63,713 bases of DNA, filler included, from Reticulomyxa filosa (GCA_000512085.1; 21 parts of 21 records of this genome joined end to end with filler, not necessarily neighbours in it), one strand, 5' to 3'. Numbered from the whole stretch's first letter, positions 1 through 63,713 are shown. The notes: a model not told the origin generated them from the letters alone. A program made the numbers and translations.

Positions 1-358
1 AAAAAAAAAAAAAATGCAAAGCAAAGAAGTAAAATAAAAATCAGTGCACAGAACCGTAGGATAAATGCCAATGTAAATGCTGTCAAATTCAGCAATGATA
101 TCAGTGTGTCCAGGAATGGCCGATTCAAGATTATCGATAATGATTTGGTCGTTGATTTTTTCATTTTCATTTGCTCCCTTCCAACAGGGGATGTGCAATT
201 TCTTGTTGAAATCTTGATACGATTTTTCAATAACTCCTCGCTTTCTTTTTTCATTATCTTTCTTTATTTTCTCTCTATTTTTTATATTTTTTTTGTGAAA
301 AATACTTTTTCATTTAATTGTGAAATTGTATTATTTACAATGTATACAAGCTGTGTTG

Positions 359-748
359 TTAAAAATGACAACTGAGCTTCAGTTCAACAATTTCTTGTTT
401 GCTGTCTAAGGGAGCATGGCTATTGGGTCCTGAAGGTCGTCTTAATGATGGCAGATTTTGATCCAAATTCAACTTCAGCTTTGACACACTCTCTTTCATT
501 GACTTAGTCAGGCTCTGTCTTTTTTTTGAAATGTAATCATTTGACTGTGCCGAAAATGCGCTCCACTTTGATTTCCATGTATTTGTTTCCTCTTCTTTTT
601 TTACTTCCTTTTCTTCTCTTTTTTCTTTTTCCTTTTCTTGCGCCTGTTCATTTTCTTTTTCCTTTTCCTTCTCTTTGTTCTGATCCACCAATTCTGGTTC
701 TATCTTCTCAGAAGGATTTTGGGGAACTTCGTCCTTTACCTCAGACAT
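359..748 (-). CDS. Hypothetical Glu/Lys-rich protein, N-terminal exon (gene probably continues toward the window start)
   Basis: Open frame MSEVKDEVPQNP...EKEKEKENEQ. No recognisable domain. Confidence 0.4.
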   Translation of the reverse strand: MSEVKDEVPQNPSEKIEPELVDQNKEKEKEKENEQAQEKEKEKREEKEVKKEEETNTWKSKWSAFSAQSNDYISKKRQSLTKSMKESVSKLKLNLDQNLPSLRRPSGPNSHAPLDSKQEIVELKLSCHF

Positions 749-1651
749 TATTGTCAAAGATTGTTCAATTCAGCGTAAGAAGACCTTTTTTCGAAACTGG
801 AAAAAACGTGTACAACTAGATTTGATCATCTTTGTTTGTGTATTTTAAACTATTTTTGATAAAGAAATCACGTGCGACGATACTGGGTAATGAACAAAAA
901 CAGACATGTACTGTCGCAGAAGTAAAAGATATGTCATGTTACGGAAACAACACAGGAAAGCATTTATTAATTAAATTTCTCACTATAAAAGTGCCGTTTA
1001 TTTAAAGTTTGTTCGGGAGCCAACAAAATCGAAGCAAGTATAATTTTTACTTTAAACGAATAAAGTTTTTAAACATTGTCTGTCTTTAAAAGAATGCTAT
1101 GTAATCGAGCAAAAAAACAATTTAAAGCAAAACAGCCAGATTATAGTCCCAATGCCGAGGAAAAAGTAGTTAGGACTTTGCAACTTGCTCCAAACAACCA
1201 AGTACAATCTGGTTCAGTTATTCACAGCCAAACAGTTTCTCGAAGTCCAAAGATCCAGAATCAAAACCAAAACCTTGCTGGTGCCACAACTACAAGCGAT
1301 GAAAAGGCAGAGATAGTTAGTGAAACTTTTTGTTTGAGCACTTGACGTATTTTTTAAAAAAATTTCTGAGCCTTTTGGTTATACGTTTTATTATTAATGT
1401 TGATTCAGAATTTTATTCCTGTAAAAAAAAAAAGGTTGAAAATAAGACGGACACTGGTATGGACAATCTACCTTGGATAAAAAATTCCGATAAACGAGAA
1501 AAAAAAAAAATAACAATAGCCAATGTTGAGTGCAGTGTATTGTTATTTTGTTTTCATTATTTTACTTTGATTGAGTAACAAAGACGTTTTTTTTGTTAAC
1601 AAAAATATAAAAAACTCAAAAAAGAAGTGGCAACGTGAACCAACATTTTCA

Positions 1652-2524
1652 ATGGAAAAACAAGTAGCAAATGTTGAGCCGTTGACAACCCCAAAGGGGT
1701 TAATAGCCTGTGTTGAGAACTACGTATACTTATGTGACGTCAATTCACAAAAGGGACGTAAATTTGTGGAGCATACTTCCTATGTATCATCAGCGCAGAT
1801 CACGACAGATGGTCGTTTTCTTGTGTCTGGATCGTATGACCACTTGCTATATATCTGGAATTTACAGTCGCGAATGATTCTATATCGGCTACAAGGTCAC
1901 TCTGACTTTGTCAATTCGGTGGACGTTTCGTCGGGATGTGAGCGCATTGTTTCTGCGTCGGATGATCGGACAGTCGGTGTCTGGGATATCGCGCAAGGAA
2001 AGCAAATCCATTGTTTAAAAGGACATTATAACTCAACAACAGATGCGCGATTTCGAAAAGGCCAATTCAATGAAATTGTATCAAGCTCGTATGATAATAC
2101 AGTTCGATTGTGGGACTTGCGTGTCGGAACAAAAGAGGTAAAAACACTAAGACATTTGGATGGAGTCACTGGAGTTGACTTTTCTCCTGTGACAAATACT
2201 GTCGCATCCTCGTGCTTTGACAAAATTGTTCACGTTTGGGATCTCGCTTCGACGAATGAAGAAGTTAATTTGCTGAAAGGACATACCGAAAAAGTTATGA
2301 AGGCACGCTTCTCATCTGATGGGCTCCTTGTCGTCTCTGCTTCTTTTGATACCACAGTACGCTTATGGGATGTGGAGGGAGAGTTCTCACTCCAGATTTT
2401 GAAAGGCCACTCCAAGAGGGTTAACTCGGCGGTGTTTTCCGCCGATGATATGTGCGTTTGGTCTTGCTCTGATGACTGCACTGTGCGACTGTGGACCCGA
2501 AAAAAATTAATCGATCCTCTTTAA
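1652..2524 (+). CDS. WD40-repeat protein (about 6-7 repeats); may have upstream exons at 1076-1480
   Basis: Repeated GH...S.S.D.TV.(L/V)WD units, e.g. GHSDFVNSV...SASDDRTVGVWD and GHTEKV...SASFDTTVRLWD. Confidence 0.9.
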   Translation: MEKQVANVEPLTTPKGLIACVENYVYLCDVNSQKGRKFVEHTSYVSSAQITTDGRFLVSGSYDHLLYIWNLQSRMILYRLQGHSDFVNSVDVSSGCERIVSASDDRTVGVWDIAQGKQIHCLKGHYNSTTDARFRKGQFNEIVSSSYDNTVRLWDLRVGTKEVKTLRHLDGVTGVDFSPVTNTVASSCFDKIVHVWDLASTNEEVNLLKGHTEKVMKARFSSDGLLVVSASFDTTVRLWDVEGEFSLQILKGHSKRVNSAVFSADDMCVWSCSDDCTVRLWTRKKLIDPL

Positions 2525-3836
2525 AGGCAAGTGCTCCGTGTCGTTCGCTTGGCTTTGAAATGGCAATTGACTTGATTTTTAGTCTTTTTTTTTTTTTTTG
2601 CTTTTTGGTGGGTTTGTATTTCGTTGATTGAATCTTTCAAACGTTCGTGGGTTGTTCGGCAAAAAATTTATAACATTTTCATTAGCAAATCATTTGTTTT
2701 GGCAACTACATCTATTTCCAAATTTTTTTTGTTTTTCAACTTTTCTCGTTACACAAAACAAATAGAATCGCTAGCAAAAATAGTTAAAAAATCAATAGTT
2801 TAATTTAACACATATACTTGCAGAGCCAAGATAAACAAAATCCAATTTCATAAAAAGATTGATAAAAGCCGAATCTGGTCGTCTCTTAAAAAGGGCCCAA
2901 TTCAATTTTTTAAACTTTTTTATCTGTCATCATTCTGTTTTTTTCGTTGTTTTCCAAGACATAACAATTATTTTTTAATTTCATGAAAGTCGAAGAAATC
3001 ATATGCGCGAGACTAGTTGAAATGTGCTAATACCTTTGACAAACTTATTTGTTTTTACGTTATAATATGATATTTTTTTTTATGTTTGAGACAACTGAAA
3101 AGTTTGTGGTATATGCGCAAAATATTATAGTGATATATACTTTCTGCAAAATGCAAACTACAAAAGATAAATTTGTGATTACAACAGACTTGGAGATAGT
3201 AATTCTTTTTTTTATTTTGTTTTATATCGATCAATTGATAGTTGGAAAAAATATAATCATTTTGTACATGATTATAATGTTAATTTGAAATATTACTAAG
3301 TGTTTTTTGTTCACTAGCAGTAACTTTGTATTTTAATGCGTTGTTTCTTTGCAAACACATTGTAATAACCTAGGATTATTGTGTAATTTTTTGCAATTGT
3401 TTGAAAGCATTTTTGCATATTATCAGGTTATTGATTTCATTGTTTATGAACTTTATCGTTCGAGTAGTGGACTTTCCTTTGTTAACTTTACAAGTTCTTT
3501 CGTATTTTTCTACTTTCAATGCATTTCGAACACCGCTTGCTGTCTTCACCTTCGCAATATATTTAATATTTAATATCTAATACCTAAAACAGTATGATTA
3601 TTACATCGTTTCAATGGATCGAATTGTCTCATTTGTTATTTCTCAGATTAATTTTCCTCCACAACTACAAAAAATTATCTTGTACTAAGAAAATAAATTT
3701 TCAAGTGTTACATGCTCAAAAAAGATCCGGCACCTCTTCAAGGGGGAGGGAAGAAGTAAGAGAAATTTTAAAGATTCACATCCTTCGCAATATTTTTTTC
3801 CTTAAATTTATTTTAAAATCTCCACTGACCGAAAAT

Positions 3837-5985
3837 ATGAGCCGACGTTCAATGAGCCATGATCTAAGTCAGAAAAGCCGATATTTGAGGAAGCTAACGG
3901 AAAGTTTGCCGAAAGCGAAAAGAAAAACAACGAGTATGGAGGATAGAAGAGAGAGTAAAAGCGAGAGAAAGAGCAAAAAAGAGGAAGAGAGTAGAAAAGT
4001 GGAAATGAACATATTAGCGAAAAAATGGAGTTATGTGTTTGAAGACGAGATATTGCACCGAGAGTCATTTCACAACGACCACAAAACGTCATCGTTTCGA
4101 GCGACATATATTTTGTCAAGAAACAACAAGATTGACGTGTGTTCAGACGGACATTTGACAGTGACGAATTATCTGATGTTTTTCGAGCCGGAAGATGACA
4201 ACACATTGCCAGGAGGGAGTCAGCACTTGATATTTCCATTGACGTATATAAGCAAGATATCAGTGAAAGAGAAGCCAAAGATGTATCCAAGCAAATCGAC
4301 ATGTACGGCAGACAAGGACAGCTCAAAGGGATTGATCAGCACCACGGGAGCAGTGACAACTGTGTCAAGTGCAACAACGATCCCGGTGGACGTATTCGAA
4401 TTGGAGATCACTACGCGGAGATATCGCTCGGTAAAGTTCCAAGTGGACAAGTCTGTGCGAATGGATCCATTGATGGAGATGTTCCGCACGCTCGTGTTCC
4501 CGGAAGATGTTCGGCAGACCTTTGCTTTTGCATATGCGAAGAAGCATCCTGTCGGACACAAGTTTGCCATCGACCGAGTTGACTCCAAGGAAAAGGAGAG
4601 CCTGCACGCGGACGACCACGACGAAATATGGAGTTGGACTACGTACGACGTATACCAAGAGTTCAAACGAATGGGTGTGTCCGACGTCAATGCAGACACG
4701 AGCACCGGCGACTGTCGCTATCGTTGCACAAAAGTGAATAACATGTACGAAGTGTGTGATACGTATCCGCGCATGCTGTACGTGCCGATGTCGATGAAGG
4801 ACGAGGAGATCAAGCAAGTGGCATTATTTCGTAAAAAAGGACGAATCCCAGCAATGACATGGAAAGAATGCACATCGAACGTAGCATTGTTCCGTTGCAG
4901 CCAGCCGCAGGTAGGAGTGACAGGACAGCGATCGAATGCCGACGAATGGATGCTAGAGAAGATTGTCGAAGCCAATGACGGTGTAAGTGATAGCGTGTTA
5001 TACGTAATGGATGCACGTCCGAAGTTGAATGCGCAGCTGAACAAGGCCAAAGGTGCAGGGTTCGAAAACGCGGCTTTTTATAAAAACATCATCGTCGAGT
5101 TTTTGAACATTGCCAATATCCATGTGATGCGGAAGTCGAGACAAGCATTGTCCAGAATTATTCATGCGCCCAAACACAAAGACAAAGACTGGTGGGTGCA
5201 ACTGGCAAATACCGAGTGGCTCCAACATATACGTAAGCTGTTGAAAGGTACGCACAAAATGGTGTCTGTCATCAAACGACAAGAAATGTAGCATCCTTTG
5301 TCATTGCAGCGATGGATGGGATCGCACTTCGCAACTGTGTTGTCTGGCTCAGCTATGCATGGACGGATACTACCGCACGCTCAAAGGCTTCATTGTACTG
5401 ATCGAAAAAGATTGGCTGGCGTTTGGACATCAATTTAATATGCGAATTGGCTATTGTTTGGATGATGCCAATGGAGATGACGAACGGTCACCGGTGTTCG
5501 AGCAGTTCATTGATTGCGTGTGGCAACTCACTCAACAGTTTCCGACTCTGTTTCAATTCACTCCACAATTTCTTCTCATCTTACTCGACCACGTATACTC
5601 GTGTCGCTTTGGCACGTTCCTCGGCAGCTGTCCCAAACAAAGGGAACAGCTGTCGTTGAGCCAACACACTTTGTCGTTGTGGACCTTCTTGCAAAACTGC
5701 CACCATAGCATGTCTTTTGTTAATCACTTTTATCGTCCAGACTCCTTTCATCACACCATTTTTCCTTTGTATCATGCCAAGGCCATTCGCTTTTGGAATG
5801 ATTGCTACTTGCGCCATTGTCCGGAACATATCATGCATATCAAGCCAGAGTTCTCGCAAGATTTCTCTCAAGAAAAGCTCTTGCTGCAATTGAAACTTGA
5901 ATTGGATGAGGCAAAAAAGGAAAACGCTTTGCTCTTAGCCAAAGCCAAAGCAAGCGCTCATGTTATCGAAGAGGATATGGATTAA
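3837..5985 (+). CDS. Myotubularin-family phosphoinositide 3-phosphatase (PH-GRAM-like N-terminus, PTP domain, C-terminal coiled coil); one +1 frameshift near 5273-5280
   Basis: Motifs CDTYP, FRKKGRIP, RCSQP, DARP, NIHVMR and LIEKDWLAFGHQF. Intact catalytic HCSDGWDRT at 5302-5328 in the second frame. Removing one A from ATCAAACGAC joins ORFs 3594..5291 and 5359..5985. Confidence 0.93.
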
Positions 5986-6045
5986 TCCTTTTTTTTTTTT
6001 TTTTTTTTTTTGTGTTGTACGTTTTTCATTGCAAGTCGTACTTGT

Positions 6046-6145
6046 NNNNNNNNNNNNNNNNNNNNNNNNNNNNNNNNNNNNNNNNNNNNTTAATTAATTA
6101 ANNNNNNNNNNNNNNNNNNNNNNNNNNNNNNNNNNNNNNNNNNNN
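6046..6145. other. Artificial contig-joining spacer (N44-TTAATTAATTAA-N44); first of 20 copies
   Basis: Identical 100-nt spacer with stops in all six frames, starting at 6046, 9740, 12485, 15126, 17570, 21734, 23105, 29635, 31110, 33019, 34700, 37087, 45162, 50520, 52269, 53694, 55475, 57655, 59376 and 62207. GC content and gene content change abruptly across several of them. Confidence 0.98.
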
Positions 6146-6220
6146 AAAAAAAAAAAGACGAGATAAAAAGCTGGTTTATCCACACAAGTAAGAAAATAAA
6201 GACAAAGAAAAGTGGTAAAC

Positions 6221-7796
6221 TCGTTCTTCCAAAATGGCAATATCGATTTCCACGGGTTGACTCAATATCTCGGGCCTGGTGGATACATAGCGCCTGTGTT
6301 TCATTTCTTCACTGACTTCTTGTTCGAGGACGTGAAGCAGCAGAGCGACATTGTCTTTTTGGAATGAGAGATACTTTTTGAAGTGATGTCTCAAGTTGTT
6401 TTGGACCGCCTGTTTTTGCGTATCGATGAATGACTCGAGCATCACGCTAATGGCCATATCCACATCGTCGCTGCGCACATATTCGCGCAGGTGCAGTTTG
6501 GCGCGAGCTTCGGCCAAGCGCAAGATGCTTTCAATGTGTCTCACGGCAATGGGGATGCCACCGCCCTCGGACGACTTTTGGCGCAAGTCGCTATAGAATT
6601 TGGAAACCTTTTCGCGGTCAATCTTGTCAAGTTTGGGATGGCAATGATGTTTCGCATAAAATATGTATTTCCGAAGCATATCTTGGCTTATTTGCTATTA
6701 TGTACGTATATATATATACATATATAATTAACTCCACCGATGACAGAAGGCTTGTCTTGATGACGTTGTTGTGGCTCATCTTGCAACTGCTGTTGGAGTA
6801 GTTGCAACTCTTGTTTGCGTGTGTTGGAATGCGACGCAATATGATTTCCGACGACAAAGTCGGCGAGCATTTCATCCTTAGTGGGGTCAACGCGATCTCG
6901 CACGACGGCGAGCACGTCGAAGCGCGACAGAATGGGGTCGGTGAGATCCACGTTTTCGACAAAGGTGAGCGAGCCGTCGTATCTGCCTTTGATAGGGTTG
7001 GCGGCGGCGATGACCGAACAACGCGCTTGCAGCGTGGCCACAATACCTGCTTTCGAAATGCTAATGCTTTGCTGTTCCATGGCTTCGTGGATCGATGTGC
7101 GGTCTTGGTCGTTCATTTTATCAAACTCGTCGATTAGACATACCCCTCGGTCGGCCAGCACTAATGCTCCTCCTTCCAACGTCCATTCGCGAGTTACTGG
7201 GTCTCTTCGCACGCTCGCTGTCAATCCTACCGCGCTCGCGCCTTTGCCCGTCGCGTACACTGCGCGATGCGCCACGCCTTCAATGTAGCGCAGAAACTGC
7301 GACTTTGCGACGCCGGGATCGCCCAGAATCAGAATGTTAATGTCCGCACGCACGCGATGCTTGTTTGCGTGCACCTTTTCGCGTCCGCCAAACAGACTGT
7401 ACGCAATTGCGCGCTTAATGTACTCGTAGCCGTAAATGGACGGCGCGATCGAAGACACAATGATCGACTCAATGTCGCTGCGCTTCGATATATTGATAAT
7501 CTCTTTGCGGTCGTCGTCCGTGATCACGTATTGCGAATAGTAGTCCTTTTCCTTCACCATGTGGTTCGCCTCGATCACCGTCGAAAACACAGGGAACCCG
7601 TGCTGGATATTCACCGATGGCTCGAACATGTTCTTATACGTACCCGTCACTTTGATCAACTCGCCCGGTCGCACGCTGTCGCACAAGTCACCCACCAATA
7701 TCACGTCGCGTGAACGCGGAATGCGTCCTGCAGGAACAGACCCCGGAGATTCTTGCAATACTATCTTTTGATAGTTTCGATAGACCGTCTATATAC

Positions 7797-7833
<37 letters not shown>

Positions 7834-8149
7834 CATATATATGTATATATATATATATTTATACATTTATATACATATTTTTATTTATTTATATTTAATA
7901 AAAATCACATATACCATTGCTTCATTTATTCGAAAGGGCCCACTCGATCCGCAGTCGGGACAAGAAGGGGGTCGTATCTCCTTGCTCCCTTGCTGTACGA
8001 TAGGAGTCAACGCCAAACCACATTTGATGCAGTCGAAATATACCACTTGCAATTGTGGAAATACGTTCGTTCGTCTTGTCACCACACCTCCCACTTGCAC
8101 GAATGCATTCAAGTGCACTTCTCTTTTATATATGTATATATGTATATAT

Positions 8150-8180
<31 letters not shown>

Positions 8181-9391
8181 TGCATATATGTACACAATGT
8201 GTAAATATTTTGTAATACCTAAGCTCTCGCAAGTTGTCGGTCAAAGGCAGATTGGCAATGCGCACGTTGACATGCGATTGAATGTTTTCGTAGTTTGGAA
8301 ACTCGTACTTGGCCACTTGAATGGCCACGTCGTCGAACAGCTCCAACATGTCTTTGGGGAAATCCGCCAGCCACACCGCCAACGTGGGCTGCGCTTTGGC
8401 CAGGTCGGGGTATGACACTTCCAAACTGCATTTGTTCTCTTTTTTTTTTTTTAAAAAAAAAAAATTGTTTTGCTGACAAAGCAGAAACATGAAAACACCT
8501 ACACAAAATGCGCAAAAAAACGAACCGAGACACATTTTTGTAATTCGTTCGGGGTACTTGGGTGCGTGAGCTCCTTGCTCTTGGAACGTGGTTAAAAACT
8601 TGCGAAAGCGACTTTTCACCTCTTTCCGCACCGCCTCTTGGTCCAGGTATTCACGCACAGGGCCTTGATAATCGTCCAAATTCACAATTCCTTCGTCCTA
8701 TAACACACATGGAGAAAAAAGAAATATATATATACATATACATATGTATATATATATATATATATATATATTTATAAATACCTCGGCCTGTCCGGTTTGA
8801 GCAATTGCCAAGGCACGTCGCTGTTGCAGCGAAAACGGCAAATCTTCATCTGCAAACAAAATATATGTATATATTTTGTTTTTTTGTATATGTTAATATT
8901 ATTTGTCAATGCAATTGTTATATTGCTTTCCTCCCTCCTCAAACACAAATAATCTCGGCAACGCATTATCAAAAAAAAATCTGACTGTGCAAAAACAAAC
9001 AAACAACAAATAAAAAAAAAAAAAAAATTTAAAAAATACCGTCTTCCAAGGCGGTGGGCATTCGTCCGGAACGGCCATGTCCTTCTCTTCGATCGCGCTC
9101 GTTGATAAATGCTTCCGCGGCATGCTTTTGTCTTGCGTCCATTGGGGCGTAGTCCTCATTGTCCAAGTTCTCTTCTTCAAACTTATCCAAACGAGGAATC
9201 TCATGGTAATCTCTTTTTTAATACATTAACAAATTAATTTATAAAATAAATAAAAAAAACATTTTTTTTTTTTGCGTACTCTGCAAGGCCTTCCATCAAA
9301 TCCTCTCCCTCCTCTTCCTCAGGGTCAATCTGACTGCTTCTCTCATCGTCTGACTGTTTAACATGTCCATCAAGCACACAATCATTCCTTT
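6221..9391 (-). CDS. MCM2: DNA replication licensing factor MCM2, multi-exon, 3' end truncated. Exons approx. 9391-9280, 9212-9040, 8849-8782, 8697-8526, 8438-8219, 8122-7915, 7788-6733, 6694-6221
   Basis: N-terminal EGEDL..DY..IP.LD; zinc finger CIKC...CPDC; [15 protein letters not shown]; Walker [10 protein letters not shown]; MCM box [30 protein letters not shown]; SRFD arginine finger. GT-AG introns restore the frame. Confidence 0.97.
7789..7914. repeat. Intronic (TA)n/TATAC microsatellite; similar tracts at 8123-8218, 8698-8781 and 25985-26035
   Basis: Directly visible TA-rich degenerate dinucleotide arrays filling the introns. Confidence 0.85.
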
Positions 9392-11359
9392 GCTTCAAAC
9401 AAAAAGAAAAAAACGCGTTTCTATTGAGATTCGCAGAGAAAGAGAGTCACCATTTTTTGTGGGAATGAGTGCTATTGAACAAATATATCAAGTGCTTTGC
9501 AACGAAGAACGTATCGAGACAAACGCTGAAATGGAATTGAAGATCTCTCAATGAATTTTTATATCTCTGCGATCTTTTGTTGGACCCCTATTTTGCAGTA
9601 CCAAGACCCAATTGCGGCAGATTAGTGACTGTTTACAACAAAGGGAAAGTTTGCAATTGAAAAAAAAAAAGTAGAAAGCTTGTTTTGGGAAGACCATTAA
9701 TTCCTTGCAAGTAATAAATTCATTGTTAACTCAAACAACNNNNNNNNNNNNNNNNNNNNNNNNNNNNNNNNNNNNNNNNNNNNTTAATTAATTAANNNNN
9801 NNNNNNNNNNNNNNNNNNNNNNNNNNNNNNNNNNNNNNNTGGAAATGCATTTGGCAAGGTGGTTGCGCTGGTTTGTCATTGAATGGCAGTACTTGGAAAG
9901 ATGCAAAAGGTATAACTCTTTTGCAGATATCAGTTGTTGAGAAATATGGTGGAGCTTTTTAATTTTTTTTTTTCTATGTGAAAAATGATTATTTTGGAAT
10001 TTTTTTTTATTTGAGTAAGTATTAATTTTTTTGGATTTAAAATGACCACATTAATACCAGTTGAAAATTTTTCATTATACTTAAGACTAGTAATCGATCA
10101 GACTATTTAGCATGATTTAAGTATATGTTTGCAATTCGCTGTGCCAATTCTACAACATATTTTTTGCATATTCATTTATGTTGGCAACACTTCTGATGCA
10201 GCTGCAGCGTTTTTGAAATATAATGCCAAAATAACTGCTACAGTTGACAATTCTTTGATCTTTTGCAAACGTTGTTTGAATTTTATATTACTATCAGTAT
10301 TATTCGCAAAATTTACTAGGATCTGATTGATTTGCTTTTCGAACATGGTATACAAAGTCTTTTTGTCCAGATTTTGATGTCAAGTTTACTTTTTTTTTCC
10401 GTTCTGCAAGGTTTTTGCGCTTTGCTTGTTTTACTTTCTGTTAATGGCAAACAAGTCAATTACCGATAAAAACAAGCAAACAAACACAATGATGTTGTGA
10501 GAACGTGTACATTTATGATTCACTGTATTTTTTTTAGTGTTTATATGCTTATTATTTTTGTTTAGAACCTGTTTTTTGTGTTGTTTTGTAACATAATTAT
10601 TCAAAATTAATGTTTTGAATTTTTGACTTTATAGACTTTCTATCAATGACTCTAAAAAAAACATTCATCTTTTTCAGTATAAATATTCCCCACAACTAAT
10701 GAAATGAAAGAATTTATGAAATTAAATATCGCAATATTAATATCTTTAAAGTTTACAATAAAAGGAAATGAATTGAACATTGTTCGTCTAATTGATTGAC
10801 AAAAAAATTTAAAGTGAATTTTTTAAAAAATTAATAAAAGAATTTTGTATAAATAACTTTTTATTTATAAGATATATTTAAAAAAAATTATTTTTTTATT
10901 AAGAAATTTGTAATATTAATTTTGATTTAATTTTAGATTAATTTTTAAATATACAACTATGTGTCAAATATGATATAAAGTTGTATAAGTAAGTGTAGTT
11001 ACACCAGCAATGCTGTTGCTGATTAGTAGTTTTCTACGATTATCCTTAAGAAGCGTCACAATTTTACATTTTTTCTTTTTTTTTCCGTTTGTGATTGTTA
11101 AAAAACGAAATGAATACAAACAAAAAAATCAAGTGATTTTTAGCATTACACGCAAAACTGTCTCTTTTAAGACAGTGTTTTTCATCAGAGTTTGATTGAT
11201 ACAATATCGGAAGCGTTTAAGTAATGAATGGGAAAACATTAAAAAATATTTGAAATGCAAAATCTCTAAACAATAAATTGTGTTCATATACATTTGCGTT
11301 AGTGTAACACTAAAGTTATTTCAATTGGTTAGTTTCCAGAGAACCAAAGACGGTGATAG

Positions 11360-12484
11360 TCACAATTCATTCACCAAACGTTGAAATTCAATTGAAATTT
11401 TGGTATCATCATCGATAGGTTGTTGTGCAAAAGACATAGTTGTGTCTGGTTTGTTTTTTTCTGTTTGTGTGGTCTTTTTGGATTCTCGAGTATCAATACT
11501 TTTGTCACTTCGAGATCGGTGATGCTCACTGGCTTTGGTTTGATAGTTGGACATGTCCAAGCATTTTCCAGCCATAACCCGATGGGAAATGGAACTCATG
11601 ACAATTAAATTTTCTTTGTCCCGATGCGTATCAGTATTGGAAGAGGCCCCACCTTCGTGTGTTAATACGATCAGTACTGATTGCAGGCCAACAAAATACA
11701 ATCGAAAAAGACAGCATCTTATCCTCTATTGTTCGTTTGTCTCTCTTTTCTTCTTGCTCGTTGGACAACATGCATTGATGATATGATGATTATTTGAACA
11801 AAACTATTGGCATCGTACGACATATCAGCTAAACCTCGACTATTGCAAAGTAAATAAAACGTCGGCAAATTGGTAAAAACGCTGTTCTATGTGTTTTGGT
11901 TGATTTCATTATTTCCCATTTTTTTTTCAATATTTTTTAAAAGGTTCAATTTCGTATTGATATATCGATTGCGTCAGGAGATTGCGTCATCCAATATGCC
12001 TTGGGTGATCATTTTGTTAAAATAGAAGTTAAAAAATAAGTGGCATTTGCAATATCTGTCTAAAATGCATACACATACATATCAAAGATAAAAGATGATC
12101 CTTGCTTTTTTGTTTGTCTTCAACAATGAAATAAAACTTTAACAGTCGTTCCAAAAAGTTTCGATGCCAATTGAGCGGTCGACACTGGATCATTTCCACT
12201 GGTTAACAAAGATTATACACACATATACATACATATATATATATGTATGTATATTTATATGGGAAAAGCATATGCGTTGACTGAACAAAAAAAAAAACAA
12301 AAAATTAAGCATTGGAAAACTGGTGTCGCTTTGTTTGATTTATCCTTATTGACAACGGTTTGCTACGTTGAAAGGAATTTGACTGTCATTTGATGATTGA
12401 CAGTAATGGCGGGATGTGGCGATTTTTTGGACGCGTTGGCCGCACGAGACGTTGGAGCAGAGTTGTCCGACGATTTGGCCGACA
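11360..12484 (-). CDS. Hypothetical multi-exon protein fragment
   Basis: ORF 11360..11701 plus coding-like segments up to the contig end. No recognisable domain. Confidence 0.3.
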
Positions 12485-12642
12485 NNNNNNNNNNNNNNNN
12501 NNNNNNNNNNNNNNNNNNNNNNNNNNNNTTAATTAATTAANNNNNNNNNNNNNNNNNNNNNNNNNNNNNNNNNNNNNNNNNNNNCTTTATTCATTTTGCA
12601 TTGCACATCACAAGGTAACTCAAAAAAAAAAACAAAAAACAG

Positions 12643-14515
12643 GCCGATGTTTTTTGCCGCAGCATGCACAATTAACATTAAGATCAAACGAGGTAGAATA
12701 CAAAAAAATATTGGAGATAACTACAATTCCAATCAAAGACCGCCTTCGTCGAATTGATGGATTGGTGGAGGTGCTACGAAGAACGGGTGAAAGGATCACT
12801 CAAGAAAAAAAGAAAAAGATAGAGCCCGCAAAGATTCAAGAGAGCGAAGAAAAAAAGGAAAGCTCGAGTTCGGGAACACTTCCTTTTAAGATCGATCTCA
12901 GACCGGTCATGGTGAATGCAATAAAATTACAGTTTCCACAAATCAAGTATATGCTCAAGGGAGAAGAAAAACCAACAACAACATGTGTGACAGATATCGA
13001 CTGGGGTGCAAGTGGAGGTAGATATATTGGAGGCACAATACCTCTACGAAACTGGGCGATTGTTGTAAATGCCAAAGATAGAGATGCAGACTACCAGATT
13101 GAAAACATAGAGCATGAATGGATATCCTTTATTTCATTCCGTGACTTACCAAAAGACACAGTGGCGAGTCCCGACATTTTACGTATCGAATATGACAATG
13201 TCGAAGGCTATCGTGCCATCCTTCAAAGATCGTATCAACTGGCCATGTTGGTGTTACCAGAAGAAGAGATAGGTTCGCAGTACAAATCTCATTTCACTCG
13301 TATTCTGCAATCGGACAAAGCAAAAAACAAGGCGTGCTTAATTCAGTGTATACTACGAGGAAATGTATGCCATCCAAAGACTAAAAGATGCGACAGAAAT
13401 GTTATGAAATGTACCTTTGATGCAGTTATGGCGAAAATTGGCAATGTTCTATTCCAAATTGATCCAAACCTCCCTAGCGGAACAAAAGTAGTAAATATGC
13501 GTAAAACGTGGTGTGTGGGTGTGGAGTTATCGCATCGTTCGGAAAAACCGAGTGCGATTATATTGGCTCTAAGTACGTCCCCTTTAGAGGGAGGTTTGCG
13601 ATCGTGGCATTTTACCACGCATTTGAATCCTTCAAGAAAGGATGTCATAACGTTGGAAGCTGCTGCCACTCTGATGTTTGACGCAATACAAATGGCCGTT
13701 GAAAATGTCGGCACAAGGAATCTGCCAGAGAACATTATCGTCTTGCGAGGAGGGTTGCCTGATAATCGATTGAATGAACTTTATTCAAAAGAATTAGTTG
13801 GTGTGGCAAGAGGGATACACCGATTCAAAAAAAATTTTGGAAATACTGATGAAAATGTTCAAGGATGGAAGTGCAAACTAACTTATATAGTTAGGTGTAA
13901 ACAAGTATTGGACCGATTCGGACAACTAAAAGATGGATCGGAAATTGTCCATCCAATTAAATCACCTGCTACCATTTTTGATAGAATTACATCTGAAAGG
14001 TATTTATGCTACAATGCAATAAACAACAAACAAAAAAATTGGATACACAATATACCAACAATATTATGTCAAGGTTTTGGGATTTTTACATATGGCCGTT
14101 TCATCCAAGAAAAGACGACGCCAAAACCAGACCCTCTCGTTATGTGGTGCTCAAAGATGAAATAGGTTTTGCCAAGAAATGTGCTTTGGATTTATTTCAA
14201 TTACTATACTCGTTATCTTACACGTTTGTCTTCTCGGTCCCGTTTCCATGTTAAGAAGTTTTTTTTTACAACGCTTTGTCTGATACTCTTTGAAAGAAAT
14301 ATTTTGTGTGGAGTACAGTGGGCCCAACTGCATATCCCGGACCGCTGAAATATGCAAAACATTATGCAGAAAGATTTTCACAAATGATCTTCAGGGCAGA
14401 CAAGTCAATTGTGATGCTAAAGCGAAGCAAAAAATTAATTAATCAGCCACAAGTATCAACACCTGTTCAAGACTCCAATCAAAGGATTGAGTCACACAAT
14501 ACAATTGGTTACTAG
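12643..14515 (+). CDS. Divergent Argonaute/PIWI-family protein, 5'-truncated (end of PAZ, L2, MID, PIWI). Exons 12643-13999, 14074-14249, 14319-14515
   Basis: Argonaute motifs in the expected order: FLPQHAQL (PAZ end), NWAIVV, LVLP...Y, IQCI, MAKIG (NAKLGG-like), VGVELSH...PS (GxDVxH), LPENIIVLRGG (P..IIxYRDG), KLTYIVRCKQVLDRF (FIVVxKRxxxRF), DFYI...TRPSRYVVLKDE, LLYSLSY, YPGPLKYAKHYAER (PAPxYYAHxxAxR). Two GT-AG introns (74 and 69 nt) join three ORFs in frame. Confidence 0.88.
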
Positions 14516-15332
14516 TTTACTGAGAAGAGAGAAAAAAAAAGAGAATCCAGTTGATAAATTGGTTTCACAATAGTTATTTTGCATTTGTACTATACTATAT
14601 TTTTTGGTAATTATTTGCTGTCAATGTTTTCATTACTTGAAATTGAAAAATAAAATTTTTCGAGTTATTTGTTTTTCCAACGCAATTCGACAATTGGGAA
14701 AAAAAATGGAAATGCGAGGATAAAAACAATTAGAAAAATTAACAGTTGTCAATGAAGCAAGCACAAAGCTTATCCAGGTAATCAATATGTATCATTTCTT
14801 GTTGCAGATGAAAAAGTACTAATAAAGCAATCTTCTCAACGAAGTGCGTTTACATGAAGCACAAAATTACAAATTGCGTTTGCAATTACTTAATTTATTT
14901 AAAATATAAGACTTGGTCTTACAAAACATTTTTAAAAAGTTGTTCGCAGAACTGTTACTTAACAGGATACGAAAATGTTGCTCTTTTGAGCAATTTTTCT
15001 ATACAAACAAAAATACAGTACAATGCAAAGTAAAGTTGACACCTAAAACGGCACCTTATAGAATGATTGATTTTCTACGTGAAAAACAACATTCAGACAT
15101 AATTTTGTTTTTTTATTATATCTTTNNNNNNNNNNNNNNNNNNNNNNNNNNNNNNNNNNNNNNNNNNNNTTAATTAATTAANNNNNNNNNNNNNNNNNNN
15201 NNNNNNNNNNNNNNNNNNNNNNNNNCTCAAACACAACAAACCTCCAGCAAAAAAGCTGCCAGTCAGCATTAACTGACTGGCATTGGGCGCCCCGCGCCGG
15301 GTTTTGTTTTGCCGGCGGCCAACCCTGCGCCG

Positions 15333-15811
15333 TTACGACGCGCCGTCGCTGTCGGCGTCCTGTGGCACGGCGGTGGTGTATTTGCAGGTGTTGATCACCA
15401 CCAGCGATTCGAACTCGCGCACGTGCGGGTTGTTCATCAGGTAGGTGCGGGCAAAGCGTTCGTAGTCGGCCATGTCGCGTACCAGCACCATCAGCACAAA
15501 ATCCGGCCGGCCGGTGACGTTGTAGCACTCCATTACCTCGGGCGCGGCCTGCATGCTGGCCTTGACGCGTCCACCAGCGGCGTTTGCGCCCGCTGCAGCA
15601 TCACGTTCACCACCAGGCGCAGGCTGCGGCCGAATAGCGCCGGGTCCACCAGTGCCACCTCACGCTGGATGTGGCCGTCGGCGCGCAGCCGCTTCAGGCG
15701 GCGGGTGACGGCGGTGGGTGACAGGTTCACCGCCTCGGCCAGCGCGTCGTGGGTCTGGCGTGCGTCTTCTTGCAGCAGTGCCAGCAGCTTGCGGTCGTAG
15801 TTATCCAGCAT
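15333..15811 (-). CDS. Lrp/AsnC family transcriptional regulator (single-base frameshift near 15567)
   Basis: HTH LDNYDRKLLALLQEDAR...LAEAVNLSPTAVTRRLKRL; C-terminal PEVMECYNVTGRPDFVL. Inserting one T (GCG TTC AAG) joins the two ORFs. Confidence 0.9.
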
Positions 15812-15938
15812 GTCAGTTTTCCTGCATTGAGTCGGCCAAAGTCGCAGCGTGGCTGCGCTGTCGTGCATGATAACGCAGCAGGCGGCGGCGGGGGCTTGCC
15901 TACACTGGCGCTATTGTCCTTGCTCCGGAATGCCCGCC

Positions 15939-16848
15939 ATGACCAGCGCCAGCCTCAGCCGCCGCCTTGCGGCCAACCTTGCCGACCTGTCCGCCAGCCG
16001 CTGGCTGCCCTACGCGCTGTTTGCCGGGCTGGTGACGATGTGGGCCTACAACTACGTGGTGATGAAGGTGACGCTGCAGGCCACCACGCCGCTGACGCAC
16101 CTGATCCTGCGCACCAGCATCGGCAGCCTGACGCTGTTTGGCGTATTGCTGGCGCGCGGGCGGGCGCTGAAACCGCAGCGCTTGGGCGACGCCGCCAAGG
16201 TGGGGCTGATCACCACCTTTTGCCTACGGTCTGACGGTGACGCTGGCGCTGGTGGCCGGCGCTGCCGGCCGCACCTCGGTGTTGGTGTTTCACCATGCCG
16301 TTCTGGGTGGCGCTGCTGTCGCACTGGCTGCTGGGCGAGCCGTTTTCCGCCAATGCCCGCCGCGCGCTGGCAGCCGGTTTTGCCGGCCTGATGCTGATCG
16401 TGGCGCCGTGGCAGCTGCACGGCGGCGTGCTGCCGATGCTGCTGGCGGTACTGGCCGGTCTGTTGTGGGCGCTGGGTTCGGTGCTGACCAAACGGGCGGC
16501 GCAGAACGGCCCGCTGGACAGCCTGAATTTTTCCGGCTGGCAGGCGCTGATCGGCCTGGCGCCGTTGCCGCTGCTGCTGCCGTTTGCCGACTTTGCCGGT
16601 ATCCAGTGGTCGGTGCCCTTCGTGCTGGGGCTGGTGTATTCGGGCGTGTTCTCCAGCGCCGTGGGCTGGCTGGCCTGGCTGTGGCTGCTGCGCCGCCTGC
16701 CGGCGTCTACCCTCAGTTTCAACGCGCTGGTGATTCCGGTGCTGGCTGTGGGCATGGCCGCCAGCAGCCTGGGCGAGTGGCCGGGCCGGCCGAGCTGGCC
16801 GGCATGCTGCTGATCGGTACCGGCATTTTGCTGATCTCGCGCCGTTAA
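15939..16848 (+). CDS. EamA/DMT family transporter, divergently transcribed from the Lrp regulator; several frameshifts
   Basis: WAYNYVVMK...LR; AGRTSVLVF..MPFWVALLSHWLLGE; WALGSVLTK; C-terminal LGE...GMLLIGTGILL. Multiple TM segments split across frames. Confidence 0.85.
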
Positions 16849-16961
16849 GCCGCTAAAGCCCTGTGCGTGGCAGGGCCTTGTCGGCAGGCGGGGGCCGGGG
16901 CCGGCCTCTATAATGGCCGCAACCTCTACTGTTGCGGCCAACCCGGCTGCCCCGCGCCCCG

Positions 16962-17569
16962 ATGCTCGATCTCTTCTTCATTCGCGATGGCGTGCCCACC
17001 GCGCTGCTGCTGCAAGGCAGCTACCGTTTCGACCTGCTGGCCCTGTCGGTGCTGGTGGCTGTGCTGTCGTCCATCATGGCGCTGCAGGTGGCCGGCATGG
17101 CGCGGCTGGCCAATGGCGCCGTGCTGCGGCAAACAGCTTTCCTCACCGGCTCGTTCTCGCTGGGGGTGGGCATCTGGTCGATGCACTTCATCGGCATGCT
17201 GGCCTTCAACCTGTGCACCACGGTGAGCTATGACTACCGGCTGACGCTGCTGTCGATGCTGCCGGCTATTTTTGCGTCCTGGGTCACCCTCAACCTGTTA
17301 TGGCAGCGCCAGATCACCAGCCTGCAGCTGTTGCTGGGCGGCGTGCTGGTGGGCAGCGGCATCGGCACCATGCACTACAGCGGCATGGCCGCCATGGTGA
17401 TGGCGCCGCAGCTGCGCTACGACCCGCTGTGGTTTGCCGCGTCCATCGTGGTGGCGGTGGTGCTGGCCATGCTGGCGCTGTGGATACGCTTCGGCCTGCG
17501 CCGGCGCGGCACCTTCACCGCCATGCAATCCATCGTGCTGGGCGGGGTAGTGATGGGGCTGGCCATTGC
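16962..17569 (+). CDS. MHYT-domain membrane sensor protein (kinase or GGDEF type), 3'-truncated
   Basis: GIWSMHFIGMLAF and GIGTMHYSGMAAM MHYT repeats; a third repeat is cut at the contig end. Confidence 0.9.
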
Positions 17570-19671
17570 NNNNNNNNNNNNNNNNNNNNNNNNNNNNNNN
17601 NNNNNNNNNNNNNTTAATTAATTAANNNNNNNNNNNNNNNNNNNNNNNNNNNNNNNNNNNNNNNNNNNNAAAAAACAACAAAAGAAAGCTTGAAAGGTTC
17701 TTAAAATTTCTGTCCGAGTTTTTTGAGGTTAAAAACTTTGTTCCTTTTGTCGACGTCAATAATTCAAACTTCGCGGGCAAATTCATTGTGAAAAGTATCT
17801 GTTAGGTTTTCATTTGTTAGAAGAAGCAAAATTCGGGTGCAATAGACTTTATTCCGGTCTGGAAGAGAACGAGACCAGCAAACTCACAGCAAGAGTGACT
17901 ACTTTAAAATGGGGAACACATTGACAGAGCAAAACCTGTCTGAAAATGCTTTACGCGGAGCATTTCAACAAGACCAATTGCTTCTGTCTTACGATGTAAA
18001 ATTTTGTGCGTGTGTAAGGACAGGATAATTTGGTGAGACCTTCAACTTAGGGAAAGAGATGTGTGTGGGGGTGTATACGGGTAACACAGGAGGATAAATT
18101 ATTCAGTGCGGATTTCCCGCGATTATATTCATTTGCATTGTGCACAGCAGTTGTAAACCGATCTAAAGACAAGTTAGGCAATGACATTTCCAAAGTACTG
18201 TTTGAGATGTGTTTGAAAGGAGGGGGGAAAAAAAGAAGATTGCAAAGGGACAACGAAGGGTTACGTGAAAGCAGTTAGCGTTGTGTGTATGTTTCAACAT
18301 AGACAAGAATATGATAAGGCGTTAAATAGACGAAACAAATTGGCAGATATTGACAATATCTTTGTCACGGCAAACACGACAACATTTATGTTCGTTCTTT
18401 TTTTAAATTTCCAACGTGTTTATGTTCAAAAGTCAACAAGCAAAAAAAAGGGGACAAAAAAAAAAATGTAATACAGACAGAATTGGTTGAGAGACAATGA
18501 AAACAAAAAGGAAATAACGCGAAGTATGAGTGATATAAGCGGAACTTTGGAACAAGAGACCCCTGAAGAGACAGGGAAGAACGCAGCACCAATAGTGCTA
18601 GATTATGGACATTCAGTCATACATCGGTTGAATGAATTTCAAAGCAAACAAATCAAATATTTGCAACGAGAAATCAGTTTTTTAGTTCGAAATAACGACC
18701 CTTATCGTCATTTAATTGATGCGCGTTTCGATATACTCGAACGAGCATTTTTGGCCAAAATTCGATCACGAAAAAGATTGGAAGTTTTGTTTGGTTTTTA
18801 ATGAGCTGTTGTTGAAAAAGAGAAATTTGTTTAAGAAAGAGAAGAAAAGGAGGGGGGCAAAAAAAGGAACTATGACACTTGTTTTTTTAAAAAAAGATTG
18901 CGTGTACGTTTTTTTTTTGGATGAGAGACACTGCAATGTAAGATTGATTGTTTTAACAATAAAATAACAAAAACGGCACAGATTGAAGGAATACGCTCTG
19001 TTTTTAGCAAAGACGCGAAAATTCAATTTATTTGCTACTTTTTTGGAAGAAATGATTATTTTGAAAAACTAAAATCCAAGGAACAAAAAGAACTTAAAGA
19101 TACAACCACTGACGAACATGCCAGTGATATCACTGCTACTACTAAGAGTAAAAAAGTAGACCGACTTAAAAAAAGAGCTGAAAAAATCAGTTTGGTAACA
19201 TGCAATAGAAAGAACACTATCATATACAAATGAAAAAAACAAAAAATTCATCGATTCCACATTTCGTTGATTTTAATTTGAAAATCCGTTAAATATAACA
19301 TACAAAAACTTCAGAACCGTTTGGCGACAAAGTACCCAAAGATAATGATGCCACTACAGCGCCAAGTGAAGAAGAGATTCGAATTCGAACTCAAGTGATA
19401 ATGTTGAGTGAACCAGAGTATTGCAAACATTTCATATACGCGGATGAGTTTTTGGAAAAGCTAATTGCATTATCAGCGTCATTGCCAAATGAATTGGAAG
19501 CACTGGAAGACTTTGAGTCAAGGATAGAGGCCAAAAGAAAAAAAATGCTGAATGAATTGCTCGCACAGAAAAAAGAAGCAACTGCAGTTTCACTGAACAA
19601 TTATTTATAAAAAAACAAAATAAAAATACAATGCAAAAATATGACTTTCTCTTTGACAGAAGATCAAAACG

Positions 19672-21733
19672 ATGACTTATCAATCATTGAGCAGTAATGC
19701 AAGCAATAATGCCAATGTCCTATTTGGACTAGTGAATCCAAACAACAGTGCACCTAGCAATGATAATAACAATAATGTTCCTAACAATAATGCAAACGCG
19801 GCACAACTGTCACCAAGTCTCAATTCAATGATACCACCAGTTGTTTCTGAACAACAACAGCAACAGCAACAACAACCAGTATTTCAAAATAACGACGCCA
19901 ATGCTGCTGAGGCTAGACCACCACATGCTCCACAAGACATAAACAACAATGCAAATGTTGATGACATGGAACACATTGGCGATGCTGTTGATTGGGGGGG
20001 TCTTCGACGAGGATTTAGCATTGATGAGCCCAATTTGTACGAGCCACAACATGCAGCTGGAGGGGATGAAGAATTAGAAATACAAGCTGTGCTGGAACTG
20101 AGCGCACAACAAGCAGCAGTGCTTCGCAATGAAGCTGCAAATGAGAACAATGACAACAACAATGGCGGTAATGCGCAACCACAAGATAACGCACAACAGA
20201 TCAATGCAGGAGTAGAGCAAGCACAAGTACAAGCACAGCCACAAGCGCAACCACCAGTACCAGAACAGGCACAAGCGCAACCACCAGTACCAGAACAGGC
20301 ACAAACGCAAGCACAGGAACAGGTACAAGTGCAAGCACAGCCACAAGCACAGCCACAAGCACAGCCACAAGCACAGCCACAAGCACAGCCACAAGCACAG
20401 CCACAAGCACAACCACAAGTACAACCACAGGTACAACCACAGGTACAACCACAGGTACAACCACAGGTACAACCACAGGTACAACCACAAGTACAACCAC
20501 AGGTACAAGCGCAACCACAAGCACAGGAACAACAGGCTCAAGCACAAGTACAAGTGCAAGCACAACCACCGGCGCAGGCACCAGAACAGGCACAAGGACA
20601 AGCGCAAGCAGTGGAACACACTCAAGCAAACGTGCAAGCAGCGCAAGCGCAAATGACCAATACAATCAATGCTCTACATGACCTTCTTCGAGAAAATCAA
20701 GAAAACGATGAATTTCTAGAACGACAACGAATAGAAGAAGAAGAGCGCCAGAGGATTGAAGAAGAAGAACGAATAAGAATCGAAGAAGAAGAGAGGGTTA
20801 GGATAGAAGAAGAAGAACGCCAACGGGAAGAACTCCGATTGCGCCAAGAAGAGTACAGAATGCATGCAGAACAAGAGAACAGGCATTGGGGAAATTATCA
20901 ATTCCAAGCAAACGCAGAAGATCAGTACTATGAATCTCAAAGTTTGTCAGAGGCCTTGTTTAATGGTGGTGATCAGCCCACTGCGATCAATGAAATTGCA
21001 CAAATCTGGAGATCCAGCGCAATGCAAAATCGCAGAGGTGGTTATGATGGACGACGAGGAGGCCGAGGTCGTGGACGTGGAAGAGGAGGGGTATGTTTTA
21101 TATCTATATTAGCCATGAAACAGAATCAAATTATTTTAAAAATTTACAATCTCTTCTTTTGTTGGTCGGTGTGCAAATGTGAAAGGGACATGGGATGTTT
21201 GGACGAAGAGATGAACCTGTGGATGATTGGCAACAAGTGGTGATGCCATCCCAACGACAAGCAAACCAAGAGCGATATCAAGAAAGTGTCCGTCGTGCAA
21301 GAGATCGCATGGAGAGACAAAGAGAAATAGACGAAAATGATTCAGACGAAGAAGATGTCGATGCAAAACAAGAAGAAGAGAAAAAAAGAAGAGGCTCATG
21401 TGGCAGATGCAGCAGGAAATCCACCACAAGCGCAACTTCAAGGACAAGTGCAAGAGGCAAAAGCAGAAGCGGAAAGTGATGAGCCCTTCCAAGCTGAACA
21501 ATTGTTGTTCTTTTTGGTAAAACATTGCATTGATGAAGTGGCGGATGTGTGCAAGCGAGCGAAAGATATCAGTGAGTACAACAAAGAAATTACCAAAAAA
21601 AGGAAGAATGGACCGCGAAACGCGCAGAAGAAGAAAAAGTACAAAAACTGCAACCGCAAGAACCAAAAACTGAAGAGAGTGCCAAAACTCAAAAAGAAGA
21701 CAAGAGTGAAGAAGATAAAGATAAAGATAAAGA
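19672..21733 (+). CDS. Low-complexity N/Q-rich protein with UIM-like motif, QAQP/QVQP repeats, charged ER-rich helix and RGG box; multi-exon, probable upstream exons about 19100-19590
   Basis: 523-aa ORF; [16 protein letters not shown] at about 20065-20112; RIEEEE repeats; [12 protein letters not shown]; intron from about 21091 (GTATGT) leading to [11 protein letters not shown]. Confidence 0.6.
20328..20520 (+). repeat. Coding 12-bp tandem repeat: CAAGCACAGCCA (QAQP) units followed by CAGGTACAACCA (QVQP) units
   Basis: Directly visible perfect tandem units. Confidence 0.95.
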
Positions 21734-21833
21734 NNNNNNNNNNNNNNNNNNNNNNNNNNNNNNNNNNNNNNNNNNNNTTAATTAATTAANNNNNNNNNNN
21801 NNNNNNNNNNNNNNNNNNNNNNNNNNNNNNNNN

Positions 21834-23090
21834 AGCAACAGCGTCATGCTTCCGAACAGCGACATTTCCAGTTCGTCGTCATCGTCTTCCTCTTCGTCTC
21901 CGCTTTGTCCCTCGGCCCTCTTCTGTCTGGACTTCTCCGTCTCTCCTCGTGTCGGCTCATTGCGAATGGTCAGATCCAAGTGCTTGGCCTGTTTGACCAC
22001 GTTCATGTCTTTCAGCTCCAACTCCAGCTCGTCCTCTTCCTTGTGTTGTTCGTTGCCTTCCATCAGATCTTTGTGCGTGTGTAACACAAACACTAGCAAG
22101 CACGAATACATTATCAACAGCATCACCGCCGCAGCTCGAGATACCATCAGTTCATCATCCATACTTTTTCCTATTTATTTATTTATTTACTTATTTATTC
22201 GTTCACATTACAACCAGTTTTTTTTTTTCTCCCCTTCCCCCTCCCCCCCCCTTCAAAAAAAAAAAAATGGGAGGCCCCTTTTTTTTTTTTTTTTTGGTCC
22301 AACTATACCGGTATAAGGGGCTGGCAGGATCATGACAAACGAAGCCAACATCAACAAACAAACATTGGCGCTCGTGGCAGCCACATTAAAGTGTGCGTCT
22401 TCTTTGAATCCGTGCGCCAAGAAAGCGCATCCCAACACCAGCAGGGAGTTGCTGAATATGCTTCCGATCAGCGAAAATTGCACCACCGTTATCATCGTGT
22501 CGCGTTTGTCCAGCTGGTTGTTGTTCGCAAAGCTCTTTGCTTTCGACAATGCCAAGATCATCACCACTATCTTTTTTTTGTTACAATGTTGTGTTTGTCT
22601 AACTTTTTGATCACGTCCGAGTGCTTTTGCACAAAAAAAAAAAGGGAGGAGAAGGGGGAGGGGGAGGAAAAAAAATAAAAACGAATTTGAGCCGCTTTTT
22701 TTTTTTCCCCCCCCACCCAATCAATTTACTTCATACCTCGACTGCGTTTCCAAAGGTTGCGTTTAATAAACCTCCAATTGTTTCGCCAAGCTGTTTCCAT
22801 CACACAACACACACACACACACATCCACCACGTTTTCAAACATAAACTCTGTAAAGAATCAATACATTAAAATAAAGATAATCAAAGATATACATGGGTT
22901 GCCAGACTTTCTCTGAACACCGTGAAAGGATGGCGGTCATGTCATTACGTATACAGAGGAAAAATAGTTGCGACCAAGGTTTTAAGAGGTTGTTATTAGT
23001 TGTGGTTGTTTTCACACATACAAAAAAAACAACAACAAAAAAAAAAAAACAATGAGCCACGTGTCATATTACCTCTAAACTCTCCTTAAT
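21834..23090 (-). CDS. Ca2+/H+ exchanger (CAX family), internal multi-exon fragment
   Basis: GETIGGLLNATFGNAVE (about 22737-22787), SLIGSIFSNSLLVLG, SR..A..LL..Y...L.F.LHTH, acidic loop EEEDDDDELE. Confidence 0.9.
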
Positions 23091-23204
23091 ACACATATTC
23101 TCTCNNNNNNNNNNNNNNNNNNNNNNNNNNNNNNNNNNNNNNNNNNNNTTAATTAATTAANNNNNNNNNNNNNNNNNNNNNNNNNNNNNNNNNNNNNNNN
23201 NNNN

Positions 23205-26200
23205 ATTGGTATTATTGTTATTGATGTCATTGTCATTCTTATTTTCATTCTTATTTTCATTCTTATTTTCATTCTTATTTTCATTCTTATTTTCATTCTT
23301 ACTGTCATTCTTATTGTTTTCACTCTTATTTTCATTCTTGTTGTCGTTATTGCCATTGTTAAGATTGGTTTTGTCCAGTCGTCCTCCATAAATTGCGAAA
23401 ATAATGTTTTTGCAAGCAGGAATGATTTGCGAATGCAAATTGGTTTGTTGTTTCTGCGCTTGCGCCATGACAGATTCGACAGTTTCCATTAAAAAATCCA
23501 AAATAGCAAAGAGGTTTTCATAGCGAAACGCACTGGCCAGTTTCTTCCAAACTTTTAATAAACTCGTTTGGAATTGATCAGTCGCTGTGGTCGTGATATG
23601 AAATAAATTGCTCAATAGCAGCAGTGTTTCATGTCCTTTCAACTGTTGGTTTTGCACTTTCACTTTGCGATCGCCATTGTCGACAACGGCCGTCTTTTCT
23701 TTTTTCTCGACTTTGTTGTCTACAATTTGGATAACCTCTTCGCTCTTATTCTCTCTGATCATATCAAAGCCGTGATCACTGTCATTGCTACTCAAAGGAC
23801 TCAATGGGGCCATATATTTATCTTGTTCCTTTTCTTTGTGTTTGTCTTTTTGTTTGTGAACGTTCGAAGCGATATTCGACGAAGCGTTGATGACCACGAC
23901 GATTTGTTCATCGTCGTTGTCATTATCATTGTCATCGTCGTCCTCATTGTCGTCGTCCTCGTCGTCATCATCGTCGTCGTCATCGTCGTCGTCATCATCT
24001 TCGTCGTTGTCTTCGTGTCGTGCGCGATGCGAAGCGCCGGGCTGTAGATCAAGTCTTTGGACCGAAGGCCTCGGAAGGTAGTCGCCTCCCAGTTCGTGCT
24101 CGAGCATGGAATCGACTGAATCGGCAGCGCTCAACGAGGTTCGGGATCGCATGCGATGGAAGTATCTTTGAAAGCGATCGTCCATGTTGGTCTTGTTGGC
24201 GTAATGCAAGTGGATGACCGCGGTCCAAGGCTTCAGGAACGTGGTGATCCACTCTTGATGCGTGCTGGTTTCGACGTATTTGATCGCATCGCGGAACAGC
24301 GCGCTGCCGATGGAAGGATAGAACTGAGCAAACAGTTTGGAAATGTGTGCGCCATTTTTACGAACCCACAAGCTCATGGACGATTCAAAGGCGAATTTGA
24401 ATTGATCGATCTGATCGACTAGGTCTTTTCCAACCAAAAAGTGTGCCAGAGCACGTAGCAGCAAGAAACCGCTGAAGCGCGTATCGGCGTCTGTCTCGAC
24501 GATTTTGGTGAGTCCTAAGAACAACAAGCGCGGGGCGTAATGAAATACATGCGTCAGAAAACTCTCTCCGACGGGTTTTTGGATTCGCCAATCGTTGGCT
24601 CCGTATCTGGACTCCACCACCGTCAATCGATCTCCACTCGAATGCACCTCCATGACATTGACAATGGCACGCAGGAAATACGGAGAGGCTCCGAACAGAG
24701 GGTCGTTGGAGTCCATCTGCAACTCCATCGCCTTTTCGATGTAAAAACTGAATAGATGTTCGAACTGGAACATGAGCATTGGAGTCAGCACCTCAAAGTC
24801 TTGCTTCTCTGCCTCCACAAATAGTTGCAACACCGAGTGCTTTGCACAGTACTCTGTGCCCAATTCGCGCTTCAATTCCAACGGCGCGTTGTTGCCACCA
24901 CGCAAAAAGTTGACGACGTAGTTGTCTTGACCTCGCAACAGAGAAGACTTTTGCTCTTGTTGATCTTGCTTCGACTGCTTTTTTTTCAGTTTGCTGTACA
25001 TTTTCTTCTTCTTGGTGGTATCGCCCTCGTTGGTGTTCAGATACTTGGCAGGGAAGATCCGTCCCATGTTGAACAGGTACTGCAAGGCCGTAAACACGGC
25101 GACGTGCACCTGCTGCTTGCGCTGCACTGTGGAACGGTGATCTTGATCGTCAAAGTAAATCGCGTTTGCTGATTTGTTCACTTCATTCGAAAACTTTAGC
25201 AGCCACAGAAACATTTCGAATCGCAACTCTTCATTCGTTTGATTGATATGTGGTAACTTATCGTGCTCAATTCGCTGTTGCATCATTGTCTTTTTTTTGA
25301 ATTTCAGACGCTTGCGGAACTCCTCGATGGCCTGGTCCGCGTCCTGATCGGTCATGCCTTGCTGTGGGAAATACCAAAACACGTGTCGAATTGCTGGATG
25401 TGCGCCGATACGCGACAGTCCACGCAAAAACAATGCGCATCCCTCAATCAACTCTTGCTGAGTTTCGTACCATCGTAACTTCTCCAAACGATCCTCGCGA
25501 AATGCCTCTTTGCGCAGCGTCTCAATCCAATCGAAGATCTTCTTCATCAACTCTTTGTCCCCGTGGTAAATGCCTGCCGCGAAATGGTTCACATTGCCCA
25601 ATTGCTTGAATAGGAACACGACATCTTCGATCATCCTTGTCCGACGACGACCCTGTGCATCTGTGAACACCTGGATCATGGAATGGAACACCGAGGGAAT
25701 AGCTTCCCAATGCATTGTCTCAATCACTTTGGCGATCACTTGTCTTGGCCATTGGTTTTCTTCGTGCAAGCAGTTCCAAAAGTGTTCGCGCAAATACGCC
25801 TCGAATTTTTGCCTCGTTGTGTCGAACACTTCTCCACCGTTGCCACGATAGCCGGGTTGTTGGTATAGCGTCGATAGTCTCGAGTTACTCACTGATAGCT
25901 CTTCCTTCGATTCGTCGCTTTGTCCCGAAAATGGATTTGAGATACCTTTCATTTGTATTAATTTAACAGATGGATATCAATCAATCAATATATACATATA
26001 TATATGTATGTATATATATACATATATGTATATATTACACCTTCGCCGACCAAAGAAAACCACAAAGTATGCAAGTTTCTCCAGTGAATGCGAGAAGGTG
26101 AATTTTCTCTCCATTCGTCTCCACTACTCCACCCTGTCTTTCCTTTCGAAGTTGCTGGAGGCATCGTGACCAACAGAGACTCGAGCAACATTGACGTGGC

Positions 26201-29200
26201 CAAAATAGTTTGATGCAAATGGGCGCTGATGATCTTTTTCGCCAATTGAGAGATTAGCAATGGCACAAATTCATCAATACGAACGATGATGTCGAATTCG
26301 ATGGGCTCCGAATTGGAGGGACGCAGACTTTCCGTGTCAACTATCGTACTGGCACGTTTACTTATGTCCGTTCGTCGATTCAGACTCTCCAATTCGCTTG
26401 TCTTGACGTCTTGTCCCTGTCCTTGTTGCTGTTGTTGCAAAGGCTGCAGCTGCGCCGACCGTGTCTGCGACAAGTGTTGTTGCAATTGCAGCTGCGCTGG
26501 TTGCTGCGTCGGTGTGTGATGATCGTGCTGCACATTGGCATTCCGAAGCAGTCGAGCACGCGCCATGTCGTTGGGATCGGCGAAAGTGGTAACGATTTGG
26601 GCAATGGTTCTGCCGTGAATTTGGATCAGTTCTCCGACGGTCTTGTGAACAGCCGAGGTTTGAACCAAGTCTTGATTCACAAAAAGAGTTTTAGTATACG
26701 TCGTTGAGGTTAGGGGCGCACTGATGGCGGGTTTTAAATTGCTCTTTGCAAACTCTTGCAGGAATAGTATGTTCAAATTGCTTTGTCCAATCAGACTTTG
26801 ATAAATCTCGGATAACTTGAGAATGAATTGATAGGCAAAGTGACGAACATGTGCGTTGTAATGACACAGCAATACCAATCCACATCCATCGGCGCGAGGG
26901 AACCATTTCCACCATTCGGGGATTTCCAAATCGTAGATAATTGGAGTTGTGGTCTTGCGAGCGTTTTCGGCATCTCTTGAATTCACGCTGGCAAGTCTTC
27001 GTGGGTTCAGAGCTTTGTTTGCCTCGTTGGAATTTGGAATTCGAGAGGCGGTGTTCGTAGTATTGTTCGCCTTTTGCATTTCGCGCTTGTAGATGTCCAT
27101 CAAGTACGTAAGCGTCTTTAGCAGCATGCACAGACACTCAGAGGATTGGTAATCGCTGTGACTGATCATTTCGATTAGGCATTGAATAATATTGTGACGT
27201 ATGCGATTGTGTTCCTGTCGCATCGACCGAACCAGCGTGCGCAGCACTTGCGCGCGGACATTGAAGTCGCGATGCAGCAACCACTTTCCAATAAATTTGC
27301 CGGACATACCGCAGTTTTGGGGCGTCGCTGTCCATAGACTATCGCAATGTGTGTAAGGAGCAAGTCGAATGCAATACGTCAACGTATCAACATACACATC
27401 CGATAGCGGCGGCAATGTTTGTTCCAGCGTCGTATTGATGTTGTCGTGACTGATCCAATCCAATCGCAGCATCTTTTGTATGTGGTGTTTCACCATTTGC
27501 TGTTCGTCGTTCAACATCACGTTGGATATCGATATCGCTGCGATCGAGTCCTCAAATGAAATCAGCTGCTTGTTCAAAGGGATATACTTACCGAGTTGTG
27601 CATACAATGATTCTAAACACGGCTGCATTTGCAGCTCAAACTTGTCAAAGTACTCGTCCCATTGGAATATGTTACCATTATTATTATGGTTGCCGTTGTC
27701 GCTATTTTCAGAATGGGTCACGATGACTTTCTTCTTCAAATAATCGCGAAGCAGAGTCTCGGGAACATAGATGAAATTCAACGCGTACACGGCGATGAAT
27801 ACGCGTTCGACGGTTTCATTCTTGCGTGTTTCGATAAACTGCTGAATCACCTCTCCAGCAAAGTACAAATTGTGAATTGCCGCTTGTGTCAGACAACAGC
27901 ACAGCAGTTGGACGATGATCGCATCGATGACGTTCTTGGCATTGTACGTGCGCTTCGATCGGAAGATCTTATCCGAAATGAGTCTGCACAGATCCACAGA
28001 CAACTGCTGCGAAATCTTTCCATACGTTTGTTCCAACCGATCAATCGCCGTTTGACTGGACGCAAAGTCATTCGAGTATGTCTCCATTTCTGTTGGGTCT
28101 TCTACGATACCGGATAATGACGATGGCGACAATAGGGATAGAAGCAAAGAGGACTTGAAATCGCAGTCCAATTGCAGATTGAATTGGTCCCATGAGCTGC
28201 CGCCTCCTCGTAGGTAGTGCAATAAGTCACACAAATAACGCGGACTCAAGCGCTTGTTACTGAACTTGAACTTCACACATTGTTCCAGCCACAGCTTAGT
28301 TTTCATCGACTGTCCGCCACGCAACAGCTCCGTGTTTTGCAATCGCACGCGAACCGGGCTCAGGGTTTCTCCAGCCTTGTTCAGTCCGTCGAATCGTTCT
28401 TTTGCCACTTTCAGCGACGCGTTAAATGGCAATGCTTCCAGTCGTATGTCCATTGGCAATGATCGAATGCTGTGTTCCACTGCGCGGAGGCATAATTGTT
28501 GGCGATTTTGTCCATCCTTTTTTTGTTTGTTTATTTATTAATTAATTGATTATTTATTTTTATTTATTTACTTATTTACTTGTTTGTTTATTATTTATAA
28601 ATGAACCATCACACAAATGAACAATTACCTTAGATTTGACCAATAGTGAATTCAACCAATCCAATTGTGATTCAATTGCACTGATGCTGTCCAAGTCAAA
28701 GCGTATATATCTTGCCCCGTTTATTATACTCGTGCGTTGCTCTTCCGTGTTTGCTGACTCTTTTGTGTTTGTTTCAAAAAAGGTCGCGAATAAAATCCGA
28801 TACATATACATATATATGTGTATATGTGTTTGTGTAATGTTCAGAAAGAAAAGAAATACCATAGGCTTTTTGAATGGCATCTACGGCAATCGTAGCAAAG
28901 TGTGGAGTAATCAAGGAAATGACAATGCCCCATTTCCTTTGGCGACGCTGCTCCAACTCTTGGCCCAAAGCATCTCCGATTGCCTCGCGAGGCACAATGG
29001 CCAGTTTACTAATCCATTTTTGGATTAAGTCTTCGTGCAAATTTCCACTGACTCCTCCCATACGTCGACGTTTTCGCGACAACAGCTCTGGATCAGCGTG
29101 ATACAAAATACTGGCTAACGCATCCGCCATTATAAAGTCCATTATATAATAGCACAGTTCACGGACAATTGGATTTGACTTGTATGTGTGTGTGTGTGTG

Positions 29201-29634
29201 TGTATGTATTATATTTTGTTTATTTCCCTGTTGTGTCAGTGCAAAAGTGGTTAAAAAGAAATCGAATACAATACAATGTGTTGCGAAATGTGTTGCTTCA
29301 AATATTCGAATCGAAAAGTGGTCGATTTATTGAGAGACGAGTTTGTGGCCGTGGAGGATTGCAAGCGAGAATAAGAAAAATCCGCGTCGAGAATGCTTTT
29401 GACAAAGGCGTGGAAAGCCAATGCTCCCAGTTTTGATACACGTTGCAAGATGGGGTGATAGGTAATCACTGTTTCTGGAAACTCTTTCCAAATCGTTGCA
29501 AATTCGGAATTCGACGAGGAGGAAGCAGATGAAGAAGGAGAAGAGGAAGAAGAAGAAGAAGAGGGTGAAGAGGAAGAAGATGAAGAAGAAGAAGAAGAAG
29601 AAGGAGCATTGGAAGAAGAGTTAGAGAGAACAGG
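23205..29634 (-). CDS. Large helical-repeat scaffold, Furry/Tao3/Mor2-like; multi-exon, both ends truncated
   Basis: ORFs of 931 and 831 aa plus upstream exons. SIINGARYIRF resembles the IINGMRYLKL segment of the MOR2-PAG1 N-terminal region; VWKKLA...NLFAILDFL resembles the Furry mid region. Recognised from memory only. Confidence 0.55.
23236..23340 (-). repeat. Coding 12-bp tandem repeat AAGAATGAAAAT (KNEN)n; poly-Asp tract at about 23910-24012
   Basis: Directly visible. Confidence 0.9.
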
Positions 29635-29734
29635 NNNNNNNNNNNNNNNNNNNNNNNNNNNNNNNNNNNNNNNNNNNNTTAATTAATTAANNNNNNNNNN
29701 NNNNNNNNNNNNNNNNNNNNNNNNNNNNNNNNNN

Positions 29735-30120
29735 ATTGAGCTCAGTACAACAGTTGTAGTAGCTTTCGAGATGTAGAGTTTTTTGCCACTTGGACCATCT
29801 TTTTTAAAAAAAAAATTATACCACACTCTTGTTAGTTTGTCAAAACTGTGGTATCCTCCAATTAGAAATGGAACCACAAACAACCATGCTACCAGTCCAT
29901 AGATTATGGCCAGTATCTCACTCAATGAATAGGATCTATTTTCCTCACTGTTTATATTCAAGTTTTGAGCGTTACTAACCACCAAACTCAGTGCAACAAC
30001 GACTGTGGGCAAAATTATGTGTATTTCAACAAAAATGCCCAAAGTGATCCAAGGGATTCCTTTCTGTTTCTTAATAGAAAATTTTCTTAAAAACAGCCCA
30101 GCGGGTAAGTGGTTGATCAA
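29735..30120 (-). CDS. Hypothetical membrane protein fragment (2-3 TM segments)
   Basis: Hydrophobic segments WITLGIFVEIHIILPTVVVALSLVV and ILAIIYGLVAWLFVVPFLIGG. Confidence 0.35.
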
Positions 30121-32195
30121 CTTACGAACCTTTGACGAAAAGGAGTATTACGTTAGAAAGTTCAATTGTTGTAAGGTTTTTCGATTGACAAATCTTTGGA
30201 TTGTTTGGTGACAAACTTTTTATTATAAAGATAATAAACTATATTATACAATTTTTCTACAATTAAATTCGGTCCATAATTTACTGTTATTTTTTTTCCT
30301 TTACAACATCAATACTTTTTTTTTATTTCAAATCAACACCACTTAAAAGACTATCATGCGAAGTTTATTGTTGATTGGAAATATTGTTTGTGTTCGTGAC
30401 TGTTTCTCCATGCATTGTAATCACCAGCACAAGCCCGCAGACAATCCGTCAAAGTTGCTGACATCGTTGAGTACTGTCATGGACAACAATCATGCGCCCC
30501 GGTGGATAGATTCGAGAATATCAAACATCTCTTTTCCGATTTGGTATTCATTAATAGAATCATTCAACAAAACTTTTGGAATAGCGGAACGATCTTTGTT
30601 TCGTGACAATAACATGGACATAATTGGAGTTTTTGTCTTCTCGACCCTTATCAGTTTCACCGCGAATGTTGTAGTGTGGCCGCATGTTAAGGACAATTGC
30701 CCTCTCGTGATAGTTTGTGTAAGTAAATGCGTCGTTGCATTCCGACGGTAATGTACTGGATTCAACTAGCAAACGCCTTCATCCCCCCTTGTTGTCTCCA
30801 ACAAACTGACCAGAATTTTTTCCACGCGCAACACAAAATGGATGTCGTGGATGCCTTTGATGTGGAAAATGTCGAAAGTTCATCTTCACTCTTCTGGCGA
30901 AGACAACGATTAAGGAATTTAATTAGATATTGAACACGACCTTTTTTGTATCATATAAATTTTATTATTATTATATTAGCATATATACACATACACATAT
31001 GTTTGCCATAAATTAGAACCAATCAAACCATTCTTATCAACCACAAATAACATCAATTGTACAATACAAAACTGGTACTCGATTTTTTTCTTCAGCTTGC
31101 TTAGGATTTNNNNNNNNNNNNNNNNNNNNNNNNNNNNNNNNNNNNNNNNNNNNTTAATTAATTAANNNNNNNNNNNNNNNNNNNNNNNNNNNNNNNNNNN
31201 NNNNNNNNNAAAAAAAAAAACAATACCATTTTTTAAAAAATTGAAAAAAAAGTCCTCTAACATTGTGAAGATTGAATGGATTGTGAAAAAGCACTGACTA
31301 CATTCCAAATATCCGTTGTCAAATAAAATAATGTCACTATTAGCATCGACAAATACAGTAAAGTGTTTAGATTACAAAAGGATTGTAAGCAGTCCAACAC
31401 GTTTCCTTCCTCCATTTCTTCTGTATTCCGATGTAATTTGTTTGATCCACTGCATGCTACTCCATTTTGATGCAAAAAACGATTTGATTTACTTCCTCTT
31501 GTCCTTTTCTTCATATGTCGAGGCATGGGAAGGGGCTTCTTTAAAAAAACAGCATTACCGTTCAAAGAACTTAGCTAAAAAAAATGACGATCATCACAAA
31601 TTCAAATTTTAAATGGGCTACTTTATAAAATAAATTAATTCAACAAATTACTCCATTTTATCGACCAAGGATATTAAAAAATATCAAATTTAATAACTGA
31701 TTTTGTATAATATTTTAAGCTTATCGAATATTTATTTAGATTTAAATGACAAGTGACTGAGAAAGACAAACAAAAGAAGATGTTCTCAAAACAGACATTT
31801 GATAAATTTCAATAAAGAAGTGGCATTGTTCTGCTGAACACCTACAAGTCAAGTGATATTTACACAGAAAAAAGATTCAACTTAAAATGTAAAGGCAATA
31901 GTGTCGAATGTAAGCATTCTTTTACTTTTTTTGGTTTCGGATCTGAGTAATCTTTTGACATCTTTCAAATTAAGTTTAATAATTCACAATTAATTGATCA
32001 AATTTCTAAGTTTTTGTGGATGCACGGATAAAAAGAGACGGATTATAGTTTCGTGAATTGTCGGTCCGCCGACGAGCAGCTGTTAGTTGCTTGACAGACA
32101 ATGACAATTTTAATATTGGTATTGAATGAATCAATGTTTAAATAGTACAACAACAACAACAAAAAATAGTTATCGCAAACAAATAGTCATTGCGG

Positions 32196-33018
32196 TCAGA
32201 GTTTCAATGAGCTCATGAAATTATTCCAAAACTTGTCAATATTTTCATCCTTTTGATTGTTATAAGCCTCACAAAACGCATTTCCAAATTTTTGCCACTC
32301 AAAATTTTCCATTTCTTCCATTTTTTTGACTGTTAGATTTTCGTCTTCATTTGTATCCGTTGTCACAATATCGGTGCGTTTCTGATTGAGTAAATTAGCC
32401 ATTGATATGTATTTGTTTGACTGACAGAAAGAAAGACAAATATATGACCAAACTCGTTTTAAGGGTGGTTTCGGGATATTATCTGCCTCTTCTGAAGTGT
32501 CATCCACGTTACTTCTCCTACGCTTTCGTTTACTTTTTCTCAGCTCATTTTTTTCAGAGTCAGCTTTTGCCTTTTTAACAGTTTCGTTTTTCTTTTGTAG
32601 TCGCTGCTGTACTTTTTTTATTACCTTTCGTTCTCCGTTAAATATTTCTGATATAAATCATTGCAGCCTTCCAAATCCTGGCCGCTCTTCCATTCATTAT
32701 ATTTGACGGCATAGCCTTTCCATTTCACGAAATATTGTATTTCATACTCTCCACTATCGCTTTTTTTTGACGAATTCCATGTTTTACAATATTCTCTACT
32801 TCGTATACTTCTTCTTTTTCTTCTTCTTCGTCACTCTTTGTGGCTGTTTTTTTTTTTTTTTTTTTTTTTGTTCTGTTGAAAAGACAGCTTTGACTCCGCC
32901 ATATGTTGTTTTGAGTCGTTAACATTTTTTTTTGTCTGTTTCATCCGCAATTTCCTCACTTTCGTCACTCTCCTCGCTCACCTTCTTCTTCTCTTTTTCT
33001 CTTTCTTTTTCTTTTTCT
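32196..33018 (-). CDS. Chromodomain protein (HP1/CBX-like chromodomain followed by a basic region); two single-base frameshifts near 32765 and 32640
   Basis: Joined frames read EEVYEVENIVKH...YFVKWKGYAVKYNEWKSGQDLEGCNDLYQKY, with the aromatic cage Y/W/Y intact, followed by an NLS-like RKSKRKRRR. Confidence 0.8.
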
Positions 33019-34280
33019 NNNNNNNNNNNNNNNNNNNNNNNNNNNNNNNNNNNNNNNNNNNNTTAATTAATTAANNNNNNNNNNNNNNNNNNNNNNNNNN
33101 NNNNNNNNNNNNNNNNNNATTATAATTGATACAAACATAAGTGTAAACTATTATGTAATGTATTCTTCATTTTCACCAACTTGCAACTGCTTCTTTTTCA
33201 CGTTTAAATTATTGTTTTACTTAATTTGAAAAAAAATAACAGATATTCAAATTAAATATTTATAACAATTGATGCAAGATTGGACAATTTGTGATAAAAT
33301 TTGAATCAGTAAAAAGATTTAATTTTTGAACGGATTCTCTTCACAAAAAGAAGTTAATAAATTGTGTATTAAAATGTGAAAAAAGGAGATATCAAAGAGA
33401 ATTAAATTATGAATTTGAATGCAATCAGTCTCACAAATGACAAAGTGCAAGCATTTCTGGTCAAAGCAATTGCAATGCATGAACTTCACGCAAATCTAAA
33501 AAATATGATTGATAATAATAATTTGTGGACATTGAAAGAAACGAAATAAATATGCTATTGACAAGCGATGAAAGCCCTTCACCAATTGACAAAATACGCA
33601 CAATATTTAATTTCTATGAAATGGAATCTTTCAAAGATTTGTTGTGGTGAAAATAATCTAATTTCTCATCAAACAACAACGAGAAGAACAATATAAACTC
33701 AAGAACATCAAACTGCTGACTTTTCATTGTTGAGTAATTGTGTGACAAAGTCTGTCATTCATTTAAGACTTTTGTTGTTTTTTATTCTGCGTTGAGTTAT
33801 TTTTGTTTCTAAAAAAAATATCACCCTTCATCATCATTGGCTCATCGCGACTCAGCAGGCTCCGAAAGAAAATGCCACTGAAGACCCTGAAACCAAAGAA
33901 AAGATTTTTGAAGGCCCGGAAACCGAATTCGAAGCCGAGAAACAACTGGATACAAGCAACGATCGAAGAAACGGTCACAACATTTTGTTGACTTTTGTTT
34001 TGTTTTAAGTTGTTTGTGGTGGTAATTAGAACTGTGAATTGTGTATCTTATAAGTTGAATGATATTTTACTCCACAGAGGTGAGACAAAGGCCATTGCAA
34101 GTGATGATATCAAAGCTTGAAGAATAAATTGAAATCTTTTTACAATGGCACAATTTTGATCTAATTCATACAATTCTAAATTAAAATCAATGCAAATTGC
34201 AATGAAATAAATCAACATTTGCGATCTTCAAAGAACCAACATCAGATGAAATTTTTTCATCGTTGGATTTTGATTGCGCT

Positions 34281-34580
34281 GTGATATTTTGTGATTGAAG
34301 TACGTTCACAAATCCTGGAATTGGAATATCAAATTAATAGCAATGAGACTTGCACTGGAATATTTAAGTAATCATTACAGATCATATTGTGGCAGAGTGA
34401 TTATTCTCACTGATTGCAATTTCGTGACTAATTCGATATTTAACAAATGGATTTTGACATCTATAAATTGACAATTATGATATTGAGATCATTTAATGAA
34501 GATAATGCTCCGGATTAAAAGTCATTCTGGTATTCCTGGAAATGATAAAGTGGATCTTGTTGCAAATAATGCTCGAGCAT
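34281..34580 (+). mobile_element. Decayed RNase H domain, probably from a non-LTR retrotransposon
   Basis: VIFCD*STFTNPGIG (DGS..NPG), AMRLALEYL...VIILTDCNFV, IKSHSGIPGNDKVDLVAN; contains stops, a deletion and frameshifts. Confidence 0.75.
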
Positions 34581-34875
34581 TTCATGATGGAATGTTTGCA
34601 GTACAGTGAATTACGTGCAGCTGGTGACAAATATCCAGGCATTGCTTCCAGATATCAATAAATTGTCACTATCGATGAAATATTTTATTTTTCACTAAAN
34701 NNNNNNNNNNNNNNNNNNNNNNNNNNNNNNNNNNNNNNNNNNNTTAATTAATTAANNNNNNNNNNNNNNNNNNNNNNNNNNNNNNNNNNNNNNNNNNNNA
34801 AAAAAAAAAAAAAAAAAAAAAAATGAAAGCAAGTAAAATTAAAAAGGATAATTGGTGTGGCTGCAAAAATGACTA

Positions 34876-36968
34876 GGTTATGGCGCAGGAATGTATGGAA
34901 TGCCAATGGGAGTGAACTTTGGAATGGGAATGGGAGGATTTGGAATGAATTATCCGGGATCAGTGCCTACTCCTTATCAGTCAGTTCCAATTGCCACTCC
35001 CACTGCTACAGCTGCAACAACAACAGCTGCTACTGCCCCGTCGACCTCAGCTTCTTCTGTATACAAAGACGACAAACCTATTGCTGTCGATTCTTCTTCT
35101 CTACCATTGGCAACGACTATTCCATCGAATCCATCTCCGTCCGATCGTGCTGTCTCTTCAGAGACAGACGCAGGGAAAGCCAAAGACGATGCAAACAAAA
35201 ACTCGACCAAAGTTGATATATATATATGTATATATATTATTTCTTCTCTTTCCTGTTTATAGCAATAGAACCTAGTACACATAATACACATGACATGACC
35301 ATGAATGAATACAATAATGCCATAGGCTGGACTACGAATTGGAGAATGGCAATCCTACATCACAAGAGAGGGGAACGTGTACTATTACAATTTGCTAACT
35401 CAAACGACGACTTGGAATATGCCCAAAGAATTTGAGCAATCGGTTGCCACAAACACGGTCAACACCGTCCCATCGCCTCACGTCGATGTGCATGCCAATG
35501 CAAATGGTGTCGTCATGCCATCGGACAACGCTTTGTCCAATCCAACGACCCTTACGCAATCAAACAGAACGGAAGGTGGTGAGACGCAGTCAAACGAGTC
35601 GCAAGTCTTAATTGAAACTCAGTCCAATGTAGGCGTACTCACAAATACAGATGCAAATGCAAATGTCAATGTCAATGTCAATGTCAATGCAAATACAAGT
35701 ACAAGTACAAGTACAAATGCAGATGCGACAGCAGATATAGATATAGATATAGACGCAGATGCGAAATTAAACATACAAAATGAGGATGAAACCAAAAGAC
35801 AGTCTGAACACAAAGCTGTTCCTGTTGTTGTTGTCGTCGAGGATCTCCATTTAAAGAATAGTGTTCGAGTGCCTTTGGATACAAACACGACCTTGCACAA
35901 TGTTCCAAATGGTACATTTTTTTTTATTTTTATTTTTTTTTATTTTGTTAAAAAAAAGTCTGTAATAATGAGAATAATAAAACATTACAAAATATGTGAA
36001 AAGCAATGAAGCCAATGCCAAGTGGACCAATGATGATGGTACCTCCAGGAGCACCGATCCCAATGCTTGGCCAGCCATTCCCAGGCGCTCATCCAATGAT
36101 GTTCGGCCCCACATTGCTCCCTCCATTGAACCCAGGCGCTTCGATGCTAGCAACGACAATGCATGCGCCGCATGGCATGACCAGCTCAATGGAAAGAGAC
36201 AGCAGTAGTGGCATTGCACCTCTCTCTACGGACAACCCGCAGGACCCATCCAATAAAAGTCACATCACTAATAATTCAACAACAGCTATAAATACAAATA
36301 CAAATACAAATACGAATACTATGGTGACTACTGGTAATAACAACAATGCGAACAGCAGCAAAGAGGAACACTATTTGGGTACCCAAATAACAAAGGAATT
36401 GAAACCTGTGAGTGACACGGTGGGGAAGTCCTCGTTCCACAAGAAGCAGGCCATTCAATATAAAGACTGGCACGAACGTATGAAAGCCTTTCGACAAATG
36501 CTGACCGACAAACAAATCCATCCCGATTGGAATTGGAACAAAGTGCTGCCTATCATCGTTCAAGACCCTCGCTATGAATCCATTCCAAAAGTAAACGACA
36601 AAAAAAAAGAATTGAAACAGTGGCAAGTCGACGAACGCAAACGCTTGGAAGACGAAACCAAACGAAAGGAACAGCTCGTTCAACAGCAGTTTGTCCAAAT
36701 GCTTCAAAGCAAATTCCATCAGCTCGTCAAAAAATCTTATCGGTATTTTTAAAAAAAAATTTTTTTTTTGTCATTTTCACACAAAAATACCGATAACATA
36801 AATGCATTGCATTACTATCCCAATACATGGACAGGCATGTGAAGCACATATTACAAGAAGAAGAAGCCTATAAAGCCGTGGCAAGGGATTCGCTTCGGGA
36901 GGAGTGGTACGACCGATGGAGAGATAGCGCAGGCGAACAATATCGCAAACAAAAACAGCAAGAAAAGT
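34876..36968 (+). CDS. WW- and FF-domain splicing factor, PRP40/TCERG1-like; multi-exon fragment
   Basis: WW domain EWQSYITREGNVYYYNLLTQTTTWNMP (about 35344-35425); FF domain KAFRQMLTDKQIHPDWNWNKVLPIIVQDPRY, and a second FF start QQFVQML. Confidence 0.8.
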
Positions 36969-37186
36969 TTTGCTTTGTTCTTTTCATTATACGTTTTTCA
37001 ATTTGAATGTTCCTCGAAAAGGAAAGAGGAAGGGGGGGGGGGGGAAAAGAAAAAAAAATAAAAAATAAAAAATAAAAAATAAAGAGNNNNNNNNNNNNNN
37101 NNNNNNNNNNNNNNNNNNNNNNNNNNNNNNTTAATTAATTAANNNNNNNNNNNNNNNNNNNNNNNNNNNNNNNNNNNNNNNNNNNN

Positions 37187-37574
37187 CCTTCTCCTCCTTT
37201 GCCATGTCGCAGTTGTTATAATAGTAATGTGGCAATTGTATTCACTTTGGAATGACGCAGTAACGAGACTATGTGGCTCGCTCCTGTTTTTGGACAAAGA
37301 CGAAGACCAAAACTGCTTGCCTTTGCTACTGGACGCGACGACTCAAAAACTGAAAAGTGTGTACTACTTTGACTACTCTGCATTTCTAATTCAACTGGGT
37401 AATCGCGCATTTGAGCTACTAAGCACAACGCCAGTTGTCTTTCTTTCTTTCGGATGCAACGTGTTGCTCTTACTTGCACTTGCCATCGTGTGGAGGCATT
37501 ACAAGGATTACATCACGCCACATTTGCCAACCAATTCAAACCAGTCTTCTTTCAACAGCCCAAAGTCCGAATAA
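37187..37574 (+). CDS. Hypothetical membrane protein, C-terminal fragment
   Basis: Open frame with hydrophobic segment VVFLSFGCNVLLLLALAIVW. Confidence 0.35.
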
Positions 37575-38261
37575 ATTTTTTTTTTTTACAAAATATAAAA
37601 TAAGGAGATTCTTGTATATTTTTAGACATCTTTTTTTTTTTTCTTCTTCTGAATGCTAAACGAATTTATCGAGAGGAAGGGAACATATAGTTTTTTTTTC
37701 TCTGGTCATTCTTTCGAACCTTTTTTTTTTAAGTGTTTTTAAACTTTGAGTTTTTAACTTAAACAATAGTGTCTTCCTTACTTAAAAGATTTGCACGTTA
37801 CTTACTTTTTTAGCTTAGTGGGCTTATTAAATTACCTTTTTTTTTTGATCGGCTGTTTAATCTTATTTATTGCAATCGATTTTTGAAATACATTTCATCT
37901 TATCGTGGAATTTGTTACAGGTTCTTTTTTTTTTTTGCATGGAAACACTTGCGCTTGGTCAAAAAAATTTGAAACGAAAAACAATGTTATTAAGTGTAAT
38001 TGATTATTGTTTAACTGAAAATAAACACTTTTAAAAACTTTTTCTTTCAAAAATATCCCATTTTTTCTCCTAGTTCCTCTTAGTTTGTACAATTTTGGTA
38101 TGATTTAATTGAAAATTTAAATCATAATAACAAAGAAGTATTTCAAAATTGTCTTCTGTAAAAGACCGTTGAACTTTTGTTTGGTGTTCACCTTCAAAAC
38201 CCTTTTCAAACTAAAGTTTGGAAAAAAAAAACTCGGTAATATTATTCTAAAAGTAAGGTAA

Positions 38262-39917
38262 ATGTCGTCCGTTGAAACAGAGACAAAAAGAAAAGAAGAA
38301 GAAAGCAAAGAAAACAGAAAGACTTACTTTTCTCTTTCTGGATGTTATAACAAAGCTTGGGTTTTGTTGACAAATGAATCACAAAGACTGGATACTTTAA
38401 TTTGCTGTCTTTGCAATCAGATTGCAAATAATGCAATGGAACTGCATTGTAACCAACACGAGAATGCAGATAAAGTTTACCTGATTGGAGAAGAATGTGT
38501 ACAAAAATATTTGAAACAAAACAATGGAAAATGTCCAATTCAGCAACACGATCATTGCGAATTTTCGCAAAATAAAATTGTGAGAAAATTCGTGTCTGAA
38601 TTATTGGTAATTTGTCCTCGACAATTTCATTTGAAAAAAAGACAATCGAATGAAGGAATAAAATCAGGAGAAAAAGAAGAAGAATATAATAAATTTGAAT
38701 TAAATTCAAATTCAAATTTAAAATGTAATTGTAATTATGTTGGAAAAATAAAAGATTTGAAAGATCATTTGGACAAATCATGCGATTTGATTTCAAGCCA
38801 ACAAATTATTCCATTAGAAATTGTAAATGAATTGAATGTGATGAGTGAACAAATTAAAACATTGCAAAATATGATTAAAGATTTGCAATCGCAAATTAAA
38901 AAGATGAAAGAGAATGACAATGAAAAAAATAAACAAAGCATTGCATTCAAAAAACAATTGGATCAATGTCAAGTTAAATTTGATGAATTTAAAGAATACA
39001 AACGAAGTATTGAAGCCAAGTTTGAAAAGCAAAATGCAAACATTCAAAAGTTTCAACATCAAATTGACACACAAAATGAAAAGCAAAAAAGTGAGCAAAA
39101 AGGACAAGAGCAACATAGCACCAACTTTAAATTTCACAATTGTGAGAATATGTTATCATTCGTTACAAGCATAAATTTGAAAAATGGAGTGGATTTCTTA
39201 TTGGTAAATGAAAACAAAAAACGAGTAGAATTAAAAAATAGAGAATGGAACAATTATGAATTTGGAGTATTTTTACTTGGAGAAAATATTACTTTGACTG
39301 TTTGTTGTGATTTCGAGAATCAGTCTCAAAAATACGGACATCTAAAAATCAAAACGAGTCATTTGTGGATTAAATATTCTTCCTCCAAAATTGATTGCTC
39401 AGAGCTGGGATATTCATATTTACAGCCACGATATCCTGGGAGTGGTAGTCCCGGAAAGTGGGGTGGTGGGGGTGGTGGATATGCGACAAAAGGAGGTGAG
39501 AGTGGATTATCAGGTCTTGGAAGAGGCGGAGAAATATATGGAGAAGAGACTTTACTGAAACAAATCCATTTTGGAAGTGGGGGAGGTGGTTGTAGTTGGA
39601 ATGGTAGCCACGGAGGAAGTGGCGGTGGCATATTTGAATTAATAATTGAACAACAATTAATCAACCATGGCTCGATTCAATCCAATGGAGGAGATTCAGA
39701 CCGTGGTGGTGGCGGAAGTGGAGGATCAATCTTAATTGAATTCCGTTGTCATGGAAATACGTGGAAACATACTTTTGGCATTATCAGATGCATTGGAGGT
39801 AATCAAAGCAAAACAAATGAAGGTGGAAAAGGAAGAATTGCAATTTATGGCATTGAATTATCATCAGATGATATCAAAGATATTGATCCAAAACCATTTA
39901 ATAGGCTTCACAAATAA
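38262..39917 (+). CDS. RING-like/TRAF-type zinc finger, coiled coil and Gly-rich C-terminal domain protein (intronless)
   Basis: CCLCNQ...C..H...GEEC...CPIQQH; VICPR...CNYVGKIKDLKDHLDKSC; heptad-rich region; repeated GGGGG/GSGGG segments alternating with beta-like strands. Confidence 0.75.
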   Translation: MSSVETETKRKEEESKENRKTYFSLSGCYNKAWVLLTNESQRLDTLICCLCNQIANNAMELHCNQHENADKVYLIGEECVQKYLKQNNGKCPIQQHDHCEFSQNKIVRKFVSELLVICPRQFHLKKRQSNEGIKSGEKEEEYNKFELNSNSNLKCNCNYVGKIKDLKDHLDKSCDLISSQQIIPLEIVNELNVMSEQIKTLQNMIKDLQSQIKKMKENDNEKNKQSIAFKKQLDQCQVKFDEFKEYKRSIEAKFEKQNANIQKFQHQIDTQNEKQKSEQKGQEQHSTNFKFHNCENMLSFVTSINLKNGVDFLLVNENKKRVELKNREWNNYEFGVFLLGENITLTVCCDFENQSQKYGHLKIKTSHLWIKYSSSKIDCSELGYSYLQPRYPGSGSPGKWGGGGGGYATKGGESGLSGLGRGGEIYGEETLLKQIHFGSGGGGCSWNGSHGGSGGGIFELIIEQQLINHGSIQSNGGDSDRGGGGSGGSILIEFRCHGNTWKHTFGIIRCIGGNQSKTNEGGKGRIAIYGIELSSDDIKDIDPKPFNRLHK

Positions 39918-40349
39918 GTGATATTTTTTGTTTTTTTGAAATGCAATTTATGATTTTATTTTATTTTTTCAGTATTTAGTATATCAACATTATGATAGTC
40001 ATAAACTAAATTAAAACAAATATATATTAAAATTATCAAGTAGCATAAAGTAGATTTTCAATACAAATAACATTTCTTCCATTCAAAAACATCACTTTAT
40101 TCATGAATAACACACATATACTATTTGTAACATTCAAAATTTAGTCAAAATTACAAAGACACAATCTTATGAAGATGATTAACTTTTCCATACAAAGGAA
40201 TAGTCATTGAGAATTTTTATACATTTCCCAATTATAGACAATATCCGTTTTAAAAGAGCTGTGATTACCTCAAGATTAGTTTCTTTATCAAAAGGGTCAT
40301 CTTCCTTTTTTTAAAAAGTTAGAACAATTAATAGTTCTTCAATCTTAAC

Positions 40350-41601
40350 ATGGGTAATCAAAGCACAACTCCCTTTCAAGATTTGAAGGATTTGCCTACT
40401 TCACTTTATGAATCTCAATGTGTGCTACATAAACACGAAATCCTCATTTGTGGGGGTTACAAACAAAGCGCTTGCTATTCATATCATACGCTTAAAAATG
40501 AATACAAGCTTATCTGTAATTATCCATATATTACATTATGGGGATATTGTGGTCACTGTGTAGTGAAATTAGCAGATATCAACAACAAAGACAGTAATGA
40601 AATCACTTTATTGTCTTTTGGTGGATCTTATAAACATACATTGATGATGAAATATGTAAGTGTTTGGAGTGATGATAATGAAATGAATAAATCAAAAAAA
40701 TCAAACAATCACAATGAATGGATTCCTTTCACAGACAATCACAATAATTTAATTCACATTGGAAGAAATGAAGATAATTATTGTGGAGTTCGTGCAGTCA
40801 TTGGTGGAAGCAATAATCATTTGTTATTTATCACTTATGGACCAAAAAATATTAGCGTATTTGACTTAAATACACTCCAATTTATTAAACATGACGTTTT
40901 GCCAATTTATTATCGTATTAATTATCATTGCTTTATATCAAAGTCAGAAAATGGACAAGGACAAGCAATGGTGAAAACAAATGAAGAAAAAAATAAGATT
41001 CGAAAGAAAAAAAATAATGAAATGCTGTTATTTTGTGAAAAGACAGGATTATCAATTGAATATGATGAAAACAACAACAATTTTCAATTTCATCGATTAC
41101 ATGTTTGTGATGATATTGATATATTATCTCGTTATGCATATGTATACATCAATGATGCAATCTTATTCTTTGCTGGAAATGGTTTTAAAGGATATAATTA
41201 TATTGCTTCCAAATCAGTACACAAGTATTTAATACAAGAACAAAAATGGATTACATTTGATCATACTTTGCCTATTCCACTGCATAGCTGCTTTGGAATA
41301 TTGAATGAAGATAATACTCATATACATATCATTGGAGGGATTGACGATAGGAATGCTGCAGTATCAACGCACATGAAAACAAAAGTAAATATATGGAGAG
41401 ATGCTTCACAGTTGGTAAGATTCTTTTCAAATTTTTTTTTTGTAATAAAATACAGATAAATTTTATTGTATAACAAACAATTAATAGTCAAGTAACGAAA
41501 TAAAACTTGCTATTCAATATTGGATTCGAATTTTAAAGATAAAATTAGGATGGATTAATGATTTTGAGAAAATTATTATCAAATACAGTAGAATACAATA
41601 A
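40350..41601 (+). CDS. Kelch-like beta-propeller protein with C-terminal IKLGWI module exon. Exons 40350-41414, 41488-41601
   Basis: ILICGG, LLSFGG, ILFFAG...VHKY..W and IHIIGG kelch-like blades; intron 41415-41487 (GTAAGA...TAG); last exon SSNEIKLAIQYWIRILKIKLGWINDFEKIIIKYSRIQ*. Confidence 0.8.
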
Positions 41602-42039
41602 ATTTGACACATAAAAGTACACATTATAAAGATAATTAATTGATTTTTTTTAAATTTTTGAAAAAGTTAATAATGAAGTAGTTTTTTTGGAATTAGATTA
41701 TTTTTTTTTTTTTATAGCTTATTTTGAAATCCTGATCATAAATGCGAATACTAGAAATAATTTAATTAAAGCGAAATAGGCAAAAAAATAAACATTTGAG
41801 CACAAGGAATTAGGAAAGTAAAATAAGGAAGTTTGAATCGGATATAGATTTAAATTTTAAATAATATGTACTTCGGAAAATGAACACTACTGAAAAGAGT
41901 TATCACACTCTATGTTTTTAAAAAAATTGTAGAGAACACGAAATTCTTATTTAAAATATCAAAATTAATTGTTTGAGAAAAATTTGCTTCATTTTATTCA
42001 CTTCAAAAATAGTTAATTTTTGTTAAAAAAAAAGCAATA

Positions 42040-43421
42040 TTATCCCCAAATACGAATCGGTCCTTTTCGTGAACCGTAACACAAATAGACACCACAATTA
42101 CAATTGTCATTGTTTTTGTTTTCCTTTTTTCCTTTTTACTTGTAAAAATTTAATACATTGTATTCCGTCATCCTCATTATTTCCTTTCATTATATGCAAT
42201 TGACTCTTATTTGATCGAATATCCCAAAACTTAATTGTATTATCAGTTGATCCAGAACATATCACATTATAACTACTACTAGCTTCGATATTATTTATTA
42301 CAAATGGTGAATATTCAACAGTCACAACTGAACTCGTATGTCCATTAAACACTTGAATTTGTTGACCAGATCGAATATCCCATAAACAAACACTTTTATC
42401 TAATGATCCAGACAATATTGTATTTCTTAATTCATTTGATCCATATTTTACACCACTTATCCAATCTTTATGTCCTTTGATTTTAATTAAATTTTTGGAA
42501 GTTTCAATATCCCATATTCGAATAGTATTATCAAATGATCCAGAACAAATTGTATATCCATTACCACCAATCACACCAATAATATTACTTTTATTATCAT
42601 CGTTATTGTTATTGCCTTGCAATGGTGAAAAATCTACACACCAAACAGTATCTGTATGTCCATTGAAAATATGCAATGATTTGGATGTTTCAATATCCCA
42701 TAAACGGATTGTTTTATCATTTGATCCAGAGCATAAATATCGGCCACCATTAAATGATGAAAATTCAATTCCACCAACCCATTCTGTGTGTCCGTTGAAT
42801 TCTTGTAATTGCTTACCATCTTTAATATTCCAAAAACGAATAGTATTGTCAGATGAAGAAGAGCAAATGGTATTACGATGATGATTATGATATCGTGTAA
42901 ATTTCACACAATACACAGGACCTAAATGTCCATCGAATGATTGAATTTTTTTGCCTGTATCTACATCCCATACACATACCTTGTTATCATCTGATCCAGA
43001 ACTAAGGTATAAACCATCATCGAATGTAGAAGTATCAATGCAATTCACACGACTAGCGTGTACAGTGAAAGTTTTAAGTAATTTGGATGATGAACAAAAT
43101 ATATCAAGTGTAAAGGCTGCCTGTTTTAAACAGTGATAACAAACAACAAATAAACATTTAACATATTTTGATTGCACTAAATAAAAAAAAAAAAAAAGCA
43201 TAACATATTTGACAACAAATTTGTCAAAATCTTGAATCCATCCTAATTTAATATCTAATATTCGAATCCAATATTGAATAATTAATTGGATCTCTTCTTC
43301 GTCTATCTGATTCGATCATAAATAACATAATAAGCACAAATAGTAGAGTAAGATAACAAGCTATCAGAAAGTTTGAAATGAAGATTACCAATGCTTGTTT
43401 TTTATTGCCAAAAGTGGTCAT
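42040..43421 (-). CDS. WD40 protein with N-terminal IKLGWI module. Exons 43421-43389, 43306-43205, 43120-42040 (homopolymer frameshift near 42120)
   Basis: Six or more GH...CSGS.D.TIR.WD repeats; module exon IDEEEIQLIIQYWIRILDIKLGWIQDFDKFVVKY; last strand LCYGSRKGPIRIWG* lies in a shifted frame. Confidence 0.88.
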
Positions 43422-43643
43422 TTTTTCGATTCTTTATTCTTTTGGATTATCCTTAGATGAAATATTTGAATTTTTTCTCTCAAGGTCATAAAGTTTTTTT
43501 TTTTACTTGAAAAAATTCATTGGATATTTTTTCGTTTGGATTATACTGGCACTGCAAGATATTTGTTAAAAAAAATATAGAATGTGGGGAGTTTAATAAA
43601 AAAAATGTTACTTTTGTTTTTTAATTACCTATTATTATCTTGT

Positions 43644-43676
<33 letters not shown>

Positions 43677-45602
43677 TAATTAAATGTTTGCATAATTTAA
43701 ATTTTCGAAAGAAACAAAACTGCCACACATGAATATATTTATTTAATTTACACACACAAAGATACATTTTTTTATTTTATATTCGCTACACCTTCTTGTT
43801 GATAGGTTCATGTTTATCATAGTTTTGTTTTTACTGTTATTGCAATAATTACATATCGCAATTTGTTTGAAATAGCATATACAAAGTAAATTATTGATAC
43901 GTATATAAGACTGTAGAGCAATCCACTACAATTGTTACTGAAAATTCGTTTCGGAATAAAGTCTATCTCGTATTACATTTAATATCACTAATGTTCCTGC
44001 AATCGTTACATGTAGTATATGGACAGCTTTGACCAAAAAAAAATAATTTTGGTTTCCAAATTTATGAAATTTATAAGTTGTTGTATTTTAATAACTATTT
44101 TATCAGAAAAGCAACACTTGAGAAAATTGTTTCGTGGCAGTGTGTGTGTGTAAACATAGTTTATATTTGTATTGAAAAGAACACATTTTTAAAAGACTCA
44201 TTTTCAATACAAATATAAAAATTGCTAATCTTCAAAGATGTCATTTTTTCATGTTTCAGGCTTTTGTACTATTTAAATGTGAATTTACAATTAAAATAGT
44301 TTTTTATTGAATATCGAATAAAAGTAATCAAAAATTCACCGTTTTATTTTGACTGTAGATCATTTCTAAGTCAAAATTTAACATTTGAACTCCTAGTCTT
44401 GAAGGCGTAGTGTGGATTCGTCTACGGAAAGCGCATAGGTGTGTAAATACAATATATATATATTTTTTTTTTGTTACAAAAATAGCAGCATTTTAAAGAA
44501 TATCAAGCCCAAATATCATTAAAATATTTTTGCAATTAACTGTTCCTAGCAATCAGAAAAATCATTGTATTGAAAAGTAATTTGTAAAACAATCAAACGT
44601 GTTTTTGTGTATTCAGTATTGTTAATTGTCAGAAGATAACTTGTTATATTTTTATTTGCACTAATTTAGTGATGTTATCATAGAATATTCCAGCCAGAGA
44701 TGCAAAACTTCTTTTTTTGGAACAAATGATAACTTTGAATAAATTAATAAATATGTTCCAAAGGAGCGAATATCCAATGTTGTATTGCAAAACACAATGT
44801 CCATTTCCATTTCTATATTTTGATTTTCCACTTTGTATGCAATGTATTGCAGCGTGGATGTTCAGTTCATTTCTTGCTGTTTGCAGTCGTAGCGCTCCCT
44901 TCTATACTCATCTGTCTTTTGCTCGCATCAGTGAACTCGTTTGCTCTCTCAATCTTTTCAGATACTGTCGTTGCTCGAGGTTGCGCAGTTTCATCTGTCT
45001 TTTTGTTGATATCTTCGTTTGTCTTCTTATCTGCTGCTTCGGTTCCAATGCTGTATCTTTTGTGTTTTCTCCACGAAAGAAAAAAAATTCAAGTGTAATC
45101 TGATGATACCAAATGCTTTTTGCGTACGTAACAGGAAACAAAAAACAAGACAAAGCTAAAGNNNNNNNNNNNNNNNNNNNNNNNNNNNNNNNNNNNNNNN
45201 NNNNNTTAATTAATTAANNNNNNNNNNNNNNNNNNNNNNNNNNNNNNNNNNNNNNNNNNNNTCGGTTTTGTCTTGAGGCCTGGGTCTTTTTTTCCAGTGT
45301 TATTCAAAAACGAAGATAAAAATAAACTGTCACAATCGTGCCGCCCGCAAACGTGTTTTCTTGTGTGACATACACTATAACACCAGTTGTTTTTGGTCCA
45401 AAAAAAAGGTACTTCCTTTCCCAAAACGAAAAGTTCAAATGTGGCGTAAAGTCGCAACAGACTTTCGCAATTCGTGCCATCGCTTCTCTAAAAGTTAGCA
45501 AACTGTAAGATATTTTTGTTCGCTCATGCATTTCTATGATACTAGTTTTTGATCAACGTCGGAAAGTGACCACAAACGATCCTCTGTCCAAAAAAACAAA
45601 TT

Positions 45603-46937
45603 TTGTTAGCAAGATGTAATAAACAACGAAATTCATTGCTGTTCTACACACCCCGCCGTAGTATAACTGGTGGTGAAATAGCGGCGATAGTGTTTTCTGC
45701 GAAAAGTGTAGCCATGAGCGTGGGCGCACTCTTAGGTGTCGGTGGATTGTATTGGTATTTGCGTGAAGACGAAAAAGAGCAAACGACAATCGATCCAAAT
45801 GTATTAGACTATGAATTATTGAGAAGTGAAATTCGTTCCATCCTATATCATGAATCATTCGACGATGGTTGTTGTGCACCGTTGCTATTGCGTTTGGCAT
45901 TTAATCAATGTGCGACTTACAGTAAATACGATGGCTTAGGAGGGATGAATGGCGCATCACTTCGGTTAATTTTTTTTTTTTTTTTTTTTAGAAAAAAAAA
46001 ACTTTTTTATTAAATTGCATTAAAACAATTTTTAGATTCGACCCTGAGCGTTCATATCCACACAATCGAGGATTGGACCGGGCCATGAAATTGTTAGAAA
46101 GCATCAAAAGGAAATATCCGAAAATTTCTTACAGTGATTTGTGGGTTTTGGCTTCTTATGTCGCCATCGAAGAAATGGGAGGTCCTTACATTGAATTTCG
46201 TGGAGGACGCAAAGACTGCAAACCTCCAACGGAAAATAATTTGGGTCTAGCTCTGGAGGAACAAAGATTTCCAGAATGGGATGCTGGGGGCACGAGATTA
46301 CTTGATTGGTTTGACAGGTTACAATCTTCGTTGTTTGCACATATGTTCCCATCCATGCTTTCATTACTAGACAAACAACGTCCTTTTTTTTTTTTGCTTT
46401 GTTTTTTTTTTCTCTTCTTTCTTTTGCAATAAAAGAATGGGACTGAGCGATAGAGAGGGAACGTGCCTTATGGGAGGACACAGTTGTGGACGTTTGCATG
46501 CAGCAAACAGTGGCATTGAAGGCACGTGGTTAGATGCCCAAATATTGACTAATGACTACTTCAAAAATATTGTCTTTTTACCTTATTTGTACGAACGACG
46601 TGGACGAGAACATTACTACGATCCAGCTCATCCTGAAGTTGTCTTATTGCCCATTGAAGGATCTTTCAAATATTGTGCTCGAGTTATGCGCTGGGCTGAA
46701 TTTTATGCTTACGCCGATTTGCATGTGTGGCTCGAAGACTTTGGTGCGGTATGGAAAAAAGTCACTGAAAACGGCTGTCTCCTTGACGACGATGATCCTG
46801 ATGCTCCTCTACCTTCTATTGAAACAGCTACCTTTTTGGGTCTTTCTTCTCCCAAGACTCAACAAGAAATTGAAGCTTTGTCTTTACTCAACACTGACAA
46901 CCAAGAAAAAAAATCGCCACCACCTAAATTAAAATAA
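45603..46937 (+). CDS. Class I heme peroxidase (cytochrome c/ascorbate peroxidase-like), divergent. Exons about 45603-45964, 46036-46317, 46436-46937; start uncertain
   Basis: PLLLRLAFN..TY...GGMNGASLRFDPE...HNRGL; ISYSDLWVLA..VAIEEMGGP.I.FRGGRKD; MGLSDRE..LMGGHSCGR.H...SG.EG.W; N-terminal TM-like segment. Confidence 0.9.
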
Positions 46938-47285
46938 CACAACAATGATGCTTCTTCTCTCATTTTGTTTTGTTTGTTTATTTCAATATGATATGAAATA
47001 AGGCCAATCTCATTCAAATTTTTTAAAACTATGCAAATACAAAAAAATGCAAAATTTCTAGAAAGATATGCACTTCACCCATAAATGATAATAATATAGA
47101 CAAACTTTTTCGTCCGATCTGACTGAAATAAATTATCTGTTTTCTCCAAACAACTGACACAACGACAAAACAGTCATCTCCAGATTCCGATTGTGAATAA
47201 TGAGTATAAATTGATTTCACATCACCATAAAGTTTCTCGTCAAAGAACCGCGCTTAAGACAGGACCCCCTTTTTATTTGCCAATA

Positions 47286-48318
47286 ATGCCTAAATTTTGT
47301 TCAGAGTTGCAAGACACAGCTCGTCCTCTCGGGGCGTACATTCTTTTTATAGGTACAATGTTAGTATTGGAATCATTTTTGTGTATTTACAGTTTTTATC
47401 ATCTACGGAAGCCAGAGCACACAGATTCAAACCTTCGAATCATATACCTATTTTATCATGTTTTGACGTGGATGGTATTGTGCTTGCAATTTTTAAACTA
47501 CATCGGTTCAGTACAAGAGTGGTGGTTGCACAATATTTCAACTTGCCAAACAGTACTATTTGTTATTTCGTTGCTATTAACTTCGATATATTTTTCGGCG
47601 ATATTTTTTTGGCTCAAAAGATTAAGTTATGCATTTCTTTTTTTGGTATATAGAATTATATGCATAAAGTCATATATGCATACATGTTAATTTTGTAGTA
47701 CTCGTGTTTGAAAATTCATTACTTGGAATCAAGAAGCACTATCTTTGGGCAATATACTCAATATTTATATTGGGGATCAGCGGTGTTATGGGATTTAATG
47801 TATGGACGACAGTTGCTAGTGATTGTCTGCAATACTTTAAAAGTATCGGCTTCGACATACAGCCAGCCTCGAATATGAAAATTAATGGAGAAAAAGTATA
47901 TTGGACCTGCCGACATGTATATTTACCTTTTAAAATAAGTACTTTGATTGGACTTGTAACTTTATGCATACTGAATATCACCACCGGATATATGTACTCG
48001 ACAAGAATGATCAACACTGCACGTGCAGTGCACAGAAATGAAGAACTCGATCTTATACGTCTTGGAAGCGCTCAGTCGAATCGTGAAGTTTCAACAGAAA
48101 CAATGCGAATGCTTCTACATGTCAGAAAATGTGGTATCATCGCTTTGACCAGCATCATTTGTTCGACAATCTCTTTTATATTAATTTGGATTACTGGATC
48201 TGCTTTGCCTATGTTTACCGATAGTCTTTTTAATGGCATATTGATGCTGAGTAGTTTCACTTTTGGAGAACGTGTCTTTATTTTTTTTTCAGTTGTTGTA
48301 AAGGACAAGCAGAAATAA
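47286..48318 (+). CDS. Multi-pass (about 7 TM) GPCR-like membrane protein. Exons 47286-47625, 47699-48318
   Basis: About seven hydrophobic segments; GT-AG intron 47626-47698 joins two ORFs in frame. Confidence 0.6.
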
Positions 48319-49105
48319 TGTTGGGCAGGCTAGTCAATAATAAATCACTTTTTTAAATTTGTTTGTATAGTGAAGCAAAATTTTATTTTCAAGATTCAAC
48401 AATCTCTCGTAACAATAAATATTTTTGATAAAAAAAATGGTCTTATGTCTGGACCGAAATTGGGTCCATCCTCCCGTCCTCCATTTCACCCAGGCCGTGC
48501 CAGATTTCTCCATATAAGTCTTCACACAAACTATTTTCTAATGTTGCCATCTTTGAGGTTGTATAAAACATCAATAATACTTTGATCACTTACATCACAC
48601 TTTTTTTTTTCCAAATGATTTAGTTTTTCAACAGAAAAATGTCAACTCTCAAAAATAATGGCAATTGCAATGAAGTTATTTCAATGAGTGTGGACAAAGC
48701 ACTAGTATTTTGTTCAATTATAAACTTTTTTTTTCAATTGTATTGTCACTTCAATTATTATTAAGGATGCTATTTAATTACAATATTTTTTATTTTTTTT
48801 TCAAACTGCTTGCCTTGGTGGGTATGATGAACAACTTTCCAGCCCAATGAGACTGAAAATCATCACTCATAAAGCCCTACCAAATGCTGCACAAAGCAAG
48901 TAAAGATCGTGCCTGATCCAAAATGGGCATGGCAATCAAAACAAACCAAAGAAAAACAAAAACAAAGTAATTTTCCAAAAAGACAAATTTTTGACAAATG
49001 GTTTTAAAAATTTTATTTTGTTTCAATTTACTTTTCAGTTTCATTTCCAAGCAAACTTTGGTGCAATTTGCCAATCTTTTGTTTTACACTTAGCATTTAC
49101 TGACT

Positions 49106-49460
49106 TTAAATTTTTCTTCTTGTAGCAACGACGAATTTTGCCAGCTCTTTGATATTTTTAATTCTTGTTTCAGGTGACAATTTCTTATCACCAATTAATA
49201 AATGCTTCAACTGCATAATTTTGATATCCAATTCTGGAATCAAAGTCTCCAAACTTTCATGCCAATGTGTACGTAACTACTTGTAATGTGGGCATTTCAT
49301 CAATAAATGATCCACATTTTCATGTTCATTTTCGCACTAATTACATTCAGGGGATTGGGCTCGGTTGATTTTATGGAGATAATAATTTAATCCCACTTTA
49401 CCTGTGATGAGTCTGCAAATGATCATTCGTTCGTGGACTTCTAAATGATGAAGCACCATC
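49106..49460 (-). mobile_element. Decayed 3' end of a non-LTR (LINE) ORF2 with CCHC zinc-binding motif
   Basis: ICRLITGKVGLNYYLHKINRAQSPECN*CENEHENVDHLLMKCPHYK*LR...LAKFVVATRRKI*, matching the RLxTG..LN..L.(K/R)I...C..C...E...HLL..CP.Y...R pattern, with in-frame stops. Confidence 0.8.
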
Positions 49461-49871
49461 TATGGATGATAATATAAGCAATTTTTAAATCAAGAAGATT
49501 ATGAGAGTAACATTGGCAATAAGTTTTTGCAGATGTCTTCGTTTGTTCCAATGTATTTTAGTTGAGTTTTGCTAAATTTTTAAAAAGTGTTTAAATGATT
49601 AAAAAACTTTGAATGTAATTATTATATTTATGAAAACCGCTCAGAGTGTGTGTGTGTGTGTGTGTAAAAAAAATGTAGATGTCACTTTCGACTTGCACAC
49701 AAATATTTAGAAAAAAAAAAATGAGATTTTCTTGTGAATGTCGAGAATACATATTTTTATTTGAAAAGAATTTCTTAAAAAAAAAAACTTTTTATACCAA
49801 TCTGTAATTCTGTAATGCAAAGAATTAAAAAAAATATCACACATGCAATACATTACATATAACATCTGAAA

Positions 49872-50390
49872 TCAGTGATTGTCTTGAATAATATTATCAT
49901 CATCATCATCATGATACTTTTTTGCAGGAATAATTTGACAACAAACTTTTCCAAAACCAATTTTATATTTAGATTTTGTACGATCAAAAGCAAAAGCATA
50001 AGCAACAAAAGTATCATCATCACAAACATATTTTCTTTGTTCATAATGACTACCAATAGTAATAGGATTTTTACCATCTTCAGTTAATTCCATCATAGAA
50101 CATAATTGATCAGAATAAGAACCAGTAATAGAACCACTACAAATTAAATCACCAGATTTAATATTACATCCTGTAATAGAAAGATGAGTTAACATTTGTG
50201 TAGCAGACCAATATAAATATTTAGTATTACTTCTAATAAAAATAGCTTCTTTTTGTCTTTTTATTTCATTATATTTACGCATATTAGATGATTGTAAACC
50301 AGCATTAATATTAATATTTAATAAATGTAAGCCAGGATTATATATAGAAGAAATATTTCTTAAATAAGATAATGGATTGGTAATTGAATA
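49872..50390 (-). CDS. Fumarylacetoacetase-like protein, C-terminal fragment, divergent
   Basis: SNTKYLYWS..QMLTHLSITGCNIKSGDLICSGSITG...SMMELT..G..P...IGFG...IIPA matches the FAH C-terminal half. Confidence 0.75.
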   Translation of the reverse strand, partial: YSITNPLSYLRNISSIYNPGLHLLNININAGLQSSNMRKYNEIKRQKEAIFIRSNTKYLYWSATQMLTHLSITGCNIKSGDLICSGSITGSYSDQLCSMMELTEDGKNPITIGSHYEQRKYVCDDDTFVAYAFAFDRTKSKYKIGFGKVCCQIIPAKKYHDDDDDNIIQDNH

Positions 50391-50728
50391 AATGAAAGAA
50401 GACGTGAAGAATTTATTGAGATGGAAGGAGTAGAGGTATTAATAATATTAATATTATTATTAATATTATTATTAATATTAATATTATTATTAATATTATT
50501 ATTAATATTATTATTAATANNNNNNNNNNNNNNNNNNNNNNNNNNNNNNNNNNNNNNNNNNNNTTAATTAATTAANNNNNNNNNNNNNNNNNNNNNNNNN
50601 NNNNNNNNNNNNNNNNNNNACACACACACACACACACACACAGTATTTGACAAAAGTCGAATGGAGCCACTTTAAAAAAAAAAAAAAAAAAAGGGGGCTA
50701 AAATTGGAAAGAAAGAACAAACAAACCA

Positions 50729-52229
50729 ACCTCGGTTTCAAGGGGAGAAAGCATCCCAATAGGGATGGGGATGGAACTCTGTTGCGCACGGTGATAATTG
50801 GACTCACTGGACTTGTATGACATGTCGTCACGACCATGGCCAAAACTCGCCCGATCTGTAGGGACAAGGATGACAGTAGCAGAAGAGCTGCGCTTCCACT
50901 CATGAGCAGCCCGATTAAAACCGCTGCGCGGAAGCAGTAACTGCTGCTGCTGCTGCTGCTGCTGCTGCTTCTTTGAGCAGGCGGTCGATACGACGTCGTC
51001 TTCGTTGCCACTGACTTGCGAAGGAGGAGACCGCTGTTGAGATACATCGTCGGGAGTGTCTTGCACATTGTGCTTGGATTTGGATTTGGAGTTGATATTG
51101 AGATTGGGATTGAGATTGAGATTGAGATTGGACTTGGACTTGGGCTCGAGTTTGAGTTGGCAGGCCAGTTTATCTGGAGCGTCGACAACAGGAGGTGAAG
51201 AAGCGGGAAAAGATACATTGCCAGGGTTTTGTATCGTACTTCCGCTTTCACTTTTGGATGAACTTTTCTGACGTCGAGGGGTGGTGGAGCCTCCAGCTTC
51301 GTTGATTGCTCCTTTGGTTGTCGTCGTCGTCGTCGTTGTTGTTGCTGTTCCTGAGGCGGTCCCCGTGGCTGTGATCGTTGGAGTGCGCAGTTGCAAATTT
51401 TGCATGCACTCCACTTGGTTGTAGTTCATTTGAGCCAATGCAATGACACACTGTTGTTTCATATTCTTTATATATATGTATATGTATATGTATATGTATA
51501 TAATAATAATTACCAGTAATCACTTGCATAAAAAAAAGAGATAACTTGCAATTGACTAGCGTCAATCTTGTTGTTGAAGGTGGCGGTGAGCAGGTGATTA
51601 ACATCGTCGACTTCGAAATACAAGGGGACGAACTTGTGCAGTGCCTTGCAACTGAACTTGTTGAGCAAGTGGTCGTTGGACAGCACGGCCAAGGGCAGGC
51701 CTTGGAATACAACTACGTATTCGGTCATTTGTATGGCGGCCTGTTCTTCCCAGGTGAGTCCAGCATCGACATCATCATTATCATTATCATTGTCATTGTT
51801 ATTGTTATGTCATTGCCATTGTCATTGCCATTGCATTGTCATTGCCGACAATGAAACAAGGGAGAGCAGGCGAATGGTACGAATACAAATACTCGACGTC
51901 TACCAGATTGAATGGAAGGCCATTCTGCGTCAAGTACACCAACTTCATCAGCAGTGCAAATTGCGGGAATGTGCACACGCCCGAGCGTGAGCTGCAACAC
52001 CGCCAGCTCCACTACTACCACCATTATTACTACCATTGCCATCGCATGTGTCCCCATGTCTGACAAGCTTTTGCCAAATCTTGAGGCCCGTCTCTTTGTC
52101 CACTCGGGCCAAGTCTATTAGCTTTTGGTACTGTGGAAATGTCATCACTTCTCGATGGCCCACCCACTTTTTCCAAAGCCCTTCGTATGTAGTCCGGTCT
52201 TTCTGCCAATCTTCGTATTCTGTTCTCAT
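50729..52229 (-). CDS. Hypothetical multi-exon protein with low-complexity tracts; possible EH-like and UBA-like segments
   Basis: LKIWQKL...FALLMKLVYLTQNGLP (EH-like, needs a frameshift); CVIALAQMNYNQVECMQNL (UBA-like). Weak similarity only. Confidence 0.35.
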
Positions 52230-52368
52230 TTTTTTTTTTCAAAGAAAAAAAAAGAAAAGAATTCTCCGNNNNNNNNNNNNNNNNNNNNNNNNNNNNNNNN
52301 NNNNNNNNNNNNTTAATTAATTAANNNNNNNNNNNNNNNNNNNNNNNNNNNNNNNNNNNNNNNNNNNN

Positions 52369-52873
52369 TGCGCTTCTTTAGCTGACTGCCGTTGTAGAGC
52401 TGGAACTTTTCAGCGCTGCCGAAGTAGCCGTTACGCACCACATGCACTTGATGGTCTGCTCCCGCAGGCATCGCATCAAGGTAGTCCGCGAGCAATTCGA
52501 GGCTGTCTCTTTGGCGGTTGATGACCCACAGCGTGACCATCGTTCTGCCCAGTTCACCCAAGGTGCTTTTGAGGGTCTGGCCATACCGTGCCACCCCAGT
52601 GCTGTTCCGAGCTGCCGTATTCACGATGACAGGGACGCCGCGTGTCTTGTCCAGTGAGTTGACCAGTTCAATCCACCCATCTGCTTCGTCGAGGCTCAGG
52701 GCTGCGCACTGGATGCGCTCCCCGTGCGCCTTGAAAACATCAGGATTGGCGTCATCCGTTTCGATCAAGAGCGGCTCTACCCCACGCTGCAAGAAGGCGT
52801 CGATCAGAGCGGTCGCCAGCATGCTTTTGCCGGTGCCGCCCTTGTTCCCTGCGCACAGATAAATCTTGTTCAT
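52369..52873 (-). CDS. mobD: MobD/TraL-like P-loop NTPase, 3'-truncated
   Basis: Deviant Walker A GNKGGTGKS, IETDDANPDV, VNTAARN, LWVINRQRDSLELL, HVVRNGYFG; RBS GAGGAG upstream. Confidence 0.75.
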
Positions 52874-52884
52874 GTTCTGTCTCC

Positions 52885-53346
52885 TCAAATGCGTTCGCGA
52901 TCAGGCCGGGTGATCGCGGCGACTGCGCTGGTGGTGTTTCCCGTCGATTGCGGTAGAGCGGCGGCGGCACGCTCCCCGATGGTCAGCGCGGGCGGCTGAC
53001 TTTGCGCCGGGCTGGTCGCAGTCGGTGCTGCCGGTGTGCTGCTCTGGCTGGTGGCAGCAGATGCGGCTTTGCGCTTCGTCGAGCGCTGTTTGCTTCCGTG
53101 CTTGCTGGAGGACGCGGCACGCTGCAAGTAGCTTTTCAGTGTGGGCGCGCCAATCTGCAATTCGTCCTCGGTCAGCAGGGCGGCGATCTGTTCCAGCGTG
53201 TAGCCACGCTCGCGCATTGCAGTGATCTCGCCGGTTAGCAGCTTGATGCTCTCCTGCTTGCTGATCTCCCGCTTCTTGTTCTCGACAGGTGGCATCGCCC
53301 GCAGCTTTGCGGCGATGGCTTCCACCTTTTCAATCGTTATGGCCAT
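52885..53346 (-). CDS. mobC: MobC-like small mobilisation/DNA-binding protein
   Basis: EITAMRERGYTLEQIAALL...TLKSYL helix-turn-helix-like segment; RBS AAGGAG; directly upstream of the mobD-like gene. Confidence 0.6.
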   Translation of the reverse strand: MAITIEKVEAIAAKLRAMPPVENKKREISKQESIKLLTGEITAMRERGYTLEQIAALLTEDELQIGAPTLKSYLQRAASSSKHGSKQRSTKRKAASAATSQSSTPAAPTATSPAQSQPPALTIGERAAAALPQSTGNTTSAVAAITRPDRERI

Positions 53347-53434
53347 GCCTGCTCCTTGGTCTGAAAAATACGCTTTTATTCTGGCGTCCTTTTTCATGCT
53401 TCGCAAGCTGTAAAGCCTTGTCCTGCTTTGACTT

Positions 53435-53460
53435 CTTCCCATAATAGAAATTATGGGAAG
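53435..53460. promoter_or_regulatory. Perfect 11-bp inverted repeat upstream of mobC (putative operator)
   Basis: CTTCCCATAAT-agaa-ATTATGGGAAG. Confidence 0.55.
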
Positions 53461-53679
53461 CGTTTATGACTTGCAAACGCATACACAAAAACCCATACTA
53501 TGTGCATCGCCGCGAGTAGCTTTTTTGCTTCCAACCGAATGGAAAGCTGCCCCCATCGAGATACGTACCGTGTCCAAAGCGAGTAACAGGATGGCCCTTG
53601 TCGAACACATAGCGCTCCGCGCCATGTGCCCGCCAAGGGACGCCGTGTCCTCGACGCTCCGCGTCTCGATCCGTGGCTC

Positions 53680-53693
53680 ACTTCATCCTGCCC
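53680..53693 (+). other. Putative oriT nic site (IncP/MOB-P consensus YATCCTG^Y)
   Basis: ACTTCATCCTG^CCC, positioned upstream of the mobC-mobD operon as expected. Confidence 0.65.
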
Positions 53694-53867
53694 NNNNNNN
53701 NNNNNNNNNNNNNNNNNNNNNNNNNNNNNNNNNNNNNTTAATTAATTAANNNNNNNNNNNNNNNNNNNNNNNNNNNNNNNNNNNNNNNNNNNNTTTTTTT
53801 ATGGAGCCAATTTTCTTTTTTTAAGTACTTATTCAAACAAACAAAAAATATATACATATATGGAAAG

Positions 53868-55474
53868 GCTGTAAAAAAAGCGGGAGAAGAAGCAGGGCTA
53901 AAAGTAATGAGTATGTTGGATGAAGAAATAGCAGTGCTAATAGCTTATGGCTTAAATAATAAGCAAGGAATTGATAAGATAAAGAATGTATTGATCTTCG
54001 ATATGGGAGGAAGGAAATGCACTAGCTCCATTGTTGCTATAACAAAGAATGGCATGGAAATAAAGGCAGTCCAACAAGGTCCGGGAGGAGATGCCTGTAC
54101 CACTATGTTAGTGACACATTTTATAAATGAAATAAAAACCACACATAACGTGGATATAAGGGATGACAATGACAAACATGCAGAGACTCGACTACGTATC
54201 GCTTGCAACATTGTTAAACATCGATTAAGTTTGGAACAGACAGTCGATACGTGTTTGAAATTCAATAGCAATGACTTTACTTTATCCATTTCACAAACCA
54301 AGTTTATTGTTTTACTACCTTTTTTTTTTTCTTCTTTTTATCAAGCTTGAAATTTGCATTTGTTTGATCAAAAAAACGATAGATTTGAGTCATTGTGCGA
54401 ACAGTTATTTTGTGAATGTGTGGATACAATGACAAAGGCATTAAAAGAGTGTGCAATGAATAAGTCCGATATAACGGAGGTGGTCATGGTAGGTGGCTCC
54501 ACTTTTATTCCCAAAATTAACCATTTGATTCGAGACTTTTTTAAAGACACTAGCCCTCCGATTTTGAATAGTATCAATGCAAATGAAGTTGTAGCTCATG
54601 GTGCCGCCATTTATGCTGCTTTCTCTAATAACCAAAATGCATTTGCTGATCGTTTGTGGACGTATCAAAGACCATCAGTTTCGTTTGTCTGTAATATAAT
54701 TTACATCTCCACAAGTATACGTTCTTTGGCAAGTAGAGGTAAATGAAATGATCTCAACAAATAACAGGCTCGTATTCTGTGCGAAGATCCATCGCCACCA
54801 AAAATTAAAATTGACTCTACGTACATTATTGCAATGTACAAAATTTTGAAAGCGACGCTACCTAAGGCGCATGTAAAAATATATGCAGAAACTGAGAACT
54901 TTATTCAAGAGCTTTTGGATAAGATAAATCATAGAATTAAGACTACTGACGACAACAAAGCAGAGTACCTCAACAACAACATTGAAGTTAAAGTTTTTTT
55001 TTTCCCTTCTCCTTGCCAGGAAAATTCTTCAATGCAATATTAAAAATATATATACGTATATGTATGTATATTATAATATACAAATATGTGTTAAATGGCG
55101 CCCTCTCCTTGAACAGTTTGTCAAAAAACATGAAATGGTAAGTTATCTTCAGACAGAACAGACAAGTGCTGCAAAAAATGAATGGAATGTGGACATTGAC
55201 ACAACCAAATGGGGCGAGTTTGAGAAATGGTTAATAACGCAAACTCAAAATCTGGAGGCAACAATAAAAACAGCGTTGAAACAAGAGGCAGATGAATTTG
55301 TGATTGATGGCGTTGTCATTTCGTATAACAGAGCATTAATAGCCAATTTTTTGGAGCTCCATAACTACATCCAACAAGATTTTAAAGACTCCAAACTTTT
55401 ATTTCGGGCCACTGGCTTGGCAAGTATTTCAGGTAATATCATATCATCCACTAAATACCAAAAAAAAAAAAAAA
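53868..55474 (+). CDS. Divergent Hsp70-like ATPase domain followed by an unrelated C-terminal region; multi-exon fragment (intron 54302-54382 and later ones)
   Basis: AGEEAGLKV...IAYGL, VLIFDMGG, RLRIAC..VKHRLS, KFESLC, VVMVGGSTFIPKI, SINANEVVAHGAAIYAA. Confidence 0.8.
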
Positions 55475-55574
55475 NNNNNNNNNNNNNNNNNNNNNNNNNN
55501 NNNNNNNNNNNNNNNNNNTTAATTAATTAANNNNNNNNNNNNNNNNNNNNNNNNNNNNNNNNNNNNNNNNNNNN

Positions 55575-57124
55575 TTTTTTTTTTTTTGAAATAACTTCCA
55601 ATCCGAGTTGCTTGATAGATTGCTTCAATAAAAGCACTTCTTGTTGCAAGAGCTTTACTTGATCATTGTATTTTTTGTCCTCTTTTGTAGCCTTATCTTT
55701 TTTGACTTGACATCGCCATTGGAACGAGAGTATTTCGTAAGGTAAAACGAGCAAAGGAGAGGATTGGATGGCGAGCGCGGAGGGATCGACTGGAAAGAGG
55801 TGTTTCCACTTGTTGCTCATTTGCAGCAACTTGGCCCATTCGAGTCTCGACTCCGGAGACAGCGAGAGAGCAGGAGATGGATAGCCACTGCAACAGATCA
55901 TCCACACCTGAACCAGTTCTCGTCGATAGAACAGTTCGTGGAACAAGTCATGAACCAAGTCCAGTTCCATGCCTATGCCTATGCCTATGCCTATGCCCAT
56001 GCCTATGCTCATGTCCATGTCCACATTCACTCCAATCATGTTGTTATCATTCCAACTCGAACACGTTTCCAAACATTTCAACAAGTCTATTTCTTGATCA
56101 TTGTCTTTATCTTTAGCTTTGTCTTTGGCAGGAGTCGTACTTCCAAACCATTCCACAAATGTGGCATAATTGGTTTTCAACCAATTTCTTTGGCTTTTAT
56201 TTTTGGACTTGTCCTCTGGTTCGTATTCGCGAATGCATACACATACCTGGCTCACTGTGCAATACACCTGTCCCTTCTTTCCCATCGCTGCCGCTGCTGG
56301 CGTTGTATTGGTTCGGGCTCTCATATGTTCGTCCAGCCATACAAACTCGGACAATGTTGTCACCTCGACAATGTCCGCCACGTTCGACTCATTGCCTTTG
56401 CTACGCTCGCTCAACAACGATACTCGCATTTGCTCCCCATTACCTAACCCTACATGTTGTACTTCGACAAGTAGATGTGCACTGCCTTCTTGTCGCCGAT
56501 CTCCTCTTTCAGCTGCAATAAGTTACTCACTAGTCGTGGAAACAGTCCCATTTCTGATGTCTTCTCATTCCATTTCCCCACAATGTGTGGGATTTTCCTT
56601 TGTTTTCTTAAGTTTTTTTTTTTTTTTACGTAAAAAAAAAGGGGGGGGGGGCTTGTAAGTTCCTTCTTTTTTTTTTTTTTCTTCCCTCTTTATAAAGTAA
56701 ACAAAAAGGAGCCCATGGAGTATATATGTATGCAACATATTTATTTTTATGTTTGCTACTCTCATTTTAGTAATCTCTAACCTGCACTCTGAGGTCCATG
56801 CACAATACATGTTAGGTTTGTCCCGTTCTTTATCATGTCTTGACACAATTTTGATCCCGCCATCTCATACCATATTTGTTCTTGACTCTTTTTGTCCGTA
56901 AACATTTTGTCGAATGTGTATTTATGACCGCCTTTTAGGCTCAACTTGCTTGGTATTTTTATCGCGTTGGCCTCTTCATCAACTTCCAATCCTGGCGCTG
57001 GTCTGTTCTTTAACGAAAACGAAAACCTTTTTTTTGCATTTTGCTGCTTTTCTGATAGTGAACTCTCTTGCTCTTCATTCTCTTTGTGTAGGCGTATCAC
57101 TGAAGTAAAGTTTGAGAACGGCAT
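55575..57124 (-). CDS. Highly divergent kinesin-motor-like protein with C-terminal coiled coil; multi-exon fragment
   Basis: YTFDKMF...SQEQIW...GTNLTCIVHGPQSAG matches kinesin F.FD.VF..SQ..VY...G.N.T..AYGQTGSG; downstream motifs are degenerate. Confidence 0.55.
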
Positions 57125-57754
57125 CTCTTTCTTTTCAAATTTATACGGCTATTTTATTATTCCAAGTACTGATCAAAGAGGAAAAATGATAACAATAATA
57201 ATTAAAGCTTGCAAAATTGCCAAGCTCCAATGTCTTTAATATTTTATTAAAGGATTTTTTCCAATTATTCTCCTTCATTCTTTTTCTACTGACCACTATT
57301 AATGCGTTAACAAACAAGCCGGAGTAAACTAACAATTACATATTATAACCTTTAAACAATCAGCAATATTAAAATCATAAAACTTTGGATTGCAAACCGA
57401 ATAGATCACATGACGAAAAGTGTTCAATATTAAACAGTTGAACAGAGCTTTGATTCAAATTCTTGAGTAAAGTGCTTACATTCTCGAGAATTACGAAATT
57501 TAAGCAATGAAAAAAAATAAAATACAGGAAATAATTGTGCCCGCTTTTCATGGTTTTTTTTTCCATCTTAGTAGAGCGCGTCCAAAGTATTGATTTTGTA
57601 TAACATTTGAACTGTAGGGCAAGCCCTTATCACACATAGTTGAACTTGTATGGANNNNNNNNNNNNNNNNNNNNNNNNNNNNNNNNNNNNNNNNNNNNTT
57701 AATTAATTAANNNNNNNNNNNNNNNNNNNNNNNNNNNNNNNNNNNNNNNNNNNN

Positions 57755-58160
57755 CCTCAACTACGTGTCGCCGGAACTCGATGCGAACACCGGCACGATC
57801 CTGGTCCGCGCCCTGTTCAACAACCCGACGCGCACCCTGATCCCCGGCTTCTTCGTGCGGGTCAAGGTCCCGCAGGGCCTGGGCGCCACGGCCTCGCTGC
57901 TGGTGCCCAATCGCGTGATCGGAGAGGATCAGGCCGGCAAGTACCTGCTCACGGTCAACAAGGACAACGTCGTGGTCCAGACCCGGATCACCACGGGACA
58001 GCTCCTCGCCAGCGGGCTGCGCGTGATCCCGACGGGGCTGAAGCCGGACGACCAGGTCGTGCTCAGCACCAACGGCGCGGCGATTCCGGGCGCCAAGGTG
58101 GTTCCGAAGGTGACGACAATTCCCGTTGCGGCCGACGGCACTCCCGCCGCTCCCAAGTGA
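57755..58160 (+). CDS. RND efflux periplasmic adaptor (AcrA/MFP family), C-terminal part; bacterial contig
   Basis: TGTILVRALFNNP...LIPGFFVRV, LLVP, GLKPDDQVV. Confidence 0.9.
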
Positions 58161-58179
58161 CCGGCCGGGGAACGCAGCC

Positions 58180-59375
58180 ATGATCTCCGCCTTCTTCATC
58201 AACCGGCCGGTCCTGGCCAACGTCCTCGCCATCATCATCGTGCTGATCGGCGGCGTGGCGCTGGCGACCCTCCCGGTCGCGCAGTATCCCAACGTCGTGC
58301 CGCCCACGGTCCAGGTCACCACGACCTACCCGGGCGCCAGCGCCGCGGTCGTCGTCAACGATGTCGCCCTGCCCGTCGAGCTGCAGGTCAACGGCGTCGA
58401 GAAGATGATCTACATGCAGTCCTACAGCACGGACTCCGGCACCTACACGCTCACGGTGACCTTCGAGATCGGCACCGATCTCGATTTCGCGCAGGTGCTG
58501 GTGCAGAATCAGGTCAGTGCGGCGCTCGCCTCGCTGCCCATGCCGGTGCAGGCCCAGGGCCTGGTCGTCCAGAAGAAGTCGACGTCGATCCTGCAGATCG
58601 TATCGCTGACGTCACCCGACCAGCGCTACGACAGCCTCTACCTCAGCAACTACGCCACCATCAATCTCGTCAACGAACTCGCGCGCCTGCCCGGTGTCGG
58701 CAACGTCAACGTGCTGGGCGTCGGCCAGTACTCGATGCGCGTCTGGCTGGACCCGGAGAAGCTCTACACGTTCGGCCTCACCCCGTCGGACGTGAGCAAG
58801 GTCATCCAGCAGCAGAGCCAGGACGTGACGGCGGGCCAGGTCGGCCAGCCGCCGGCGCCCAAGGGGCTGGATTTCCAGTACACGATCGACGTCGTCGGCC
58901 GGCTCAGCACGCCCGAGGAATTCGGCAACATCATCGCAAGGCCGAGCAGGGCAACGGCGGCAGGATCGTGCGGGTGCGCGACATCGCCCGTGTCGAACTG
59001 GGCGCCCAGACCTACTCCACGACGTCGCACATCAACGGCAAGCCCAACTCGGGCCTCGCGATCTACCAGCTGCCCGACGCCAACGCGCTCGACGTCGCCA
59101 AGGCCGTAAAGGCCAAGATGGTGGAACTGGCCAAGGCCTTCCCGCCCGGCCTGGCCTACGAGGTGCCGTTCGACACCACCCGCTTCGGACGGCCTCGATC
59201 CACGAGGTCTTCATGACCCTGATCGAGGCCGGCATCCTGGTGCTGATCGTGATCGTGATCTTCCTGCAGGACTGGCGCGCGATGCTGGTGCCCGCGACCA
59301 CGATCCCCGTCACGATCATCGGCGCCTTCGCCGCGATGGCCGCCCTCGGCTTCACCATCAACACCACGACCATGT
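58180..59375 (+). CDS. RND efflux permease (AcrB/HAE1 family), N-terminal part, frameshifted and truncated
   Basis: FFINRPVLANVLAI...LPVAQYP.V.PPTVQV...YPGASA, YSMRVWLDP, V.DIARVELGAQ.Y, FLQDWRAMLVP. Confidence 0.93.
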
Positions 59376-59824
59376 NNNNNNNNNNNNNNNNNNNNNNNNN
59401 NNNNNNNNNNNNNNNNNNNTTAATTAATTAANNNNNNNNNNNNNNNNNNNNNNNNNNNNNNNNNNNNNNNNNNNNCGCGATTATATTTCGTTGATATTCT
59501 GTAGTACATTATCATTTGACATAGACTCGCCTTTAAATACACTTTCATATCGTATTAGCAAAATCAAATTGACGTAATTTATTTGAACAATTACATTCAA
59601 TATTAGCTTGTTTTCGTCTTACATTTTTGACTTTGAGTTTTTCATAATTTATTTTTTCATTCTTTTGATCACATTTTTATCTAATTGTTAATTTAATTAT
59701 CTAACAAAATATGTTTAAACTATTATGCTATTATCAAACATCTACATCACTAAAAAATTTAATAACTATTATAACACTAAGAAAACATTAATAATGTTTG
59801 TTATAAAACATTTATTGTGAACTT

Positions 59825-62135
59825 TCACAATCGTCCCCACAAACGGATGGTTTTATCAATAGAACAAGAAATAATTGTATTACTGTCTTGCGAAATATCA
59901 ACTCCTGTTATGTTATTCGAATGTTCTTCCAGTGTTTGCACTTCCGTTCCAGTAGCAACATCCCATAATCGAATTGTTCGATCATTTGAGCAAGATACAA
60001 TAATTTGTCCATCTGCTGAAAATTTTACATCCCTTATCACCCCTGAATGACCTTCTAATTTTTTCACTTCTTTTGCTAAGACAACATCCCATATCCGAAT
60101 TGTTTTATCACTCGAACACGACACGACAAATTGGCCATCTGGAGAAAATGTTGCTCTTGTTACATAGTTTAAATGTCCACGTAATTCAGCCATTCTTTTA
60201 CCAGATCGTATATTCCATATCCTAATTGTATCACCATCCGAAGACGATACAATCATTTGACTGTCTGGTGAAAACTGTGCATCATTTATTTTTTTTGAAT
60301 GTCCTTTCCATATCTTTATTTCTTTTCCAGAATTTACATCCCATAATCGAATTGTTTTATCCCATGAACTAGATACAATATTAATCCCATCTGATGAAAA
60401 TTGTGCACTAGTTACATTATCTGAATGTCCTTTCAGCTTTCTGATTTCTTTTTCTGTGTTTACATCCCATAGTCGAATGGTTTTATCTTTAGAGCAAGAT
60501 ACCACCATATTGCCTTTTGGCGAAAAGTGCGCATCGTTAACCCAATTTGAATGACCTTTGAATACTTGAATTTTCTTTTCTGACATGATATCCCATATTC
60601 GAACTTCTTTGTCTTCTGATGATGAAACAATTTTTGTTTCATCTAATGAAAATTTAACACGCTTTACATATCCAAAATGCCCATAGAGTACTTTTAATGG
60701 TTTGAAATACTTCAACTGTTTTTAGATAAGATTATCGAACATAGCATATTATGAACAAAGCAATACAAGACAAAAAACATACCAAAATATATCGAGAAAC
60801 GATATTGTCAAAATCGTCAATCCAACCTATTTTAATAGATAATGATCGATTCCAGTATTTCAATATCATTTCAATTTCTTTTTGTTTCTATTGTTTCCAT
60901 GTCGTACATGAAAAAATTTGCGCTATAAAAAAAAAAAAAAAAAACCACGTAACTTTCTTTAATGTTATGACTTTAAGTTCCTGCTTCATTCCTTTCATTT
61001 GTTCAATTTGTATCTCTGCTTCTTCTTCGGCGATCCATTGTCTTTCTCTTTCTGTTTCTTTCATCCACTCATCAACCTTTGTTTTCATGTGTGTTGCTAC
61101 TCCATGATGCTGTAGATCTTTTCCGCCAAGTATATGCACAAATGTGTGATCTTCATTTAATATTGCAACACAATCGCGCAATGGGTTAGGTAGAGTGCGT
61201 TCAAATGCAATCCATTTATTTTCTTTAATTGAATACTTGTACACCACTTTGGCAACACCAAAGTCATAACCACCATACCCACCAAAAAATAAGATAAAAT
61301 CGTTAACACAAACGCATGCATAATTATTGAATCGTGCAAATTCTGCGCGGACTCGTAAATTATGAAATTGGAATGTATTGCTGAATTCATCATATTTCAT
61401 AGATAGTCCGGACTTTTTGCAAAATAACACGATTTCATTCTGAGCTTTTAACAGAAAACAGTGAAAAAATATTTCACAATTGTCAATTGGTAGCGTACTG
61501 TGATTGACATATTGCGATGTATTTAAATCAAACACATCAATATTATTGGGGTAATAGGAAATGAACAGCAAATGGTTATTGCTTCCACTAATTACTGCAC
61601 GCACTCCACTATAGTTATCTTCTTCTCTGCCAATGTAAATCGGTTTGTTGTAGTAATCAGTAAAAGGTATCCAAGCATTGAAATTGGATTGTTTTGTTTT
61701 TTGAATATTAAATCCTCCTTCCCCTTTGCCATTCCAAACACTCACATATTTCATCACCAATGTGTGTCTTTGTATGAATTTAGATCCACCGAAAGATAAT
61801 AACGTGATGCCATTCGCGTCTTGATTGTGATGCACAAGCTTGACAACACAATGTCCCCATAACGTGACATCTTTTGGATAAGAACAAATAAATTTGTATT
61901 GCCTTTTGATTGTATGATACGAATAACAGTCATTCTTTTCCCAACCACCACAAATGAGAATTTCATGATTGTAAACTACACATTGAATATCACAAAGTGG
62001 AGCCGGTAAAGAAGGTAAGGCCATGAACGAGGTTGTGATACTTGTGTCTGGAGAATCCATTTGTTCTTTTTCTACCGCATTTGGACATATATTCTTTCCT
62101 TCATTTTCCTGCTCGAAAAACATGATTATGATCAT
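59825..62135 (-). CDS. Kelch-like propeller, short coiled coil, IKIGWI module and 7-repeat WD40 in one gene. Exons 62135-60954, 60887-60783, 60715-59825
   Basis: Kelch-like part is paralogous to 40350..41459; two phase-0 GT-AG introns (66 and 67 nt) flank exon KQKEIEMILKYWNRSLSIKIGWIDDFDNIVSRYIL; seven regular GH...FS.DG..IVS.S.D.TIR.WD repeats. Confidence 0.88.
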
Positions 62136-63713
62136 TTTGTTTATTAACTTATTAAAATATAAATGAAATAAAACAAACTGATAATAATAATAATAATAAT
62201 AATAATNNNNNNNNNNNNNNNNNNNNNNNNNNNNNNNNNNNNNNNNNNNNTTAATTAATTAANNNNNNNNNNNNNNNNNNNNNNNNNNNNNNNNNNNNNN
62301 NNNNNNTCAGATTTAGAAAGGCTTATCATAATAAATTGCAAAATAGCATTTTACTTCTATCTAATGGTTTTATTTGCGGAAGTTGTTTGTTTGATTGAAT
62401 TTGGGGTATCCCATACAAACAAGAATTTAATCTCTTGTCGACTATGAAAAATGTTTTTGCACGAGTTTTTTTTTTAGAAAAAAAAATCTGACATTGTCAC
62501 TTCAAAGTAATAAAAGAAAAGAAAAATTTGGTATTGATAATGAAAAATAAAGAAACATTTATTACAAGTGTGAAGTTTAATTTAATTTAAAAACACATGT
62601 AAATAATTTTAATTATTTTATTTTAATCATTCCACTTTCTATTTTCCAAAATGATTAAATAATAACCTTTTTCAGATATTTGAGAAATCAATAAAAAGTA
62701 TACATTATCACCATCAATCAAAATTTTAATTCAATAATGTATTATTTGCAAATAATAAACACACAACAAAAAATCATATGCGGTGTCATAATTAATTAAC
62801 CAACAAAAAATAAACAACTATACAATACATTTTAAATTTAAATCCAATTTAATTTATTAATAAATTAAAAAATTTTCCAATTTTGATATTACCCTTTGGA
62901 GTACTTTGAATAAATTTGCTATCACTAACTATCAATCATTTCTCGCACATCTTTGACATGTTTATTTGCTTGAATAATTTCAATTTACACCTTTTTTAAC
63001 TGAACAAACAGTGTTCCTCCTTCTAAATCCACAAAAATCCATTGCACAGAGTTTAAAATTTTATTTTAATCTTGTATTTCCACTTGACAAATTTTTCTCT
63101 ATTCACGACATAAGATAATTAAAAATCGTGAAATTAAATGTTATTCAATATCACTAAATTAAAACATCCATTAAATGATGAAATTTAATTTATTGAATTT
63201 GTTGTTGATTCCGACATCATATACACGTAAAATTATCAATACTATTCACATAACCATTGTATTCAGTGAAGGTCTTGAGTATTTTAATAAAAACAAAACA
63301 TCTCAAAAATGAAAAGCTTGTTAGAGTCATCCTAATTTAATATGTAATATTCGGACCCTCATTCGATTGTATATTTATCTTCAAAAACAGAAAAAGGAAA
63401 ATTGATGAAAAAATATTGTTTTGATAATGCACCTTGTTGTTTTTTTTTACGTTATCTTGTCTTGATGTTCGATACTGTGCGAAAACTACAGTAAATTTGT
63501 AATGAAAAAACACAAGTTATTTTAATATTTGGATACAATTTTCATTCGTTATGCTTCGAATTATTTAAAAAATATTGAATGAAACTTTTTCAATTTTTTT
63601 TTAACAACAAAGTAAAACAAAACATATCTTTCAGTGCATGCATTCAATCAAATTAAACAAATTTAATATCGCCTTACACTTCTTTTAATCAAAATTTCAA
63701 AAAAAAACTCTTT

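What the first reader, a model, noticed from the sequence alone, without database searches (positions are those of the whole stretch)
12643..14515. Highly divergent, probably slicer-dead Argonaute/PIWI protein
Seen: MID and PIWI motifs in the correct order across three exons, but catalytic positions are altered: first Asp to Glu (VGVELSH), RDG to RGG, and the last His/Asp to Lys (YAKHYA vs YAHLAA). The MID 5'-phosphate pocket keeps Y, Q (IQCI) and one K (MAKIG) but appears to lack the YxxxK lysine and the LKIN lysine. The frame is intact and has introns, so it is a host gene and does not look decayed. Established: loss of DEDH/D abolishes slicing, and divergent non-slicing clades exist (nematode WAGOs, trypanosome PIWI-tryp). 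Inference: a lineage-specific Argonaute clade that may bind unusual guide 5' ends, pointing to an undescribed small-RNA pathway.
Basis: partly seen in the sequence, partly recalled or inferred. Interest (0 to 1): 0.8.

Follow-up and report, generated by a model that had tools for sequence, protein, structure and literature searches.

The report
Probably non-slicing Argonaute of a foraminifer
This is the rear two-thirds of a real, well-conserved Argonaute (small-RNA-guided silencing) gene of the foraminifer Reticulomyxa filosa, from a very divergent Argonaute family, and its RNA-cutting site has been remodelled so that it probably binds targets without cutting them.

Summary
The piece is a whole 2,541-bp contig of Reticulomyxa filosa (RFI_09742, partial). 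It starts inside an intron. Three exons (12643-13999, 14074-14249, 14319-14515) encode the L2-MID-PIWI part of an Argonaute.

The Pfam Piwi match is weak exon by exon (21.3 and 12.7 bits, collinear). The 70%-identical paralog passes the threshold, and its AlphaFold model matches human Ago2 and silkworm Siwi (Foldseek E 2e-25).

Two corrections apply:
- Lys at the fourth position is the norm for the whole family (mostly D-E-D-K) and is an accepted DEDX variant, so it says nothing about activity.
- The MID pocket keeps an invariant Lys-Gln-Lys, and only the Tyr is not conserved.

The E-D-G-K state marks one clade of six sequences (support 100/99) nested among D-E-D-K relatives. Only four columns separate this clade from those relatives. 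Two are catalytic positions and two lie beside the site.

dN/dS against the paralog is 0.10. A polyadenylated environmental cDNA confirms both splice junctions.

Verdict: a new divergent variant of Argonaute, probably slicer-dead. The claim about unusual guide 5' ends is untested.

The parts
12585..12642 (+). 3' end of an intron. The contig starts inside it, and the upstream N and PAZ exons lie off the contig.
   Evidence: It aligns to the 3' end of the paralog's intron and ends in ...cag|GC. In the paralog locus L001 the N/PAZ exons lie upstream.
12643..13999 (+). Exon A: end of PAZ/L2 linker, MID domain and the first two-thirds of PIWI. It carries catalytic positions 1 to 3.
   Evidence: Open frame. 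Pfam Piwi 21.3 bits on profile positions 13-202. 72% identical to P0002.
13284..13286 (+). MID Lys, invariant in the family. It is the likely 5'-phosphate ligand, equivalent to hAgo2 K533 under one alignment. The adjacent Tyr (13281-13283) is not conserved.
   Evidence: Column table. HMMER places it differently, so the assignment is ambiguous.
13344..13346 (+). MID Gln (IQC), equivalent to hAgo2 Q545.
13365..13391 (+). Nine-residue insertion (VCHPKTKRC) in MID, found only in this copy.
   Evidence: Alignment A1; coordinates.
13434..13436 (+). MID Lys (MAKIG), equivalent to hAgo2 K570. It is at least 90% conserved in the family.
13524..13526 (+). Catalytic position 1: Glu in place of Asp (hAgo2 D597).
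   Evidence: Profile alignment to hAgo2/3. Fixed in the clade; Asp in 17 of 17 D-E-D-K relatives.
13641..13643 (+). Catalytic position 2 (glutamate finger): Asp in place of Glu (hAgo2 E637).
13749..13751 (+). Catalytic position 3: Gly in place of Asp (hAgo2 D669).
14000..14073 (+). Intron, 74 nt, GT..AG.
   Evidence: The junction is confirmed by cDNA L002. The same position is an intron in the paralog, where the read-through segment has pLDDT below 50.
14074..14249 (+). Exon B: PIWI core (FWDFY...RPSRYVVLKDE...SVPFP).
   Evidence: Pfam Piwi 12.7 bits on profile positions 244-275; 72% identical to the paralog.
14250..14318 (+). Intron, 69 nt, GT..AG.
14319..14515 (+). Exon C: last PIWI helix carrying catalytic position 4, the C-terminal tail, and the TAG stop at 14513-14515.
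   Evidence: GC falls from about 0.40 to 0.27-0.30 after the stop.
14357..14359 (+). Catalytic position 4: Lys (hAgo2 H807). This is the family norm.
   Evidence: Gapless profile alignment PAPAYYAH / PGPLKYAK. Lys in most family rows, Asp in P0038 and P0042.
14516..15125 (+). 3' UTR or intergenic AT-rich DNA, with AATAAA at 14649 and 14821.
   Evidence: No Rfam family matched.

Best explanation
The piece carries the last three exons (576 codons, L2-MID-PIWI) of a functional Argonaute gene of Reticulomyxa filosa. The contig edge cuts off its N and PAZ exons.

It belongs to a small, very divergent eukaryotic Argonaute family with PAZ + MID + PIWI. The usual active site in this family is D-E-D-K.

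At the base of one clade the active site was remodelled to E-D-G-K. That clade holds this gene, two R. filosa paralogs and three environmental transcripts. The new state has been kept by purifying selection since.

The most likely working (inferred): the protein still loads a small guide through the conserved MID Lys-Gln-Lys pocket and a PAZ domain. It finds complementary RNA, but it silences by binding or by recruiting partners, not by cleaving. The Gly at the third position removes a metal-binding carboxylate.
For: Identity and structure:
- 100% match to RFI_09742, whose contig length of 2,541 bp equals the piece.
- The family profile matches hAgo2/3 at E about 1e-32 and PIWI-clade proteins at about 1e-29 to 1e-30.
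- The AF2 model of the paralog has pLDDT 85 and pTM 0.85. Its Foldseek match to hAgo2 is E 2e-25, TM about 0.65.
- PAZ is present in paralog P0003 and in the full-length relatives. N/PAZ exons lie upstream in the paralog locus.

Active site:
- The residue mapping comes from the profile alignment.
- The column table gives 17 complete D-E/D-D-K rows, 2 DEDD rows, and E-D-G-K only in the six-row clade.
- The clade has support 100/99 and is nested in a 99/98 group of D-E-D-K rows.
- Only 4 columns are fixed-different between the clade and its D-E-D-K relatives. Two are catalytic positions 1 and 3. The others lie 6 residues after position 3 and 3 residues before position 4.

Constraint and expression:
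- dN/dS is 0.10 against the paralog, with dS about 1.6.
- dN on the window branch is 0.074.
- Splice sites are intact and intron positions are shared with the paralog.
- A clade member is a spliced, polyadenylated mRNA.
Against: - No biochemical data exist. Glu at position 1 and Asp at position 2 are conservative changes and could still bind metal.
- No expression or small-RNA data for this gene could be reached.
- This copy has evolved 3 to 4 times faster than its paralog (33 against 8 lineage-specific changes, p = 1e-4). That could mean relaxed constraint.
- The MID Tyr that stacks on the guide's 5' base is not conserved in the family, so guide loading may differ or be absent.
- The PAZ and N domains of this particular gene are not on the contig.
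- The residue mapping rests on sequence-profile alignment. I could not superpose coordinates.
Confidence: 0.6

Rival explanations
1. The protein is still a nuclease. The remodelled site (Glu, Asp, Lys and perhaps the neighbouring conserved His of YAKHYA) supports cleavage with different geometry or one metal ion.
For: - D to E at position 1 and E to D at position 2 swap side-chain lengths and keep two carboxylates.
- All four clade-defining changes cluster at the active site and are then strictly conserved. This fits a re-tuned site as well as a dead one.
- Lys is an accepted fourth residue (PMC6299218).
Against: - Gly at the D669 position removes a metal ligand that established knowledge of RNase H-like Argonaute sites treats as essential.
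- The alignment shows no new acidic residue that is fixed in the clade.
Confidence: 0.17
2. The protein no longer works as a guide-loaded Argonaute. It has been co-opted as a scaffold or regulator that does not bind small RNA.
For: - The canonical MID Tyr is not conserved, and the K566 equivalent is absent.
- This copy alone has a 9-residue insertion in MID.
- This copy has evolved faster than its paralog.
Against: - Lys, Gln and Lys of the pocket are invariant across the family.
- PAZ is kept in the paralogs.
- As I recall (not checked here), the PIWI clade also lacks the K566 lysine.
Confidence: 0.1
3. It is a decaying duplicate (young pseudogene) on a small, poorly assembled contig.
For: - The contig holds only part of the gene.
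- This copy is the faster-evolving one.
- No sequencing run could be listed.
- The NCBI model is garbled.
Against: - 576 codons are open across three exons with canonical GT..AG introns at conserved positions.
- dN/dS is 0.10 overall, and about 0.09 on this branch if dS is split evenly.
- The garbled model is an annotation error, not a defect in the sequence.
Confidence: 0.05

Closest known systems
Human Ago2/Ago3 and other AGO-clade eukaryotic Argonautes (PDB 4ola, 5vm9)
   Same: - Same L2-MID-PIWI fold (Foldseek E 2e-25, TM about 0.65).
- Profile match at E about 1e-32, with collinear catalytic and MID motifs.
- PAZ is present in the paralogs.
   Different: - Only 13-17% identical.
- No match to the ArgoN, ArgoL1, ArgoL2 or ArgoMid Pfam models in full-length relatives.
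- The tetrad is E-D-G-K instead of D-E-D-H.
- The MID Tyr is not conserved.
PIWI-clade Argonautes (Siwi 5guh, Piwi 7yfq, Miwi/Mili)
   Same: - Similar profile scores (about 86 to 108 bits, against 113 to 116 for human Ago2/3) and similar fold scores to the AGO clade.
- No Lys at the hAgo2 K566 position. That the PIWI clade has Gln there is from my own knowledge of the Siwi pocket, not tested here.
   Different: - No Piwi_N match.
- The motif reads YAKHYA instead of YAHKLA, so Lys takes the place of the catalytic His.
- The first and third Asp are lost.
Naturally non-slicing Argonautes (human Ago1/Ago4, nematode WAGOs, trypanosomatid PIWI-tryp)
   Same: A degenerate catalytic tetrad in an otherwise intact, conserved Argonaute. 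The expected working is the same: guide-directed binding and recruitment of effectors.
   Different: This is an independent loss inside a different, much more divergent family. No phylogeny with these groups could be made here, because no canonical sequences could be obtained.
Long-A prokaryotic Argonautes with a DEDK tetrad
   Same: Lys as the fourth tetrad residue, which is counted as canonical (PMC6299218).
   Different: Those are prokaryotic defence proteins. Here Lys occurs in a spliced eukaryotic gene family with PAZ, and in this clade it comes together with loss of the third Asp.
Plasmodiophora brassicae PbAGO1/PbAGO2, the only functionally studied rhizarian Argonautes
   Same: They come from the same eukaryotic supergroup, Rhizaria.
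   Different: PbAGO1/2 are reported as canonical AGO-clade proteins with DDH residues (PMC13547706). The foraminiferal family is far more divergent, and this clade lacks two of those residues.

Membership tests
Eukaryotic Argonaute/PIWI superfamily | Piwi domain (PF02171) recognised by HMM | tested here: met
   - Window exons alone: 21.3 and 12.7 bits, collinear, each below the 28.9 cut-off. The exons were not joined.
- Paralog P0002 scores 44.6 bits and clade member P0004 63.8 bits, both above the cut-off.
- The family profile matches hAgo2/3 at E about 1e-32.
Eukaryotic Argonaute/PIWI superfamily | MID-PIWI lobe fold (Rossmann-like MID plus RNase H-like PIWI) | tested here: met
   - The AF2 model of the 70%-identical paralog has pLDDT 85 and pTM 0.85.
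- All listed Foldseek matches are Argonautes: E 2e-25, probability 1.00, TM 0.57-0.67.
- The window protein itself was not folded, because its exons were not joined.
Eukaryotic Argonaute/PIWI superfamily | PAZ domain upstream | tested here: inconclusive
   PAZ is not on this contig. It is present in paralog P0003 (34.5 bits) and in full-length relatives. N/PAZ exons lie upstream in the paralog locus L001 at 8477-10068.
Slicer-competent Argonautes | Complete DEDX tetrad (X = H, D or K) | tested here: not met
   The window has Glu, Asp, Gly, Lys at the four positions. The third Asp is Gly in all six clade members.
Argonautes that bind 5'-phosphate guides | MID pocket Y-K-Q-K | tested here: inconclusive
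   - Lys, Gln and Lys are invariant in the family.
- Tyr is present in the R. filosa copies but is not conserved.
- HMMER's alignment puts Thr and Gln at Y529 and K533. A helix-end anchored alignment puts the invariant Lys at K533.
- I could not superpose coordinates to decide between them.
AGO clade | ArgoN, ArgoL1, ArgoL2, ArgoMid domain models; phylogenetic placement | tested here: inconclusive
   None of these Pfam models hit the full-length relatives at E <= 0.01. No tree with canonical AGO or PIWI sequences could be built.
PIWI clade | Piwi_N model; YAHKLA-type motif; phylogenetic placement | tested here: inconclusive
   There was no Piwi_N hit. The PDB profile scores for the PIWI clade are close to those for the AGO clade. 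No tree could be built.

The most novel reading that the evidence does not exclude
The roughly 70 cluster representatives form a deep eukaryotic Argonaute lineage of their own, outside AGO, PIWI and WAGO. It would be centred on Foraminifera or their relatives. It would have Lys as its normal fourth catalytic residue and a guide 5'-end pocket that works without the stacking Tyr. Within it, the E-D-G-K clade would be a dedicated non-slicing effector of a foraminiferal small-RNA pathway that nobody has described.
Probability: 0.2. Interest if true: 0.65.

Novelty: new variant of a known kind. Interest (0 to 1): 0.4.

Why it matters
RNA silencing in Rhizaria is almost unstudied. A 2026 paper on Plasmodiophora calls it 'largely unexplored' (PMC13547706). 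In the library searched, foraminiferal Argonautes appear only as a 'PIWI' gene family up-regulated during nuclear breakdown (Zerfall) in Allogromia (bioRxiv 10.64898/2026.10.21.760831).

The finding gives a concrete entry point. It is a family so divergent that one exhaustive sequence search found only 68 relatives among 1.84 billion representatives. The family normally has a D-E-D-K site, and one clade has a remodelled, then frozen, site.

Non-slicing Argonautes are common, so the principle is not new. The value lies in filling in Argonaute diversity in a major, neglected eukaryotic group, and in correcting the gene models.

Tried and rejected
All searches were exon by exon. The paralog P0002 and the cDNA-derived P0004 served as contiguous stand-ins. 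So there is no whole-protein Pfam score or fold for the window gene itself.
- phmmer of exon A against PDB sequences gave only a spurious RecA repeat match. The family profile was needed.
- I first took 12615-12642 for a 28-nt intron, or the upstream stretch for coding. I rejected this after aligning it to the paralog's intron.
- The look-up of sequencing runs listed no run, so read laying was not used and expression of this gene is untested.
- The first listing of cluster members timed out. The second showed that the relatives are unnamed JGI sequences.
- Two further word-index protein searches returned only family members and no canonical AGO or PIWI. A tree placing the family relative to AGO, PIWI and WAGO could therefore not be built.
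- Sample look-ups gave accession numbers but no organism names. GCA_024449935 is not in the paper library.
- A 'DEDK' literature search hit only unrelated motifs.
- dS against the environmental outgroup is saturated, so no branch-specific dN/dS could be computed directly.
- Rfam found nothing in the piece.

Full report
WHAT THE PIECE IS

Positions 12585-15125 are identical to a whole 2,541-bp contig of the freshwater foraminifer Reticulomyxa filosa. Its annotated product is 'hypothetical protein RFI_09742, partial' (P0001).

Two paralogs exist in the same genome:
- RFI_27655 (P0002), 70% identical, on a 15.7-kb contig fetched as L001.
- RFI_10474 (P0003), 50% identical, carrying a PAZ domain.

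GENE STRUCTURE

The long open frame and the sequence give three exons:
- Exon A: 12643-13999.
- Exon B: 14074-14249.
- Exon C: 14319-14515, with the TAG stop at 14513-14515.

The two introns are GT..AG, 74 and 69 nt long.

The first 58 bases (12585-12642) align to the 3' end of the paralog's intron, which ends ...atag|GCAGATG.

Both internal junctions are confirmed by an environmental contig (L002, encoding P0004, about 70% identical). It lacks both introns and ends in a poly(A) tail, so it is a spliced mRNA of a close relative.

GC content drops from about 0.40 to 0.27-0.30 right after the TAG.

The NCBI model P0001 is mis-spliced. It reads through intron 1, skips FWDFYIWPFHPRK, and splices past the stop.

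Every search with window sequence was exon by exon, and P0002 and P0004 served as contiguous proxies.

IS IT AN ARGONAUTE?

Taken alone, the window exons match Pfam Piwi only weakly but in the right order:
- Exon A: 21.3 bits, profile positions 13-202.
- Exon B: 12.7 bits, profile positions 244-275.
- The cut-off is 28.9 bits.

The contiguous relatives pass that cut-off:
- P0002: 44.6 bits.
- P0004: 63.8 bits.
- Full-length relatives: up to 90 bits, each with a PAZ domain.

In L001 the exons for the N and PAZ parts lie just upstream (8477-10068) of the annotated Piwi gene. NCBI has therefore split one full-length Argonaute gene in two.

A profile of 38 family rows (alignment A1) matches human Ago3/Ago2 at E about 1e-32. 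It matches PIWI-clade proteins at about 1e-29 to 1e-30.

An AlphaFold2 model of P0002:53-634 is confident: pLDDT 85.2, pTM 0.85. Its only internal disordered stretch, 445-463, is the intron read-through of the NCBI model.

Foldseek finds only Argonautes:
- hAgo2: E 2e-25, TM about 0.65.
- Siwi: E 9e-23.
- Identity to these is 13-17%.

The language-model atlas also returns only PAZ/Piwi clusters.

HOW DIVERGENT IS IT?

An exhaustive phmmer search of exon A against 1.84 billion representatives found only 68 proteins at E <= 1e-3. None of those examined is a canonical AGO or PIWI. Where sources could be looked up, they are unnamed JGI, MERC or Logan environmental or transcriptome contigs.

None of the AGO-specific models (ArgoN, L1, L2, Mid) nor Piwi_N hits the full-length relatives.

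THE CATALYTIC SITE

The HMMER alignment of the family profile to hAgo2/3 maps the window residues as follows:

| hAgo2 motif | hAgo2 residue | Window motif | Window residue |
|---|---|---|---|
| GaDVTH | D597 | GVELSH | Glu |
| RqEII | E637 | RKDVI | Asp |
| YRDG | D669 | LRGG | Gly |
| PAPAYYAH (gapless) | H807 | PGPLKYAK | Lys |

The glutamate finger is changed too.

The family context changes what these substitutions mean:
- 17 complete rows, plus the truncated P0025, have D, E or D, D and then Lys: a D-E-D-K site with the hallmark YAKHYAE.
- Two rows have Asp at the fourth position (DEDD).
- Several distant branches are degenerate in other ways.
- Lys is listed as an accepted X of the DEDX tetrad (PMC6299218).

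The Lys is therefore ancestral to the family and says nothing about activity.

What is special is E-D-G-K. It occurs only in the window gene, P0002, P0003, P0004, P0005 and P0011.

In a maximum-likelihood tree these six form one group with support 100/99. They are nested in a 99/98 group whose other members are D-E-D-K.

I scanned all columns for positions that are:
- fixed in this clade,
- absent from the D-E-D-K rows, and
- at least 80% uniform in those rows.

Only four columns qualify:
- Catalytic position 1 (D to E).
- Catalytic position 3 (D to G).
- A Gln-to-Arg change six residues after position 3.
- An Ile-to-Leu change three residues before position 4.

The clade is thus defined by a concerted remodelling of the active site that has been frozen since.

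IS THE GENE ALIVE?

Counts were made exon by exon against L001 and then summed:
- pN 0.145, pS 0.66.
- dN 0.161, dS 1.59.
- dN/dS 0.10.

Intron positions are shared with the paralog.

This copy is the faster-evolving one:
- With P0004 as outgroup it has 33 lineage-specific amino-acid changes against 8 in P0002 (p = 1e-4).
- With P0003 as outgroup the counts are 40 against 14.
- It also has a private 9-residue insertion in MID (13365-13391).

The window's branch dN in the PIWI region is 0.074, against 0.041 for P0002. If dS is split evenly, that gives about 0.09, which is still strong constraint. The even split is an assumption, because dS to the outgroup is saturated.

Expression of this gene itself could not be tested, because no sequencing run was listed.

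THE MID POCKET

In the family the Tyr is not conserved: it is V, I, M, L, T or Q elsewhere. Three residues are invariant or nearly so:
- The Lys right after the Tyr.
- The Gln of IQC.
- The Lys of MAKIG.

HMMER's gapless stretch back from the Gln puts Thr and Gln at Y529 and K533. The family has seven extra residues here. The model shows them as an extra short helix after the main one. Anchoring on the helix end instead puts the invariant Lys at K533 and a conserved Gly at Y529.

I could not inspect coordinates, so this stays open.

The safe statement is this. A Lys-Gln-Lys core is kept. The stacking Tyr is not a family feature, and the K566 equivalent is absent. From my own knowledge, the PIWI clade also lacks that lysine. 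'Unusual guide 5' ends' is therefore possible for the whole family but unsupported as a special trait of this gene.

MOST LIKELY WORKING

- Shown: an intact, constrained MID-PIWI protein with the third catalytic Asp replaced by Gly.
- Inferred: it still loads a small guide and acts without slicing, like human Ago1/4, WAGOs or PIWI-tryp.

Rivals considered:
- A re-tuned but active nuclease.
- A scaffold that no longer binds a guide.
- A decaying duplicate.

COMPARISON WITH THE LITERATURE

In the searched library:
- No paper describes Reticulomyxa or foraminiferal Argonautes beyond a passing 'PIWI' gene family in Allogromia.
- Rhizarian RNAi has been studied only in Plasmodiophora, whose AGOs are canonical with DDH.

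VERDICT

The finding is a new, very divergent variant of a well-known protein kind. Its loss of slicing is plausible but unproven. Catalytically dead Argonautes are common, so interest is moderate (0.4).

Noticed in passing
window 12585-15125 (NCBI model P0001): The deposited gene model RFI_09742 is mis-spliced. It reads through intron 14000-14073, skips the conserved FWDFYIWPFHPRK, and splices past the true TAG stop into AT-rich 3' DNA.
   Followed up: yes
L001:7548-11964: The paralog RFI_27655 is annotated as two genes. tblastn shows N and PAZ exons at 8477-10068 directly upstream of the Piwi gene, so it is one full-length Argonaute. Its model also starts in an intron and reads through another (P0002 residues 497-515, pLDDT below 50).
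   Followed up: partly
window 13365-13391: A nine-residue insertion (VCHPKTKRC, two Cys and one His) in the MID domain is present only in this copy. This copy also evolves 3 to 4 times faster than its paralog.
   Followed up: partly
L002:1-110: The environmental cDNA of the close relative has a one-base frame shift just after the GSRYKSQ codons, upstream of the called start. It could be an assembly error or a real change.
   Followed up: no
P0010 and P0074 (family relatives): Some D-E-D-K family members carry an N-terminal WW domain. The P0010 match is weak (22.6 bits, below the cut-off). P0074's WW comes from the precomputed Pfam list. This fusion is unusual for an Argonaute.
   Followed up: no
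P0035, P0039, P0049, P0050, P0063 (family relatives): A separate long-branch group of the family has lost the tetrad in a different way (K/T/E at position 1, A/S/C/H at position 3). It also has a large insertion in MID. This is a second, independent loss.
   Followed up: partly
P0032 (NCBI assembly GCA_024449935.1, contig of 3,342 bp): This is a family fragment with an intact FRDG from a second NCBI genome assembly. I could not find out which organism it is. It may show which other sequenced organism has the family.
   Followed up: partly
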